Assembly (NCBI GenBank): GCA_045599485.1
Contig: JAZRWA010000089.1
Span: 1-12,495 of the forward strand
Source of the DNA: Clostridia bacterium
Lineage (GTDB): Bacteria; Bacillota; Clostridia; Christensenellales; Aristaeellaceae
Direction: 5' to 3'
Length of the DNA stretch: 12,495 nucleotides
Below the pieces are notes generated by a model. It did no database searches and was not told the DNA's origin. It saw nothing but the letters and a program-made list of their open reading frames with translations. This document shows positions 1 through 12,495 of this stretch, in pieces. How positions within the stretch are numbered: position 1 is the stretch's first letter; each line of letters starts with the position of its first letter. Made by a program: the position numbers and the translations under genes.

Positions 1-1
1 T

Positions 2-766
2 GAAGATGCTCATAAGGCGGCGGGAGAAAGATTGAAGGACTATCCCGGTTTTCGACCGATTCACGGTAACTTTCATGACATAAGAGAGCTTCTGCCTGAA
101 GGCACTATGCTCGACGGCGGTCTTTTGGATCTGGGTGTTTCCTCCTATCAGATCGATACGCCCGAAAGAGGATTCTCTTATCATGAAGATGCGCCGCTGG
201 ACATGCGCATGGATCGTTCACAGGGAGTCACCGCGGCCGAATGGCTGGCGATGCAGGATGAAAAGACCATCATGAACGCACTGTATGATTACGGTGATGA
301 GAAATGGGCGGCCCGCATCGCCAAGGTGATCGTGGAAAGACGTGCAGCAAAGCCCATTCTGACCACAACGGATCTTGTCAGCTGTGTGGATGCGGCCATA
401 CCGAAGGCAGTGCGCCGTAAGGACGAAGGGCATCCGGCAAGAAGGACGTTTCAGGCGGTACGTATCGCCGTGAACGACGAGCTGGCTCCTTTGTAGCAGG
501 CGCTGAACGACTGGATGAGCATGATTCGCCCCGGCGGCAGGTTGTGTGTGATCACTTTTCATTCGATTGAAGACCGAATTGTGAAGCATGCGTTCAAGAC
601 GATGCAGAATCCCTGTATCTGTCCGCCGAAGGCTCCGATCTGCACCTGTGGGAGAAAACCAATTGCCAGGGTGATGGGCGGCGGCGCCATCAAGGCTTCT
701 GCCGAAGAATTGGAAAAGAATTCACGCGCGCACAGCGCAACGCTGCGCGTCGCCCAAAAACTGTAA
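2..766 (+). CDS. rsmH: 16S rRNA (cytosine1402-N4)-methyltransferase RsmH/MraW, 5'-truncated at the window edge; one reading frame with an in-frame TAG at 494-496
   Basis: ORFs 32-496 and 515-766 share a frame (both 2 mod 3) and the frame is open from position 2. Upstream of the TAG: [37 protein letters not shown]. Downstream: [20 protein letters not shown] and the Cys-rich CICPPKAPICTCG tail. All are typical RsmH motifs. Ends in TAA at 764-766. Confidence 0.88.
494..496 (+). other. In-frame TAG inside rsmH (candidate sense codon)
   Basis: GAG CTG GCT CCT TTG TAG CAG GCG CTG; the same frame carries conserved RsmH sequence on both sides. Confidence 0.8.
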
Positions 767-776
767 GGAGAAACGA

Positions 777-1631
777 ATGCTGTACGTTGTGGCGACACCA
801 ATCGGCAACCTTGGGGATATGACTCCTCGGGCTGTGGAAACACTGAAAAGTGTATCGCTGATTGCTGCCGAGGATACACGGGTGACCATGAAGCTGCTGC
901 AGCATTTTGGCATCAGCACTCCGATGACCAGCTGCCATCGGCACAATGAAGAGGACAAAGCCCTGGAAATTGTGCGAAGGATGCAAGAAGAGAATATCGA
1001 TGTAGCCATCGTTACGGATGCCGGTACGCCGGCGATTTCCGATCCCGGCACGCACCTGGTGCATCTGGCCGCCGAAGCGGGCATAACGGTAGTTGCTGTA
1101 CCGGGACCGACGGCTATGGCCTCTGCCGTATCGGTCTCTGGTATGGACATGACAGAGTTTACCTTTATGGGTTTTTTACCCCGTGAAAAGAAAGACCTGA
1201 AGGAAGCTCTGATTTCTGCTGCTCAAAGAACGCAGGCCATTGTGGTGCATGAATCTCCTTACCGGATCATCGATTTTATGAAGGTACTGGCAGCAACATT
1301 GCCCGAAAGCATGGTAAGTGCCAGCTGTGACCTGACGAAGCTGCACGAGTTGACTCTGCGCGGCACAGCCGAGGAAGTGCTTGCCCGCATGGAAGCCAAT
1401 GACAAAACCGAAAAGGGTGAGTATTGCCTGGTTATTGACCTGAGAAAGGTGCCTAAGGCAGAACCCGCCAAAGCGGCGGTGTCCCTGGAGGCGGCATTGC
1501 TTGAAAAGGTATTGGCAGGCCAGACTCTGCGGGACGCGGTCAGCGAGACCGTTAAAGAGGGCAACCGGAAAAATGCTGTTTATGCAGCCTCCCTGAAGAT
1601 CAAGGAAATGATCAAAGAGGAATACCTATAA
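777..1631 (+). CDS. rsmI: 16S rRNA (cytidine1402-2'-O)-methyltransferase RsmI
   Basis: The N-terminus MLYVVATPIGNLGDMTPRAVETLKSVSLIAAEDTR is the tetrapyrrole-methylase-fold RsmI signature, followed by DAGTPAISDPG. An AAGGAG RBS lies 6 nt upstream. 284 aa, TAA stop. Confidence 0.9.
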   Translation: MLYVVATPIGNLGDMTPRAVETLKSVSLIAAEDTRVTMKLLQHFGISTPMTSCHRHNEEDKALEIVRRMQEENIDVAIVTDAGTPAISDPGTHLVHLAAEAGITVVAVPGPTAMASAVSVSGMDMTEFTFMGFLPREKKDLKEALISAAQRTQAIVVHESPYRIIDFMKVLAATLPESMVSASCDLTKLHELTLRGTAEEVLARMEANDKTEKGEYCLVIDLRKVPKAEPAKAAVSLEAALLEKVLAGQTLRDAVSETVKEGNRKNAVYAASLKIKEMIKEEYL

Positions 1632-1677
1632 AGCAATAGGGACAGACAGGATTTGAAAAAGGACCGAGGTATCAAGC

Positions 1678-2451
1678 ATGATCTTCACCATGGATATTGG
1701 CAACACCAACGTGAAAGCGGGATTGTTCAATGGGACCGATTTGGTGCGTTATTGGCGGTTTTCAACGAACCGAACCTCCAGCAGCGACGAGTACGGTATT
1801 ATTGTGACCAATCTGTTTCAGAATGCCGGTCTGAGCACCAATCAGGTGTCCGGTATCATGATTTCCAGTGTGGTGCCGTCCATCAACTTTACGATTGAAC
1901 ATATGTGCAACGACTACTTTGGCATTCAGCCGAAGTTTGTTGCCCCCGGCATCAAAACGGGTATCAACATTCAATACGATAACCCGCGGGAACTGGGAAG
2001 CGACCGAATCTGCAACGCCGTGGCGGCACAGACGTATTACGGCGCCCCCTGCATTTTTATCGATTTCGGTACTGCGACGACCTTTGGTGTGGTGGATGAA
2101 AAGGAGCGCTTTATCGGCGGTTGCATCTGTCCCGGTATCAAGATCGCCAGTGAGGCACTTGTGCGCGGAACATCGAAGCTTCCCAACTTTGAACTGACAA
2201 AGCCGGAGACCGTGATTGGACGCAACACCATCACCAATCTGCAAAGCGGCATGATTTATGGCTTTGTCGGACAGGTGGAATACCTGATTCGGAAGATGAA
2301 GAAGGAAATGAACCGGGAAGATGCCCGGGTGATTGCTACCGGCGGTATGGCCCGAATGATCGCCTCTGAAACGGATTGCATCGACCAGATCGATGGCCTT
2401 CTGACCCTCAAGGGACTGAGACTGATTTACGAAAGAAACGCGGAAGCATAA
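1678..2451 (+). CDS. coaX: Type III pantothenate kinase (CoaX)
   Basis: MDIGNTNVKAGLF N-terminal phosphate-binding motif, GSDRICNAVAA, IDFGTATTF and ATGG motifs. 257 aa, TAA stop. The start could instead be ATG 1690. Confidence 0.88.
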   Translation: MIFTMDIGNTNVKAGLFNGTDLVRYWRFSTNRTSSSDEYGIIVTNLFQNAGLSTNQVSGIMISSVVPSINFTIEHMCNDYFGIQPKFVAPGIKTGINIQYDNPRELGSDRICNAVAAQTYYGAPCIFIDFGTATTFGVVDEKERFIGGCICPGIKIASEALVRGTSKLPNFELTKPETVIGRNTITNLQSGMIYGFVGQVEYLIRKMKKEMNREDARVIATGGMARMIASETDCIDQIDGLLTLKGLRLIYERNAEA

Positions 2452-2552
2452 AAATAACAGCCGATTTGCTGTACCATATCATGCAAAGCGGCGGGTTCAA
2501 ACTGCATCAGTTCTACGTATATTCTTGCATACGATGGCCGGAAAAGGGAAAA

Positions 2553-3254
2553 ATGATAAAATACGAAAGTGACCATTACATATTTAACTACAATAAAGGA
2601 ACACAGGCAGAACGGGATATTTTGACCATTGCCAAGGGGCAGGAAGACTGCTTCCGTTATATCTGCAAAGTTCTGGACGCGCAGCCTGACTTCAAAATTG
2701 AATACTTCCTCTGCGATACACCCGAAAAAGTGGGACATATTTACGGCGATGATGACCCCTGCAACGCCTTTGCGGCGCCACCAAACAAAATCTATGCAGT
2801 GTATAACGAGCAAGTGAAGTGCATCGGTTTCCATGAGGATGTTCACCTTATCAGCTATCTGATCAACCGCCCCGATCCTCCCGCCATTCGGGAAGGTTTG
2901 GCCATGTACTTTGATCGCAAGTGGTGGGGAATCCATAATCTGGATTGGTGCGGATTCTTCCTGAAAACCGAACGGTATATTTCCGTTGCAGCATTGCTGA
3001 CCAGAAAAGTGTTTTTCGAGACGGACTGTACCATATGCTATCCGATCATGGGAGCCTTTACGGATTATCTGATTGCAACCTATGGTCATGCAGCCTATCT
3101 GGAAATGTATAAGCAGCAGGATATTCCGCAGGCCATGAAGGCAGTATTCGGTAAATCTCCGGAGGAATTGAACGCAGAATTTATCGGCTATGTGAAGCTG
3201 TTCCGCATTGACCCGGAACTGGAAAAGCGGATGGAAGAATTGTTTTGCCAGTAA
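2553..3254 (+). CDS. Hypothetical protein with an HExxH motif, possibly peptidase-MA-like (gluzincin-type)
   Basis: ORF 2376-3254; I place the start at ATG 2553, preceded by AAGGGA. It contains FHEDVH (HExxH), followed about 19 residues later by REGLAMYF, which resembles the third-ligand Glu segment of Peptidase_MA_2-type proteins. No signal peptide is evident. TAA stop. Confidence 0.5.
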   Translation: MIKYESDHYIFNYNKGTQAERDILTIAKGQEDCFRYICKVLDAQPDFKIEYFLCDTPEKVGHIYGDDDPCNAFAAPPNKIYAVYNEQVKCIGFHEDVHLISYLINRPDPPAIREGLAMYFDRKWWGIHNLDWCGFFLKTERYISVAALLTRKVFFETDCTICYPIMGAFTDYLIATYGHAAYLEMYKQQDIPQAMKAVFGKSPEELNAEFIGYVKLFRIDPELEKRMEELFCQ

Positions 3255-3348
3255 AAATGCAAGCAGTTCAACTTTGGTGAGCGCCAAAGCAAGAACACAA
3301 GCATCACTTGATGTAATCAAAAAAGCAGATGCTTCCTATAGAGTACAA

Positions 3349-3391
3349 AACAAGCAATGCACAATCCGGATAGGATCGAGCATTGCTTGTT
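3349..3391. terminator. Candidate bidirectional terminator hairpin between convergent genes
   Basis: Perfect 12-bp stem: aacaagcaatgc (3349-3360) pairs with gcattgcttgtt (3380-3391). The loop is 19 nt. It is flanked by TTTATTT on the plus strand and TTTTGT on the minus strand, and sits between the plus-strand stop at 3254 and the minus-strand stop at 3464. Confidence 0.5.
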
Positions 3392-3463
3392 TATTTACCG
3401 CTCGTTTAGCAGATACCGATTATTCGTTTTATCAAGAGTTCACTAAACGGTTGCTGCTTTTGA

Positions 3464-4771
3464 TTATCGGCGTAATCCCTTCGGATAATGGTTTTTGATC
3501 AGGTCATCGGAGATTTTACCGAAGCCAAGAGTATAGCCCTGCAGGGAAACGGTGCAATAGCCTTTTAGCGTTCCGTTGTAAGGAATGGCATCGCCGTGGA
3601 TATAAGCCGCTGCTTCCGCTTCGGTGAGGGCAATTTCCTTTTTGCTTCTTTCTGCTAAAGCCAAAGCGTGATTTGGAACAAAATTCTTGCCCTTGAGTTC
3701 ACCCACATGAAACCCTGCACGGAGGACCTTGATTCCCTTCAGATCGGGGATGATGGCAGGGATGAGCGTAAGCTGATTGCCGAAAAGAGCGTTGGGCATC
3801 AACTCATAGCCAAGTTCGTCCATAAAAGATTTGACAGGCGGAAGGCTGCGTTGATCGGGAGCAGGCAATGTGCCATAAGCTGACGCAAATTTATCAGAAT
3901 CGATGTTCTTTTGAAGAAGGGCAATAAAATGGCCCTCTCCGCGGATTTTGTGCGGCCAGAGATGCAGCATGCCATCCGAAGAATCAGCTGTCTACGGCAA
4001 GGAAAATGGCACCAATGAGAAATCGGGATGACGGGTAAGAAACGCTGTAATGGATTGATCGTTTTCGAGGGTATTGAAAGTGCAGGTGCTGTACACCAAG
4101 GTGCCGCCGGGTTTAAGCATATCGGCTGCGGCATCCAGGATACCGGCCTGTCGTTCGGCACAGTGAGCGGGGGAAGCTTCCGACCATTCCAAACGAGCCT
4201 GCGGATCCTTGCGGAACATGCCTTCTCCGGAACAGGGTGCATCGACAAGGATGCGGTCAAAGAAATAGGTCCATTTCAATCGGAGCTGATCGGGATATGC
4301 GGAAGTTACGATACAGTTTTCGATCCCCATGCGTTCAATGTTGGAGGAGAGAATCTGAGCACGAGACGGAATAGGCTCATTGGATACGAGCAGAGCGGGG
4401 TGAAAGGACATGGCTATTTGCGTGGATTTTCCACCGGGTGCGGCACAAAGATCCAGCACAGTATCGGTGGGCTTTGGGGCGAGTACAGCAGCGGCAGCCA
4501 TAGCGGATGGTTCCTGAATGTAATAAGCCCCTGCATCATGAAGGATCGTAGCTCCGGCGCGTGATGTGTTGGCCAGATAATATGCATGGGGAACATAAGG
4601 AATCTTTCCGATAAGATCTTCGGAAGGCATAGGAGTGCGGTCGTCCCGGAAGCGGATACCGCGGGTGTGCGGATCGAGATACGTTTTCAGGAAGGCTTCG
4701 GTTTCGTTTCCAAGCTGGGTACGGATGTTTTCAATAAAAAGAGGAGGTAACGCATGCAGTGTATCACTCAT
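3464..4771 (-). CDS. RsmB/RsmF (NOL1/NOP2/Sun) family rRNA m5C methyltransferase with an RsmF-type C-terminal domain; in-frame TAG at 3992-3994
   Basis: ORFs 3992-4801 and 3464-3970 share a frame, with 7 sense codons (TADSSDG) between them. The N-terminal part has LDLCAAPGGKS (SAM motif I), DAPCSGEGMFRKDP (motif IV) and YSTCT (motif VI). After the TAG comes LHLWPHKIRGEGHFIALLQK, typical of the RsmF C-terminal domain. I chose the start at 4771 (MSDTLH) because GGAGGT lies upstream. TAA stop. 435 codons in total. Confidence 0.8.
3992..3994 (-). other. In-frame TAG inside the RsmF-like methyltransferase gene (candidate sense codon)
   Basis: Minus strand TTG CCG TAG ACA GCT; the catalytic domain lies upstream and the RsmF C-terminal domain downstream in the same frame. 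Confidence 0.8.
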
Positions 4772-4797
4772 TTTGTTACCTCCGTAAAATGATTTGA

Positions 4798-5274
4798 TCA
4801 TGTGTTGGAATCGGAATAAATCTTGCTGCGATAACGGCGAACGGGGACTTCGGTTTGCGGAGGCAGTATCTGATCCTGCTGCTCGGGAGCATCATTGGAA
4901 GAAGCATCTGATGGAAGCTCATTCTGCTGATACAGATCGGCAACGCCTGTCTCGTTAAAGGAATAGCCGCTGATGCCGTCGGTATATCCGCCTTGAAAAC
5001 CGCCTTGATAGAAGGCATCGTCATAGGCGGAGGCAGACGGAATTTCACGATGAGGTTTGCCAATCAGAAAGGGACGCCAACGCAGCACATAGACAGTCAG
5101 GTCTGCCGCACAGCCAAGCAGCAGCAACAGGAGAAATGCGACAAACCAGTAACGGTTCAGCCACGACAGAAACGAACCGGAACCGCTGCCGCTGAATGCT
5201 TGCAGTAACTCCTGAAAGAAACTGCGCAGCCAGCCGAGCAGAGAAGAAATTAAAGAAGTGGCAAATCTGTTCAT
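4798..5274 (-). CDS. Hypothetical small membrane protein
   Basis: 158-aa ORF with one clear hydrophobic helix (YWFVAFLLLLLLGCAADLTVYVL) and a low-complexity G/Q/S-rich tail. It is tightly packed between cdaR (stop 5277) and the RsmF-like gene. TGA stop. I recognise no family. Confidence 0.55.
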   Translation of the reverse strand: MNRFATSLISSLLGWLRSFFQELLQAFSGSGSGSFLSWLNRYWFVAFLLLLLLGCAADLTVYVLRWRPFLIGKPHREIPSASAYDDAFYQGGFQGGYTDGISGYSFNETGVADLYQQNELPSDASSNDAPEQQDQILPPQTEVPVRRYRSKIYSDSNT

Positions 5275-5276
5275 GG

Positions 5277-6317
5277 TTATTCGTTGGAGACGATTTCAAT
5301 CGTGACAGTCAGGGAATCGGCGCTGCAGTAGATGACGCCGGTTGGTTTGCTGAGGGTGACATTTTTCTGGAAGGAAGCGGTGGCGCCGCTGATGTCGATT
5401 TGACTTTCGATATACTCGATCAGATGCAGTTCATCCAGGGAATTGAGCAGTTTTTCGTTTGCGGCGAAAAGAACGGAAGAGGGTTCCACTGTGATACGCT
5501 TGAGCGCATAGCCTTCAGCCGGCTGACCACAGGTGAGGTCGGCGGTGTTGATGACCAGCGATTTGGTGGGATAGATCGTTTGCTCAACAATCAGGCTGTC
5601 CAGCAGGACCGACTCGGAAGTGACCTCGATGAGGGCAGAATCAACGGTGCTCTGGTCGGAGGAGATCAAACGGAAGGGAACAGCAGTGCGCTCGTTTCCG
5701 GAAGAACCGCTCAAAAGGGACAAGTCATAATCGGCAACACAGCGGATGATATTACGTACACGGGAAAGCGGACCGGAGACCGTAACATAGAGCGGGTCAA
5801 CGGCGGCGGAGGTGGCATACATTCCTTCGGGCAGTTGACCGCTGGTCTCAAGGCGCACAGGAATACGGCTGCGGGTGACATACTCGTCCACCTGCAGGGT
5901 GACGGTGCCGATGCTGACTTCCGTGACCGTTCCATAGGTGGAGGAATTGGTGGAGAGAATGTTGAGAGTTTGCGTACCGGTGCCGCGAATTCTGGACAGA
6001 TCAATACGGACATTGAAGTTGGAGGCCGAGACGGTGTTGTAGACATTCTGCGGTACTTCTGCTTTGAGGCGGATAAGCGGCAGATTGTCGAGACCATCGA
6101 CAACGATATAGCCGTTGCGGCGGAGCGTATCGGAGCCGATGATGTTGATGCTCACATCGTTGAAGGTTTTTTCACGGGTCAGAGAGCTGTCGGCGGTGAT
6201 GAGACCGCTCCACAGGCAGACGGCAAGCAGAAGGGACAAAAGCTTCCACGGCCAGTTGTGGATTAAAAACTGAAGAGCCTGCTTCAAATACGGCTTTGGT
6301 TCAAATGTCTTTTTCAT
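5277..6317 (-). CDS. cdaR: YbbR-domain protein CdaR (regulator of the diadenylate cyclase CdaA)
   Basis: Lies immediately downstream of cdaA. It has an N-terminal TM helix (WKLLSLLLAVCLW) followed by repeated beta-rich YbbR-like modules (patterns of the form VxVxGxxxxL ... DLS). I place the start at ATG 6317 (MKKTFEPKP) with a GGGAGA RBS. TAA stop. Confidence 0.78.
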   Translation of the reverse strand: MKKTFEPKPYLKQALQFLIHNWPWKLLSLLLAVCLWSGLITADSSLTREKTFNDVSINIIGSDTLRRNGYIVVDGLDNLPLIRLKAEVPQNVYNTVSASNFNVRIDLSRIRGTGTQTLNILSTNSSTYGTVTEVSIGTVTLQVDEYVTRSRIPVRLETSGQLPEGMYATSAAVDPLYVTVSGPLSRVRNIIRCVADYDLSLLSGSSGNERTAVPFRLISSDQSTVDSALIEVTSESVLLDSLIVEQTIYPTKSLVINTADLTCGQPAEGYALKRITVEPSSVLFAANEKLLNSLDELHLIEYIESQIDISGATASFQKNVTLSKPTGVIYCSADSLTVTIEIVSNE

Positions 6318-7140
6318 GCTTCTATCTCCCTTTGAACCATTTGAAGGCGGCGGAAACGGGGGAAGGTTTTTTGCTGCGATACATGCCGTGGAGAATGTTT
6401 TCCAGTGAGGCACTATCAAGATGACGAGTCAGTTTTCCGTTGTGAGCGGTACTGATGATGCCGGTTTCCTCACTGACGATCAGCACAATGGCATCGGTGG
6501 TTTCGGAAACACCGAGCGCAGCGCGATGCCGGGTGCCGAGATCACGGCTGATGGAGCTGGATTCACTGAGGGTGAGGAAGCAGGCACCGGCGATGATGCG
6601 TGTATCACGGATAATGACCGCGCCATCGTGCAAGGGGGTGTTGGGTTCAAAGATGTTTTCCAACAGGGGAGCAGAAATGACGCTGTCCAACCGGGTACCG
6701 GTCTCGATGATCTCTTTTAAGCCGGTCTGCTGTTCAAAGACGATGAGCGCACCGACACGGCGGCGTGAAAGGTTGTTGAGGCAAAGGATGATTTCACTGA
6801 CGATGCGGGCGTTTTCTTCTTCGTCATTGAGAAAATGACGAAATTTGGTGCCGCGGCCAACCTGCTCGAGAATGCGGCGCAATTCGGGCTGAAAGAGGAT
6901 AACAAGTGCGACAGCACCGTTGCTGACGATCAGGTTCATGACCCAGGACAGCGCAGTCAACCCAAGCATGTTGGAAACCAGACAGGCAAGCAAAAGCACG
7001 ATGAGACCCTTGACAACTTCACTGGCGCGGGTGCCGCGAACAAGCATCAGGAGCTCATAGATCAAAAAAGAAACGACGATTATATCAAAAATGTCAGTCA
7101 GAGACGGACGATTAAAAATGTTCCAAAGAAAGTTTTGCAT
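6301..7140 (-). CDS. cdaA: Diadenylate cyclase CdaA (DacA); a TAG at 6322-6324 lies six codons before a TGA at 6301-6303
   Basis: Three N-terminal TM helices plus a DAC domain with DGAVII, GTRHRAALGVSETTDA and VSEETGIIS. Under the standard code the CDS is 6322-7140. With TAG as sense it gains KHEKDI and ends at TGA, overlapping the cdaR start. Confidence 0.88.
6322..6324 (-). other. TAG near the end of cdaA (either a stop or a sense codon followed by a 6-codon tail)
   Basis: Minus strand GGG AGA TAG AAG CAT GAA AAA GAC ATT TGA. Confidence 0.45.
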
Positions 7141-7192
7141 CTGAGCATTAACGCCGGTAACCGGACGACCTCTCTTTCCGCAGACTGCTTTT

Positions 7193-7220
7193 ATTATAGC
7201 AGAAAATAAAGTCTGATTAA
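7193..7220 (-). promoter_or_regulatory. Candidate sigma-A promoter for the cdaA operon (extended -10)
   Basis: On the minus strand there is TGcTATAAT, a perfect -10 (7198-7193) with a TGn extension. A weak -35, TTAATC (7220-7215), lies 16 nt upstream. The element is about 50 nt upstream of the cdaA ATG and downstream of the preceding terminator. Confidence 0.5.
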
Positions 7221-7253
7221 AGAGGATATGCGGACAACAGCAAAAAAAAACTT

Positions 7254-7279
7254 ACAAAAAAATCCCGCCGAAGCGGGAT
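7254..7279 (-). terminator. Rho-independent terminator of the PrsA-like lipoprotein gene
   Basis: On the minus strand: ATCCCGC-TTCG-GCGGGAT, a 7-bp GC-rich stem (7279-7262) with a tetraloop, followed by TTTTTTTGTAAGTTTTTTTTT. It starts 15 nt after the TGA at 7295-7297. Confidence 0.85.
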
Positions 7280-7294
7280 GGTAAGAAACGTAAA

Positions 7295-8371
7295 TCAGTT
7301 GAGACGATCGAGATAAGTGGTGACCTTGGCGGCGGAGATCCATTCATTGACCGCTGCATTGTAGGCAGCATCCTGCGCCGCGGCGAGCATTGAATCGGAA
7401 AGCTGAGTACGGGCGAAGTCCAGATCGGCCGTGGCTTCAGCAACATCGTCCACATACTGCACGAGCACAGCCGCGTTTTCGGTCTCCACCACGGGGGAGA
7501 CAGTCCCCCTCTCGGTAAGAGCCATGGCGGCGTTCACAATGGCTGCGTTCACATCGGTGCTGCCATTGGTGACGACATAGGAAACGGGAGCATCGGACAA
7601 AGCATCGAAGGATTCGCCGGCGGCAACACGTGCAGCCAGTGCATCGGCATCCTCTTTGGCAACGGAAATGACCTTGATGCTGCGGTAACCGGCGGGGGTG
7701 TAATAGGTGAGCTCACCTGCGTTGGCGGCTTTGCCGTACGCGGCGGGGTCAGCTTCGTAGGCGGCCTTTTCGGCGGCAACTTTTTCATCAAGGGCGGCCT
7801 GCAGATCAACATCGCTGACGGTCACGTTTTCGGTTACTGCAGCCTTGAGCAGGTTAAGGGACTTGGTGCCCTTGACAGTTGTGAGGTAATAATCAAGCGT
7901 ATAGCCGCTCTGATCAGCTGTGGTCTTGACGGCTTTGTCGAGGGCTTCACCGGTCAGCTCGGAGGAGGCAAAATCGCTGGCTTTGATGGATTCGAGCATG
8001 GAATCATAGGAAGCCTGCGCCTCGGCCGCGATGGCGGCTTCATCTTCGGCAGAGAACTGATCGAAGCCTTTTTCGCTGATCTTCTGAGCCAGTACCATGC
8101 TCTGAATGAAACCGCTTACGGTCTCGTTCAGCACAGCGGTCTCGTCAACGGTGCCGTCGCCGCCAAGCTGAGACATCAGCTGGGCGTAGTAGGATTCGAC
8201 ATAATAGTTATAGTTATACTGATAGTTGAATTCGTTCTTGGTGACGATTTCGCCGTTGACTTCCAGAATGGTCTGCATGCCATCCACAACACTGTCGATT
8301 TTTTCGAGAGAGCAACCGGAGAGCAGAACCAGAGCCGCAAGTACGACGGCAAGCAACATTTTCTTGTTCAT
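7295..8371 (-). CDS. PrsA/SurA-like lipoprotein (foldase/chaperone-like; SurA N-terminal-type domain)
   Basis: MNKKMLLAVVLAALVLLSGCS is a signal peptide with the lipobox LSGC. The body is Ala/Glu-rich and helical with a parvulin-like central segment (YYTPAGYRSIKVISV). I place the start at ATG 8371. TGA stop. Confidence 0.65.
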   Translation of the reverse strand: MNKKMLLAVVLAALVLLSGCSLEKIDSVVDGMQTILEVNGEIVTKNEFNYQYNYNYYVESYYAQLMSQLGGDGTVDETAVLNETVSGFIQSMVLAQKISEKGFDQFSAEDEAAIAAEAQASYDSMLESIKASDFASSELTGEALDKAVKTTADQSGYTLDYYLTTVKGTKSLNLLKAAVTENVTVSDVDLQAALDEKVAAEKAAYEADPAAYGKAANAGELTYYTPAGYRSIKVISVAKEDADALAARVAAGESFDALSDAPVSYVVTNGSTDVNAAIVNAAMALTERGTVSPVVETENAAVLVQYVDDVAEATADLDFARTQLSDSMLAAAQDAAYNAAVNEWISAAKVTTYLDRLN

Positions 8372-8405
8372 GTTACATGTACTCCAATCTGTGATTTGCG
8401 TGTTT

Positions 8406-8434
8406 ATTATAGTTGATTCGGAAGAGCATATCAA
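8406..8434 (-). promoter_or_regulatory. Candidate sigma-A promoter for the lipoprotein gene
   Basis: On the minus strand: TTGATA (8434-8429), a 17-nt spacer, then TATAAT (8411-8406). It lies about 35 nt upstream of ATG 8371. Confidence 0.5.
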
Positions 8435-9321
8435 GATAATTTTTTGTGAACATATTCGCGCAGCAGACCATCACAGTTGGTTCGTTCGGAAACGATCAGC
8501 TATGACAGGTGGAGGAAGTCCATCACTGCGCAAAGGATTGCAAGCCCGGTTGGGAGAATGTTGCCGCGTCCCTTCGGGCAGCCGGGAATCATTTCACGTT
8601 CCAAAGGCGTGAGAGGAGCGATCTGCGTCAGAAGCTGCCTTACCTGGTCGCGGTGAAGATGAACTCCTTCAGCAGCATCGGTACGGGCAATCATCCTTGC
8701 GGATGCCGTTCCGGTGCCACCGACAAGGTATACGGCAGAACCCGCAGGAAAGGAGGCGGGCACAGAGGGCTCGTTCATGATGATATTACGCGCAGCCGCA
8801 AGGGCTTTTTGGACATCGGCGGCTTCGTGGATCGGGCAGACTGAAAATAGCCGGGAAGCTCCCAACTGCAGAGAAAGACATCGGGGGTGCATGTCGGTAT
8901 CGTAGTAAGCCAGTTCGGTGGATCCGCCGCCGATATCGATCACGGCACCGGGGGCATACCCTGCTGATCCGAGCAGGGAAAAACGGGCTTCTTCCGCACC
9001 GGAGATGATCTGGAGAGGGAGCCCGCAGGCAGAAAAAATGGCGTGGGCGAGAGCATCGGAGTTTTCGGCGTCGCGGACAGCGCTTGTGGCGTAAACACCA
9101 ATCAACACGGAATGCTCCTGCGCGGCGATGGCTTGAAGACGACGGATATCCTCCGCGGTTTGCTCAATCGTTTCCTGCGGAAAACGGCGGCTTTGGCTCA
9201 AATGAAGGAAGAGACGGGATTCGATACGATGACGGGTTGGATTGCTGAGGGAAGTGTCGGTATCCGCGCAGAGCATACGCGCCGAATTGGAACCGATAAC
9301 GATGACGGCGATCCTGTTCAT
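8431..9321 (-). CDS. Ppx/GppA-family phosphatase (exopolyphosphatase / pppGpp phosphohydrolase-like); in-frame TAG at 8500-8502
   Basis: IGSNSARM and DIGGGSTEL are ASKHA-fold phosphate-binding motifs. ORF 8500-9321 stops at TAG, and the frame then continues for 22 codons (LIVSERTNCDGLLREYVHKKLS) to TGA at 8431-8433. This gives a typical length of about 296 aa and a GLLxE-like domain end. Confidence 0.78.
8500..8502 (-). other. In-frame TAG inside the ppx/gppA-like gene (candidate sense codon)
   Basis: Minus strand CTG TCA TAG CTG ATC, followed by 22 further sense codons and then TGA. Confidence 0.7.
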
Positions 9322-9671
9322 AGCTGATCACTTTCTACGACATACATTTCAACCGTCTGCGTGCTGTCGCCAAGCGCCTACGGGTTGGCGATGATAAAAC
9401 GAATTTCTCCGGGAACACTGTAACCATACATTTCACGGGCTTTGGTCATGATGTATTCGGTGGTCTGCAGGATGGAGACCTCGGCGGAAAGCTGACGGGC
9501 TTCCAGCGTTTGTTTCGCGCTGCGCTATTGTAGCGACGCGTATTCCTGCTGCATGGCGGCGGAGTCGCGGTGGACGCGGATGATCATGAGCAAGCCGATG
9601 GCAAAAATGACAGACAGAACACAGACTGCGAAAAGCGGAGATACGGTTTTTTGTTTCAGTCGTTCGGCCAT
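9318..9671 (-). CDS. Septum formation initiator (FtsB/DivIC family) protein; two in-frame TAGs at 9525-9527 and 9378-9380
   Basis: Absent from the ORF track because the TAGs cut it into pieces shorter than 60 aa. My manual translation is MAERLKQKTVSPLFAVCVLSVIFAIGLLMIIRVHRDSAAMQQEYASLQ-TAG-RSAKQTLEARQLSAEVSILQTTEYIMTKAREMYGYSVPGEIRFIIANP-TAG-ALGDSTQTVEMYVVESDQL-TGA. It has the expected TM helix, coiled coil and ARExxGYxxPGE motif. A GGAGGA RBS precedes ATG 9671. The TGA overlaps the ppx ATG as ATGA. Confidence 0.65.
9378..9380 (-). other. Second TAG in the divIC/ftsB-like gene (a stop under the standard code; if sense, a 19-codon tail follows)
   Basis: Minus strand AAC CCG TAG GCG CTT; the frame stays open to a TGA that forms an ATGA overlap with the ppx start. 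Confidence 0.5.
9525..9527 (-). other. In-frame TAG inside the divIC/ftsB-like coiled coil (candidate sense codon)
   Basis: Minus strand CTA CAA TAG CGC AGC; the conserved ARExxGYxxPGE motif lies downstream in the same frame. Confidence 0.75.
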
Positions 9672-9698
9672 AGATTCCTCCGGAAGGGATAGAAAGCC

Positions 9699-10193
9699 TT
9701 ATTCATGGACGGTTTCGGCTTCTTCAAAATCGGGATCGGCAGGGGGGAGCTTGTCGCATACCATGAAGAGGGCATCTTCACCGTTGTCCTCGTAATATTT
9801 TTTTCGTACTCCTACCTGAATGAAGCCCAGAGAGGTGTATACATGCTGTGCGGTCAGATTACTGCGCCGTACCTCAAGCGTCATATAAACCACGCCGAGA
9901 TTGGCGGCGTACTGAATGAGCGCGGCTGTCAGCTGCTTGCCGAAACCGTGGCCGCGGTATTCCTCTTTGATGGCAATGTTGGTGATATGGCCTTCGTCAA
10001 TCACGACCCAAACGCCGGCAAAGCCGATGATGTTTCCATCAAGCTCAGCAACCAGATAGCGTGCACAGGCGTTGCGCGTCATCTCGTCTTGAAAAGAACG
10101 GAGCGACCAGGGCATCGCAAACGTAGCGGCCTCGATCGCCTGAACGGCTTCACAATCCTCATAAGTCATGCGGCGGATGGTAATGTCACTCAT
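9699..10193 (-). CDS. rimI: Ribosomal-protein-alanine N-acetyltransferase RimI (GNAT)
   Basis: GNAT fold with the acetyl-CoA motif RGHGFGKQL. It sits in the conserved tsaE-tsaB-rimI arrangement and overlaps the tsaB stop by 8 nt. TAA stop. Confidence 0.82.
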   Translation of the reverse strand: MSDITIRRMTYEDCEAVQAIEAATFAMPWSLRSFQDEMTRNACARYLVAELDGNIIGFAGVWVVIDEGHITNIAIKEEYRGHGFGKQLTAALIQYAANLGVVYMTLEVRRSNLTAQHVYTSLGFIQVGVRKKYYEDNGEDALFMVCDKLPPADPDFEEAETVHE

Positions 10194-10881
10194 GCTTCAT
10201 GGCCTCCCGGGCGGCACGCTCCCGCTCTGCCTGCGGCGGACGCAGATAGACAGGCTGCAGGGAAAGATAATCAACGGCTTCATCAGCATGCCGCAAGGCA
10301 AGGGAAGCGGATGCGGCGGAGCGCAGATAGGTGTTCTGCATCGAAGCGAAAAGAGCCTTTTTACCAAACAGTTCCGTCAGTCTTTCATGATAAGCGACAG
10401 CACCGTCTCCGGTGAACAGGAAGGGGCCGCCAAAGGTGCGGACCAGATCGGCATATTCCTCCAGTTTCATGGCACTGTCGGGCATCAGTCGTTCACCGTT
10501 CAGGAAGGCAGCACCGTATACCTGTCCGACACGTGCATCCTGCAGGGGGCAGATCATCATACCGGGAGCATCGATACCGCAGGCGGTGACTTCGAGCGAA
10601 GAGAGGGCAAGGCAGGGAAGATTGAGCGCATGTGCCATGGCTTTGACGGCGGAAACGCCGATGCGGATGCCGGTAAAGGAACCGGGCCCTGCGGTTACCG
10701 CCAGCAGATTGAGCTGCTGAAGCGTAACGCCGGAGCGGCAAAGTGCCTCTTCGACCATGGGCATAATGCTTTCGGAGTGCTTCAGCTGATTGGCGGCGCA
10801 GGCTTCGTAACGGATGCGGTTTTCATCAGCGACGGCAACAGAGGCAACAGGACCGGAAGTATCAAGAGCGAGAACGATCAT
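10186..10881 (-). CDS. tsaB: tRNA t6A37 biosynthesis protein TsaB (YeaZ)
   Basis: MIVLALDTSG and TAGPGSFTGIRIGVSAVKAMA motifs. The ATG at 10881 overlaps the tsaE TGA (ATGA). TGA stop. Confidence 0.88.
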   Translation of the reverse strand: MIVLALDTSGPVASVAVADENRIRYEACAANQLKHSESIMPMVEEALCRSGVTLQQLNLLAVTAGPGSFTGIRIGVSAVKAMAHALNLPCLALSSLEVTACGIDAPGMMICPLQDARVGQVYGAAFLNGERLMPDSAMKLEEYADLVRTFGGPFLFTGDGAVAYHERLTELFGKKALFASMQNTYLRSAASASLALRHADEAVDYLSLQPVYLRPPQAERERAAREAMKHE

Positions 10882-11312
10882 GCGTGTAACTCCTCCCATC
10901 TGCCGCGAGGCAGGAAGGTGATTTCCCGCCGGGAATCATCCAGCGGTCGGATGGAAATTTCAAGACAGGTTTCGGGAATGAGATAACCGGCACGTTCATG
11001 CCATTCGATCAGGGCGATGCCATCACCGCCGAGGTATTCATCCAGCCCCATATCGGTCAGTTCACTGGGGTCGCCGATGCGATACCAGTCGAAATGATAA
11101 AGCGGTACACGTCCTTCTTCATACACGTTCATGATGGTGAAGCTCGGGCTGGGAACGGCACAGGTAATGCCGAGACCGCGGGCGATGCCTCGGGCCAGTT
11201 CGCTCTTCCCTGCTCCAAGGTCGCCTGTCAGCAGAATGACATCGCCGGCATGCAGGGAGGTGGTGAGCGCGGTGCCAAGAGCCTGGGTTTCTTCTCTTGA
11301 GGTTGTGATCAT
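10878..11312 (-). CDS. tsaE: tRNA t6A37 biosynthesis ATPase TsaE (YjeE)
   Basis: Walker A GDLGAGKS, then SPSFTIMNVY and HFDWYR motifs. 144 aa, TGA stop. Confidence 0.9.
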   Translation of the reverse strand: MITTSREETQALGTALTTSLHAGDVILLTGDLGAGKSELARGIARGLGITCAVPSPSFTIMNVYEEGRVPLYHFDWYRIGDPSELTDMGLDEYLGGDGIALIEWHERAGYLIPETCLEISIRPLDDSRREITFLPRGRWEELHA

Positions 11313-11324
11313 GCAGATGAATCC

Positions 11325-12077
11325 TTATTCGCCCGGGAACATTTGGGCGAGACCTTTCTGAATACCGGTATCCCAGAACCACCAGTCATGGACGCCGTCC
11401 CACTCCTCGTAGCTGCAGGGAATGTTTTTGGTATGGAAAAAATCATGGAGCTTGCGGGACATGCGGAGCAATCCGTCCTCGGTACCGCAGGCCATATAGA
11501 GCTTTGGCAGCTTCTTTCCTCCCGCAAGGGCTTTTTCGGTGAGCTTTTCGATGTCGTTTTCTTCACCGAAGGGCAGTTCGGGACCGAGAATGGCCCTCCA
11601 TTCATCCTGCTATGAACCTGCGACATCGTCGCGCCAAAGGCTGCGATCCATGGGATAGAAGCAGGAAGAGAGAGCGATGCATCCGGCATATTTATCCGGG
11701 GCTGTGGCGACACATTTCATGGCACCATAACCGCCCATGGAAAGACCGCCGATATACAGGTGCTCGGGATCGGTCGGAATGCGGAATTCCGCGGCCATCT
11801 TGGCGGGAAGCTCTTCAAAAACATAAGTGAAGTATTTAAGACCGTAGGCCATATCGATGTACCAGGAACGCTGCACCTACGGCATGACGACAGCAAGACG
11901 ATATTTATCAGTCAGACGACCGATGGCAGTACGGCGGACCCAGGCATCGCAGTTATCACTGAGACCATGCAGCAAAAGAAGGGTACGCTCAGGTGCGGCA
12001 TGGTCGGGAAGAAGAACATTGACGTGTGTATACATGGACAGACTGTCTGCCCGAATGGTTCCGTGATAAAAAGACAT
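11325..12077 (-). CDS. Esterase-family alpha/beta hydrolase (esterase D / tributyrin esterase-like); two in-frame TAGs at 11877-11879 and 11610-11612
   Basis: Three contiguous same-frame segments. Segment 1: MSFYHG...LLLLHGLSDN...AVVMP. Segment 2: VQRSWYIDM...GGLSMGGYGA, containing the GxSxG nucleophile. Segment 3 is my manual translation: QDEWRAILGPELPFGEENDIEKLTEKALAGGKKLPKLYMACGTEDGLLRMSRKLHDFFHTKNIPCSYEEWDGVHDWWFWDTGIQKGLAQMFPGE, carrying the candidate catalytic Asp and His. A GAGGTG RBS precedes ATG 12077. TAA stop at 11325-11327. Confidence 0.8.
11610..11612 (-). other. Second in-frame TAG inside the esterase gene (candidate sense codon)
   Basis: Minus strand GGT TCA TAG CAG GAT; the candidate catalytic Asp and His segments lie downstream in the same frame. 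Confidence 0.8.
11877..11879 (-). other. In-frame TAG inside the esterase gene (candidate sense codon)
   Basis: Minus strand ATG CCG TAG GTG CAG; it lies within the conserved VVMP-x-xxRSWYxDM block. Confidence 0.8.
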
Positions 12078-12129
12078 GGTATTCACCTCTGCCTGACAAT
12101 TTGATGATCGATCCTGTCCGGCTCCTCTA

Positions 12130-12158
12130 ATTGTAGAGAAACAAGGGGAGAATGTCAA
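12130..12158 (-). promoter_or_regulatory. Candidate sigma-A promoter for the esterase-tsaE-tsaB-rimI operon
   Basis: On the minus strand: TTGACA (12158-12153), a 17-nt spacer, then TACAAT (12135-12130), with A/T-rich sequence upstream. It lies about 50 nt upstream of ATG 12077. Confidence 0.6.
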
Positions 12159-12198
12159 TCAAAAATTGCTTTGGGTGAATACCATGCCGTGGGTAAGA

Positions 12199-12495
12199 TC
12201 AGGTTGAAATGTGAATGCGGCTTTGACGGTCGCGGGAGGGGAGAAGGATGATCTCTCCGTTCGAAAGGGTTTGCGGTATATCGATGAGCCGTTGATTGGA
12301 GGAGCCGCGGAACCAAAGGGAAGGATCCTTCAGGGCTTCGACATAACGACCATCTACCAAAACATTCAGCAGGGATAAAAGCGCGTCCGTGACCTCGGTG
12401 CGGGCGTGATGGCCTTCCGTGTGGAGCTGTTCCCATGTAAAGCCCGTATAGCACCAGACATCCTTCTGCGGGAAAGCGGCGCGTACTTTTTGCAC
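12199..12495 (-). CDS. nrdG: Anaerobic ribonucleoside-triphosphate reductase activating protein NrdG, C-terminal part (5' end outside the window)
   Basis: DVWCYTGFTWEQL, LLNVLVDGRYV and FRGSSNQRLID match the NrdG C-terminal region. TGA stop at 12199-12201. The leading M in the ORF track is an artefact of the window edge. Confidence 0.78.
   Translation of the reverse strand: MQKVRAAFPQKDVWCYTGFTWEQLHTEGHHARTEVTDALLSLLNVLVDGRYVEALKDPSLWFRGSSNQRLIDIPQTLSNGEIILLPSRDRQSRIHIST

Follow-up and report, generated by a model that had tools for sequence, protein, structure and literature searches.

The question raised by this locus is whether a TAG codon lying in frame within rsmH ends translation or is translated and, in the latter case, as which amino acid. 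The analyses described here cover a stretch of 12,495 nucleotides (referred to as the window), which is chromosomal DNA of an uncultured Christensenellales-like Clostridia species. A first-pass annotation, made from the sequence alone, had proposed that the rsmH TAG was decoded and had offered a weak hint that the residue inserted was Glu or a similar polar amino acid.

The rsmH TAG and stop codon usage in the window

Inspection of the window showed that a single TAG bisects rsmH in frame 2 of the + strand, in an ORF closed by TAA, and that the conserved FHSxEDR block, present as FHSIEDR, is located downstream of this codon; both features had been described in the first-pass annotation. The Pfam model Methyltransf_5 (PF01795) matched residues 3 to 253 without a break across the TAG (model positions 56 to 308 of 309; E = 1.4e-85; 288 bits). 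This full-length match, including the C-terminal block, for which the aligned PDB homologues have FHSLEDR, assigns the protein to the RsmH/MraW family. In an ungapped alignment, the TAG was located opposite a Glu of E. coli RsmH (PDB 3TKA, VNSELEEI-E-QAL), in agreement with the first-pass annotation. The residue at this position was Lys in T. thermophilus and T. maritima and Tyr in human METTL15. Two intact RsmH proteins of 309 aa (P0001 and P0002), exhibiting 96% and 95% identity to the window protein, are encoded with a GAA (Glu) codon at position 165 and with no indel or frame change. Decoding of the TAG is, therefore, supported by the Pfam match spanning this codon and by the GAA codons of near relatives, whose rsmH genes are intact rather than divided into two half-genes and align with that of the window residue for residue at this column. 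No obvious GGAGG-type ribosome-binding site was detected by eye upstream of the next ATG (position 515) after the TAG.

Among the standard-code RsmH homologues, the closest 118 included 90 with Glu at the column of the rsmH TAG. Among 160 wider relatives, this column contained E in 81, D in 38, S in 14 and R in 12 and a TAG in none. Due to this spread, the rsmH column alone is moderately informative, and the strength of the Glu assignment comes from combining this site with others.

When the window was re-read with only TAA and TGA as stops, 16 genes were obtained (Table 1). The + strand carries rsmH, rsmI, coaX and an orphan ORF. The - strand carries rsmF, genes for a small membrane protein and a PpiC/SurA-like lipoprotein, cdaR, cdaA, ppx/gppA, a divIC-like gene, rimI, tsaB, tsaE, an esterase gene and the end of nrdG. 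The GC content is 52.5%. A search with the orphan gene led to a locus (L171) of an unrelated standard-code organism. A tRNA scan detected no tRNA genes in the window or in any contig of the clade described below and no CUA tRNA in the window, all clade contigs or ~65 related loci.

Table 1. Positions of genes and in-frame TAG codons in the window
Feature	Position	Strand	Remarks
rsmH (16S rRNA m4C1402 methyltransferase)	2-766	+	5'-truncated by window edge; terminator TAA at 764-766
TAG, rsmH codon 165 of window fragment	494-496	+	GAA (Glu) in sister species
rsmI	777-1631	+	No TAG; terminator TAA
Orphan gene	2553-3254	+	
rsmF (16S rRNA m5C1407 methyltransferase type)	3464-4771	-	Four Pfam domains; terminator TAA
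TAG, rsmF codon 260	3992-3994	-	Common to window and sister species
cdaA (diadenylate cyclase)	6301-7140	-	Pfam DAC and CdaA_N; terminator TGA if TAG is read through
TAG, cdaA codon 273	6322-6324	-	Seven codons upstream of TGA; common to sister species
ppx/gppA-family phosphatase gene	8431-9321	-	PF02541 matches residues 30-292 in one stretch; terminator TGA
TAG, ppx codon 274	8500-8502	-	In all clade members
divIC-like septum-formation initiator gene	9318-9671	-	PF04977 matches residues 21-96 across first TAG; terminator TGA
TAG, divIC codon 49	9525-9527	-	TAG in window and L161; CAG (Gln) in L168 and L169
TAG, divIC codon 98	9378-9380	-	In all members
rimI	9699-10193	-	No TAG in window
tsaB	10186-10899	-	No TAG in window
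tsaE	10878-11312	-	No TAG in window
Esterase-family alpha/beta hydrolase gene (PF00756)	11325-12077	-	Terminator TAA
TAG, esterase (est) codon 67	11877-11879	-	Within motif MP-E-VQRSWY; in all clade members
TAG, esterase (est) codon 156	11610-11612	-	GAG or GAA in sister contigs

Eight of the 16 genes terminate with TAA and eight with TGA. TAG terminators were absent from these genes and from the sister contigs, an observation that is weakly informative as its chance is ~0.11 at the ~13% TAG-stop usage of relatives. Eight in-frame TAGs, and no in-frame TAA or TGA codons, were present in six Pfam-verified genes, and each interrupted gene matched its own family on both sides of the TAG. The seven sites additional to that in rsmH, also mentioned in the first-pass annotation, are real and are all located on the - strand. 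By a rough estimate, the chance of eight out of eight stops being TAG under random nonsense mutation is ~(1/3)^8, or 1.5e-4.

Conservation of the TAG codons in a sister species

Contigs of a sister species from seven other public samples (L161 to L166 and L168 to L170) were reached by an RsmH protein search and by esterase and Ppx searches. The accessions of the sister species include SRR27361835, SRR17543910, SRR21150928, ERR6929691 and ERZ27247129/34. L161 and L170 represent one 14,162-bp Logan contig, the sole contig covering the whole region, and in this contig the gene order of the window is preserved. The sister contigs exhibited ~87% nucleotide identity to the window and 92 to 100% identity among themselves. 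They carry in-frame TAGs of their own, located partly at the positions found in the window and partly elsewhere. Due to these TAGs, the code-11 gene calls on the sister contigs are fragmented, with products of 259 aa for RsmF, 107 aa for CdaA, 192 and 71 aa for Ppx and 140 aa for TsaB. Clade-wide, there were 15 TAG sites in nine genes, and the in-frame stops were TAG at all 15. Identical TAG positions recurred among assemblies made independently, with different assemblers, from at least eight samples; the TAG at esterase codon 67, for example, was detected in L163 to L166 and in the full L161 contig.

This recurrence bears on whether the TAGs could be artefacts, either of sequencing or assembly or of contamination by a UAR-recoding eukaryote or a code-15 phage. 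A change of GAG to TAG is the classic transversion of oxidative damage, and contaminating ciliate and phage contigs have previously given rise to false stop reassignments (PMC8629427). However, the TAG positions recurred across these samples, and several partner codons in the other species are GAA, which is two changes away from TAG and cannot, hence, be linked to it by G-to-T damage. A ciliate-type code is contradicted by the use of TAA as a working terminator. The genes and their order (valS-rsmH-rsmI-coaX ... cdaA-cdaR ... tsaE-tsaB-rimI) are those of bacterial housekeeping loci, and no meaningful similarity of the window to phages or plasmids was detected. The probability of an artefact is, in our estimation, close to negligible.

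Another reading is that TAG remains a stop and that the interrupted genes are pseudogenes, separately expressed half-genes or products of occasional readthrough in a decaying genome. Public code-11 annotation does list truncated products, with a ppx entry (P0250) of 273 aa cut at the TAG and the esterase called in two pieces of 88 and 175 aa (P0241 and P0121). The window corresponds to a 12,496-bp NCBI contig (proteins P0241, P0250 and P0520 to P0552), for which both Ppx and the esterase are listed in truncated form. The cdaA TAG is, moreover, so close to the end of its gene that this codon, alone among the TAGs, could double as a stop without visible harm; the standard-code relatives do not end at this column but carry on with K, L and L. 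Against this reading, all of the in-frame stops of the window and the clade were TAG, one of them is located inside the invariant MPEVQRSWY motif of the esterase, the sister rsmH is intact and no start signal was found after the rsmH TAG. Selection was estimated by the NG86 method for eight genes compared between the window and the sister species. The dN/dS ratios were 0.010 to 0.164 after the first TAG and in the same range, 0.021 to 0.205, upstream of it; for rsmH, the values were 0.023 before and 0.010 after the TAG. Six TAGs had been maintained across a divergence with a dS of ~0.3 to 0.9. Retention of TAG as a stop is, therefore, considered highly unlikely.

Translation of the TAGs could depend on local signals, as in SECIS- or PYLIS-like recoding or programmed readthrough, for which a conserved downstream structure or context is expected. 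No such feature was observed. The 60 nt downstream of the TAGs had a mean folding energy of -12.6 kcal/mol as compared to -13.2 kcal/mol after ordinary Glu codons, and no common flanking context or +4 base was found around the TAGs. As the downstream energies equal those of the Glu-codon controls, no local recoding signal is needed, and the shifts in TAG positions between close relatives likewise indicate that none is involved. Decoding is a property of the codon itself. Bypass of the single TAG codon was also considered and was rejected, because the invariant Glu of MPEVQRSWY would be deleted.

RsmH was used to scan metagenome contigs and a genome set with one representative per species; only relatives with 82% identity or less were detected, none of which had a TAG at the rsmH column. 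They were rumen and gut MAGs, assigned to Christensenellales or labelled "Clostridia bacterium". The rsmH-rsmI pair was also present in Christensenellales MAGs, with either rsmF or cdaA in the vicinity in a few relatives. Outside the clade, rsmH ended in TAG in 8 of 80 relatives and rsmI in 10 of 72, indicating that these relatives use the standard code. In GCA_045639455.1, one of the relatives with ~80% identity, none of 17 genes contained or ended in a TAG. TAG as a sense codon is, thus, common to two species-level lineages with six shared sites, while relatives with no more than 82% RsmH identity use TAG as a stop. Three recoding screens of 160 related loci, namely for internal stops in long ORFs, by all-versus-all BLAST of TAG-containing ORFs and by greedy ORF calls, gave no usable signal, since TAG is also found in the conserved antisense and out-of-frame ORFs of these GC-rich sequences. 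These screens were replaced by a codon comparison performed orthologue by orthologue.

Codon exchange and the amino acid specified by TAG

A total of 3,676 aligned codons were compared between orthologues of the window and sister contig L161. The six TAGs common to both species were rsmF260, cdaA273, ppx274, divIC49, divIC98 and est67 (gene followed by codon number). At seven further sites the TAG was present in one species only, and at six of these the other species had a Glu codon. The window had the TAG at rsmH165 (GAA in the sister) and at est156 (GAG or GAA in the sister), while the sister had the TAG at rsmF279, cdaA108, rimI37 and tsaB147, where the window codons were GAG, GAA, GAG and GAG, respectively. 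The seventh site was ppx72, with GTG (Val) in the window and TAG in the sister. Sister TAGs were aligned with 4 of 238 Glu codons of the window but with none of its 116 Gln codons. There were 307 amino acid differences between the two species, of which three were E-to-Q replacements.

Exchange was also detected among the sister contigs. Codon 37 of rimI was TAG in L161 and GAG in L163 and L168. As L161 is so close to these contigs (97% identity to L163 and 92% to L168 over the overlaps), this difference looks like a synonymous-type polymorphism.

The residues found by homologues at the TAG sites were tabulated, as had been suggested in the first-pass annotation. The est67 column contained E in 115 of 119 homologues and the rsmF279 column (RG-E-GHF) contained E in 147 of 150 representatives; Q was absent from both (0/119 and 0/150). 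At ppx274, E ranked first (31 of 117) and Q second (19). Glu was also found at est156 in the two nearest standard-code homologues, at cdaA108 in B. subtilis CdaA and at tsaB147 in the TsaB proteins of E. coli and Salmonella, the last three proteins being PDB homologues. In a simple Codetta-like sum of log2-odds over seven columns, E scored +10.9, the next residues being Q (-8.4) and S (-9.2), with K far below E. The weak hint of Glu obtained from rsmH has, thus, been strengthened, both by the closest RsmH homologues and by the other TAG sites, which independently point to Glu. Exceptions to this agreement were rsmF260, ppx72 (Val) and two sites with CAG partners. The rsmF260 TAG, although shared by both species, fell in a loop rich in gaps, at a column occupied mainly by Gly (97 of 115; LP-G-LPE), and is the one site in the window that does not fit Glu.

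The two CAG partners raise the alternative that TAG specifies Gln, as in phage code 15, or a mixture of Glu and Gln. The indirect pathway to Gln-tRNA is used by many Clostridia, and a CUA suppressor derived from tRNA-Gln could be charged with Glu and then wholly or partly amidated by GatCAB. TAG/CAG pairs were observed in very close strains at divIC49 (L168 and L169 versus L161 and the window) and at nrdG codon 37, which is TAG in L170, CAG in L164 and Asp in PflA. Both pairs would be synonymous C-to-T transitions if TAG specified Gln, in which case pairs of this type would be expected to predominate, and Q was the second commonest residue at ppx72 as well as at ppx274. The other observations run counter to this reading: Q is missing from the two near-invariant columns, scores far below E in the summed columns and has no codon in the window replaced by TAG in the sister, and the TAG/CAG pairs numbered two and the TAG/GAR pairs six, despite the greater ease of C-to-T mutation. 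The excess of GAR partners and the absence of Q from the invariant columns led us to attribute the CAG partners to ordinary E-to-Q replacement, which was counted three times among the differences between the two species. Decoding as Gln, or as a mixture, is consequently regarded as unlikely.

A genome-wide use of TAG for pyrrolysine would be a bacterial counterpart of archaeal Code 34, in which the same codon is found at a similarly low density over housekeeping genes (bioRxiv 10.1101/2024.09.30.615893). Under such a code, TAG positions would not be tied to one standard amino acid. The TAGs studied here exchange with GAR and are located in invariant Glu columns rather than in Lys-like or freely variable ones, and the low score of K in the column sum is in keeping with this. 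In bacteria, furthermore, the only proteins known to contain Pyl are one serine dehydratase and a small number of methylamine methyltransferases (bioRxiv 10.1101/2024.09.30.615893). There is, accordingly, very little probability that these TAGs encode Pyl.

Glutamate is, in contrast to these alternatives, very probably the amino acid specified by TAG in this lineage, as judged from comparative sequence evidence. The TAGs are in frame and ungapped, are subject to equal purifying selection on both sides, are inherited in at least two species, exchange with GAR codons and are located in Glu columns. The rsmH TAG is most likely a working glutamate codon and one of eight in the window, where TAGs account for 8 of 246 putative Glu codons (~3%).

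A putative UAG-to-Glu code and its relation to known codes

A mechanism consistent with these observations can be proposed. The rsmH TAG would have arisen from GAA or GAG within the window species, and RsmH would be made at full length with Glu at codon 165. UAG would be read by a dedicated, Glu-charged tRNA with a CUA anticodon, which probably originated from a duplicated tRNA-Glu or is a tRNA accepted by an anticodon-tolerant GluRS. RF1 would have been lost or would be blind to UAG, such that RF2 would end all genes, at UAA and UGA. We infer the CUA tRNA and the loss of RF1 because other stop codon reassignments work in this manner, including tables 4 and 25, ciliates, Blastocrithidia and engineered RF1-free E. 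coli. A change of the anticodon from UUC to CUA alters positions that are normally read by bacterial GluRS; hence, either a GluRS that is relaxed in specificity or duplicated, or a tRNA with its identity based on the acceptor and D-arm, is predicted. New TAGs would be generated from GAG by a single G-to-T change, acting as a synonymous mutation.

The putative UAG-to-Glu code is young in this lineage, since the standard code is in use in relatives with an RsmH identity of ~80%, TAG contributes such a small share of the Glu codons and the GAG/TAG polymorphism persists.

All known changes of stop codons in bacterial codes affect UGA (Shulgina and Eddy, PMC8629427), and preprints from 2024 to 2026 still list three bacterial codes; the only UAG reassignments that they describe are those to Gln in phages, to Pyl in archaea ("Code 34") and those of eukaryotes. 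No report of a UAG reassignment on a bacterial chromosome, or of a bacterial UAG-to-Glu change, was found in literature searches. Table 4 (UGA to Trp) is used by Mycoplasmatales, some symbionts and also Eggerthellaceae (PMC13462651), and table 25 (UGA to Gly) by Absconditabacteria and Gracilibacteria. These codes resemble the present case in that a stop codon has been captured chromosome-wide in a bacterial clade, with in-frame stops in conserved housekeeping genes and the other two stops still acting as terminators. Their cause is a cognate tRNA combined with loss of the matching release factor. They differ in the codon, UGA as opposed to UAG to Glu here, and in the dispensable factor, which is RF2 in those clades and would be RF1 in this one. 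The present lineage is, moreover, a narrow, approximately genus-level clade of normal GC content whose genome is neither reduced nor AT-rich.

Code 15 of crAss-like and Lak phages (TAG to Gln; PMC9523058 and bioRxiv 10.1101/2021.08.26.457843) involves the same codon and prokaryotic translation. In these phages it is mainly the late genes that are recoded, with Gln inserted by means of the phages' own suppressor tRNAs in standard-code hosts, whereas the TAGs described here are located in chromosomal housekeeping genes, with evidence for Glu and with conserved columns devoid of Q. In the archaeal Code 34, as here, TAG is a sense codon at low density and two stops are left, so that coding density under table 11 barely drops and such a code is easily missed. 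The archaea differ in using PylRS and tRNA-Pyl and in keeping the release factor (bioRxiv 10.1101/2024.09.30.615893), while the amino acid inserted in the present bacterium would be a standard one.

Peritrich ciliates have a code in which UAR is reassigned to Glu. UAR also specifies Glu in Blastocrithidia, where cognate tRNA-Glu species with altered anticodons perform the decoding (PMC12153298), and UAG would have this same meaning here. These eukaryotic codes differ in being nuclear, in the joint change of UAA and UAG and in the modification of eRF1; in the window, UAA is still the terminator of half of the genes. The proposed end state matches that of engineered E. coli without UAG and RF1 (PMC6207430 and PMC11903333), which has no UAG terminators, can dispense with RF1 and can be assigned a new meaning for UAG through a CUA tRNA. 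That state was man-made, while this lineage would represent a natural arrival at it. The novelty, thus, resides in UAG, Glu and a bacterial chromosome occurring together, in a code that otherwise works like known stop codon captures.

Taken as a whole, the findings make it likely that a genus-level clade of gut- or rumen-type Christensenellales uses a natural bacterial code in which the sense codons number 62, UAG specifies Glu, RF1 is dispensable, a CUA tRNA accepts Glu and GAG and TAG are still segregating within species. This would be the first case in which UAG is reassigned on a bacterial chromosome and, outside eukaryotes, the first stop-to-Glu code.

If this assignment is correct, a normal-GC, free-living bacterium in which UAG specifies Glu would extend the range of natural codes by a new kind, whose detection by methods based on coding density would fail for this lineage. 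Many of the lineage's proteins are at present truncated or split in public databases due to code-11 annotation. With standard-code relatives at ~80% protein identity, this would be a young case and, therefore, useful for investigating the onset of stop codon capture, including whether RF1 is lost before or after the tRNA is gained and how a CUA anticodon comes to be accepted by GluRS. In nature, the lineage would parallel the engineered RF1-free E. coli strains, and phage resistance and barriers to gene transfer might be affected.

Decoding-centre methyltransferase genes and their surroundings

Three genes for methyltransferases of the 16S rRNA decoding centre (rsmH, rsmI, and rsmF) are located within the 12.5-kb window, which also contains the t6A genes tsaB and tsaE (see the table). 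TAG codons are present within two of these methyltransferase genes, rsmH and rsmF. The co-occurrence of decoding-centre methyltransferase and t6A genes in a window from a code-variant organism is probably a coincidence. In the sister species, rsmH is preceded by the 3′ end of valS rather than by mraZ (positions 1-1303 of contig L161 and 1-1419 of contig L162), and no TAG was detected in this valS segment over 433 to 472 codons. Positions 113-961 of the window were also matched by plasmids H5 to H9 from Klebsiella and Enterobacter; on conjugative enterobacterial plasmids, a copy of rsmH adjoins rmtG, an aminoglycoside resistance 16S methyltransferase gene. These plasmid copies have no bearing on the TAG finding.

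Features discussed in this part (window coordinates unless an accession is given)
Feature	Location	Remarks
rsmH and rsmI	2-1631	Decoding-centre methyltransferases
Orphan ORF	2553-3254, within low-GC stretch 2461-3446	No TAG; terminator TAA
rsmF	3464-4771	Decoding-centre methyltransferase
cdaA 3′ end with TAG	6301-6324; cdaR start, 6317	TAG read as sense
tsaB and tsaE	Within 10186-11312	t6A genes
L167	GCA_045639455.1, JAZUDA010000275.1	18 kb of a MAG; 17 called genes

The low-GC stretch has a GC content of about 44 to 46%, versus 52.5% for the whole window, and could not be aligned to the sister contig, which carries a different, 131-amino-acid ORF at that place. Relatives of the orphan protein that are at least 90% identical were found in L171, an unrelated standard-code contig (GC content, 46.5%), where they are situated amid clustered genes for acetyltransferase, APH, and NUDIX proteins. 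The orphan ORF looks like an accessory gene gained by horizontal transfer.

Reading of TAG at gene ends and in public records

A sense reading of the cdaA TAG, which lies immediately 3′ of the Shine-Dalgarno-like GGGAGA of cdaR, lengthens cdaA by seven codons and produces a 17-nt overlap with the start of cdaR. This is the only TAG that could serve as a stop as well with no apparent harm.

In NCBI, ENA, and Logan, proteins of this lineage annotated with code 11 are cut short or split (records P0250, P0241, P0121, P0251, and P0252), Ppx being given as 273, 198, or 192 amino acids and the esterase as pieces of 88 and 175 amino acids. Because of this truncation and splitting, database entries are systematically in error across the whole clade.

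Gain and loss of TAG codons

Among standard-looking homologues of the esterase, the nearest one, with 64% identity, is carried by the L167 MAG. Neither a TAG terminator nor an internal TAG was present in any of its 17 called genes. At 14% TAG stops, such an absence has a probability of about 0.08; it could reflect noise or a depletion of TAG preceding its capture.

Codon comparisons were made between sister-group contigs with 92 to 98% nucleotide identity. Codon 37 of rimI is TAG in L161 and GAG in L163 and L168, while codon 37 of nrdG is TAG in L170 and CAG in L164. This alternation between close contigs indicates that gain or loss of TAG codons is continuing within populations or among very close species.

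Follow-up and report, generated by a model that had tools for sequence, protein, structure and literature searches.

UAG as a probable glutamate codon in a small Christensenellales-like clade

UAG is very probably a rare sense codon for glutamate (Glu), and not a stop, in a small Christensenellales-like clade. The clade comprises the 12,495-nucleotide contig stretch analyzed here (the window), which comes from an uncultivated Clostridia bacterium, and the relatives L001, L003, and L204/L205. Across this locus, comparison of at least four independent assemblies shows TAG behaving as a translated, selectively maintained, Glu-equivalent codon. The evidence is drawn entirely from a single syntenic locus of ~13 kb in a rare, poorly assembled clade, so that a genome-wide meaning is an extrapolation. 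An earlier note, made from the window sequence alone, had proposed that an RsmF-like methyltransferase gene is read through a TAG. Its central point stands in that one gene is translated through the codon. However, the behavior is not specific to rsmF. Seven other in-frame TAGs occur in five further window genes and swap with Glu codons in relatives, which indicates that what TAG means has shifted across the lineage and that the event is not gene-specific.

An RsmF-like gene with an in-frame TAG

The open reading frames at 3992-4801 and 3464-3970 share a frame and are split by a TAG and seven sense codons, with all coordinates as the earlier note had given them. The sequence around the codon is ...FSLVPFSLP-TAG-TADSSDG-ATG..., and the internal ATG occupies 3970-3968. 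From its start (ATG 4771-4769) to its stop (TAA 3466-3464, minus strand), the joined product comprises 259 + 1 + 175 = 435 codons, TAG counted in. With TAG read as Glu, the peptide over the site would be ...FSLP-E-TADSSDGMLHLWPHK. The joined size had been called usual for the family, and the rsmF homologues from outside the clade agree, being single proteins in 118 of 118 cases with lengths of 418-476 aa. As judged from sequence comparison, the two frames are one RsmF-like gene that has to be translated through TAG (Table 1).

Table 1. Features of the window that bear on the reading of TAG.
Feature	Coordinates	Strand	Details
rsmH (MraW), 5' end cut by window edge	2..766	plus	TAG 494-496; GAA in L003 and L205; Glu in 50/71 relatives
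RsmF-like 16S rRNA m5C methyltransferase gene	3464..4771	minus	435 codons with TAG as sense; RsmF_N, RsmB/F catalytic, RsmF_CI, and PUA domains
In-frame TAG, rsmF codon 260	3992..3994	minus	Loop inside the catalytic fold; TAG in L001, L003, and L204
Shine-Dalgarno GGAGG	4779..4783	minus	7 nt 5' of rsmF ATG 4771-4769
cdaA (diadenylate cyclase)	6301..7140	minus	TAG 6322-6324; true stop TGA 6301-6303
Ppx/GppA-family phosphatase gene	8431..9321	minus	TAG 8500-8502, codon 274/296; Glu commonest in homologues (31/117)
FtsL/DivIC-like cell-division gene	9318..9671	minus	TAGs 9525-9527 and 9378-9380; CAG in L204 at the first
Esterase-family gene (PF00756-like)	11325..12077	minus	TAGs 11877-11879 (Glu in 115/119 homologues, MP-E-VQRSWY) and 11610-11612 (GAA in L003)

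The joined translation gives a single match to Pfam PF01189 that runs over the TAG (aa 95-287, profile positions 2-199 of 199). The match of the N-terminal half by itself stops at profile position 166 of 199. In the joined protein, the four-domain architecture is complete, with PF17125, PF01189, PF17126, and PF13636 each above cut-off. Searches with phmmer return one unbroken alignment over the TAG to 3m4x, 3m6u (Thermus thermophilus RsmF), and 2frx (Escherichia coli YebU). In the AlphaFold2 model of the joined protein (pLDDT 90.6, pTM 0.90), codon 260 falls within a loop (residues 254-267) between strand 251-253 and the core strands 268-271 and 281-288. With the whole model as query, Foldseek yields TMq values of 0.85-0.88 to 3m4x and 3m6w and of 0.80-0.88 over RsmF-type structures. 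The check that had been proposed, a single match spanning both halves, is therefore positive with Pfam, with phmmer against solved structures, and with the structural match of the joined model. In contrast, the placement of the TAG between the catalytic and C-terminal domains is wrong. The codon lies inside the PF01189 match, in the loop before the last two beta-strands. Given this position ahead of the last two core strands, a product ending at the TAG would miss part of the core sheet.

The SAM-binding motif DLCAAPGGKSTQ and the cysteine motifs DAPCSGEG (C180) and STCT (C230) are invariant in the family alignment. Like the RsmF/YebU-type methyltransferases of T. thermophilus (3m6u-x), E. coli (2frx), and Enterococcus faecium (3m4x), the window protein has four domains and both cysteine motifs, and its structural match extends over the full length. 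Unlike characterized RsmF, it scores under the NCBIfam equivalog cut-offs (273.9 vs. 690 bits for NF041567; 219.2 vs. 588 for NF008898), so that its target base is unproven. The predicted protein is thus a clear member of the RsmF family, with C1407 specificity as a candidate only. Orthologues that end at the equivalent of ...FSLP and leave the C-terminal domain to a separate gene, which the earlier note had named as the case against its reading, were not found. The orthologues from outside the clade are all full-length, and split "orthologues" occur only among close relatives with the same TAG.

TAG codons elsewhere in the window

Re-read with TAA and TGA as the sole stops, the window holds 14 genes with 3601 codons. 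Six of these genes (rsmH, rsmF, cdaA, ppx, an ftsL-like gene, and an esterase gene) contain in-frame TAGs, eight in all. Neither TAA nor TGA occurs in frame within the 14 genes. Off frame, the same genes contain 228 TGA, 38 TAA, and 7 TAG triplets. Seven of the genes stop at TAA, seven at TGA, and none at TAG. For rsmH, ppx, and the esterase gene, homology to solved structures continues past the TAGs. Read through its TAG, cdaA overlaps the ATG of cdaR (6317) by 17 nt, and the overlap is 11 nt in the standard-code relative L002. No common flanking context was found for the eight TAGs, and the window genes are free of frameshifts. The G+C content is an ordinary 52.5%, and the locus is without sign of genome reduction.

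Conservation of TAG within the clade

The contigs of close relatives were fetched from Logan (L001, SRR21150928; L003, SRR27361835) and from ENA (L204 and L205, both ERZ27247129). L003 is syntenic with the whole window at 84-98% amino-acid identity, and L001, L003, and L204 are independent assemblies of 84-98% identical relatives. All fetched clade contigs that cover rsmF, namely L001, L003, and L204, keep its TAG. Together with five other TAGs, this codon is conserved in independent assemblies (SRR21150928, SRR27361835, and ERZ27247129). Additional in-frame TAGs are found in other genes of L003 and L204, bringing the total in L003 to 11-13. In the window, in L003, and in L001, regions of homology carry internal TAGs at a density of 2.0-3.1 per 1000 codons. 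The clade genes with TAG include the housekeeping genes rsmH and cdaA, and in the relatives also tsaB and rimI.

The window and L003 are separated by a dS of about 0.55-0.62. Upstream of the rsmF TAG the dN/dS ratio is 0.12, and downstream of it 0.16, which indicates purifying selection on both parts as coding sequence in frame. Additionally, rsmF of L001, L003, and L204 contains a second TAG, located 3' of the internal ATG within RG-x-GHF (the RG-E-GHF motif). A C-terminal protein initiated independently at that ATG is therefore ruled out in these three relatives.

Outgroups and gene-end usage

With RsmH as the query, the GTDB species representatives provided 80 loci from Christensenellales/Clostridia MAGs of rumen and gut, at no more than 83% identity. 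The recoded clade is absent among the representatives that the scan returned. Internal TAGs were counted by comparing all ORFs of the 80 relatives and the clade loci against each other, with the frame selected, and no convincing case was found in the ~80 Christensenellales relatives or in L002. The apparent TAG richness of the loci L059, L081, and L075 was rejected, as it proved to come from runs of N. Other apparent internal TAGs in relatives were rejected for being sited before start codons or at gene ends. Recoding is thus seen in the window, L001, L003, and L204/L205, but in neither L002 nor the ~80 GTDB relatives.

The syntenic JGI contig L002 has 43% G+C and 91% CoaX identity. Its rsmF is intact, with GGT at the position of the window's TAG, and the gene upstream of rsmF ends with TAG. 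Reading through that gene-end codon in L002 was considered and rejected, as homology stops there and the extension would enter the rsmF start. At gene ends overall, TAG occurs in 0 of 36 cases in the clade, a small sample that is weak alone, vs. 56 of 825 (6.8%) in the relatives (P about 0.08). The nine closest relative loci have TAG at 2 of 101 gene ends.

The amino acid at TAG

Eight TAG sites vary within the clade, and at six of them TAG alternates with GAA or GAG. The alternative codon is GAA at rsmH 165, cdaA 108, and esterase 156, and GAG at rsmF 279, rimI 37, and tsaB 147. The remaining two sites have CAG (Gln) at ftsL 49 and GTG (Val) at ppx 72.

Homologues from outside the clade provide a second view of the same question. 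Glu fills the column of rsmF 279 in 118 of 118 sequences, that of esterase 67 in 115 of 119, and that of rsmH 165 in 50 of 71. It is also the top residue at ppx 274 (31/117). The column of ppx 72 is mixed (P 36, Q 22, E 22), and at rsmF 260, the window's own TAG, Gly predominates (108/118). Summed over these six columns, the log-odds are +12.5 bits for Glu, -10.1 for Arg as the next residue, and -10.9 for Gln. Taken together, these comparisons make Glu the best-supported meaning of TAG. As rsmF 260 is mostly Gly in homologues, this site alone gives no pointer to Glu. It is a diverged loop position at which Glu is tolerated and not ancestral. The outgroups have Glu at rsmH 165 and rsmF 279, and the polarity of these two sites suggests a continuing gain of TAG from GAG.

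Proposed decoding of UAG

Under the proposed code, ribosomes would insert Glu at rsmF codon 260 and run on to the TAA at 3464, which would make rsmF an ordinary gene of 435 aa. The seven other TAGs of rsmH, cdaA, ppx, the ftsL-like gene, and the esterase gene would be read as Glu in the same way, and termination would rely on UAA and UGA only. The anticodon of tRNA-Glu is one step from reading UAG. The reading calls for a tRNA with anticodon CUA, the simplest form of which would be a copy of tRNA-Glu with a C36-to-A change, charged by GluRS. Release factor RF1 would be lost or blind to UAG, with RF2 serving UAA and UGA. Both the tRNA(CUA) and the change in RF1 are postulated from the way in which the known UGA reassignments work (PMC13462651; PMC8629427). 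The code may have originated by codon capture, and the low use of TAG as a stop in relatives (~7%, and ~2% in the closest) fits such an origin.

The genes for this machinery were sought in the available sequence. ARAGORN finds no tRNA gene in the window or in any other clade locus, ~39 kb in total, and the loci of the 80 relatives hold Met, Val, and Ala tRNAs only. A metagenome scan for a Glu-like tRNA(CUA) with the pattern CTCTAAN{11,14}GGGTTCGAATCCC returned at least 63 assorted suppressor tRNAs, mostly on environmental contigs, none of which is linked to the lineage among the matches listed. A GGQ-motif search of all fetched ORFs finds no release-factor gene in the fetched loci.

Alternative explanations

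UAG could be a sense codon with another meaning, such as Gln, pyrrolysine (Pyl), or a mixture of Glu and Gln produced by a tRNA(CUA) that GatCAB processes in part. The single TAG/CAG swap within the clade (ftsL codon 49) favors Gln, which also ranks second among the residues of both ppx columns. In addition, Clostridia usually form Gln-tRNA through mischarged Glu-tRNA. However, six TAG/GAR swaps stand against the one CAG, and the columns with Glu in 118/118 and 115/119 homologues oppose any residue other than Glu, as do the log-odds for Gln vs. Glu. For Pyl, there is no Lys-like or methyltransferase pattern, and the invariant Glu columns and GAR swaps again speak against it. Another residue at UAG is thus unlikely. 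A dual, context-dependent UAG is slightly less probable still. The codon would then be an ambiguous intermediate, read as Glu inside genes and as a stop at the ends of some, and RF1 would still be present. Since 36 gene ends were sampled and TAG is already rare in relatives, the count of 0/36 is not decisive on this point. Nevertheless, TAG terminates none of the genes in the window, L001, L003, or L204, and the eight window TAGs lack a common sequence context. Moreover, TAG at the invariant catalytic-domain Glu of rsmF 279 and at the 97%-conserved Glu of the esterase would require efficient decoding.

Explanations that leave UAG as a stop fare worse. It is very improbable that the TAGs are nonsense mutations of a decaying genome or GAG-to-TAG errors of sequencing or assembly. 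The source is a metagenome-assembled contig, and one G-to-T change, of the type made by oxidative damage, is enough to turn GAG into TAG. However, the same TAGs are present in four independent assemblies, and TAG is the one stop triplet found in frame, never TAA or TGA. Decay is also at odds with the intact frames, with the low dN/dS on either side of the rsmF TAG, and with the housekeeping genes affected, which extend to tsaB and rimI in relatives. The least probable account confines the matter to rsmF, either as programmed read-through of its TAG alone or as a truly split gene with a separately started C-terminal protein. An ATG does follow eight codons past the TAG, and gene callers annotate two proteins. 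However, the earlier note had seen no independent ribosome-binding site for the C-terminal frame, and indeed no AGGAGG-like Shine-Dalgarno sequence precedes ATG 3970. Promoter and terminator scans likewise find no such site between the two halves. A split at the TAG would also separate the last two strands from the rest of the catalytic fold, and in L001, L003, and L204 the product from that ATG would stop at the second TAG (RG-x-GHF). Read-through specific to rsmF does not account for the seven TAGs in five other genes; stimulatory context is lacking, and no RNA signal between the rsmF halves matches Rfam. The evidence as a whole therefore favors UAG as a Glu codon.

Comparison with known codes

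Two bacterial codes are known in which a stop codon has gained a sense meaning. Code 4 reads UGA as Trp (Mycoplasmatales, several endosymbionts, and Eggerthellaceae MAGs), and code 25 reads UGA as Gly (Gracilibacteria/Absconditabacteria). In gut phages (crAss-like and Lak), code 15 assigns TAG to Gln, which is read by a suppressor tRNA(CUA). Among nuclear codes (eRF1), UAR means Glu in code 30 of peritrich ciliates and in code 31 of Blastocrithidia. All known bacterial code changes reassign UGA (Shulgina & Eddy 2021, PMC8629427), and UGA-to-Trp and UGA-to-Gly are the only ones listed for bacteria (gTranslate, 10.64898/2026.05.24.727570; Eggerthellaceae paper 2026, PMC13462651). A count of "three codes known in Bacteria" is given by Kivenson 2024, where UAG-to-Pyl is described for Archaea only (10.1101/2024.09.30.615893), and gTranslate 2026 handles tables 4, 11, and 25 only (10.64898/2026.05.24.727570). 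The literature open to search, up to August 2026, yielded no bacterial code that assigns UAG to a standard amino acid, Glu included. The code of the window lineage would likely be the first natural bacterial code of this kind. It would use UAA and UGA alone as stops and be confined to a narrow gut/rumen-type Christensenellales clade of normal G+C, with turnover from GAG to TAG ongoing.

Like codes 4 and 25, the proposed code would turn a stop into a sense codon throughout a bacterial lineage. As with those codes, conserved genes contain stops in frame, code 11 breaks up the gene calls, and the distribution is monophyletic (PMC13462651; PMC8629427). The mechanism expected in each case is a mutated tRNA anticodon together with loss of the matching release factor (PMC13462651; PMC8629427). 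Unlike codes 4 and 25, the window lineage would have changed UAG, with RF1 and not RF2 as the dispensable factor and Glu as the amino acid. Its G+C content is ordinary, and genome reduction is not apparent at the locus.

The phage code 15 makes the same codon sense in the same type of habitat, the animal gut. However, phages often recode their late genes only, and the amino acid is Gln. The window TAGs are in chromosomal housekeeping genes that are syntenic with Christensenellales MAGs and fall in Glu columns. Codes 30 and 31 share the change of a stop codon to Glu, but there UAA and UAG change together in eukaryotic nuclear genomes, whereas UAA is still a stop in the window (7 of 14 gene ends). 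Code 34, in which every UAG is read as Pyl, also has a genome-wide sense UAG in a prokaryote with two stops left (10.1101/2024.09.30.615893). Unlike the window pattern, which has Glu and no link to methylamine metabolism, code 34 belongs to Archaea, needs the Pyl machinery, and is sporadic in distribution.

Implications and annotation

If the proposed code is correct, RF1-dependent termination can also be given up in bacteria, in this case in Clostridia of a free-living type. The clade would then be a natural counterpart of the engineered E. coli strains from which RF1 was deleted. The sites polymorphic for TAG and GAG would offer a live test of codon-capture and ambiguous-intermediate models. 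Expectations about TAG-recoded gut phages and their hosts would shift, and the clade would be a possible source of an orthogonal-looking tRNA/GluRS pair.

The practical consequences concern annotation. Code 11 mis-annotates the genomes of the clade, and truncated halves are present in public databases (P0001, P0263, and P0143). MAG quality estimates may suffer too under code 11, and mis-annotation may account for the absence of the clade among the GTDB representatives in the RsmH scan. For rsmF, gene callers annotate two products, which are P0001 (259 aa) and C-terminal pieces of 140-168 aa. In addition to the window's own halves P0001 and P0263, the protein database contains an 87%-identical RsmF fragment, P0038, which is likewise 259 aa long.

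TAG Usage in the Window and Its Relatives

Across the 14 window genes, TAG occurs in frame eight times per 3601 codons. It is commoner in frame than out because off-frame TAG is very rare, with only seven occurrences, alongside 38 for TAA and 228 for TGA. This in-frame excess is the reverse of what is expected of a stop codon. In the standard-code Christensenellales and Clostridia relatives (L004–L083), TAG closes 56 of 825 genes (6.8%), and in the nine closest relative loci it is found at 2 of 101 gene ends (about 2%). Such low usage as a stop corresponds to the pre-depletion expected before codon capture.

The metagenome contigs matching a simple tRNA(CUA) pattern (L084–L203) include at least 63 suppressor-type tRNAs from very diverse environmental metagenomes, and among the matches listed, some are located in multi-tRNA arrays. 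Judging from these pattern matches, environmental data appear rich in UAG-reading tRNAs.

Database Fragmentation of Clade Proteins

Proteins of the clade, which comprises the window and its relatives with in-frame TAG, are present in databases only as fragments called under the standard bacterial code (code 11), as in the public entries P0001, P0038, P0143, and P0263–P0265 and the gene calls of clade loci L003 and L204. This fragmentation may explain the clade's absence from the GTDB representatives returned by the RsmH scan, and it may also distort the quality scores of MAGs.

Features of the window and fragments of clade proteins
Feature	Window position or size	Strand	Context
End of cdaA, with its in-frame TAG inside the GGGAGA Shine-Dalgarno region of downstream cdaR (ATG 6317)	6301–6324	−	
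Predicted 158-aa protein, N-terminal half hydrophobic	4798–5274	−	
Extra ~1-kb segment between coaX and the rsmF 3′ end	2452–3463		Relative to L003
ORF of ~233 aa (MIKYESDHYIFNY...)	about 2553–3254	+	Inside coaX-rsmF segment
RsmF fragments	259 + 140 aa		Code-11 calls, clade
Ppx fragments	273/198/192 + 71 aa		Code-11 calls, clade
CdaA fragment	107 aa		Code-11 calls, clade
Esterase fragments	175 + 66 aa		Code-11 calls, clade
TsaB fragment	140 aa		Code-11 calls, clade

Gene Neighborhood of cdaA, cdaR, and rsmF

With TAG read through, cdaA and cdaR overlap by 17 nt, which is comparable to the 11 nt in the syntenic standard-code relative L002. The 158-aa predicted protein is conserved between cdaR and rsmF in L002 (36% identity to the window protein) and in the clade loci L001, L003, and L204. 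It belongs to no Pfam or NCBIfam family, and the cdaA-cdaR operon may include it as a third member.

The coaX-rsmF spacing is about 30 nt in L003, where the window's ~1-kb segment is missing at this position; this segment may be a strain-specific insertion. Its ~233-aa ORF had no match in Pfam or NCBIfam, and among the fetched loci, L045 alone supplied a homologue, with 57% identity.

Follow-up and report, generated by a model that had tools for sequence, protein, structure and literature searches.

From sequence comparison, without protein-level evidence, it is inferred with good confidence that an uncultured lineage of Clostridia no longer uses UAG as a stop codon and reads it as an amino acid, most probably glutamate. 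If UAG stands for Glu in this lineage, the Ppx/GppA-family gene (ppx) of the stretch of DNA analysed here (12,495 nucleotides, hereafter the window) is therefore an intact gene of 296 codons with Glu at position 274 and a TGA end. That the change from stop to Glu is genome-wide in a genus-level clade of gut- or rumen-type Clostridia, with RF1 lost and a tRNA-Glu(CUA) gained, is considered fairly probable. The comparisons described below establish, for the clade sequences at hand, that UAG is a sense codon and that UAA and UGA terminate. The most likely interpretation is that UAG = Glu in a narrow clade represents a previously undescribed variant of the bacterial code.

The ppx gene

The minus strand of the window carries an open reading frame of the Ppx/GppA family (9321..8503) followed by a TAG (8502..8500). 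Translated from 9321 to 8431, the frame starts with MNRIAVIVIGSNS, runs through 273 codons to AVMDFLHLS, continues with the TAG (codon 274) and 22 further codons (LIVSERTNCDGLLREYVHKKLS; 8434..8499), and ends at a TGA (8433..8431), for a total of 296 sense positions. A sequence-only reading of the window had claimed this continuation of 22 codons to the TGA, without naming the strand; its sequence and coordinates are correct, on the minus strand. The total of ~296 aa that it considered typical of short family members also agrees with the database, where a search among 5.8 billion proteins gave many homologues of ~294 aa that span the 296-aa query completely (100%).

The same reading had placed a family-typical domain end in the extension and had proposed a profile alignment with PF02541 as a check. 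The 273-aa product without the extension scores 115.9 bits and covers model positions 15–262 of 285, whereas the 296-aa product, with X at the TAG, scores 124.8 bits (+9 bits) and covers positions 15–283; the model end thus falls in the post-TAG segment. Both products lie above the gathering score of 27 bits and belong to the family; a complete two-domain Ppx/GppA module with the model end reached is obtained only if the TAG is read through. The family motifs GSNS, DIGGGS, GGTG and the C-terminal N-x-D-G-x-L are all present, and every invariant column is matched (G10, S11, N12 and S13; D129–S134; G201, G202 and T203; N282, D284, G285 and L287). The last four residues, invariant in an alignment of 48 sequences, lie in the extension, together with the nearly invariant V277, T278 and R280. 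In the alignment with a solved exopolyphosphatase (PDB code 8jgu), which extends to residue 328 of 339, the structure reads LGAREVTVSEGALREGMLIE opposite lhlsXlivsertncdgllre, with a Glu facing the TAG. The motif VS...REG.L, to which the earlier reading had pointed, is real and is seen in this alignment across the TAG.

Codon differences between the window and its closest relatives comprise five synonymous and two conservative nonsynonymous changes (L/V and L/F) in the 22 post-TAG codons, as compared with a synonymous to nonsynonymous ratio of about 70:40 in the 273 upstream codons, and the tail therefore evolves as coding sequence. Taken together, the Pfam gain, the full-length homologues, the invariant residues of the extension and the alignment across the TAG support the view that the gene (8431..9321) continues past its TAG, and that the 22 codons encode the conserved end of domain II, at the family-typical end of the two-domain module. 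The TGA overlaps the −35 element of the next gene, as had been claimed: a sigma-70-like promoter of the downstream PrsA-like gene, TTGATA-17 nt-TATAAT (8434..8406, minus strand; 11 of 12 matches), contains the ppx TGA inside its −35 hexamer.

Other in-frame TAG codons in the window

With TAG treated as sense, the window contains 16 genes with 3,920 codons, namely rsmH (partial), rsmI, coaX, a hypothetical gene, rsmF, a membrane protein gene, ybbR, cdaA, a prsA-like gene, ppx, divIC, rimI, tsaB, tsaE, an esterase gene and nrdG (partial). Eight in-frame TAG codons are found in six of these genes, with no in-frame TAA or TGA. The genes terminate with TAA (8) or TGA (8) and never with TAG, although this absence is only weakly significant by itself (about 0.1 at the 13% TAG use of the outgroup).

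On the plus strand, codon 165 of the partial rsmH gene (2..766) is a TAG (494..496) that is replaced by GAA in the related contig L001 and in the outgroup contig L103, and by Glu in E. coli RsmH (PDB code 3tka). The other TAGs are on the minus strand. The TAG at codon 270 of rsmF (gene 3464..4801; TAG 3992..3994) lies inside the PF01189 match, with the CI and PUA domains downstream. That of cdaA (gene 6301..7140; codon 273, 6322..6324) is near the C-terminus, and the KHE tail that follows it is also found in the sister and outgroup CdaA proteins. The DivIC-like gene (9318..9671) contains two TAGs, at codon 49 (9525..9527), which is CAG in three related contigs (L102, L002 and L003), and at codon 98 (9378..9380), which aligns to the Glu of an NPEAL motif in both outgroups. 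The esterase gene (11325..12077) likewise contains two, one at codon 67 (11877..11879), common to the window and L001, and one at codon 156 (11610..11612), which is GAA in L001 and Glu in PDB 4rgy. Single Pfam domain matches run across the TAGs in RsmH (PF01795, residues 3–253), RsmF (PF01189, residues 105–297), DivIC (PF04977, residues 21–96) and the esterase (PF00756, residues 16–243). Read through its second TAG, DivIC consists of 117 aa, and its gene overlaps the ppx start by ATGA; DivIC of two outgroup genomes is 118–124 aa long, with the same overlap. Downstream of the TAG, synonymous and nonsynonymous codon differences in divIC amount to 6:2. No common sequence context was found around the TAGs.

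Several further features of the window were observed. The overlap of the divIC TGA with the ppx ATG, at 9318–9321 on the minus strand, recurs in the outgroup contigs L105 and L106 (10001–10004), and the two genes therefore look translationally coupled across the group. The cdaA TAG is located just upstream of the ybbR start codon (6320–6318); with TAG as sense, cdaA ends at a TGA (6303..6301) and overlaps the ybbR start by about 20 nt. A gene for a hypothetical protein of 233 aa (2553–3254, plus strand) lies between coaX and rsmF; it has no alignable counterpart in the syntenic contig L001 or in the other compared loci, an apparent indel in contigs that are collinear elsewhere. An Rfam scan of the window returned no RNA family.

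Related contigs

The closest database relatives of the window Ppx (84–85% identity) are called as fragments of 192 and 198 aa, with the same ...GLS end. Five contigs from different samples constitute the clade: the window (NCBI), L001, L002 and L003 (three Logan contigs) and L102 (ENA ERZ27247129). L001 (SRR27361835, 14 kb) is syntenic with the window, and L002 and L003 are from two other Logan runs; the datasets with clade relatives are SRR27361835, SRR21150928, SRR17543910 and ERZ27247129. In all four relatives, ppx codon 274 is likewise a TAG, followed by the conserved tail of 22 codons and the TGA found in the window. In addition, all four carry a second in-frame ppx TAG at codon 72, which is GTG in the window. 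The relatives add TAGs in cdaA (codon 108), rsmF (codon 289), rimI (codon 37), tsaB (codon 147) and nrdG, such that 14 distinct in-frame TAG sites are found across the five contigs, without in-frame TAA or TGA and without frameshifts. The sample is small (about 37 kb), and all 14 sites are from one syntenic locus. That TAGs also occur in no fewer than five further window genes and in the four related contigs indicates that the cause is a changed meaning of TAG in the lineage, rather than a peculiarity of ppx.

Gene callers that use code 11 split the TAG-containing genes of the clade contigs. The nearest named relatives are MAGs of uncultured Clostridia or Clostridiales from human gut and rumen; the order-level placement of the lineage is uncertain because the NCBI labels of these relatives range from Christensenellales to Oscillospiraceae. 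Among the GTDB representative genomes, no relative of the window Ppx above 31% identity was found (with a Ppx profile, generic motifs dominated the result and the best match reached 41%), and a CoaX search of the same genomes returned only standard-code relatives of at most 88% identity. In the JGI metagenome collection, no clade member was identified with Ppx as query. A search for longer clade contigs with the NrdD fragment of L001 retrieved only Oscillospiraceae-like NrdD fragments of 87–90% identity; these homologues are C-terminal pieces with recurring lengths of 378, 424, 448 and 491 aa, among others. One contig fetched from this search (L186) was rejected as a clade member, as it is non-syntenic and appears to be an error-prone long-read assembly; many of its genes, including those of ribosomal proteins, are split in a manner that resembles frameshifts rather than recoding.

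Phylogenetic extent

The TAG-as-sense reading frames of 48 loci were aligned to the called proteins of standard-code relatives, and only TAGs inside the alignments were counted. The five clade contigs contain 5 in-frame TAGs in 2627 aligned codons, 7 in 2784, 6 in 1825, 3 in 679 and 3 in 552. No in-frame TAG inside a homology-validated alignment was found in 44 other loci, which include a contig of the sister lineage (L101; 1,589 aligned codons) and, from GTDB, 39 representative genomes with CoaX identities of up to 88%. Outside the clade, a single TAG seemed to lie in frame (L155), but it is a true terminator, over which the alignment had been extended too far.

The sister contig (JGI 3300020112, contig Ga0207380_10563637) encodes a CoaX that is 91% identical to that of the window; RUG11909 also belongs to the sister lineage. 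In this contig, TAG ends one of seven genes, at a position matching the C-terminus of the window orthologue. In the outgroup genome (L103 and L105; CoaX 83%), TAG ends 5 of 39 genes. Thus, the absence of in-frame TAGs and the presence of a TAG terminator in the sister contig suggest that the code change is younger than the split of the two lineages. Since both the sister and the outgroup genomes lack in-frame TAGs, the change is inferred to be recent, at about the genus level. The gene that ends with TAG in the sister contig encodes a membrane protein (3810–4328); its orthologue in the window ends with TGA.

Identity of the amino acid

Eight of the TAG sites are variable within the clade, and six of these (rsmH165, rsmF289, cdaA108, rimI37, tsaB147 and esterase156) have GAA or GAG as the alternative; at the other two, it is CAG (Gln; divIC49) and GTG (Val; ppx72). 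In the outgroups, Glu is found at rsmH165, rsmF289, cdaA108, ppx274 (L105) and divIC98 (both outgroups). TAG289 of RsmF corresponds to the Glu of the GEGHF motif, which is Glu in all three aligned solved RsmF structures (PDB codes 3m4x, 3m6u and 2frx). Summed over the comparators of the TAG sites, the BLOSUM62 scores are 59 for E, 27 for Q, 20 for D and 10 for K, and the BLOSUM90 scores are 66 for E and 27 for Q. Mutational proximity does not explain the Glu pattern, because the window genes contain more CAG (92 occurrences), a single transition away from TAG, than GAG (77); moreover, half of the Glu counterparts are GAA (179 occurrences), two steps from TAG.

Other residues are aligned at several sites: Gly at rsmF270, Lys or Arg at cdaA273, Ser at ppx274 in the outgroup L106, Ala, Asn or Ser at esterase67, and Asp of a pyruvate formate-lyase (PFL)-activating enzyme at the nrdG TAG. 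Codon 72 of ppx, TAG in the relatives, is CAG in both outgroups. As judged from these alignments, the assignment to Glu is well supported, but it rests on few sites; the same reading most probably applies to rsmH, rsmF, cdaA, divIC and the esterase gene of the window. If it is correct, TAG accounts for about 3% of the Glu codons (8 versus 179 GAA and 77 GAG).

Alternative explanations

A TAG that is sense but specifies Gln (as in code 15), pyrrolysine or another residue is unlikely, even though ppx codon 72 is CAG in both outgroups, divIC codon 49 is CAG in three clade members, and most TAG sites fall in variable, polar columns in which Gln or Lys would also be tolerable. Phages that reassign UAG, furthermore, usually read it as Gln (PMC9523058). 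Such a reading is at odds with the Glu codons at six of the eight within-clade alternatives despite the greater abundance of CAG, with the TAGs at the conserved Glu of RsmF GEGHF and DivIC NPEAL, and with the BLOSUM62 sums given above for E, Q and K; no methylamine methyltransferase or pyl gene context was seen in the available contigs. The expectation for phage code 15 is not fulfilled, with Gln at only two of the aligned sites, and a phage origin of the window is contradicted by its bacterial housekeeping genes and its synteny with Clostridia MAGs. Eukaryotic contamination is contradicted as well, since TAA, which code 30 reassigns too, serves as a terminator in the window; selenocysteine was rejected because it uses UGA.

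The TAG could also remain a stop that is merely leaky, with a suppressor tRNA competing against RF1, or near-cognate decoding, giving both truncated and full-length proteins. Such an ambiguous code cannot be excluded without RF1 data, as the status of RF1 is unknown, and truncation at cdaA codon 273 and divIC codon 98, both near the C-termini, would perhaps be tolerated. However, TAGs are also located in the middle of essential catalytic domains (rsmH165, rsmF270 and rsmF289, cdaA108, tsaB147, and ppx72 of the relatives), where frequent termination would be costly; none of the 16 terminators is a TAG, the TAGs share no context, and the sequence downstream of every one of them is conserved. These observations make leaky termination improbable. 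It is scarcely credible that the TAGs are nonsense mutations, marks of pseudogenes or sequencing and assembly errors, with Ppx ending at residue 273. All that is known of the organism comes from short metagenomic contigs, and code-11 callers do split these genes, yet the same TAGs recur in five assemblies of different samples and sources (NCBI, three from Logan, ENA), the in-frame stops are exclusively TAG (14 sites, without TAA, TGA or frameshifts), and the affected genes are housekeeping genes whose downstream substitutions are of the purifying, coding type.

Comparison with known genetic codes

Bacterial reassignments of UGA comprise code 4 (UGA to Trp; Mycoplasmatales and some endosymbionts) and code 25 (UGA to Gly; Gracilibacteria/Absconditabacteria). 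These resemble the situation in the window lineage, as each is a stop-to-sense change in a bacterial lineage, with in-frame stops in conserved genes and no use of the codon as terminator, and each is expected to go with a new tRNA and the loss of the release factor that reads the codon. The window lineage differs in that the codon is UAG rather than UGA and that RF1, not RF2, is expected to be lost. Nor is the genome AT-rich and reduced, its GC content being about 52.5%. According to Shulgina and Eddy (2021, PMC8629427), UGA is the codon concerned in all known reassignments of a bacterial stop. A screen from 2026, covering about 2.7 million assemblies, has no bacterial TAG reassignment in its list and cautions that inferences on stop codons must be backed by phylogeny and tRNAs (10.64898/2026.04.02.715157). 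In the literature searched, no description of a bacterial change of UAG to Glu was found; most subscription journals were outside this search, and absence is not proof.

Reassignment of TAG to Gln is documented in gut phages (PMC9523058). The code 15 phages (crAss-like and Lak) share with the window lineage a gut-associated sense TAG and an expected suppressor tRNA(CUA) as decoder. However, in these phages the code is switched during infection of standard-code hosts and the residue is Gln, whereas the window contains chromosomal housekeeping genes (rsmH, rsmI, coaX, cdaA, tsaB/E and rimI) syntenic with MAGs, and the inferred residue is Glu. UAG as glutamate is known from peritrich ciliates (code 30) and Blastocrithidia nonstop (code 31), and UAR to Glu is documented in eukaryotes only (e.g. 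Blastocrithidia, PMC12153298). These codes belong to eukaryotic nuclei and reassign UAA too; the window, in contrast, is bacterial, and TAA ends 8 of its 16 genes. Decoding of UAG as pyrrolysine in some Firmicutes and Deltaproteobacteria likewise involves translation of in-frame UAG in a bacterium, but it is concentrated in methylamine methyltransferases and retains UAG termination, whereas in the window lineage the TAGs are spread across housekeeping genes that are unrelated to one another, and they align with Glu, with Lys scoring poorly. No pylTSBCD genes were found in the available clade contigs of 12–14 kb. The architecture predicted for the window lineage (no RF1, RF2 for UAA and UGA, and UAG read by a supplied tRNA) is that of the engineered E. 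coli strains C321.deltaA and RFzero; these are laboratory constructs of which the window lineage would be a natural counterpart, with RF1 loss so far only predicted.

In the literature searched, all reported bacterial stop reassignments concern UGA, and UAG is sense only in phages (as Gln), in users of pyrrolysine and in some eukaryotes. A free-living-type bacterium of intermediate GC content with UAG = Glu would add a new code to those known from nature. It would be the first cellular prokaryote in which amber is assigned to a canonical amino acid, and a natural analogue of RF1-deleted recoded E. coli. It would also offer a naturally RF1-free system, together with a GluRS/tRNA-Glu(CUA) pair of natural origin. 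The reassignment would have been caught close to its origin, as the sister lineage still appears to use the standard code. Because the sister genomes, with CoaX 83–91% identical, appear to be standard-code, the clade would permit a test of how reassignment starts, by codon capture or through an ambiguous intermediate. Splitting of genes under code 11 explains the fragmented and under-called database entries and lowers MAG completeness scores, which may be the reason that no representative of the clade is present in GTDB. The finding also bears on the conflict of codes between gut phages and their hosts.

Predicted decoding machinery

Bacterial termination depends on two release factors, RF1 for UAA and UAG, and RF2 for UAA and UGA. 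In the proposed mechanism, RF1 (prfA) would be missing or inactive, with termination at UAA and UGA left to RF2, and UAG would be decoded by a dedicated tRNA-Glu with anticodon CUA. Both steps are predictions drawn from how bacterial termination works and from reassignments already known. Such a tRNA may have arisen, for example, from a tRNA-Glu(CUC) of the outgroup type by a single change of C36 to A. With Glu inserted, the Ppx peptide across the TAG would read ...AVMDFLHLSELIVSER.

No tRNA gene is present on the clade contigs, which cover one syntenic locus only. A CUA version of the outgroup tRNA-Glu, searched for in the GTDB representatives with the pattern CCTCTAAAGG-N9-12-GGTTCGAATCC, gave 12 matches, none of them from Clostridia. 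As suppressor tRNAs, the five matches that could be annotated with ARAGORN were rejected, being variable arms of tRNA-Ser(GCU) from Hyphomicrobium, Thermodesulfobacteriota and a proteobacterium; the other seven are unannotated or unchecked. Within the GTDB representatives, the pattern is found almost only in Hyphomicrobium; in the matches that were checked, it falls in the long variable arm of tRNA-Ser(GCU).

The tRNA-Glu(CUC) gene of the outgroup is located at 7861–7936 of contig L105. It is adjacent to a gene for tRNA-Gln(CUG) (7784–7936 for the pair), and yabP-yabQ-divIC-ppx follow about 2 kb downstream. The TAG clade has a rearranged gene order upstream of divIC, namely rimI-tsaB-tsaE-esterase-nrdG-nrdD.

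Follow-up and report, generated by a model that had tools for sequence, protein, structure and literature searches.

In-frame TAG codons in divIC and neighbouring genes point to UAG being read as glutamate in an uncultured Clostridia lineage

Background

DivIC of Bacillus subtilis and FtsB of Escherichia coli share the same small bitopic layout, in which a membrane helix at the N-terminus is followed by a long coiled coil and then by a short C-terminal region that is conserved; in B. subtilis, divIC lies downstream of yabP-yabQ. As for the coordination of adjacent genes, translational coupling through overlapping stop and start codons (ATGA) is found in many bacterial operons, trp being one example. 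Regarding the reading of stop codons, the known bacterial reassignments all involve UGA (PMC8629427, 2021), and no bacterial TAG is among the cases listed by a 2026 screen, which covered 2.7 million assemblies (10.64898/2026.04.02.715157).

The locus described here lies in a 12,495-nt stretch of DNA, the contig JAZRWA010000089.1 of a Clostridia bacterium, hereafter called the window. Between rimI and ppx it very probably encodes a DivIC protein whose two UAG codons are decoded as an amino acid, most probably glutamate, with termination at a UGA and probable restart on ppx. The broader reading, towards which we lean, is that an uncultured gut-type Clostridia lineage, represented by the window and by the relatives L046-L052 and L054, has reassigned UAG to Glu and has kept UAA and UGA as stops.

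The divIC reading frame and its product

The gene and its parts are the following.

9318..9671, minus strand: divIC, 117 sense codons plus TGA with TAG as sense, supported by the Pfam match and by orthologues
9677..9681, minus strand: Shine-Dalgarno sequence GGAGG of divIC, with a 5-nt spacer to the ATG and an anti-SD duplex of -9.5 kcal/mol
9671-9669, minus strand: divIC start codon ATG
9579..9641, minus strand: predicted membrane anchor, codons 11-31, hydrophobic, SPLFAVCVLSVIFAIGLLMII, from the sequence and the AlphaFold model of the orthologue P0002
9384..9611, minus strand: region matched by Pfam DivIC, residues 21-96, coiled coil and core, TKAREMYGYSVPGEIRFII
9525..9527, minus strand: in-frame TAG #1, codon 49, in the coiled coil (EYASLQ-TAG-RSAKQ)
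9378..9380, minus strand: in-frame TAG #2, codon 98 (IIANP-TAG-ALGD), at the conserved Glu of the NPEAL motif
9321..9377, minus strand: C-terminal tail, codons 99-117, ALGDSTQTVEMYVVESDQL, coding, from family conservation and third-position bias
9320-9318, minus strand: divIC stop codon TGA, after the 19 further sense codons of 9377-9321

Under the standard code, this strand holds only a 48-aa ORF (9525-9671) and a 23-aa ORF (9378-9449), and the ORF list for the interval from rimI to ppx has no entry of at least 60 aa, in agreement with the first-pass annotation, which had reported a gene that is hidden unless TAG is read as sense. The TAGs at codons 49 and 98, the TGA, and its ATGA with ppx were all found, triplet by triplet, where that annotation had placed them.

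Read through with X at the TAGs, the predicted protein scored 44.7 bits (E 1.2e-11) against Pfam DivIC (PF04977, gathering cut-off 28.9 bits), and 46.0 bits with Glu at both positions, which bears out the proposal of a 117-codon DivIC-type product; the alignment spans residues 21-96 (profile positions 3-79 of 80), and therefore extends across TAG #1. Homology to DivIC beyond this first TAG, on which the gene call hinged, is present, as the C-terminal half of the profile matched the part downstream of it alone at 33.4 bits.

The product also has the bitopic layout, with a 21-residue hydrophobic stretch (11-31), then the coiled coil, and then a short C-terminal domain. Its fold was examined on a model (AlphaFold) of P0002, a 117-aa orthologue with 65% identity, in place of the window protein: the model consists of a continuous helix from 12 to 68 (pLDDT 90-93 over residues 11-30), a helix from 71 to 82, and strands at 91-94 and 109-112, with a mean pLDDT of 68.9, the tail strand 109-112 being predicted alongside the strand 91-94. 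A Foldseek search with this model placed the FtsB chains 8p1u_C and 5z2w_B at E values of 4.5-5.9, with no significant match; a profile search of the PDB sequences with the DivIC alignment returned coiled-coil noise only and no solved FtsB or DivIC, and an NCBIfam search gave matches to FtsL only, all sub-threshold.

Judged by its sequence, 9671-9318 on the minus strand is a genuine 117-residue DivIC (septum-formation-initiator) orthologue, with the core TKAREMYGY...RFII and the conserved tail. The gene itself is an ordinary orthologue, and standard gene finders miss it because the lineage, as the following sections argue, reads TAG as an amino acid.

Conservation of the C-terminal tail and gene order

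The standard-code DivIC orthologues (n = 52) are 116-142 aa long, not 97, and the C-terminal tail AL....E...MYVVEGDQL is present in 52/52. In the NPEAL column that corresponds to TAG #2, these orthologues have E in 43 cases, D in 8, and A in 1, with no Q. The column of TAG #1 is variable in the family, with Ala or Ile in some members; the window and L054 share a TAG at this site, L046-L052 have CAG (Gln) there, and L053 has GCA (Ala). As its counterpart is Gln in the closest relative and Ala or Ile elsewhere, TAG #1 by itself does not identify the amino acid. TAG #2, placed on the near-invariant Glu of NPEAL, would be a diagnostic site for a code in which UAG is Glu.

The recoded clade comprises three lineages and seven independent samples (the window; L046-L052 and L054). 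L046-L052 and L054, which come from seven samples (SRR27361835 for L054 and ERZ27247129 for L046 among them), are 87% identical in DNA to the window, and 93% identical when compared with one another. The nearest named relatives of the lineage are MAGs labeled "Clostridia bacterium" and "Christensenellales bacterium". L046-L052 and L054 keep both TAG #2 and the tail, and TAG #2 is a TAG in all the recoded genomes seen.

A DivIC that stops at TAG #2 would have 97 aa, and 9321-9377 would then be a non-coding spacer or leader of ppx. The Pfam match does end at residue 96, directly before TAG #2, and gene callers give a 97-aa product in relatives, namely P0001; this sole "97-aa" relative was, however, cut short by the gene caller at the same TAG, which is conserved; its tail goes on in the same frame, and no relative was seen to end at ...IIANP with a spacer behind it. 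The tail is conserved as protein in the 52 orthologues that have a sense codon at the TAG #2 position, its frame closes exactly in the conserved 4-nt overlap with ppx, and its other two frames are interrupted by stop codons. Besides, 9321-9377 carries a coding signal, with nucleotide differences biased to the third codon position: 1, 1, and 7 at the first, second, and third positions between the window and L054, and 0, 0, and 7 between L054 and L046. A protein ending at TAG #2 is thus contradicted by tail conservation, codon-position bias, and the ppx overlap, and we consider it very unlikely.

As for synteny, the order rimI-divIC-ppx proposed at first pass held in part: divIC-ppx recurs in the relatives, whereas rimI is upstream of divIC only in the recoded clade. 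There, in the window and in L054, the upstream genes are tsaE-tsaB-rimI and not yabP-yabQ; the conserved order in standard-code relatives is yabP-yabQ-divIC-ppx-prsA-like, with yabP-yabQ upstream of divIC in L055 and L057-L061. Scans of genome and metagenome contigs with a ppx fragment returned only distant Ppx homologues, with at most 36% identity in matches of full or half length, and so were uninformative on gene order; exact look-ups of tsaE and the ppx fragment from the window matched no contig.

TAG codons in the other genes of the window

The window holds eight in-frame TAGs in six conserved genes (divIC, ppx, rsmH, rsmF, cdaA, and an esterase gene), and no in-frame TAA or TGA in the 3573 codons of its 14 genes. 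Outside divIC, the sites and the adjacent ppx gene are as follows.

494..496, plus strand: in-frame TAG in rsmH, codon 165 of the partial gene, within the Pfam MraW match (residues 3-253)
3992..3994, minus strand: in-frame TAG in rsmF, codon 260; reading through it unites two ORFs that are separate under the standard code
6322..6324, minus strand: in-frame TAG near the end of cdaA, codon 273, followed by a tail homologous to the CdaA of L060
8431..9321, minus strand: ppx (Ppx/GppA family, 296 codons), Pfam PF02541 at residues 30-292, spanning the TAG at codon 274
8502-8500, minus strand: in-frame TAG in ppx, codon 274, inside the PF02541 match
11610..11612, minus strand: in-frame TAG in the esterase gene, codon 156, which is GAA in L054
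11877..11879, minus strand: in-frame TAG in the esterase gene, codon 67

Every TAG but that of cdaA is inside a Pfam match or has further matched domains downstream; in rsmF, the Pfam RsmB/F domain (residues 95-287) spans the TAG, and the C-terminal RsmF domains come after it. The rsmH site is GAA in L054 and Glu in E. coli RsmH. The window and L054 together have 13 TAG sites, and in-frame TAGs also occur in tsaB, rimI, and cdaA of the relatives.

Regarding termination, TAG ends none of the 14 genes in the window and L054, and likewise none of those covered in L046, which is a small sample; the stops of the 14 genes in the three recoded genomes are TAA or TGA only, TAA being the terminator of 6/14. 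L060, a more distant relative, has a TAG stop in 4/25 genes, L057 in 1/23, and L055 in 0/21.

Broken ORFs are the usual signature of pseudogenes, and the TAGs might be taken for nonsense mutations in decaying genes, or for sequencing or assembly errors. Genes are interrupted by eight TAGs, though, and by no TAA or TGA, independent assemblies from seven samples have TAG at the same sites, and homology resumes beyond every TAG; in addition, the window and L054 differ synonymously at 958 codons and nonsynonymously at 294, which denotes purifying selection. On these four grounds, decay and error were rejected as extremely improbable.

A further option is that UAG is ambiguous, with RF1 retained, so that DivIC would be a mixture of 97- and 117-residue forms and the coupling to ppx would follow the read-through fraction. 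It would suit the constancy of TAG #2, kept as TAG in all the recoded genomes, in contrast to 6/13 of the TAG sites compared between the window and L054, where one genome of the pair has a Glu codon; moreover, TAG is rare, 3.3% of the putative Glu codons, and this would fit a young reassignment. Yet, the TAGs at ppx 274, rsmF 260, cdaA 273, and esterase 67 are as conserved as TAG #2, TAG is the terminator of 0/14 genes, and TAGs also fall midway in enzymes that would lose their function if cut there (rsmH, rsmF, the esterase, and ppx, and, in relatives, tsaB, rimI, and cdaA). An ambiguous UAG is therefore regarded as unlikely, and the codon patterns indicate that TAG is sense throughout the contig and is never a terminator there.

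The amino acid encoded by TAG

Eight sites differ between the recoded genomes, and at these the counterparts of TAG are GAG (three), GAA (three), GTG (one), and CAG (one). With an empirical substitution table built from the same 3600 aligned codons, the log10 likelihood was -4.8 for Glu, -14.9 for Gln, -15.3 for Asp, and -18.8 for Lys; Glu is thus favored over Gln by about 10 log10 units. The family columns at two TAG sites of ppx are mixed (E, Q, P, R), and the identification of Glu rests on the codon pairs from close relatives and on the NPEAL column because the ppx and rsmH family columns are too variable. In these alignments TAG behaves as a Glu codon, and the amino acid inserted at TAG is most likely glutamate.

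Glutamine, the amino acid of genetic code 15 in gut phages, deserves attention: it is the sole amber reassignment that we found documented for bacteria-associated genomes in the literature searched, TAG and CAG are one transition apart, the site of divIC TAG #1 is CAG in L046-L052, and Gln ranks second or third by frequency in the two ppx family columns. However, of the eight variable TAG sites, six have GAG or GAA as the counterpart and just one has CAG, while at the same divergence 91% of Gln codons remain Gln and 1.3% pair with Glu; the gap of about 10 log10 units and the TAG #2 column devoid of Q point the same way, and make glutamine quite unlikely.

Pyrrolysine, used by methylamine-using Firmicutes, was weighed too, as no other natural reading of UAG as sense is known from cellular bacteria. 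Lys does appear in one of the aligned columns examined (cdaA 273, in L060), as well as in two of five RsmH structures, but the TAGs of the window are in housekeeping genes, none of them in methylamine methyltransferases, and they pair with Glu codons, Lys being at -18.8 versus -4.8 for Glu. Pyrrolysine is extremely improbable. Both pyrrolysine and glutamine were rejected on the pairing with Glu codons, the likelihoods, and the NPEAL column.

The junction between divIC and ppx

The end of divIC coincides with the start of ppx.

9318..9321, minus strand: ATGA, the divIC stop TGA over the ppx start ATG (9321-9319), conserved in relatives

For ppx, 117 full-length homologues of about 294 aa were found, and the 4-nt overlap with divIC is kept in every relative examined: it is ATGA in L046-L051, L053, L054, L057, and L060, and GTGA in L055, and it ends divIC in all five standard-code relative loci for which the DNA was read. 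The first-pass annotation had called this arrangement an unlikely coincidence for spacer DNA; sound, too, was its remark on the weak Shine-Dalgarno sequence of ppx, whose best anti-SD duplex is -1.9 kcal/mol, versus -9.5 for divIC and about -7 to -10 kcal/mol for most other genes of the window. No promoter-like or terminator-like site was found from rimI to ppx. We infer that the translation of ppx is coupled to that of divIC.

Proposed mechanism and significance

In the mechanism that we propose, the two UAGs of the divIC mRNA would be decoded as an amino acid, most probably glutamate, and not as stops, so that translation of divIC would end at the UGA 9320-9318. The decoder would presumably be a tRNA with a CUA anticodon charged with Glu, and RF1 would presumably be lost or weakened; ARAGORN detected no tRNA genes in the window, L046, L053, L054, and L055, these short contigs hold no release-factor gene, prfA included, and the Rfam search of the window gave no match. 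Ribosomes that end divIC at AUGA would probably restart on the ppx AUG, because the divIC UGA overlaps it, and since this overlap is reached only after decoding two UAGs, the expression of ppx would depend on the altered code.

In conclusion, a code with TAG as Glu and with UAA and UGA as stops was not found described for any bacterium or phage in the literature searched, and appears to be new for bacteria; amber-to-Glu in free-living gut Clostridia would be a new natural code because the accepted bacterial cases are all of UGA. If true, this would show that cells in nature can dispense with RF1-dependent termination, as artificially recoded E. coli does, and it becomes a question how a CUA tRNA is charged with Glu, since GluRS reads the anticodon. 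It would also mean that annotation pipelines cut short or overlook a considerable fraction of this lineage's genes; in the window, divIC is not called at all, and truncated calls result for ppx, rsmF, rsmH, the esterase gene, and cdaA. The divIC locus makes a compact and convincing test case: its second TAG occupies a conserved Glu position, the tail beyond is conserved as well, and the overlap with ppx shows where the gene truly ends.

Comparison with known systems

Compared to DivIC of B. subtilis and FtsB of E. coli, the window gene differs by its two in-frame TAGs, and the recoded clade by having tsaE-tsaB-rimI upstream, with ppx always joined via the 4-nt overlap; the standard-code relatives share the order yabP-yabQ-divIC with B. 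subtilis. The genes of FtsL and DivIB/FtsQ, with which DivIC/FtsB forms a complex at the division site, are absent from this contig. With overlap-coupled operons such as trp, the divIC-ppx junction has in common the 4-nt overlap and the weak downstream Shine-Dalgarno sequence, and here the overlap is conserved among relatives; unlike in those operons, the upstream ribosome must first decode two UAGs.

As for the genetic code, amber as sense, gut-type samples, and TAA and TGA as stops are shared with code 15 (TAG as Gln), used by gut phages such as the crAss-like and Lak phages. Code 15 belongs to phages, whereas here the DNA is a segment of bacterial chromosome (tsaEB, rimI, divIC, cdaA, rsmH, coaX) syntenic with standard-code Clostridia, and the inferred amino acid is Glu in place of Gln, which is found at 1/8 variable sites. 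UAG as Glu is shared with the eukaryotic nuclear codes 30 (peritrich ciliates) and 31 (Blastocrithidia), in which UAR is Glu; these are codes of eukaryotes and reassign UAA alongside UAG, while TAA is still a stop here (6/14 genes). Finally, code 4 (UGA as Trp, in Mycoplasmatales and others) and code 25 (UGA as Gly, in Gracilibacteria and Absconditabacteria) are likewise lineage-wide changes of a bacterial stop codon to sense that break gene calls; in the lineage described here UAG rather than UGA would be reassigned, and thus a different release factor would be affected, RF1 and not RF2.

Gene Model and Family Membership

Regarding the strand between rimI and ppx, the standard code gives just two ORFs in divIC, of 48 and 23 aa, and no ORF of at least 60 aa between rimI (9699-10193) and ppx; the layout proposed in the first-pass annotation, with a divIC gene that continues through two in-frame TAGs to a TGA overlapping ppx, proved exact to the base when the minus strand was re-read.

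Elements of the divIC locus
9699-10193, minus strand: rimI (ORF)
9681-9677, minus strand: Shine-Dalgarno of divIC, GGAGG (sequence read)
9671-9669, minus strand: start ATG of divIC (sequence read)
9527-9525, minus strand: first in-frame TAG of divIC, codon 49 (sequence read)
9380-9378, minus strand: second in-frame TAG of divIC, codon 98 (sequence read)
9321-9319, minus strand: start ATG of ppx, overlapping the divIC TGA to form ATGA
9320-9318, minus strand: stop TGA of divIC (sequence read)

The 117-residue read-through product, searched with X at both TAGs, matched Pfam DivIC (PF04977) with 44.7 bits (E 1.2e-11; cut-off 28.9 bits), and the score was 46.0 bits with Glu at both; the alignment runs from residue 21 to residue 96 (profile positions 3-79 of 80) and therefore crosses the first TAG. 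Homology past this codon is present, as expected from the original gene call: the 48-aa segment bounded by the TAGs scored 33.4 bits on its own, against the C-terminal half of the profile, while the N-terminal piece alone gave no score. Residues 11-31 form a hydrophobic stretch. As for other searches, NCBIfam returned FtsL matches only, all sub-threshold, a PDB sequence search returned nothing, and the Foldseek matches, which included the FtsB chains 8p1u_C and 5z2w_B, were not significant. With divIC, a known family gains a further, new member, concealed by what appears to be an altered code.

Orthologues and the C-Terminal Tail

The first protein search gave the orthologue P0001, which has 97 aa, 95% identity to the window DivIC and Gln at the first TAG position; a second orthologue, P0002, has 117 aa, 65% identity and Ala at both TAG positions, and its tail, ALGEADQPVEMYVVESDAQ, comes with a 4-nt overlap with ppx. 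The P0001 loci (L046-L052) come from several samples, and their DNA places the "97-aa" end at the window's second TAG, after which ALGDNTQTVEMYVVEGDQL follows in frame, and then ATGA; a DivIC that ends at ...IIANP before a non-coding spacer was not found in the relatives.

A DivIC profile search yielded 59 proteins, and the 52 of at least 110 aa were compared in an alignment; they span 116-142 aa, in keeping with the length first proposed. The first-TAG column is variable, the second has E in 43, D in 8 and A in 1 (motif NPEAL), and the tail AL....E...MYVVEGDQL is kept throughout. Within the clade that reads TAG as sense, nearly all differences in the 19 tail codons fall at third positions; counted by codon position, they are [1,1,7] between the window and the related locus L054, and [0,0,7] between L054 and L046. 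They are [4,4,12] between the window and L053, a further relative with GCA (Ala) at the first TAG position. The coding signal sought in 9321-9377 is thus present and, since the tail is kept in orthologues and the remaining two frames contain stops, the tail is coding, with read-through at the second TAG.

The AlphaFold model of P0002 (mean pLDDT 68.9) has helices at 12-68 and 71-82, a strand at 91-94 (RFII), a short helix at 97-100 that includes the second-TAG position, and a strand at 109-112 (MYVV) within the tail; judging from this model, a product ending at the second TAG would be without the conserved MYVV strand. Taken together, the comparisons show that divIC is translated through both UAG codons as far as the UGA at 9320-9318; the initial observation is confirmed, and its interpretation supported.

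Gene Order and Coupling to ppx

The standard-code relatives (L055, L057-L059, L060-L061) share the gene order yabP-yabQ-divIC-ppx-prsA-like, and every one of these loci has the 4-nt divIC/ppx overlap, mostly ATGA, with GTGA in L055. The rimI-divIC-ppx synteny suggested by the first-pass annotation holds throughout for divIC-ppx, and for rimI in the recoded clade alone: in that clade tsaE-tsaB-rimI lies directly upstream of divIC (window 9699-11312), whereas standard-code relatives have yabP-yabQ there (L055 9005-9617).

The ppx Shine-Dalgarno is indeed weak: its duplex has -1.9 kcal/mol, that of divIC -9.5 and those of most genes about -7 to -10. Because of this, of the overlap kept in all relatives examined, and of the lack of any promoter-like or terminator-like site between rimI, divIC and ppx, ppx would be translated by ribosomes terminating at the AUGA overlap.

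Further along, a near-consensus sigma-70-like promoter (TTGATA-17 nt-TATAAT, 11/12 matches, window 8406-8434, minus strand) lies at and just beyond the ppx end, ahead of the PrsA-like lipoprotein gene, which suggests that the tsaE...ppx transcription unit ends there. With TAG as sense, cdaA and ybbR share 17 nt (window 6301-6324; a comparable 14 nt in L060), and a 158-aa gene (4798-5274) begins 2 nt past the ybbR TAA (5274-5279), without a Shine-Dalgarno; both junctions are tightly packed and probably coupled.

TAG as a Sense Codon across the Contig

Bacterial housekeeping genes lie on both strands of the window: rsmH, rsmI and coaX on the plus strand, and esterase, tsaE, tsaB, rimI, divIC, ppx, PrsA-like, cdaA, ybbR, 158-aa protein and rsmF genes on the minus strand. 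These 14 genes (3573 codons) hold eight in-frame TAGs, in divIC, ppx, rsmH, rsmF, cdaA and the esterase gene, and no in-frame TAA or TGA. Every TAG but one lies within a Pfam match or has matched domains downstream; the exception is near the cdaA end, and the short tail past it is homologous to CdaA of L060. The same genes are found in L054 (14.2 kb, 87% DNA identity to the window) and in L046, which shares 93% identity with L054; TAA or TGA ends every gene in all three. Gene decay was ruled out by plain purifying selection: the codons that differ between the window and L054 comprise 958 synonymous and 294 nonsynonymous changes.

Among standard-code relatives, TAG terminates 4/25 genes in L060, 1/23 in L057 and 0/21 in L055; since L057 and the more distant L060 use it as a terminator, the recoding is derived within the group. 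In these small samples TAG stops may have grown rare before TAG returned as a sense codon, a codon-capture pattern.

Per position, TAG is about twice as frequent in frame (8/3573 codons) as in the other two frames of the 14 genes (7 in total); out-of-frame TGA is abundant (227), and TAG is generally rare in the genome. Just outside the window-shared region, L054 has a Fer4_12 (radical-SAM activase-like) gene called as 36-aa and 127-aa pieces (928-1482), probably another in-frame TAG.

Separately, about 1 kb at window 2462-3445 is missing from the otherwise collinear L054 and L046; its GC is 0.43-0.46 (about 0.53 elsewhere), and its ORF 2376-3254 (plus strand; about 233-292 aa) had no Pfam match. 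This segment, between coaX and rsmF, has the appearance of a strain-specific insertion.

Amino Acid Inserted at TAG

The amino acid was assessed on 3600 aligned codons of the window and L054, with 13 in-frame TAG sites; TAG occurs in both genomes at six and in one only at seven, opposite GAG (three), GAA (three) and GTG (one), and the first divIC TAG is CAG in L046. At this divergence, Glu codons stand opposite Glu in 91% of cases, and Gln codons opposite Glu in just 1.3%. With the empirical window/L054 substitution table and eight TAG counterparts, the log10 likelihood was -4.8 for Glu, -14.9 for Gln and -15.3 for Asp. Independently of the codon pairs, the conserved second divIC TAG falls on a Glu/Asp column that lacks Gln; the rsmH TAG site is Glu in E. 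coli RsmH, and family columns at the ppx sites are mixed. Glutamate is the best-supported reading of TAG from these alignments, and TAG would account for roughly 3% of putative Glu codons. UAG would then be decoded by a CUA-anticodon tRNA charged with Glu, with RF1 presumably lost or ineffective; the contigs available for the window and relatives carry neither gene.

Comparison with Known Genetic Codes

The protein itself is an ordinary member of the DivIC/FtsB family. As for the code, gut phages are documented to read TAG as Gln, and UAR is Glu in the eukaryotic codes 30 and 31; UAR as Glu is known from eukaryotes alone (PMC12153298). No cellular bacterium reading TAG as Glu was found in the literature searched, an absence that does not prove novelty. 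According to PMC8629427, every known stop reassignment in bacteria concerns UGA, and a screen published in 2026, covering 2.7 million assemblies, has no bacterial TAG reassignment in its list (10.64898/2026.04.02.715157); the code hiding divIC appears to be a form of stop-codon reassignment that is new for bacteria.

Follow-up and report, generated by a model that had tools for sequence, protein, structure and literature searches.

In-frame UAG codons in an uncultured Clostridia bacterium and its sister lineage are probably read as glutamate

The window analysed here, a 12,495-nucleotide stretch of DNA from an uncultured gut/rumen-type Clostridia bacterium, carries the housekeeping loci rsmH-rsmI-coaX, cdaA-ybbR and tsaE-tsaB-rimI, which are syntenic with 100-kb-plus MAG contigs, together with an esterase gene whose single reading frame contains two TAG codons (Table 1). 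Its proteins occur as NCBI entries on a contig of 12,496 nt, practically all of which the window covers. GC content is moderate, at 52.5%, and the data bear no sign of genome reduction.

Table 1. Genes, in-frame TAG codons, expression signals and window codons whose counterpart in the sister lineage is TAG; positions are those of the window
Feature	Position	Strand	Remarks
rsmH, truncated at its 5' end by the start of the window	2..766	+	single ORF only with TAG 494-496 as sense
In-frame TAG, rsmH window codon 165	494..496	+	GAA in the sister lineage (L052, L053)
rsmF	3464..4774	-	TAG falls between the RsmB/F catalytic domain and the RsmF C-terminal plus PUA domains that follow
GAG, rsmF codon 280	3935..3937	-	TAG in lineage B
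In-frame TAG, rsmF codon 261	3992..3994	-	shared with lineage B
cdaA (diadenylate cyclase)	6301..7140	-	ends at TGA 6301-6303 if TAG 6322-6324 is sense
In-frame TAG, cdaA codon 273	6322..6324	-	6 codons ahead of the conserved TGA; shared with lineage B
GAA, cdaA codon 108	6817..6819	-	TAG in lineage B
ppx (Ppx/GppA family)	8431..9321	-	22 codons from the TAG to TGA, through the conserved ...VSE..REG.. domain end
In-frame TAG, ppx codon 274	8500..8502	-	shared with lineage B
GTG, ppx codon 72	9106..9108	-	TAG in lineage B; sole variable site with neither Glu nor Gln as alternative
DivIC/FtsL-like gene	9318..9671	-	117 codons, two in-frame TAGs; PF04977, 46 bits, residues 21-96
In-frame TAG, DivIC-like codon 98	9378..9380	-	shared by all three lineages examined
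In-frame TAG, DivIC-like codon 49	9525..9527	-	TAG in L044; CAG (Gln) in L050
GAG, rimI codon 37	10083..10085	-	TAG in L044
GAG, tsaB codon 141	10459..10461	-	TAG in lineage B (L001, L044, L045, L050)
Esterase gene (PF00756 family, alpha/beta hydrolase)	11325..12077	-	one frame from ATG 12077 to TAA 11325-11327, 250 sense codons plus stop, across two TAGs
In-frame TAG, esterase codon 156	11610..11612	-	context ...DDVAGS-TAG-QDEWRAIL
In-frame TAG, esterase codon 67	11877..11879	-	context ...AVVMP-TAG-VQRSWYIDM
GAGGTG ribosome-binding site	12084..12089	-	6 nt between its end and ATG 12077
Promoter-like site TTGACA-17-TACAAT	12130..12158	-	11/12 match; upstream of the esterase gene

When both TAGs of the esterase gene were translated as sense codons, residues 16-243 of the product matched positions 7-248 of the 251 in the PF00756 profile, unbroken across either TAG (63.9 bits, with the cut-off at 22), and the best PDB match was 4rgy (E = 1.5e-45). 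An alignment of 24 esterase sequences placed codons 67 and 156 without gap or frame shift relative to the nearest homologs and revealed invariant columns for S113 in the GLSMGG elbow (GxSxG), D201 (CGTED) and H230 (GVHDW). The catalytic triad is divided, with Ser113 lying between the TAGs and Asp201 and His230 beyond the second. An earlier note, made from the letters alone, had described one esterase frame with two in-frame TAGs and catalytic residues split over them, preceded by a near-consensus promoter and a ribosome-binding site. The two TAGs were found at codons 67 and 156, Ser, Asp and His sit where the note had placed them, and both expression signals are present (TTGACA-17-TACAAT and GAGGTG); alignment to the PF00756 family required neither gaps nor frame changes at the TAG sites and mapped the triad nowhere else. 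The note's impression of a gene that looks expressed and not decayed is also borne out: the gene is intact, as judged from its colinearity with the family, the promoter and ribosome-binding site, and the purifying selection acting downstream of the TAGs. Set beside the Esterase D / tributyrin-esterase family (PF00756; PDB 4rgy, 6vh9 and 2uz0), the product read through both TAGs has the full length of a member and keeps the GxSxG motif and the Asp/His pair; the enzyme is ordinary, and the coding alone is unusual. Public gene calls for this lineage consist of fragments, among them a 66-aa and a 175-aa "esterase" and a 140-aa TsaB.

The earlier note treated the TAGs as something peculiar to the esterase gene and calling for a suppressor, a view contradicted by five other window genes in which the same feature had been missed. 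Eight in-frame TAGs are distributed over 6 of the 14 complete or near-complete genes of the window, one each in rsmH, rsmF, cdaA and ppx and two each in the DivIC-like and esterase genes; neither TAA nor TGA was found in frame in any window gene (P about 1.5e-4 if the stop types were equiprobable), and the TAG-bearing window genes contain no frameshifts. The Pfam domains of rsmH, rsmF, the esterase and the DivIC-like gene run on across the TAGs, and PDB homologs are colinear across those of rsmH, rsmF, ppx and the esterase. In rsmH the TAG separates two matched parts of the Pfam MraW profile, positions 56-218 ahead of it and 228-308 beyond it. The DivIC/FtsL-like gene is invisible under the standard code, and its TGA overlaps the ATG of ppx (ATGA). 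The TAG of cdaA is possibly a former terminator that now yields a short C-terminal extension. At about 2 per 1000 codons, TAG is rare in the window compared with GAA and GAG (8 versus 224 codons). As far as domain content and reading frames can tell, rsmH, rsmF, cdaA, ppx and the DivIC-like gene are most probably intact and appear broken only if the standard code is assumed.

A sister lineage (lineage B), about 87% identical to the window in nucleotide sequence, was recovered from at least 10 independent metagenome samples, mostly as Logan and ENA assemblies; proteins of this clade were found solely in NCBI, ENA and Logan sources. Assembly GCA_024500545.1 belongs to lineage B, and SRR27361835 and ERZ27247129 are two of its samples. 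The comparison covered about 15 kb per lineage in one syntenic region. Lineage B has 6 TAGs in common with the window and 6 of its own, with tsaB, rimI and an NrdG-like gene as additional TAG-bearing genes and two TAGs per gene in rsmF, cdaA and ppx. Across the clade, TAG occupies 14 sites in 10 genes.

That the two amber codons are a peculiarity of the esterase, gating its expression through occasional suppression, would fit the pair of TAGs and the good expression signals, but it is exceedingly improbable given in-frame TAGs in five unrelated genes of the same 12.5 kb and more in the sister lineage, where codon 156 of the esterase is a plain GAG or GAA. The six genes out of 14 that seem truncated under the standard code, and the fragmentary state of public gene calls, could likewise suggest pseudogenes of a decaying genome or TAGs created by sequencing or assembly errors. 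Against this stand the absence of any interruption other than TAG (no TAA, TGA or frameshift), the identity of the TAGs in at least 10 independent samples processed by different assembly pipelines, and the involvement of usually essential genes (cdaA and tsaB). Substitutions between the lineages also oppose it: 171 synonymous and 67 nonsynonymous differences were counted before the first TAG of each gene (44, 29 and 197 at the three codon positions) and 239 and 89, respectively, after it (56, 44 and 280), so that the bias towards third positions is alike and purifying selection is equal on both sides of the TAGs. Decay or artefact is therefore the least credible of the explanations considered, with a probability close to nil.

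The TAG sites that vary within the clade bear on the amino acid. At 9 of the 14 sites TAG alternates with another codon, which is a Glu codon (GAG or GAA) at six, the Gln codon CAG at two and a Val codon at one; six or more Glu sites among nine would arise by chance with P = 5e-6, and AAG or AAA is the counterpart at none of them. Between close relatives, TAG exchanges with GAG and GAA at a roughly neutral G<->T rate. The fixed TAG at esterase codon 67 was present in all 11 sister-lineage contigs covering the site and falls on the E of MPEVQRSWY in 22 of 22 homologs with coverage, while codon 156 is GAG or GAA in the contigs of the sister lineage and corresponds to E in homologs P0001-P0003. 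Codon 165 of rsmH aligns with E in seven outgroups and with Q, D and A in one each, and E. coli RsmH has E; the homolog column of ppx codon 274 is led by E (E31 Q19 R14 S12 K10...), which is also the residue of 8jgu. At cdaA codon 108, the PDB alignment places an EEE run opposite EE in 6huw, which lends weak support. Other sites are less informative: tsaB codon 141 and rimI codon 37 both fall in poorly aligned loops of their PDB alignments, and three fixed TAGs in variable or terminal regions are mute on the amino acid. The position of rsmF codon 261, occupied by G in L051 and by V in 3m4x, belongs to a variable loop and gives no hint of the residue. One site is awkward: at codon 37 of the NrdG-like gene, TAG in L044 and paired with CAG, 118 of 119 homologs have Q, which fits poorly with a pure Glu reading.

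TAG-recoded phages and many eukaryotes read UAG as glutamine. A genome-wide UAG read as Gln here, through a supE-like tRNA-Gln(CUA), would account for the two variable sites at which TAG alternates with CAG, one of them at a residue that is Gln in 118 of 119 homologs, for Q being the second commonest residue in ppx columns, and for the single transition that suffices to turn CAG into TAG. The substitution counts contradict it. If TAG meant Gln, about 12.5 CAG-to-TAG swaps would be predicted between the window and L044 over about 77 CAG codons, and none was seen (P = 3.6e-6; P is still 0.08 if TAG is taken to be 5-fold disfavoured), while six E<->TAG events were observed where 0.8 would be expected (P = 2e-4). 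Just 3 of about 290 E/Q positions had undergone an ordinary E<->Q replacement, and the fixed TAG at esterase codon 67 aligns with E in every homolog with coverage. As a rate calibration, about 6.5 GAG-to-TAG swaps are predicted if TAG means Glu, and 3-4 were seen. Glutamine as the sole meaning of UAG is accordingly quite unlikely.

The mixed counterparts (Glu at six sites, Gln at two) could also reflect an ambiguous UAG. Such a codon might specify both Glu and Gln, as would happen if a non-discriminating GluRS loaded Glu onto a CUA tRNA and GatCAB amidated only part of the product, or it might be sense and stop together, with a retained RF1 competing for it. Part-time termination would be possible at cdaA codon 273 and DivIC-like codon 98, which lie near the true gene ends, and archaeal genomes using the Pyl code keep a release factor. 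However, inefficient read-through would be penalised quadratically in genes with two TAGs (the esterase and DivIC-like genes, and rsmF, cdaA and ppx of lineage B), and fast C-to-T mutation that yields conservative Q-to-E changes would by itself predict roughly the number of Q counterparts seen. Moreover, in the 19 codons that follow DivIC-like codon 98, differences between the lineages fall mostly at third codon positions, a coding pattern that speaks against termination there. We regard ambiguity of either kind as unlikely, if slightly less so than a pure Gln reading.

Pyrrolysine, or another non-canonical residue, was considered as a bacterial counterpart of archaeal Code 34, since genome-wide UAG-to-Pyl is the sole documented reassignment of UAG in prokaryotic cells. 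Pyl machinery is present in some Firmicutes. Such a reading is nevertheless very unlikely: TAG swaps with GAG and GAA in a near-neutral manner and sits at the Glu of every aligned esterase homolog, and a bulky lysine derivative would hardly serve as a synonym of Glu, with no AAG or AAA counterpart at the variable sites. Neither pyl genes (pylT, pylS, pylBCD) nor a methylamine methyltransferase gene was found in the 12.5 kb region, which is weak evidence against pyrrolysine in so small a region.

Outside the two sister species-level lineages A and B the recoding disappears. In the outgroups (39 species-representative loci and JGI contig L051) TAG occurs at gene ends only and never internally; the nearest outgroups are not recoded, relatives at 91% CoaX amino-acid identity included. 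Of the 16 genes recognisable in the window, 8 terminate at TAA, 8 at TGA and none at TAG, and the 12 terminal stops compared between the window and L044 are conserved. The lack of TAG terminators is expected anyway (P about 0.7) and constitutes weak evidence, because relatives seldom terminate with TAG (7 of 260 stops, 2.7%).

Because many genes besides the esterase bear TAG, and because TAG exchanges with GAG and GAA, the change belongs to the code of the organism rather than to one gene. We conclude from these comparative data that UAG is probably a sense codon genome-wide in this bacterium and its sister species, with glutamate by far its best-supported meaning. With UAG a sense codon that likely specifies Glu, the esterase is most probably an ordinary, intact serine esterase of 250 residues, with Glu predicted at positions 67 and 156. 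The low frequency of TAG and the many lineage-specific TAGs suggest that the code change is recent. On balance we lean towards a previously undescribed bacterial code, caught at an early stage, in which UAG encodes Glu and UAA and UGA remain stops.

A dedicated tRNA with the anticodon CUA, charged with Glu, would read UAG under the glutamate code; its simplest origin would be duplication of tRNA-Glu(CUC) followed by a single change in the anticodon. Release factor 1 would have been lost or disabled, leaving RF2 to terminate at UAA and UGA. ARAGORN, applied to the window and all 53 loci, detected no tRNA with the anticodon CUA on any of them and no tRNA of any kind on the window or the clade contigs, an Rfam scan of the window gave no match, and prfA (RF1) is absent from the region examined. 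The route was probably codon capture: because the non-recoded relatives very seldom terminate with TAG, few genes would have needed changing to free it, after which TAG would re-enter genes through GAG-to-TAG mutation.

Three codes are recognised for bacteria (tables 11, 4 and 25), and the two that depart from the standard one reassign UGA, to Trp in table 4 (Mycoplasmatales, several endosymbionts and Eggerthellaceae) and to Gly in table 25 (Gracilibacteria and Absconditabacteria). Large screens, which covered from 250,000 to 2.7 million genomes, have not reported a reassignment of UAG in bacteria, and in the literature up to mid-2026 we found no bacterial code with UAG as a sense codon and no published bacterial precedent for UAG as Glu, the accepted bacterial stop-codon reassignments being all of UGA. 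The window resembles the UGA codes in a chromosomal, genome-wide change from stop to sense within one clade, in a single stop type standing in frame in conserved genes, and in gene calls that table 11 fragments; it differs in the codon, which is UAG (RF1) and not UGA (RF2), in the amino acid, Glu, and in a very narrow, apparently recent clade of two species-level lineages with few TAGs so far.

UAG specifies glutamate also in the UAR=Glu nuclear codes of peritrich ciliates (table 30) and Blastocrithidia nonstop (table 31), where cognate tRNA-Glu species have stop-matching anticodons. Unlike in the window, those codes are nuclear, UAA has been altered together with UAG, and eRF1 has changed; the window is bacterial with separate RF1 and RF2, and its UAA is still a stop (8 of 16 genes). 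An origin of the window from a eukaryotic UAR=Glu contaminant was rejected, TAA being clearly a stop and the gene organisation bacterial, with ATGA overlaps. TAG-recoded phages (code 15; crAss-like, Lak and other gut phages) share with the window the reassignment of UAG alone, the gut or rumen setting and decoding by suppressor tRNAs, which for the window is a prediction, but their genomes are viral and the amino acid is Gln, whereas the TAGs of the window lie in bacterial housekeeping genes whose substitution pattern rejects Gln. A phage origin was likewise rejected, by the housekeeping-gene synteny. In archaeal Genetic Code 34, all TAG codons mean pyrrolysine (Kivenson et al., bioRxiv 10.1101/2024.09.30.615893). 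It resembles the present case as a genome-wide prokaryotic reassignment of UAG with a sporadic, narrow distribution, in the short C-terminal extensions at former TAG terminators and in its poor detection by coding density; unlike it, Code 34 is archaeal, needs the Pyl machinery and inserts the 22nd amino acid, whereas TAG in the window behaves as if interchangeable with the canonical codons for Glu.

If the glutamate reading is true, this would be a new genetic code, showing that the RF1 codon can be captured in bacteria too, and a natural, datable case of amber-codon capture in a free-living bacterium of moderate GC content. As a very young case, it would allow recoded and non-recoded relatives to be compared gene by gene, making codon capture and ambiguous-intermediate models testable. 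For synthetic biology, the clade would be of interest on two counts: an amber suppressor system that inserts Glu in nature, and a naturally arisen genetic firewall that keeps out phages and horizontally transferred genes. It would also explain the fragmentary database proteins of this lineage and would mean that detection by coding density misses codes of this kind.

The esterase gene on the minus strand, for which the earlier note had reported two in-frame TAGs with the catalytic residues split across them, proved to hold exactly those two stops between its ATG at 12077 and its TAA at 11325-11327. PF00756 spans residues 16-243 of the 250-residue product (X at the TAGs) in a single stretch (63.9 bits, cut-off 22, Pfam), and solved esterases match the read-through product, the top match being 4rgy (E=1.5e-45). 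When the product was aligned with 23 database homologs, the alignment was colinear, neither TAG site required a gap, and S113 (GLSMGG), D201 (CGTED) and H230 (GVHDW), the predicted catalytic triad split by the TAGs, fell in invariant columns. The promoter and RBS claimed earlier were also seen (TTGACA-17-TACAAT, 11/12; GAGGTG). The interpretation in the earlier note is partly supported: the reading of an intact gene that is read through stands, but its cause lies in the genetic code of the organism and not in the esterase gene.

The entire window was re-read with TAG as sense and the resulting ORFs were searched against Pfam, which revealed further interrupted genes. Over ~3,575 codons the window genes, the esterase included, are interrupted in frame eight times by TAG and never by TAA or TGA (8/8 TAG, P=1.5e-4), and the 16 recognisable genes terminate in TAA (8) or TGA (8), never in TAG. 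The DivIC-like gene is hidden under the standard code. Neighbouring genes overlap at their junctions as is common in bacteria, in agreement with an ordinary operon layout and with the gene models adopted here.

Features of the window, with the occurrence of each TAG in the window's lineage (A) and its sister lineage (B)
Feature	Position	Strand	TAG codon	TAG present in	Remark
rsmH TAG	494-496		165	A	MraW profile positions 56-218 precede it, 228-308 follow
coaX-rsmF interval	2452-3463				~1 kb, between convergent genes
ORF	2547-3254	+			~235 aa, HExxH motif (FHEDVHL), TAG-free
rsmF TAG	3992-3994		261	A, B	catalytic domain precedes it; C-terminal and PUA domains follow
158-aa ORF	4798-5274	-			membrane-protein-like, between ybbR and rsmF
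cdaA TAG	6322-6324		273	A, B	6 more codons to TGA
ppx TAG	8500-8502		274	A, B	22 more codons, across conserved domain end, to TGA
DivIC/ppx junction	9318-9321				ATGA; final TGA of DivIC overlaps ppx ATG
DivIC-like gene	9671..9318				PF04977, 46 bits
DivIC TAG	9525-9527		49	A, B
DivIC TAG	9378-9380		98	A, B
tsaB/rimI junction	10186-10193				overlap
tsaE/tsaB junction	10878-10881				overlap
esterase TAG	11610-11612	-	156	A
esterase TAG	11877-11879	-	67	A, B
promoter-like site	12158..12130				upstream of esterase

The conserved 158-aa ORF gave no family match; it occurs in lineages A and B and also, with 36% identity, in the JGI contig L051. Lineage B lacks the interval between coaX and rsmF, which lie nearly side by side there. 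The interval may represent the insertion, specific to one lineage, of a small gene resembling a metallopeptidase; the product of its ORF had no match in Pfam or NCBIfam.

The window makes up nearly all of an NCBI contig of 12,496 nt. Exact-protein look-ups led to syntenic lineage B contigs in at least 10 further samples; they share 93-100% identity among themselves and ~87% with the window, and their public gene calls are visibly fragmented. Table 11 calls leave clade proteins as pieces in public collections (database entries P0137, P0146, P0147; P0001, P0145), among them an N-terminal 66-aa fragment of the esterase, a C-terminal 168-aa fragment of RsmF, a 273-aa fragment of Ppx and a 140-aa fragment of TsaB, while the DivIC-like gene is wholly uncalled in the window's lineage. 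Codon-by-codon comparison identified 14 TAG sites in 10 genes of the clade, six common to both lineages, two in the window only and six in lineage B only (rsmF c280, cdaA c108, ppx c72, rimI c37, tsaB c141 and c37 of an NrdG-like radical-SAM activase). Where terminal stops of the window were set against those of the lineage B contig L044, all 12 are conserved as TAA or TGA. Downstream of each gene's first TAG, the window and L044 differ by 239 synonymous and 89 nonsynonymous changes (56, 44 and 280 at codon positions 1, 2 and 3), essentially the pattern seen upstream (171 and 67; 44, 29 and 197), indicating that the post-TAG segments are translated. Taken with the reappearance of the TAGs in many samples and the fact that no other stop codon interrupts the genes, these alike patterns exclude pseudogenes and artefacts, and TAG is very probably a sense codon in this clade.

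A CoaX scan of GTDB species representatives yielded 39 outgroup loci from Clostridia/Christensenellales gut and rumen MAGs (52-88% CoaX amino-acid identity), to which L051 (91%; intact genes 8, TAG-terminated 1) was added. When each region was assigned a single coding frame, TAG was found in these outgroups at gene ends only and never internally; the in-frame TAG trait is therefore limited to a narrow clade. One of the loci, L024 (CAVGBO010000002.1), is titled Phocaeicola dorei, yet it is of Clostridia type, syntenic with L023, L028 and L029, with a CoaX 69% identical to that of the window; probably the bin carries a wrong label or contains foreign contigs.

As to the amino acid, the esterase c67 column holds Glu (E of MPEVQRSWY) in 22/22 homologs covering it, and c156 is Glu in the nearest three. 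Outgroups have Glu at rsmF c280 and cdaA c108; the rsmH c165 column reads E7 Q1 D1 A1 in outgroups and Glu in E. coli RsmH, and ppx c274 reads E31, Q19, R14, S12, K10 and others, with Glu in 8jgu. Nine sites vary within the clade, and the alternative is Glu (GAG/GAA) at six of them (rsmH c165, rsmF c280, cdaA c108, rimI c37, tsaB c141 and esterase c156; P=5e-6 at 6.5% Glu frequency), Val (GTG) at ppx c72 and Gln (CAG) at two. Glu and Gln were calibrated on the window/L044 substitution spectrum, in which C-T differences at 4-fold sites (231) are four times commoner than G-T differences (57). If TAG were Gln, ~12.5 of 77 CAG codons should be TAG in the sister, and none was (P=3.6e-6, or P=0.08 if TAG is 5-fold disfavoured); moreover, the six exchanges between Glu codons and TAG would be Glu-Gln replacements, of which the three ordinary ones in this pair predict only ~0.8 (P=2e-4). 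With TAG as Glu, the expectation is ~6.5 GAG-to-TAG swaps, against 3-4 seen. Measured against these expectations, TAG behaves like a codon synonymous with GAG. Exceptions are the two sites with CAG counterparts, DivIC c49 (CAG in lineage B contig L050, and so counted both as shared and as variable) and NrdG-like c37 (gene at L044 928-1482). The latter is the strongest single observation against decoding purely as Glu, being CAG in the sister contigs and Gln in 118/119 homologs (CFQPQTWDF motif), although TAG was seen there in L044 alone. These counterparts may be Q-to-E replacements via fast C-to-T mutation, or alternatively may hint at ambiguous decoding. Given that TAG is sense, Glu is its likely meaning.

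Neither the window nor any contig of the clade yielded a tRNA gene, and the following steps draw on general knowledge of stop-codon reassignments. Since several genes have two TAGs, UAG would have to be decoded efficiently, by a Glu-charged tRNA with anticodon CUA; the simplest source would be a duplicate of tRNA-Glu(CUC) with a single anticodon change. RF1 would be expected to be lost or disabled, leaving UAA and UGA to RF2. In the non-recoded relatives (L005-L043) TAG is an unusually rare terminator despite their moderate GC, the 260 stops comprising 124 TAA, 129 TGA and only 7 TAG (2.7%), so that the absence of TAG ends in the window is not significant alone (P about 0.7). Amber was thus hardly in use when the switch came, a point in favour of codon capture, and this rarity may have been a precondition for reassignment. 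Two TAGs adjoining the real stops, cdaA c273 and DivIC c98, look like former terminators now giving short C-terminal extensions.

UAG encodes Glu in eukaryotic nuclear codes, in which UAA changes as well, and Gln in phages. The only genome-wide UAG reassignment in prokaryotic cells given in reviews and screens to mid-2026 is UAG=Pyl in some archaea; stop reassignments in bacteria all concern UGA according to Codetta (PMC8629427) and, up to mid-2026, the KACI and gTranslate preprints. No description of a bacterial UAG=Glu code was found in the full-text literature, whose coverage was incomplete, so that a prior description is possible. The clade would resemble the archaeal, eukaryotic and phage cases in its suppressor-type tRNA and release-factor change, but differs from them in domain of life, combination of codon and amino acid, recency and narrowness. 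The finding belongs among alternative genetic codes.
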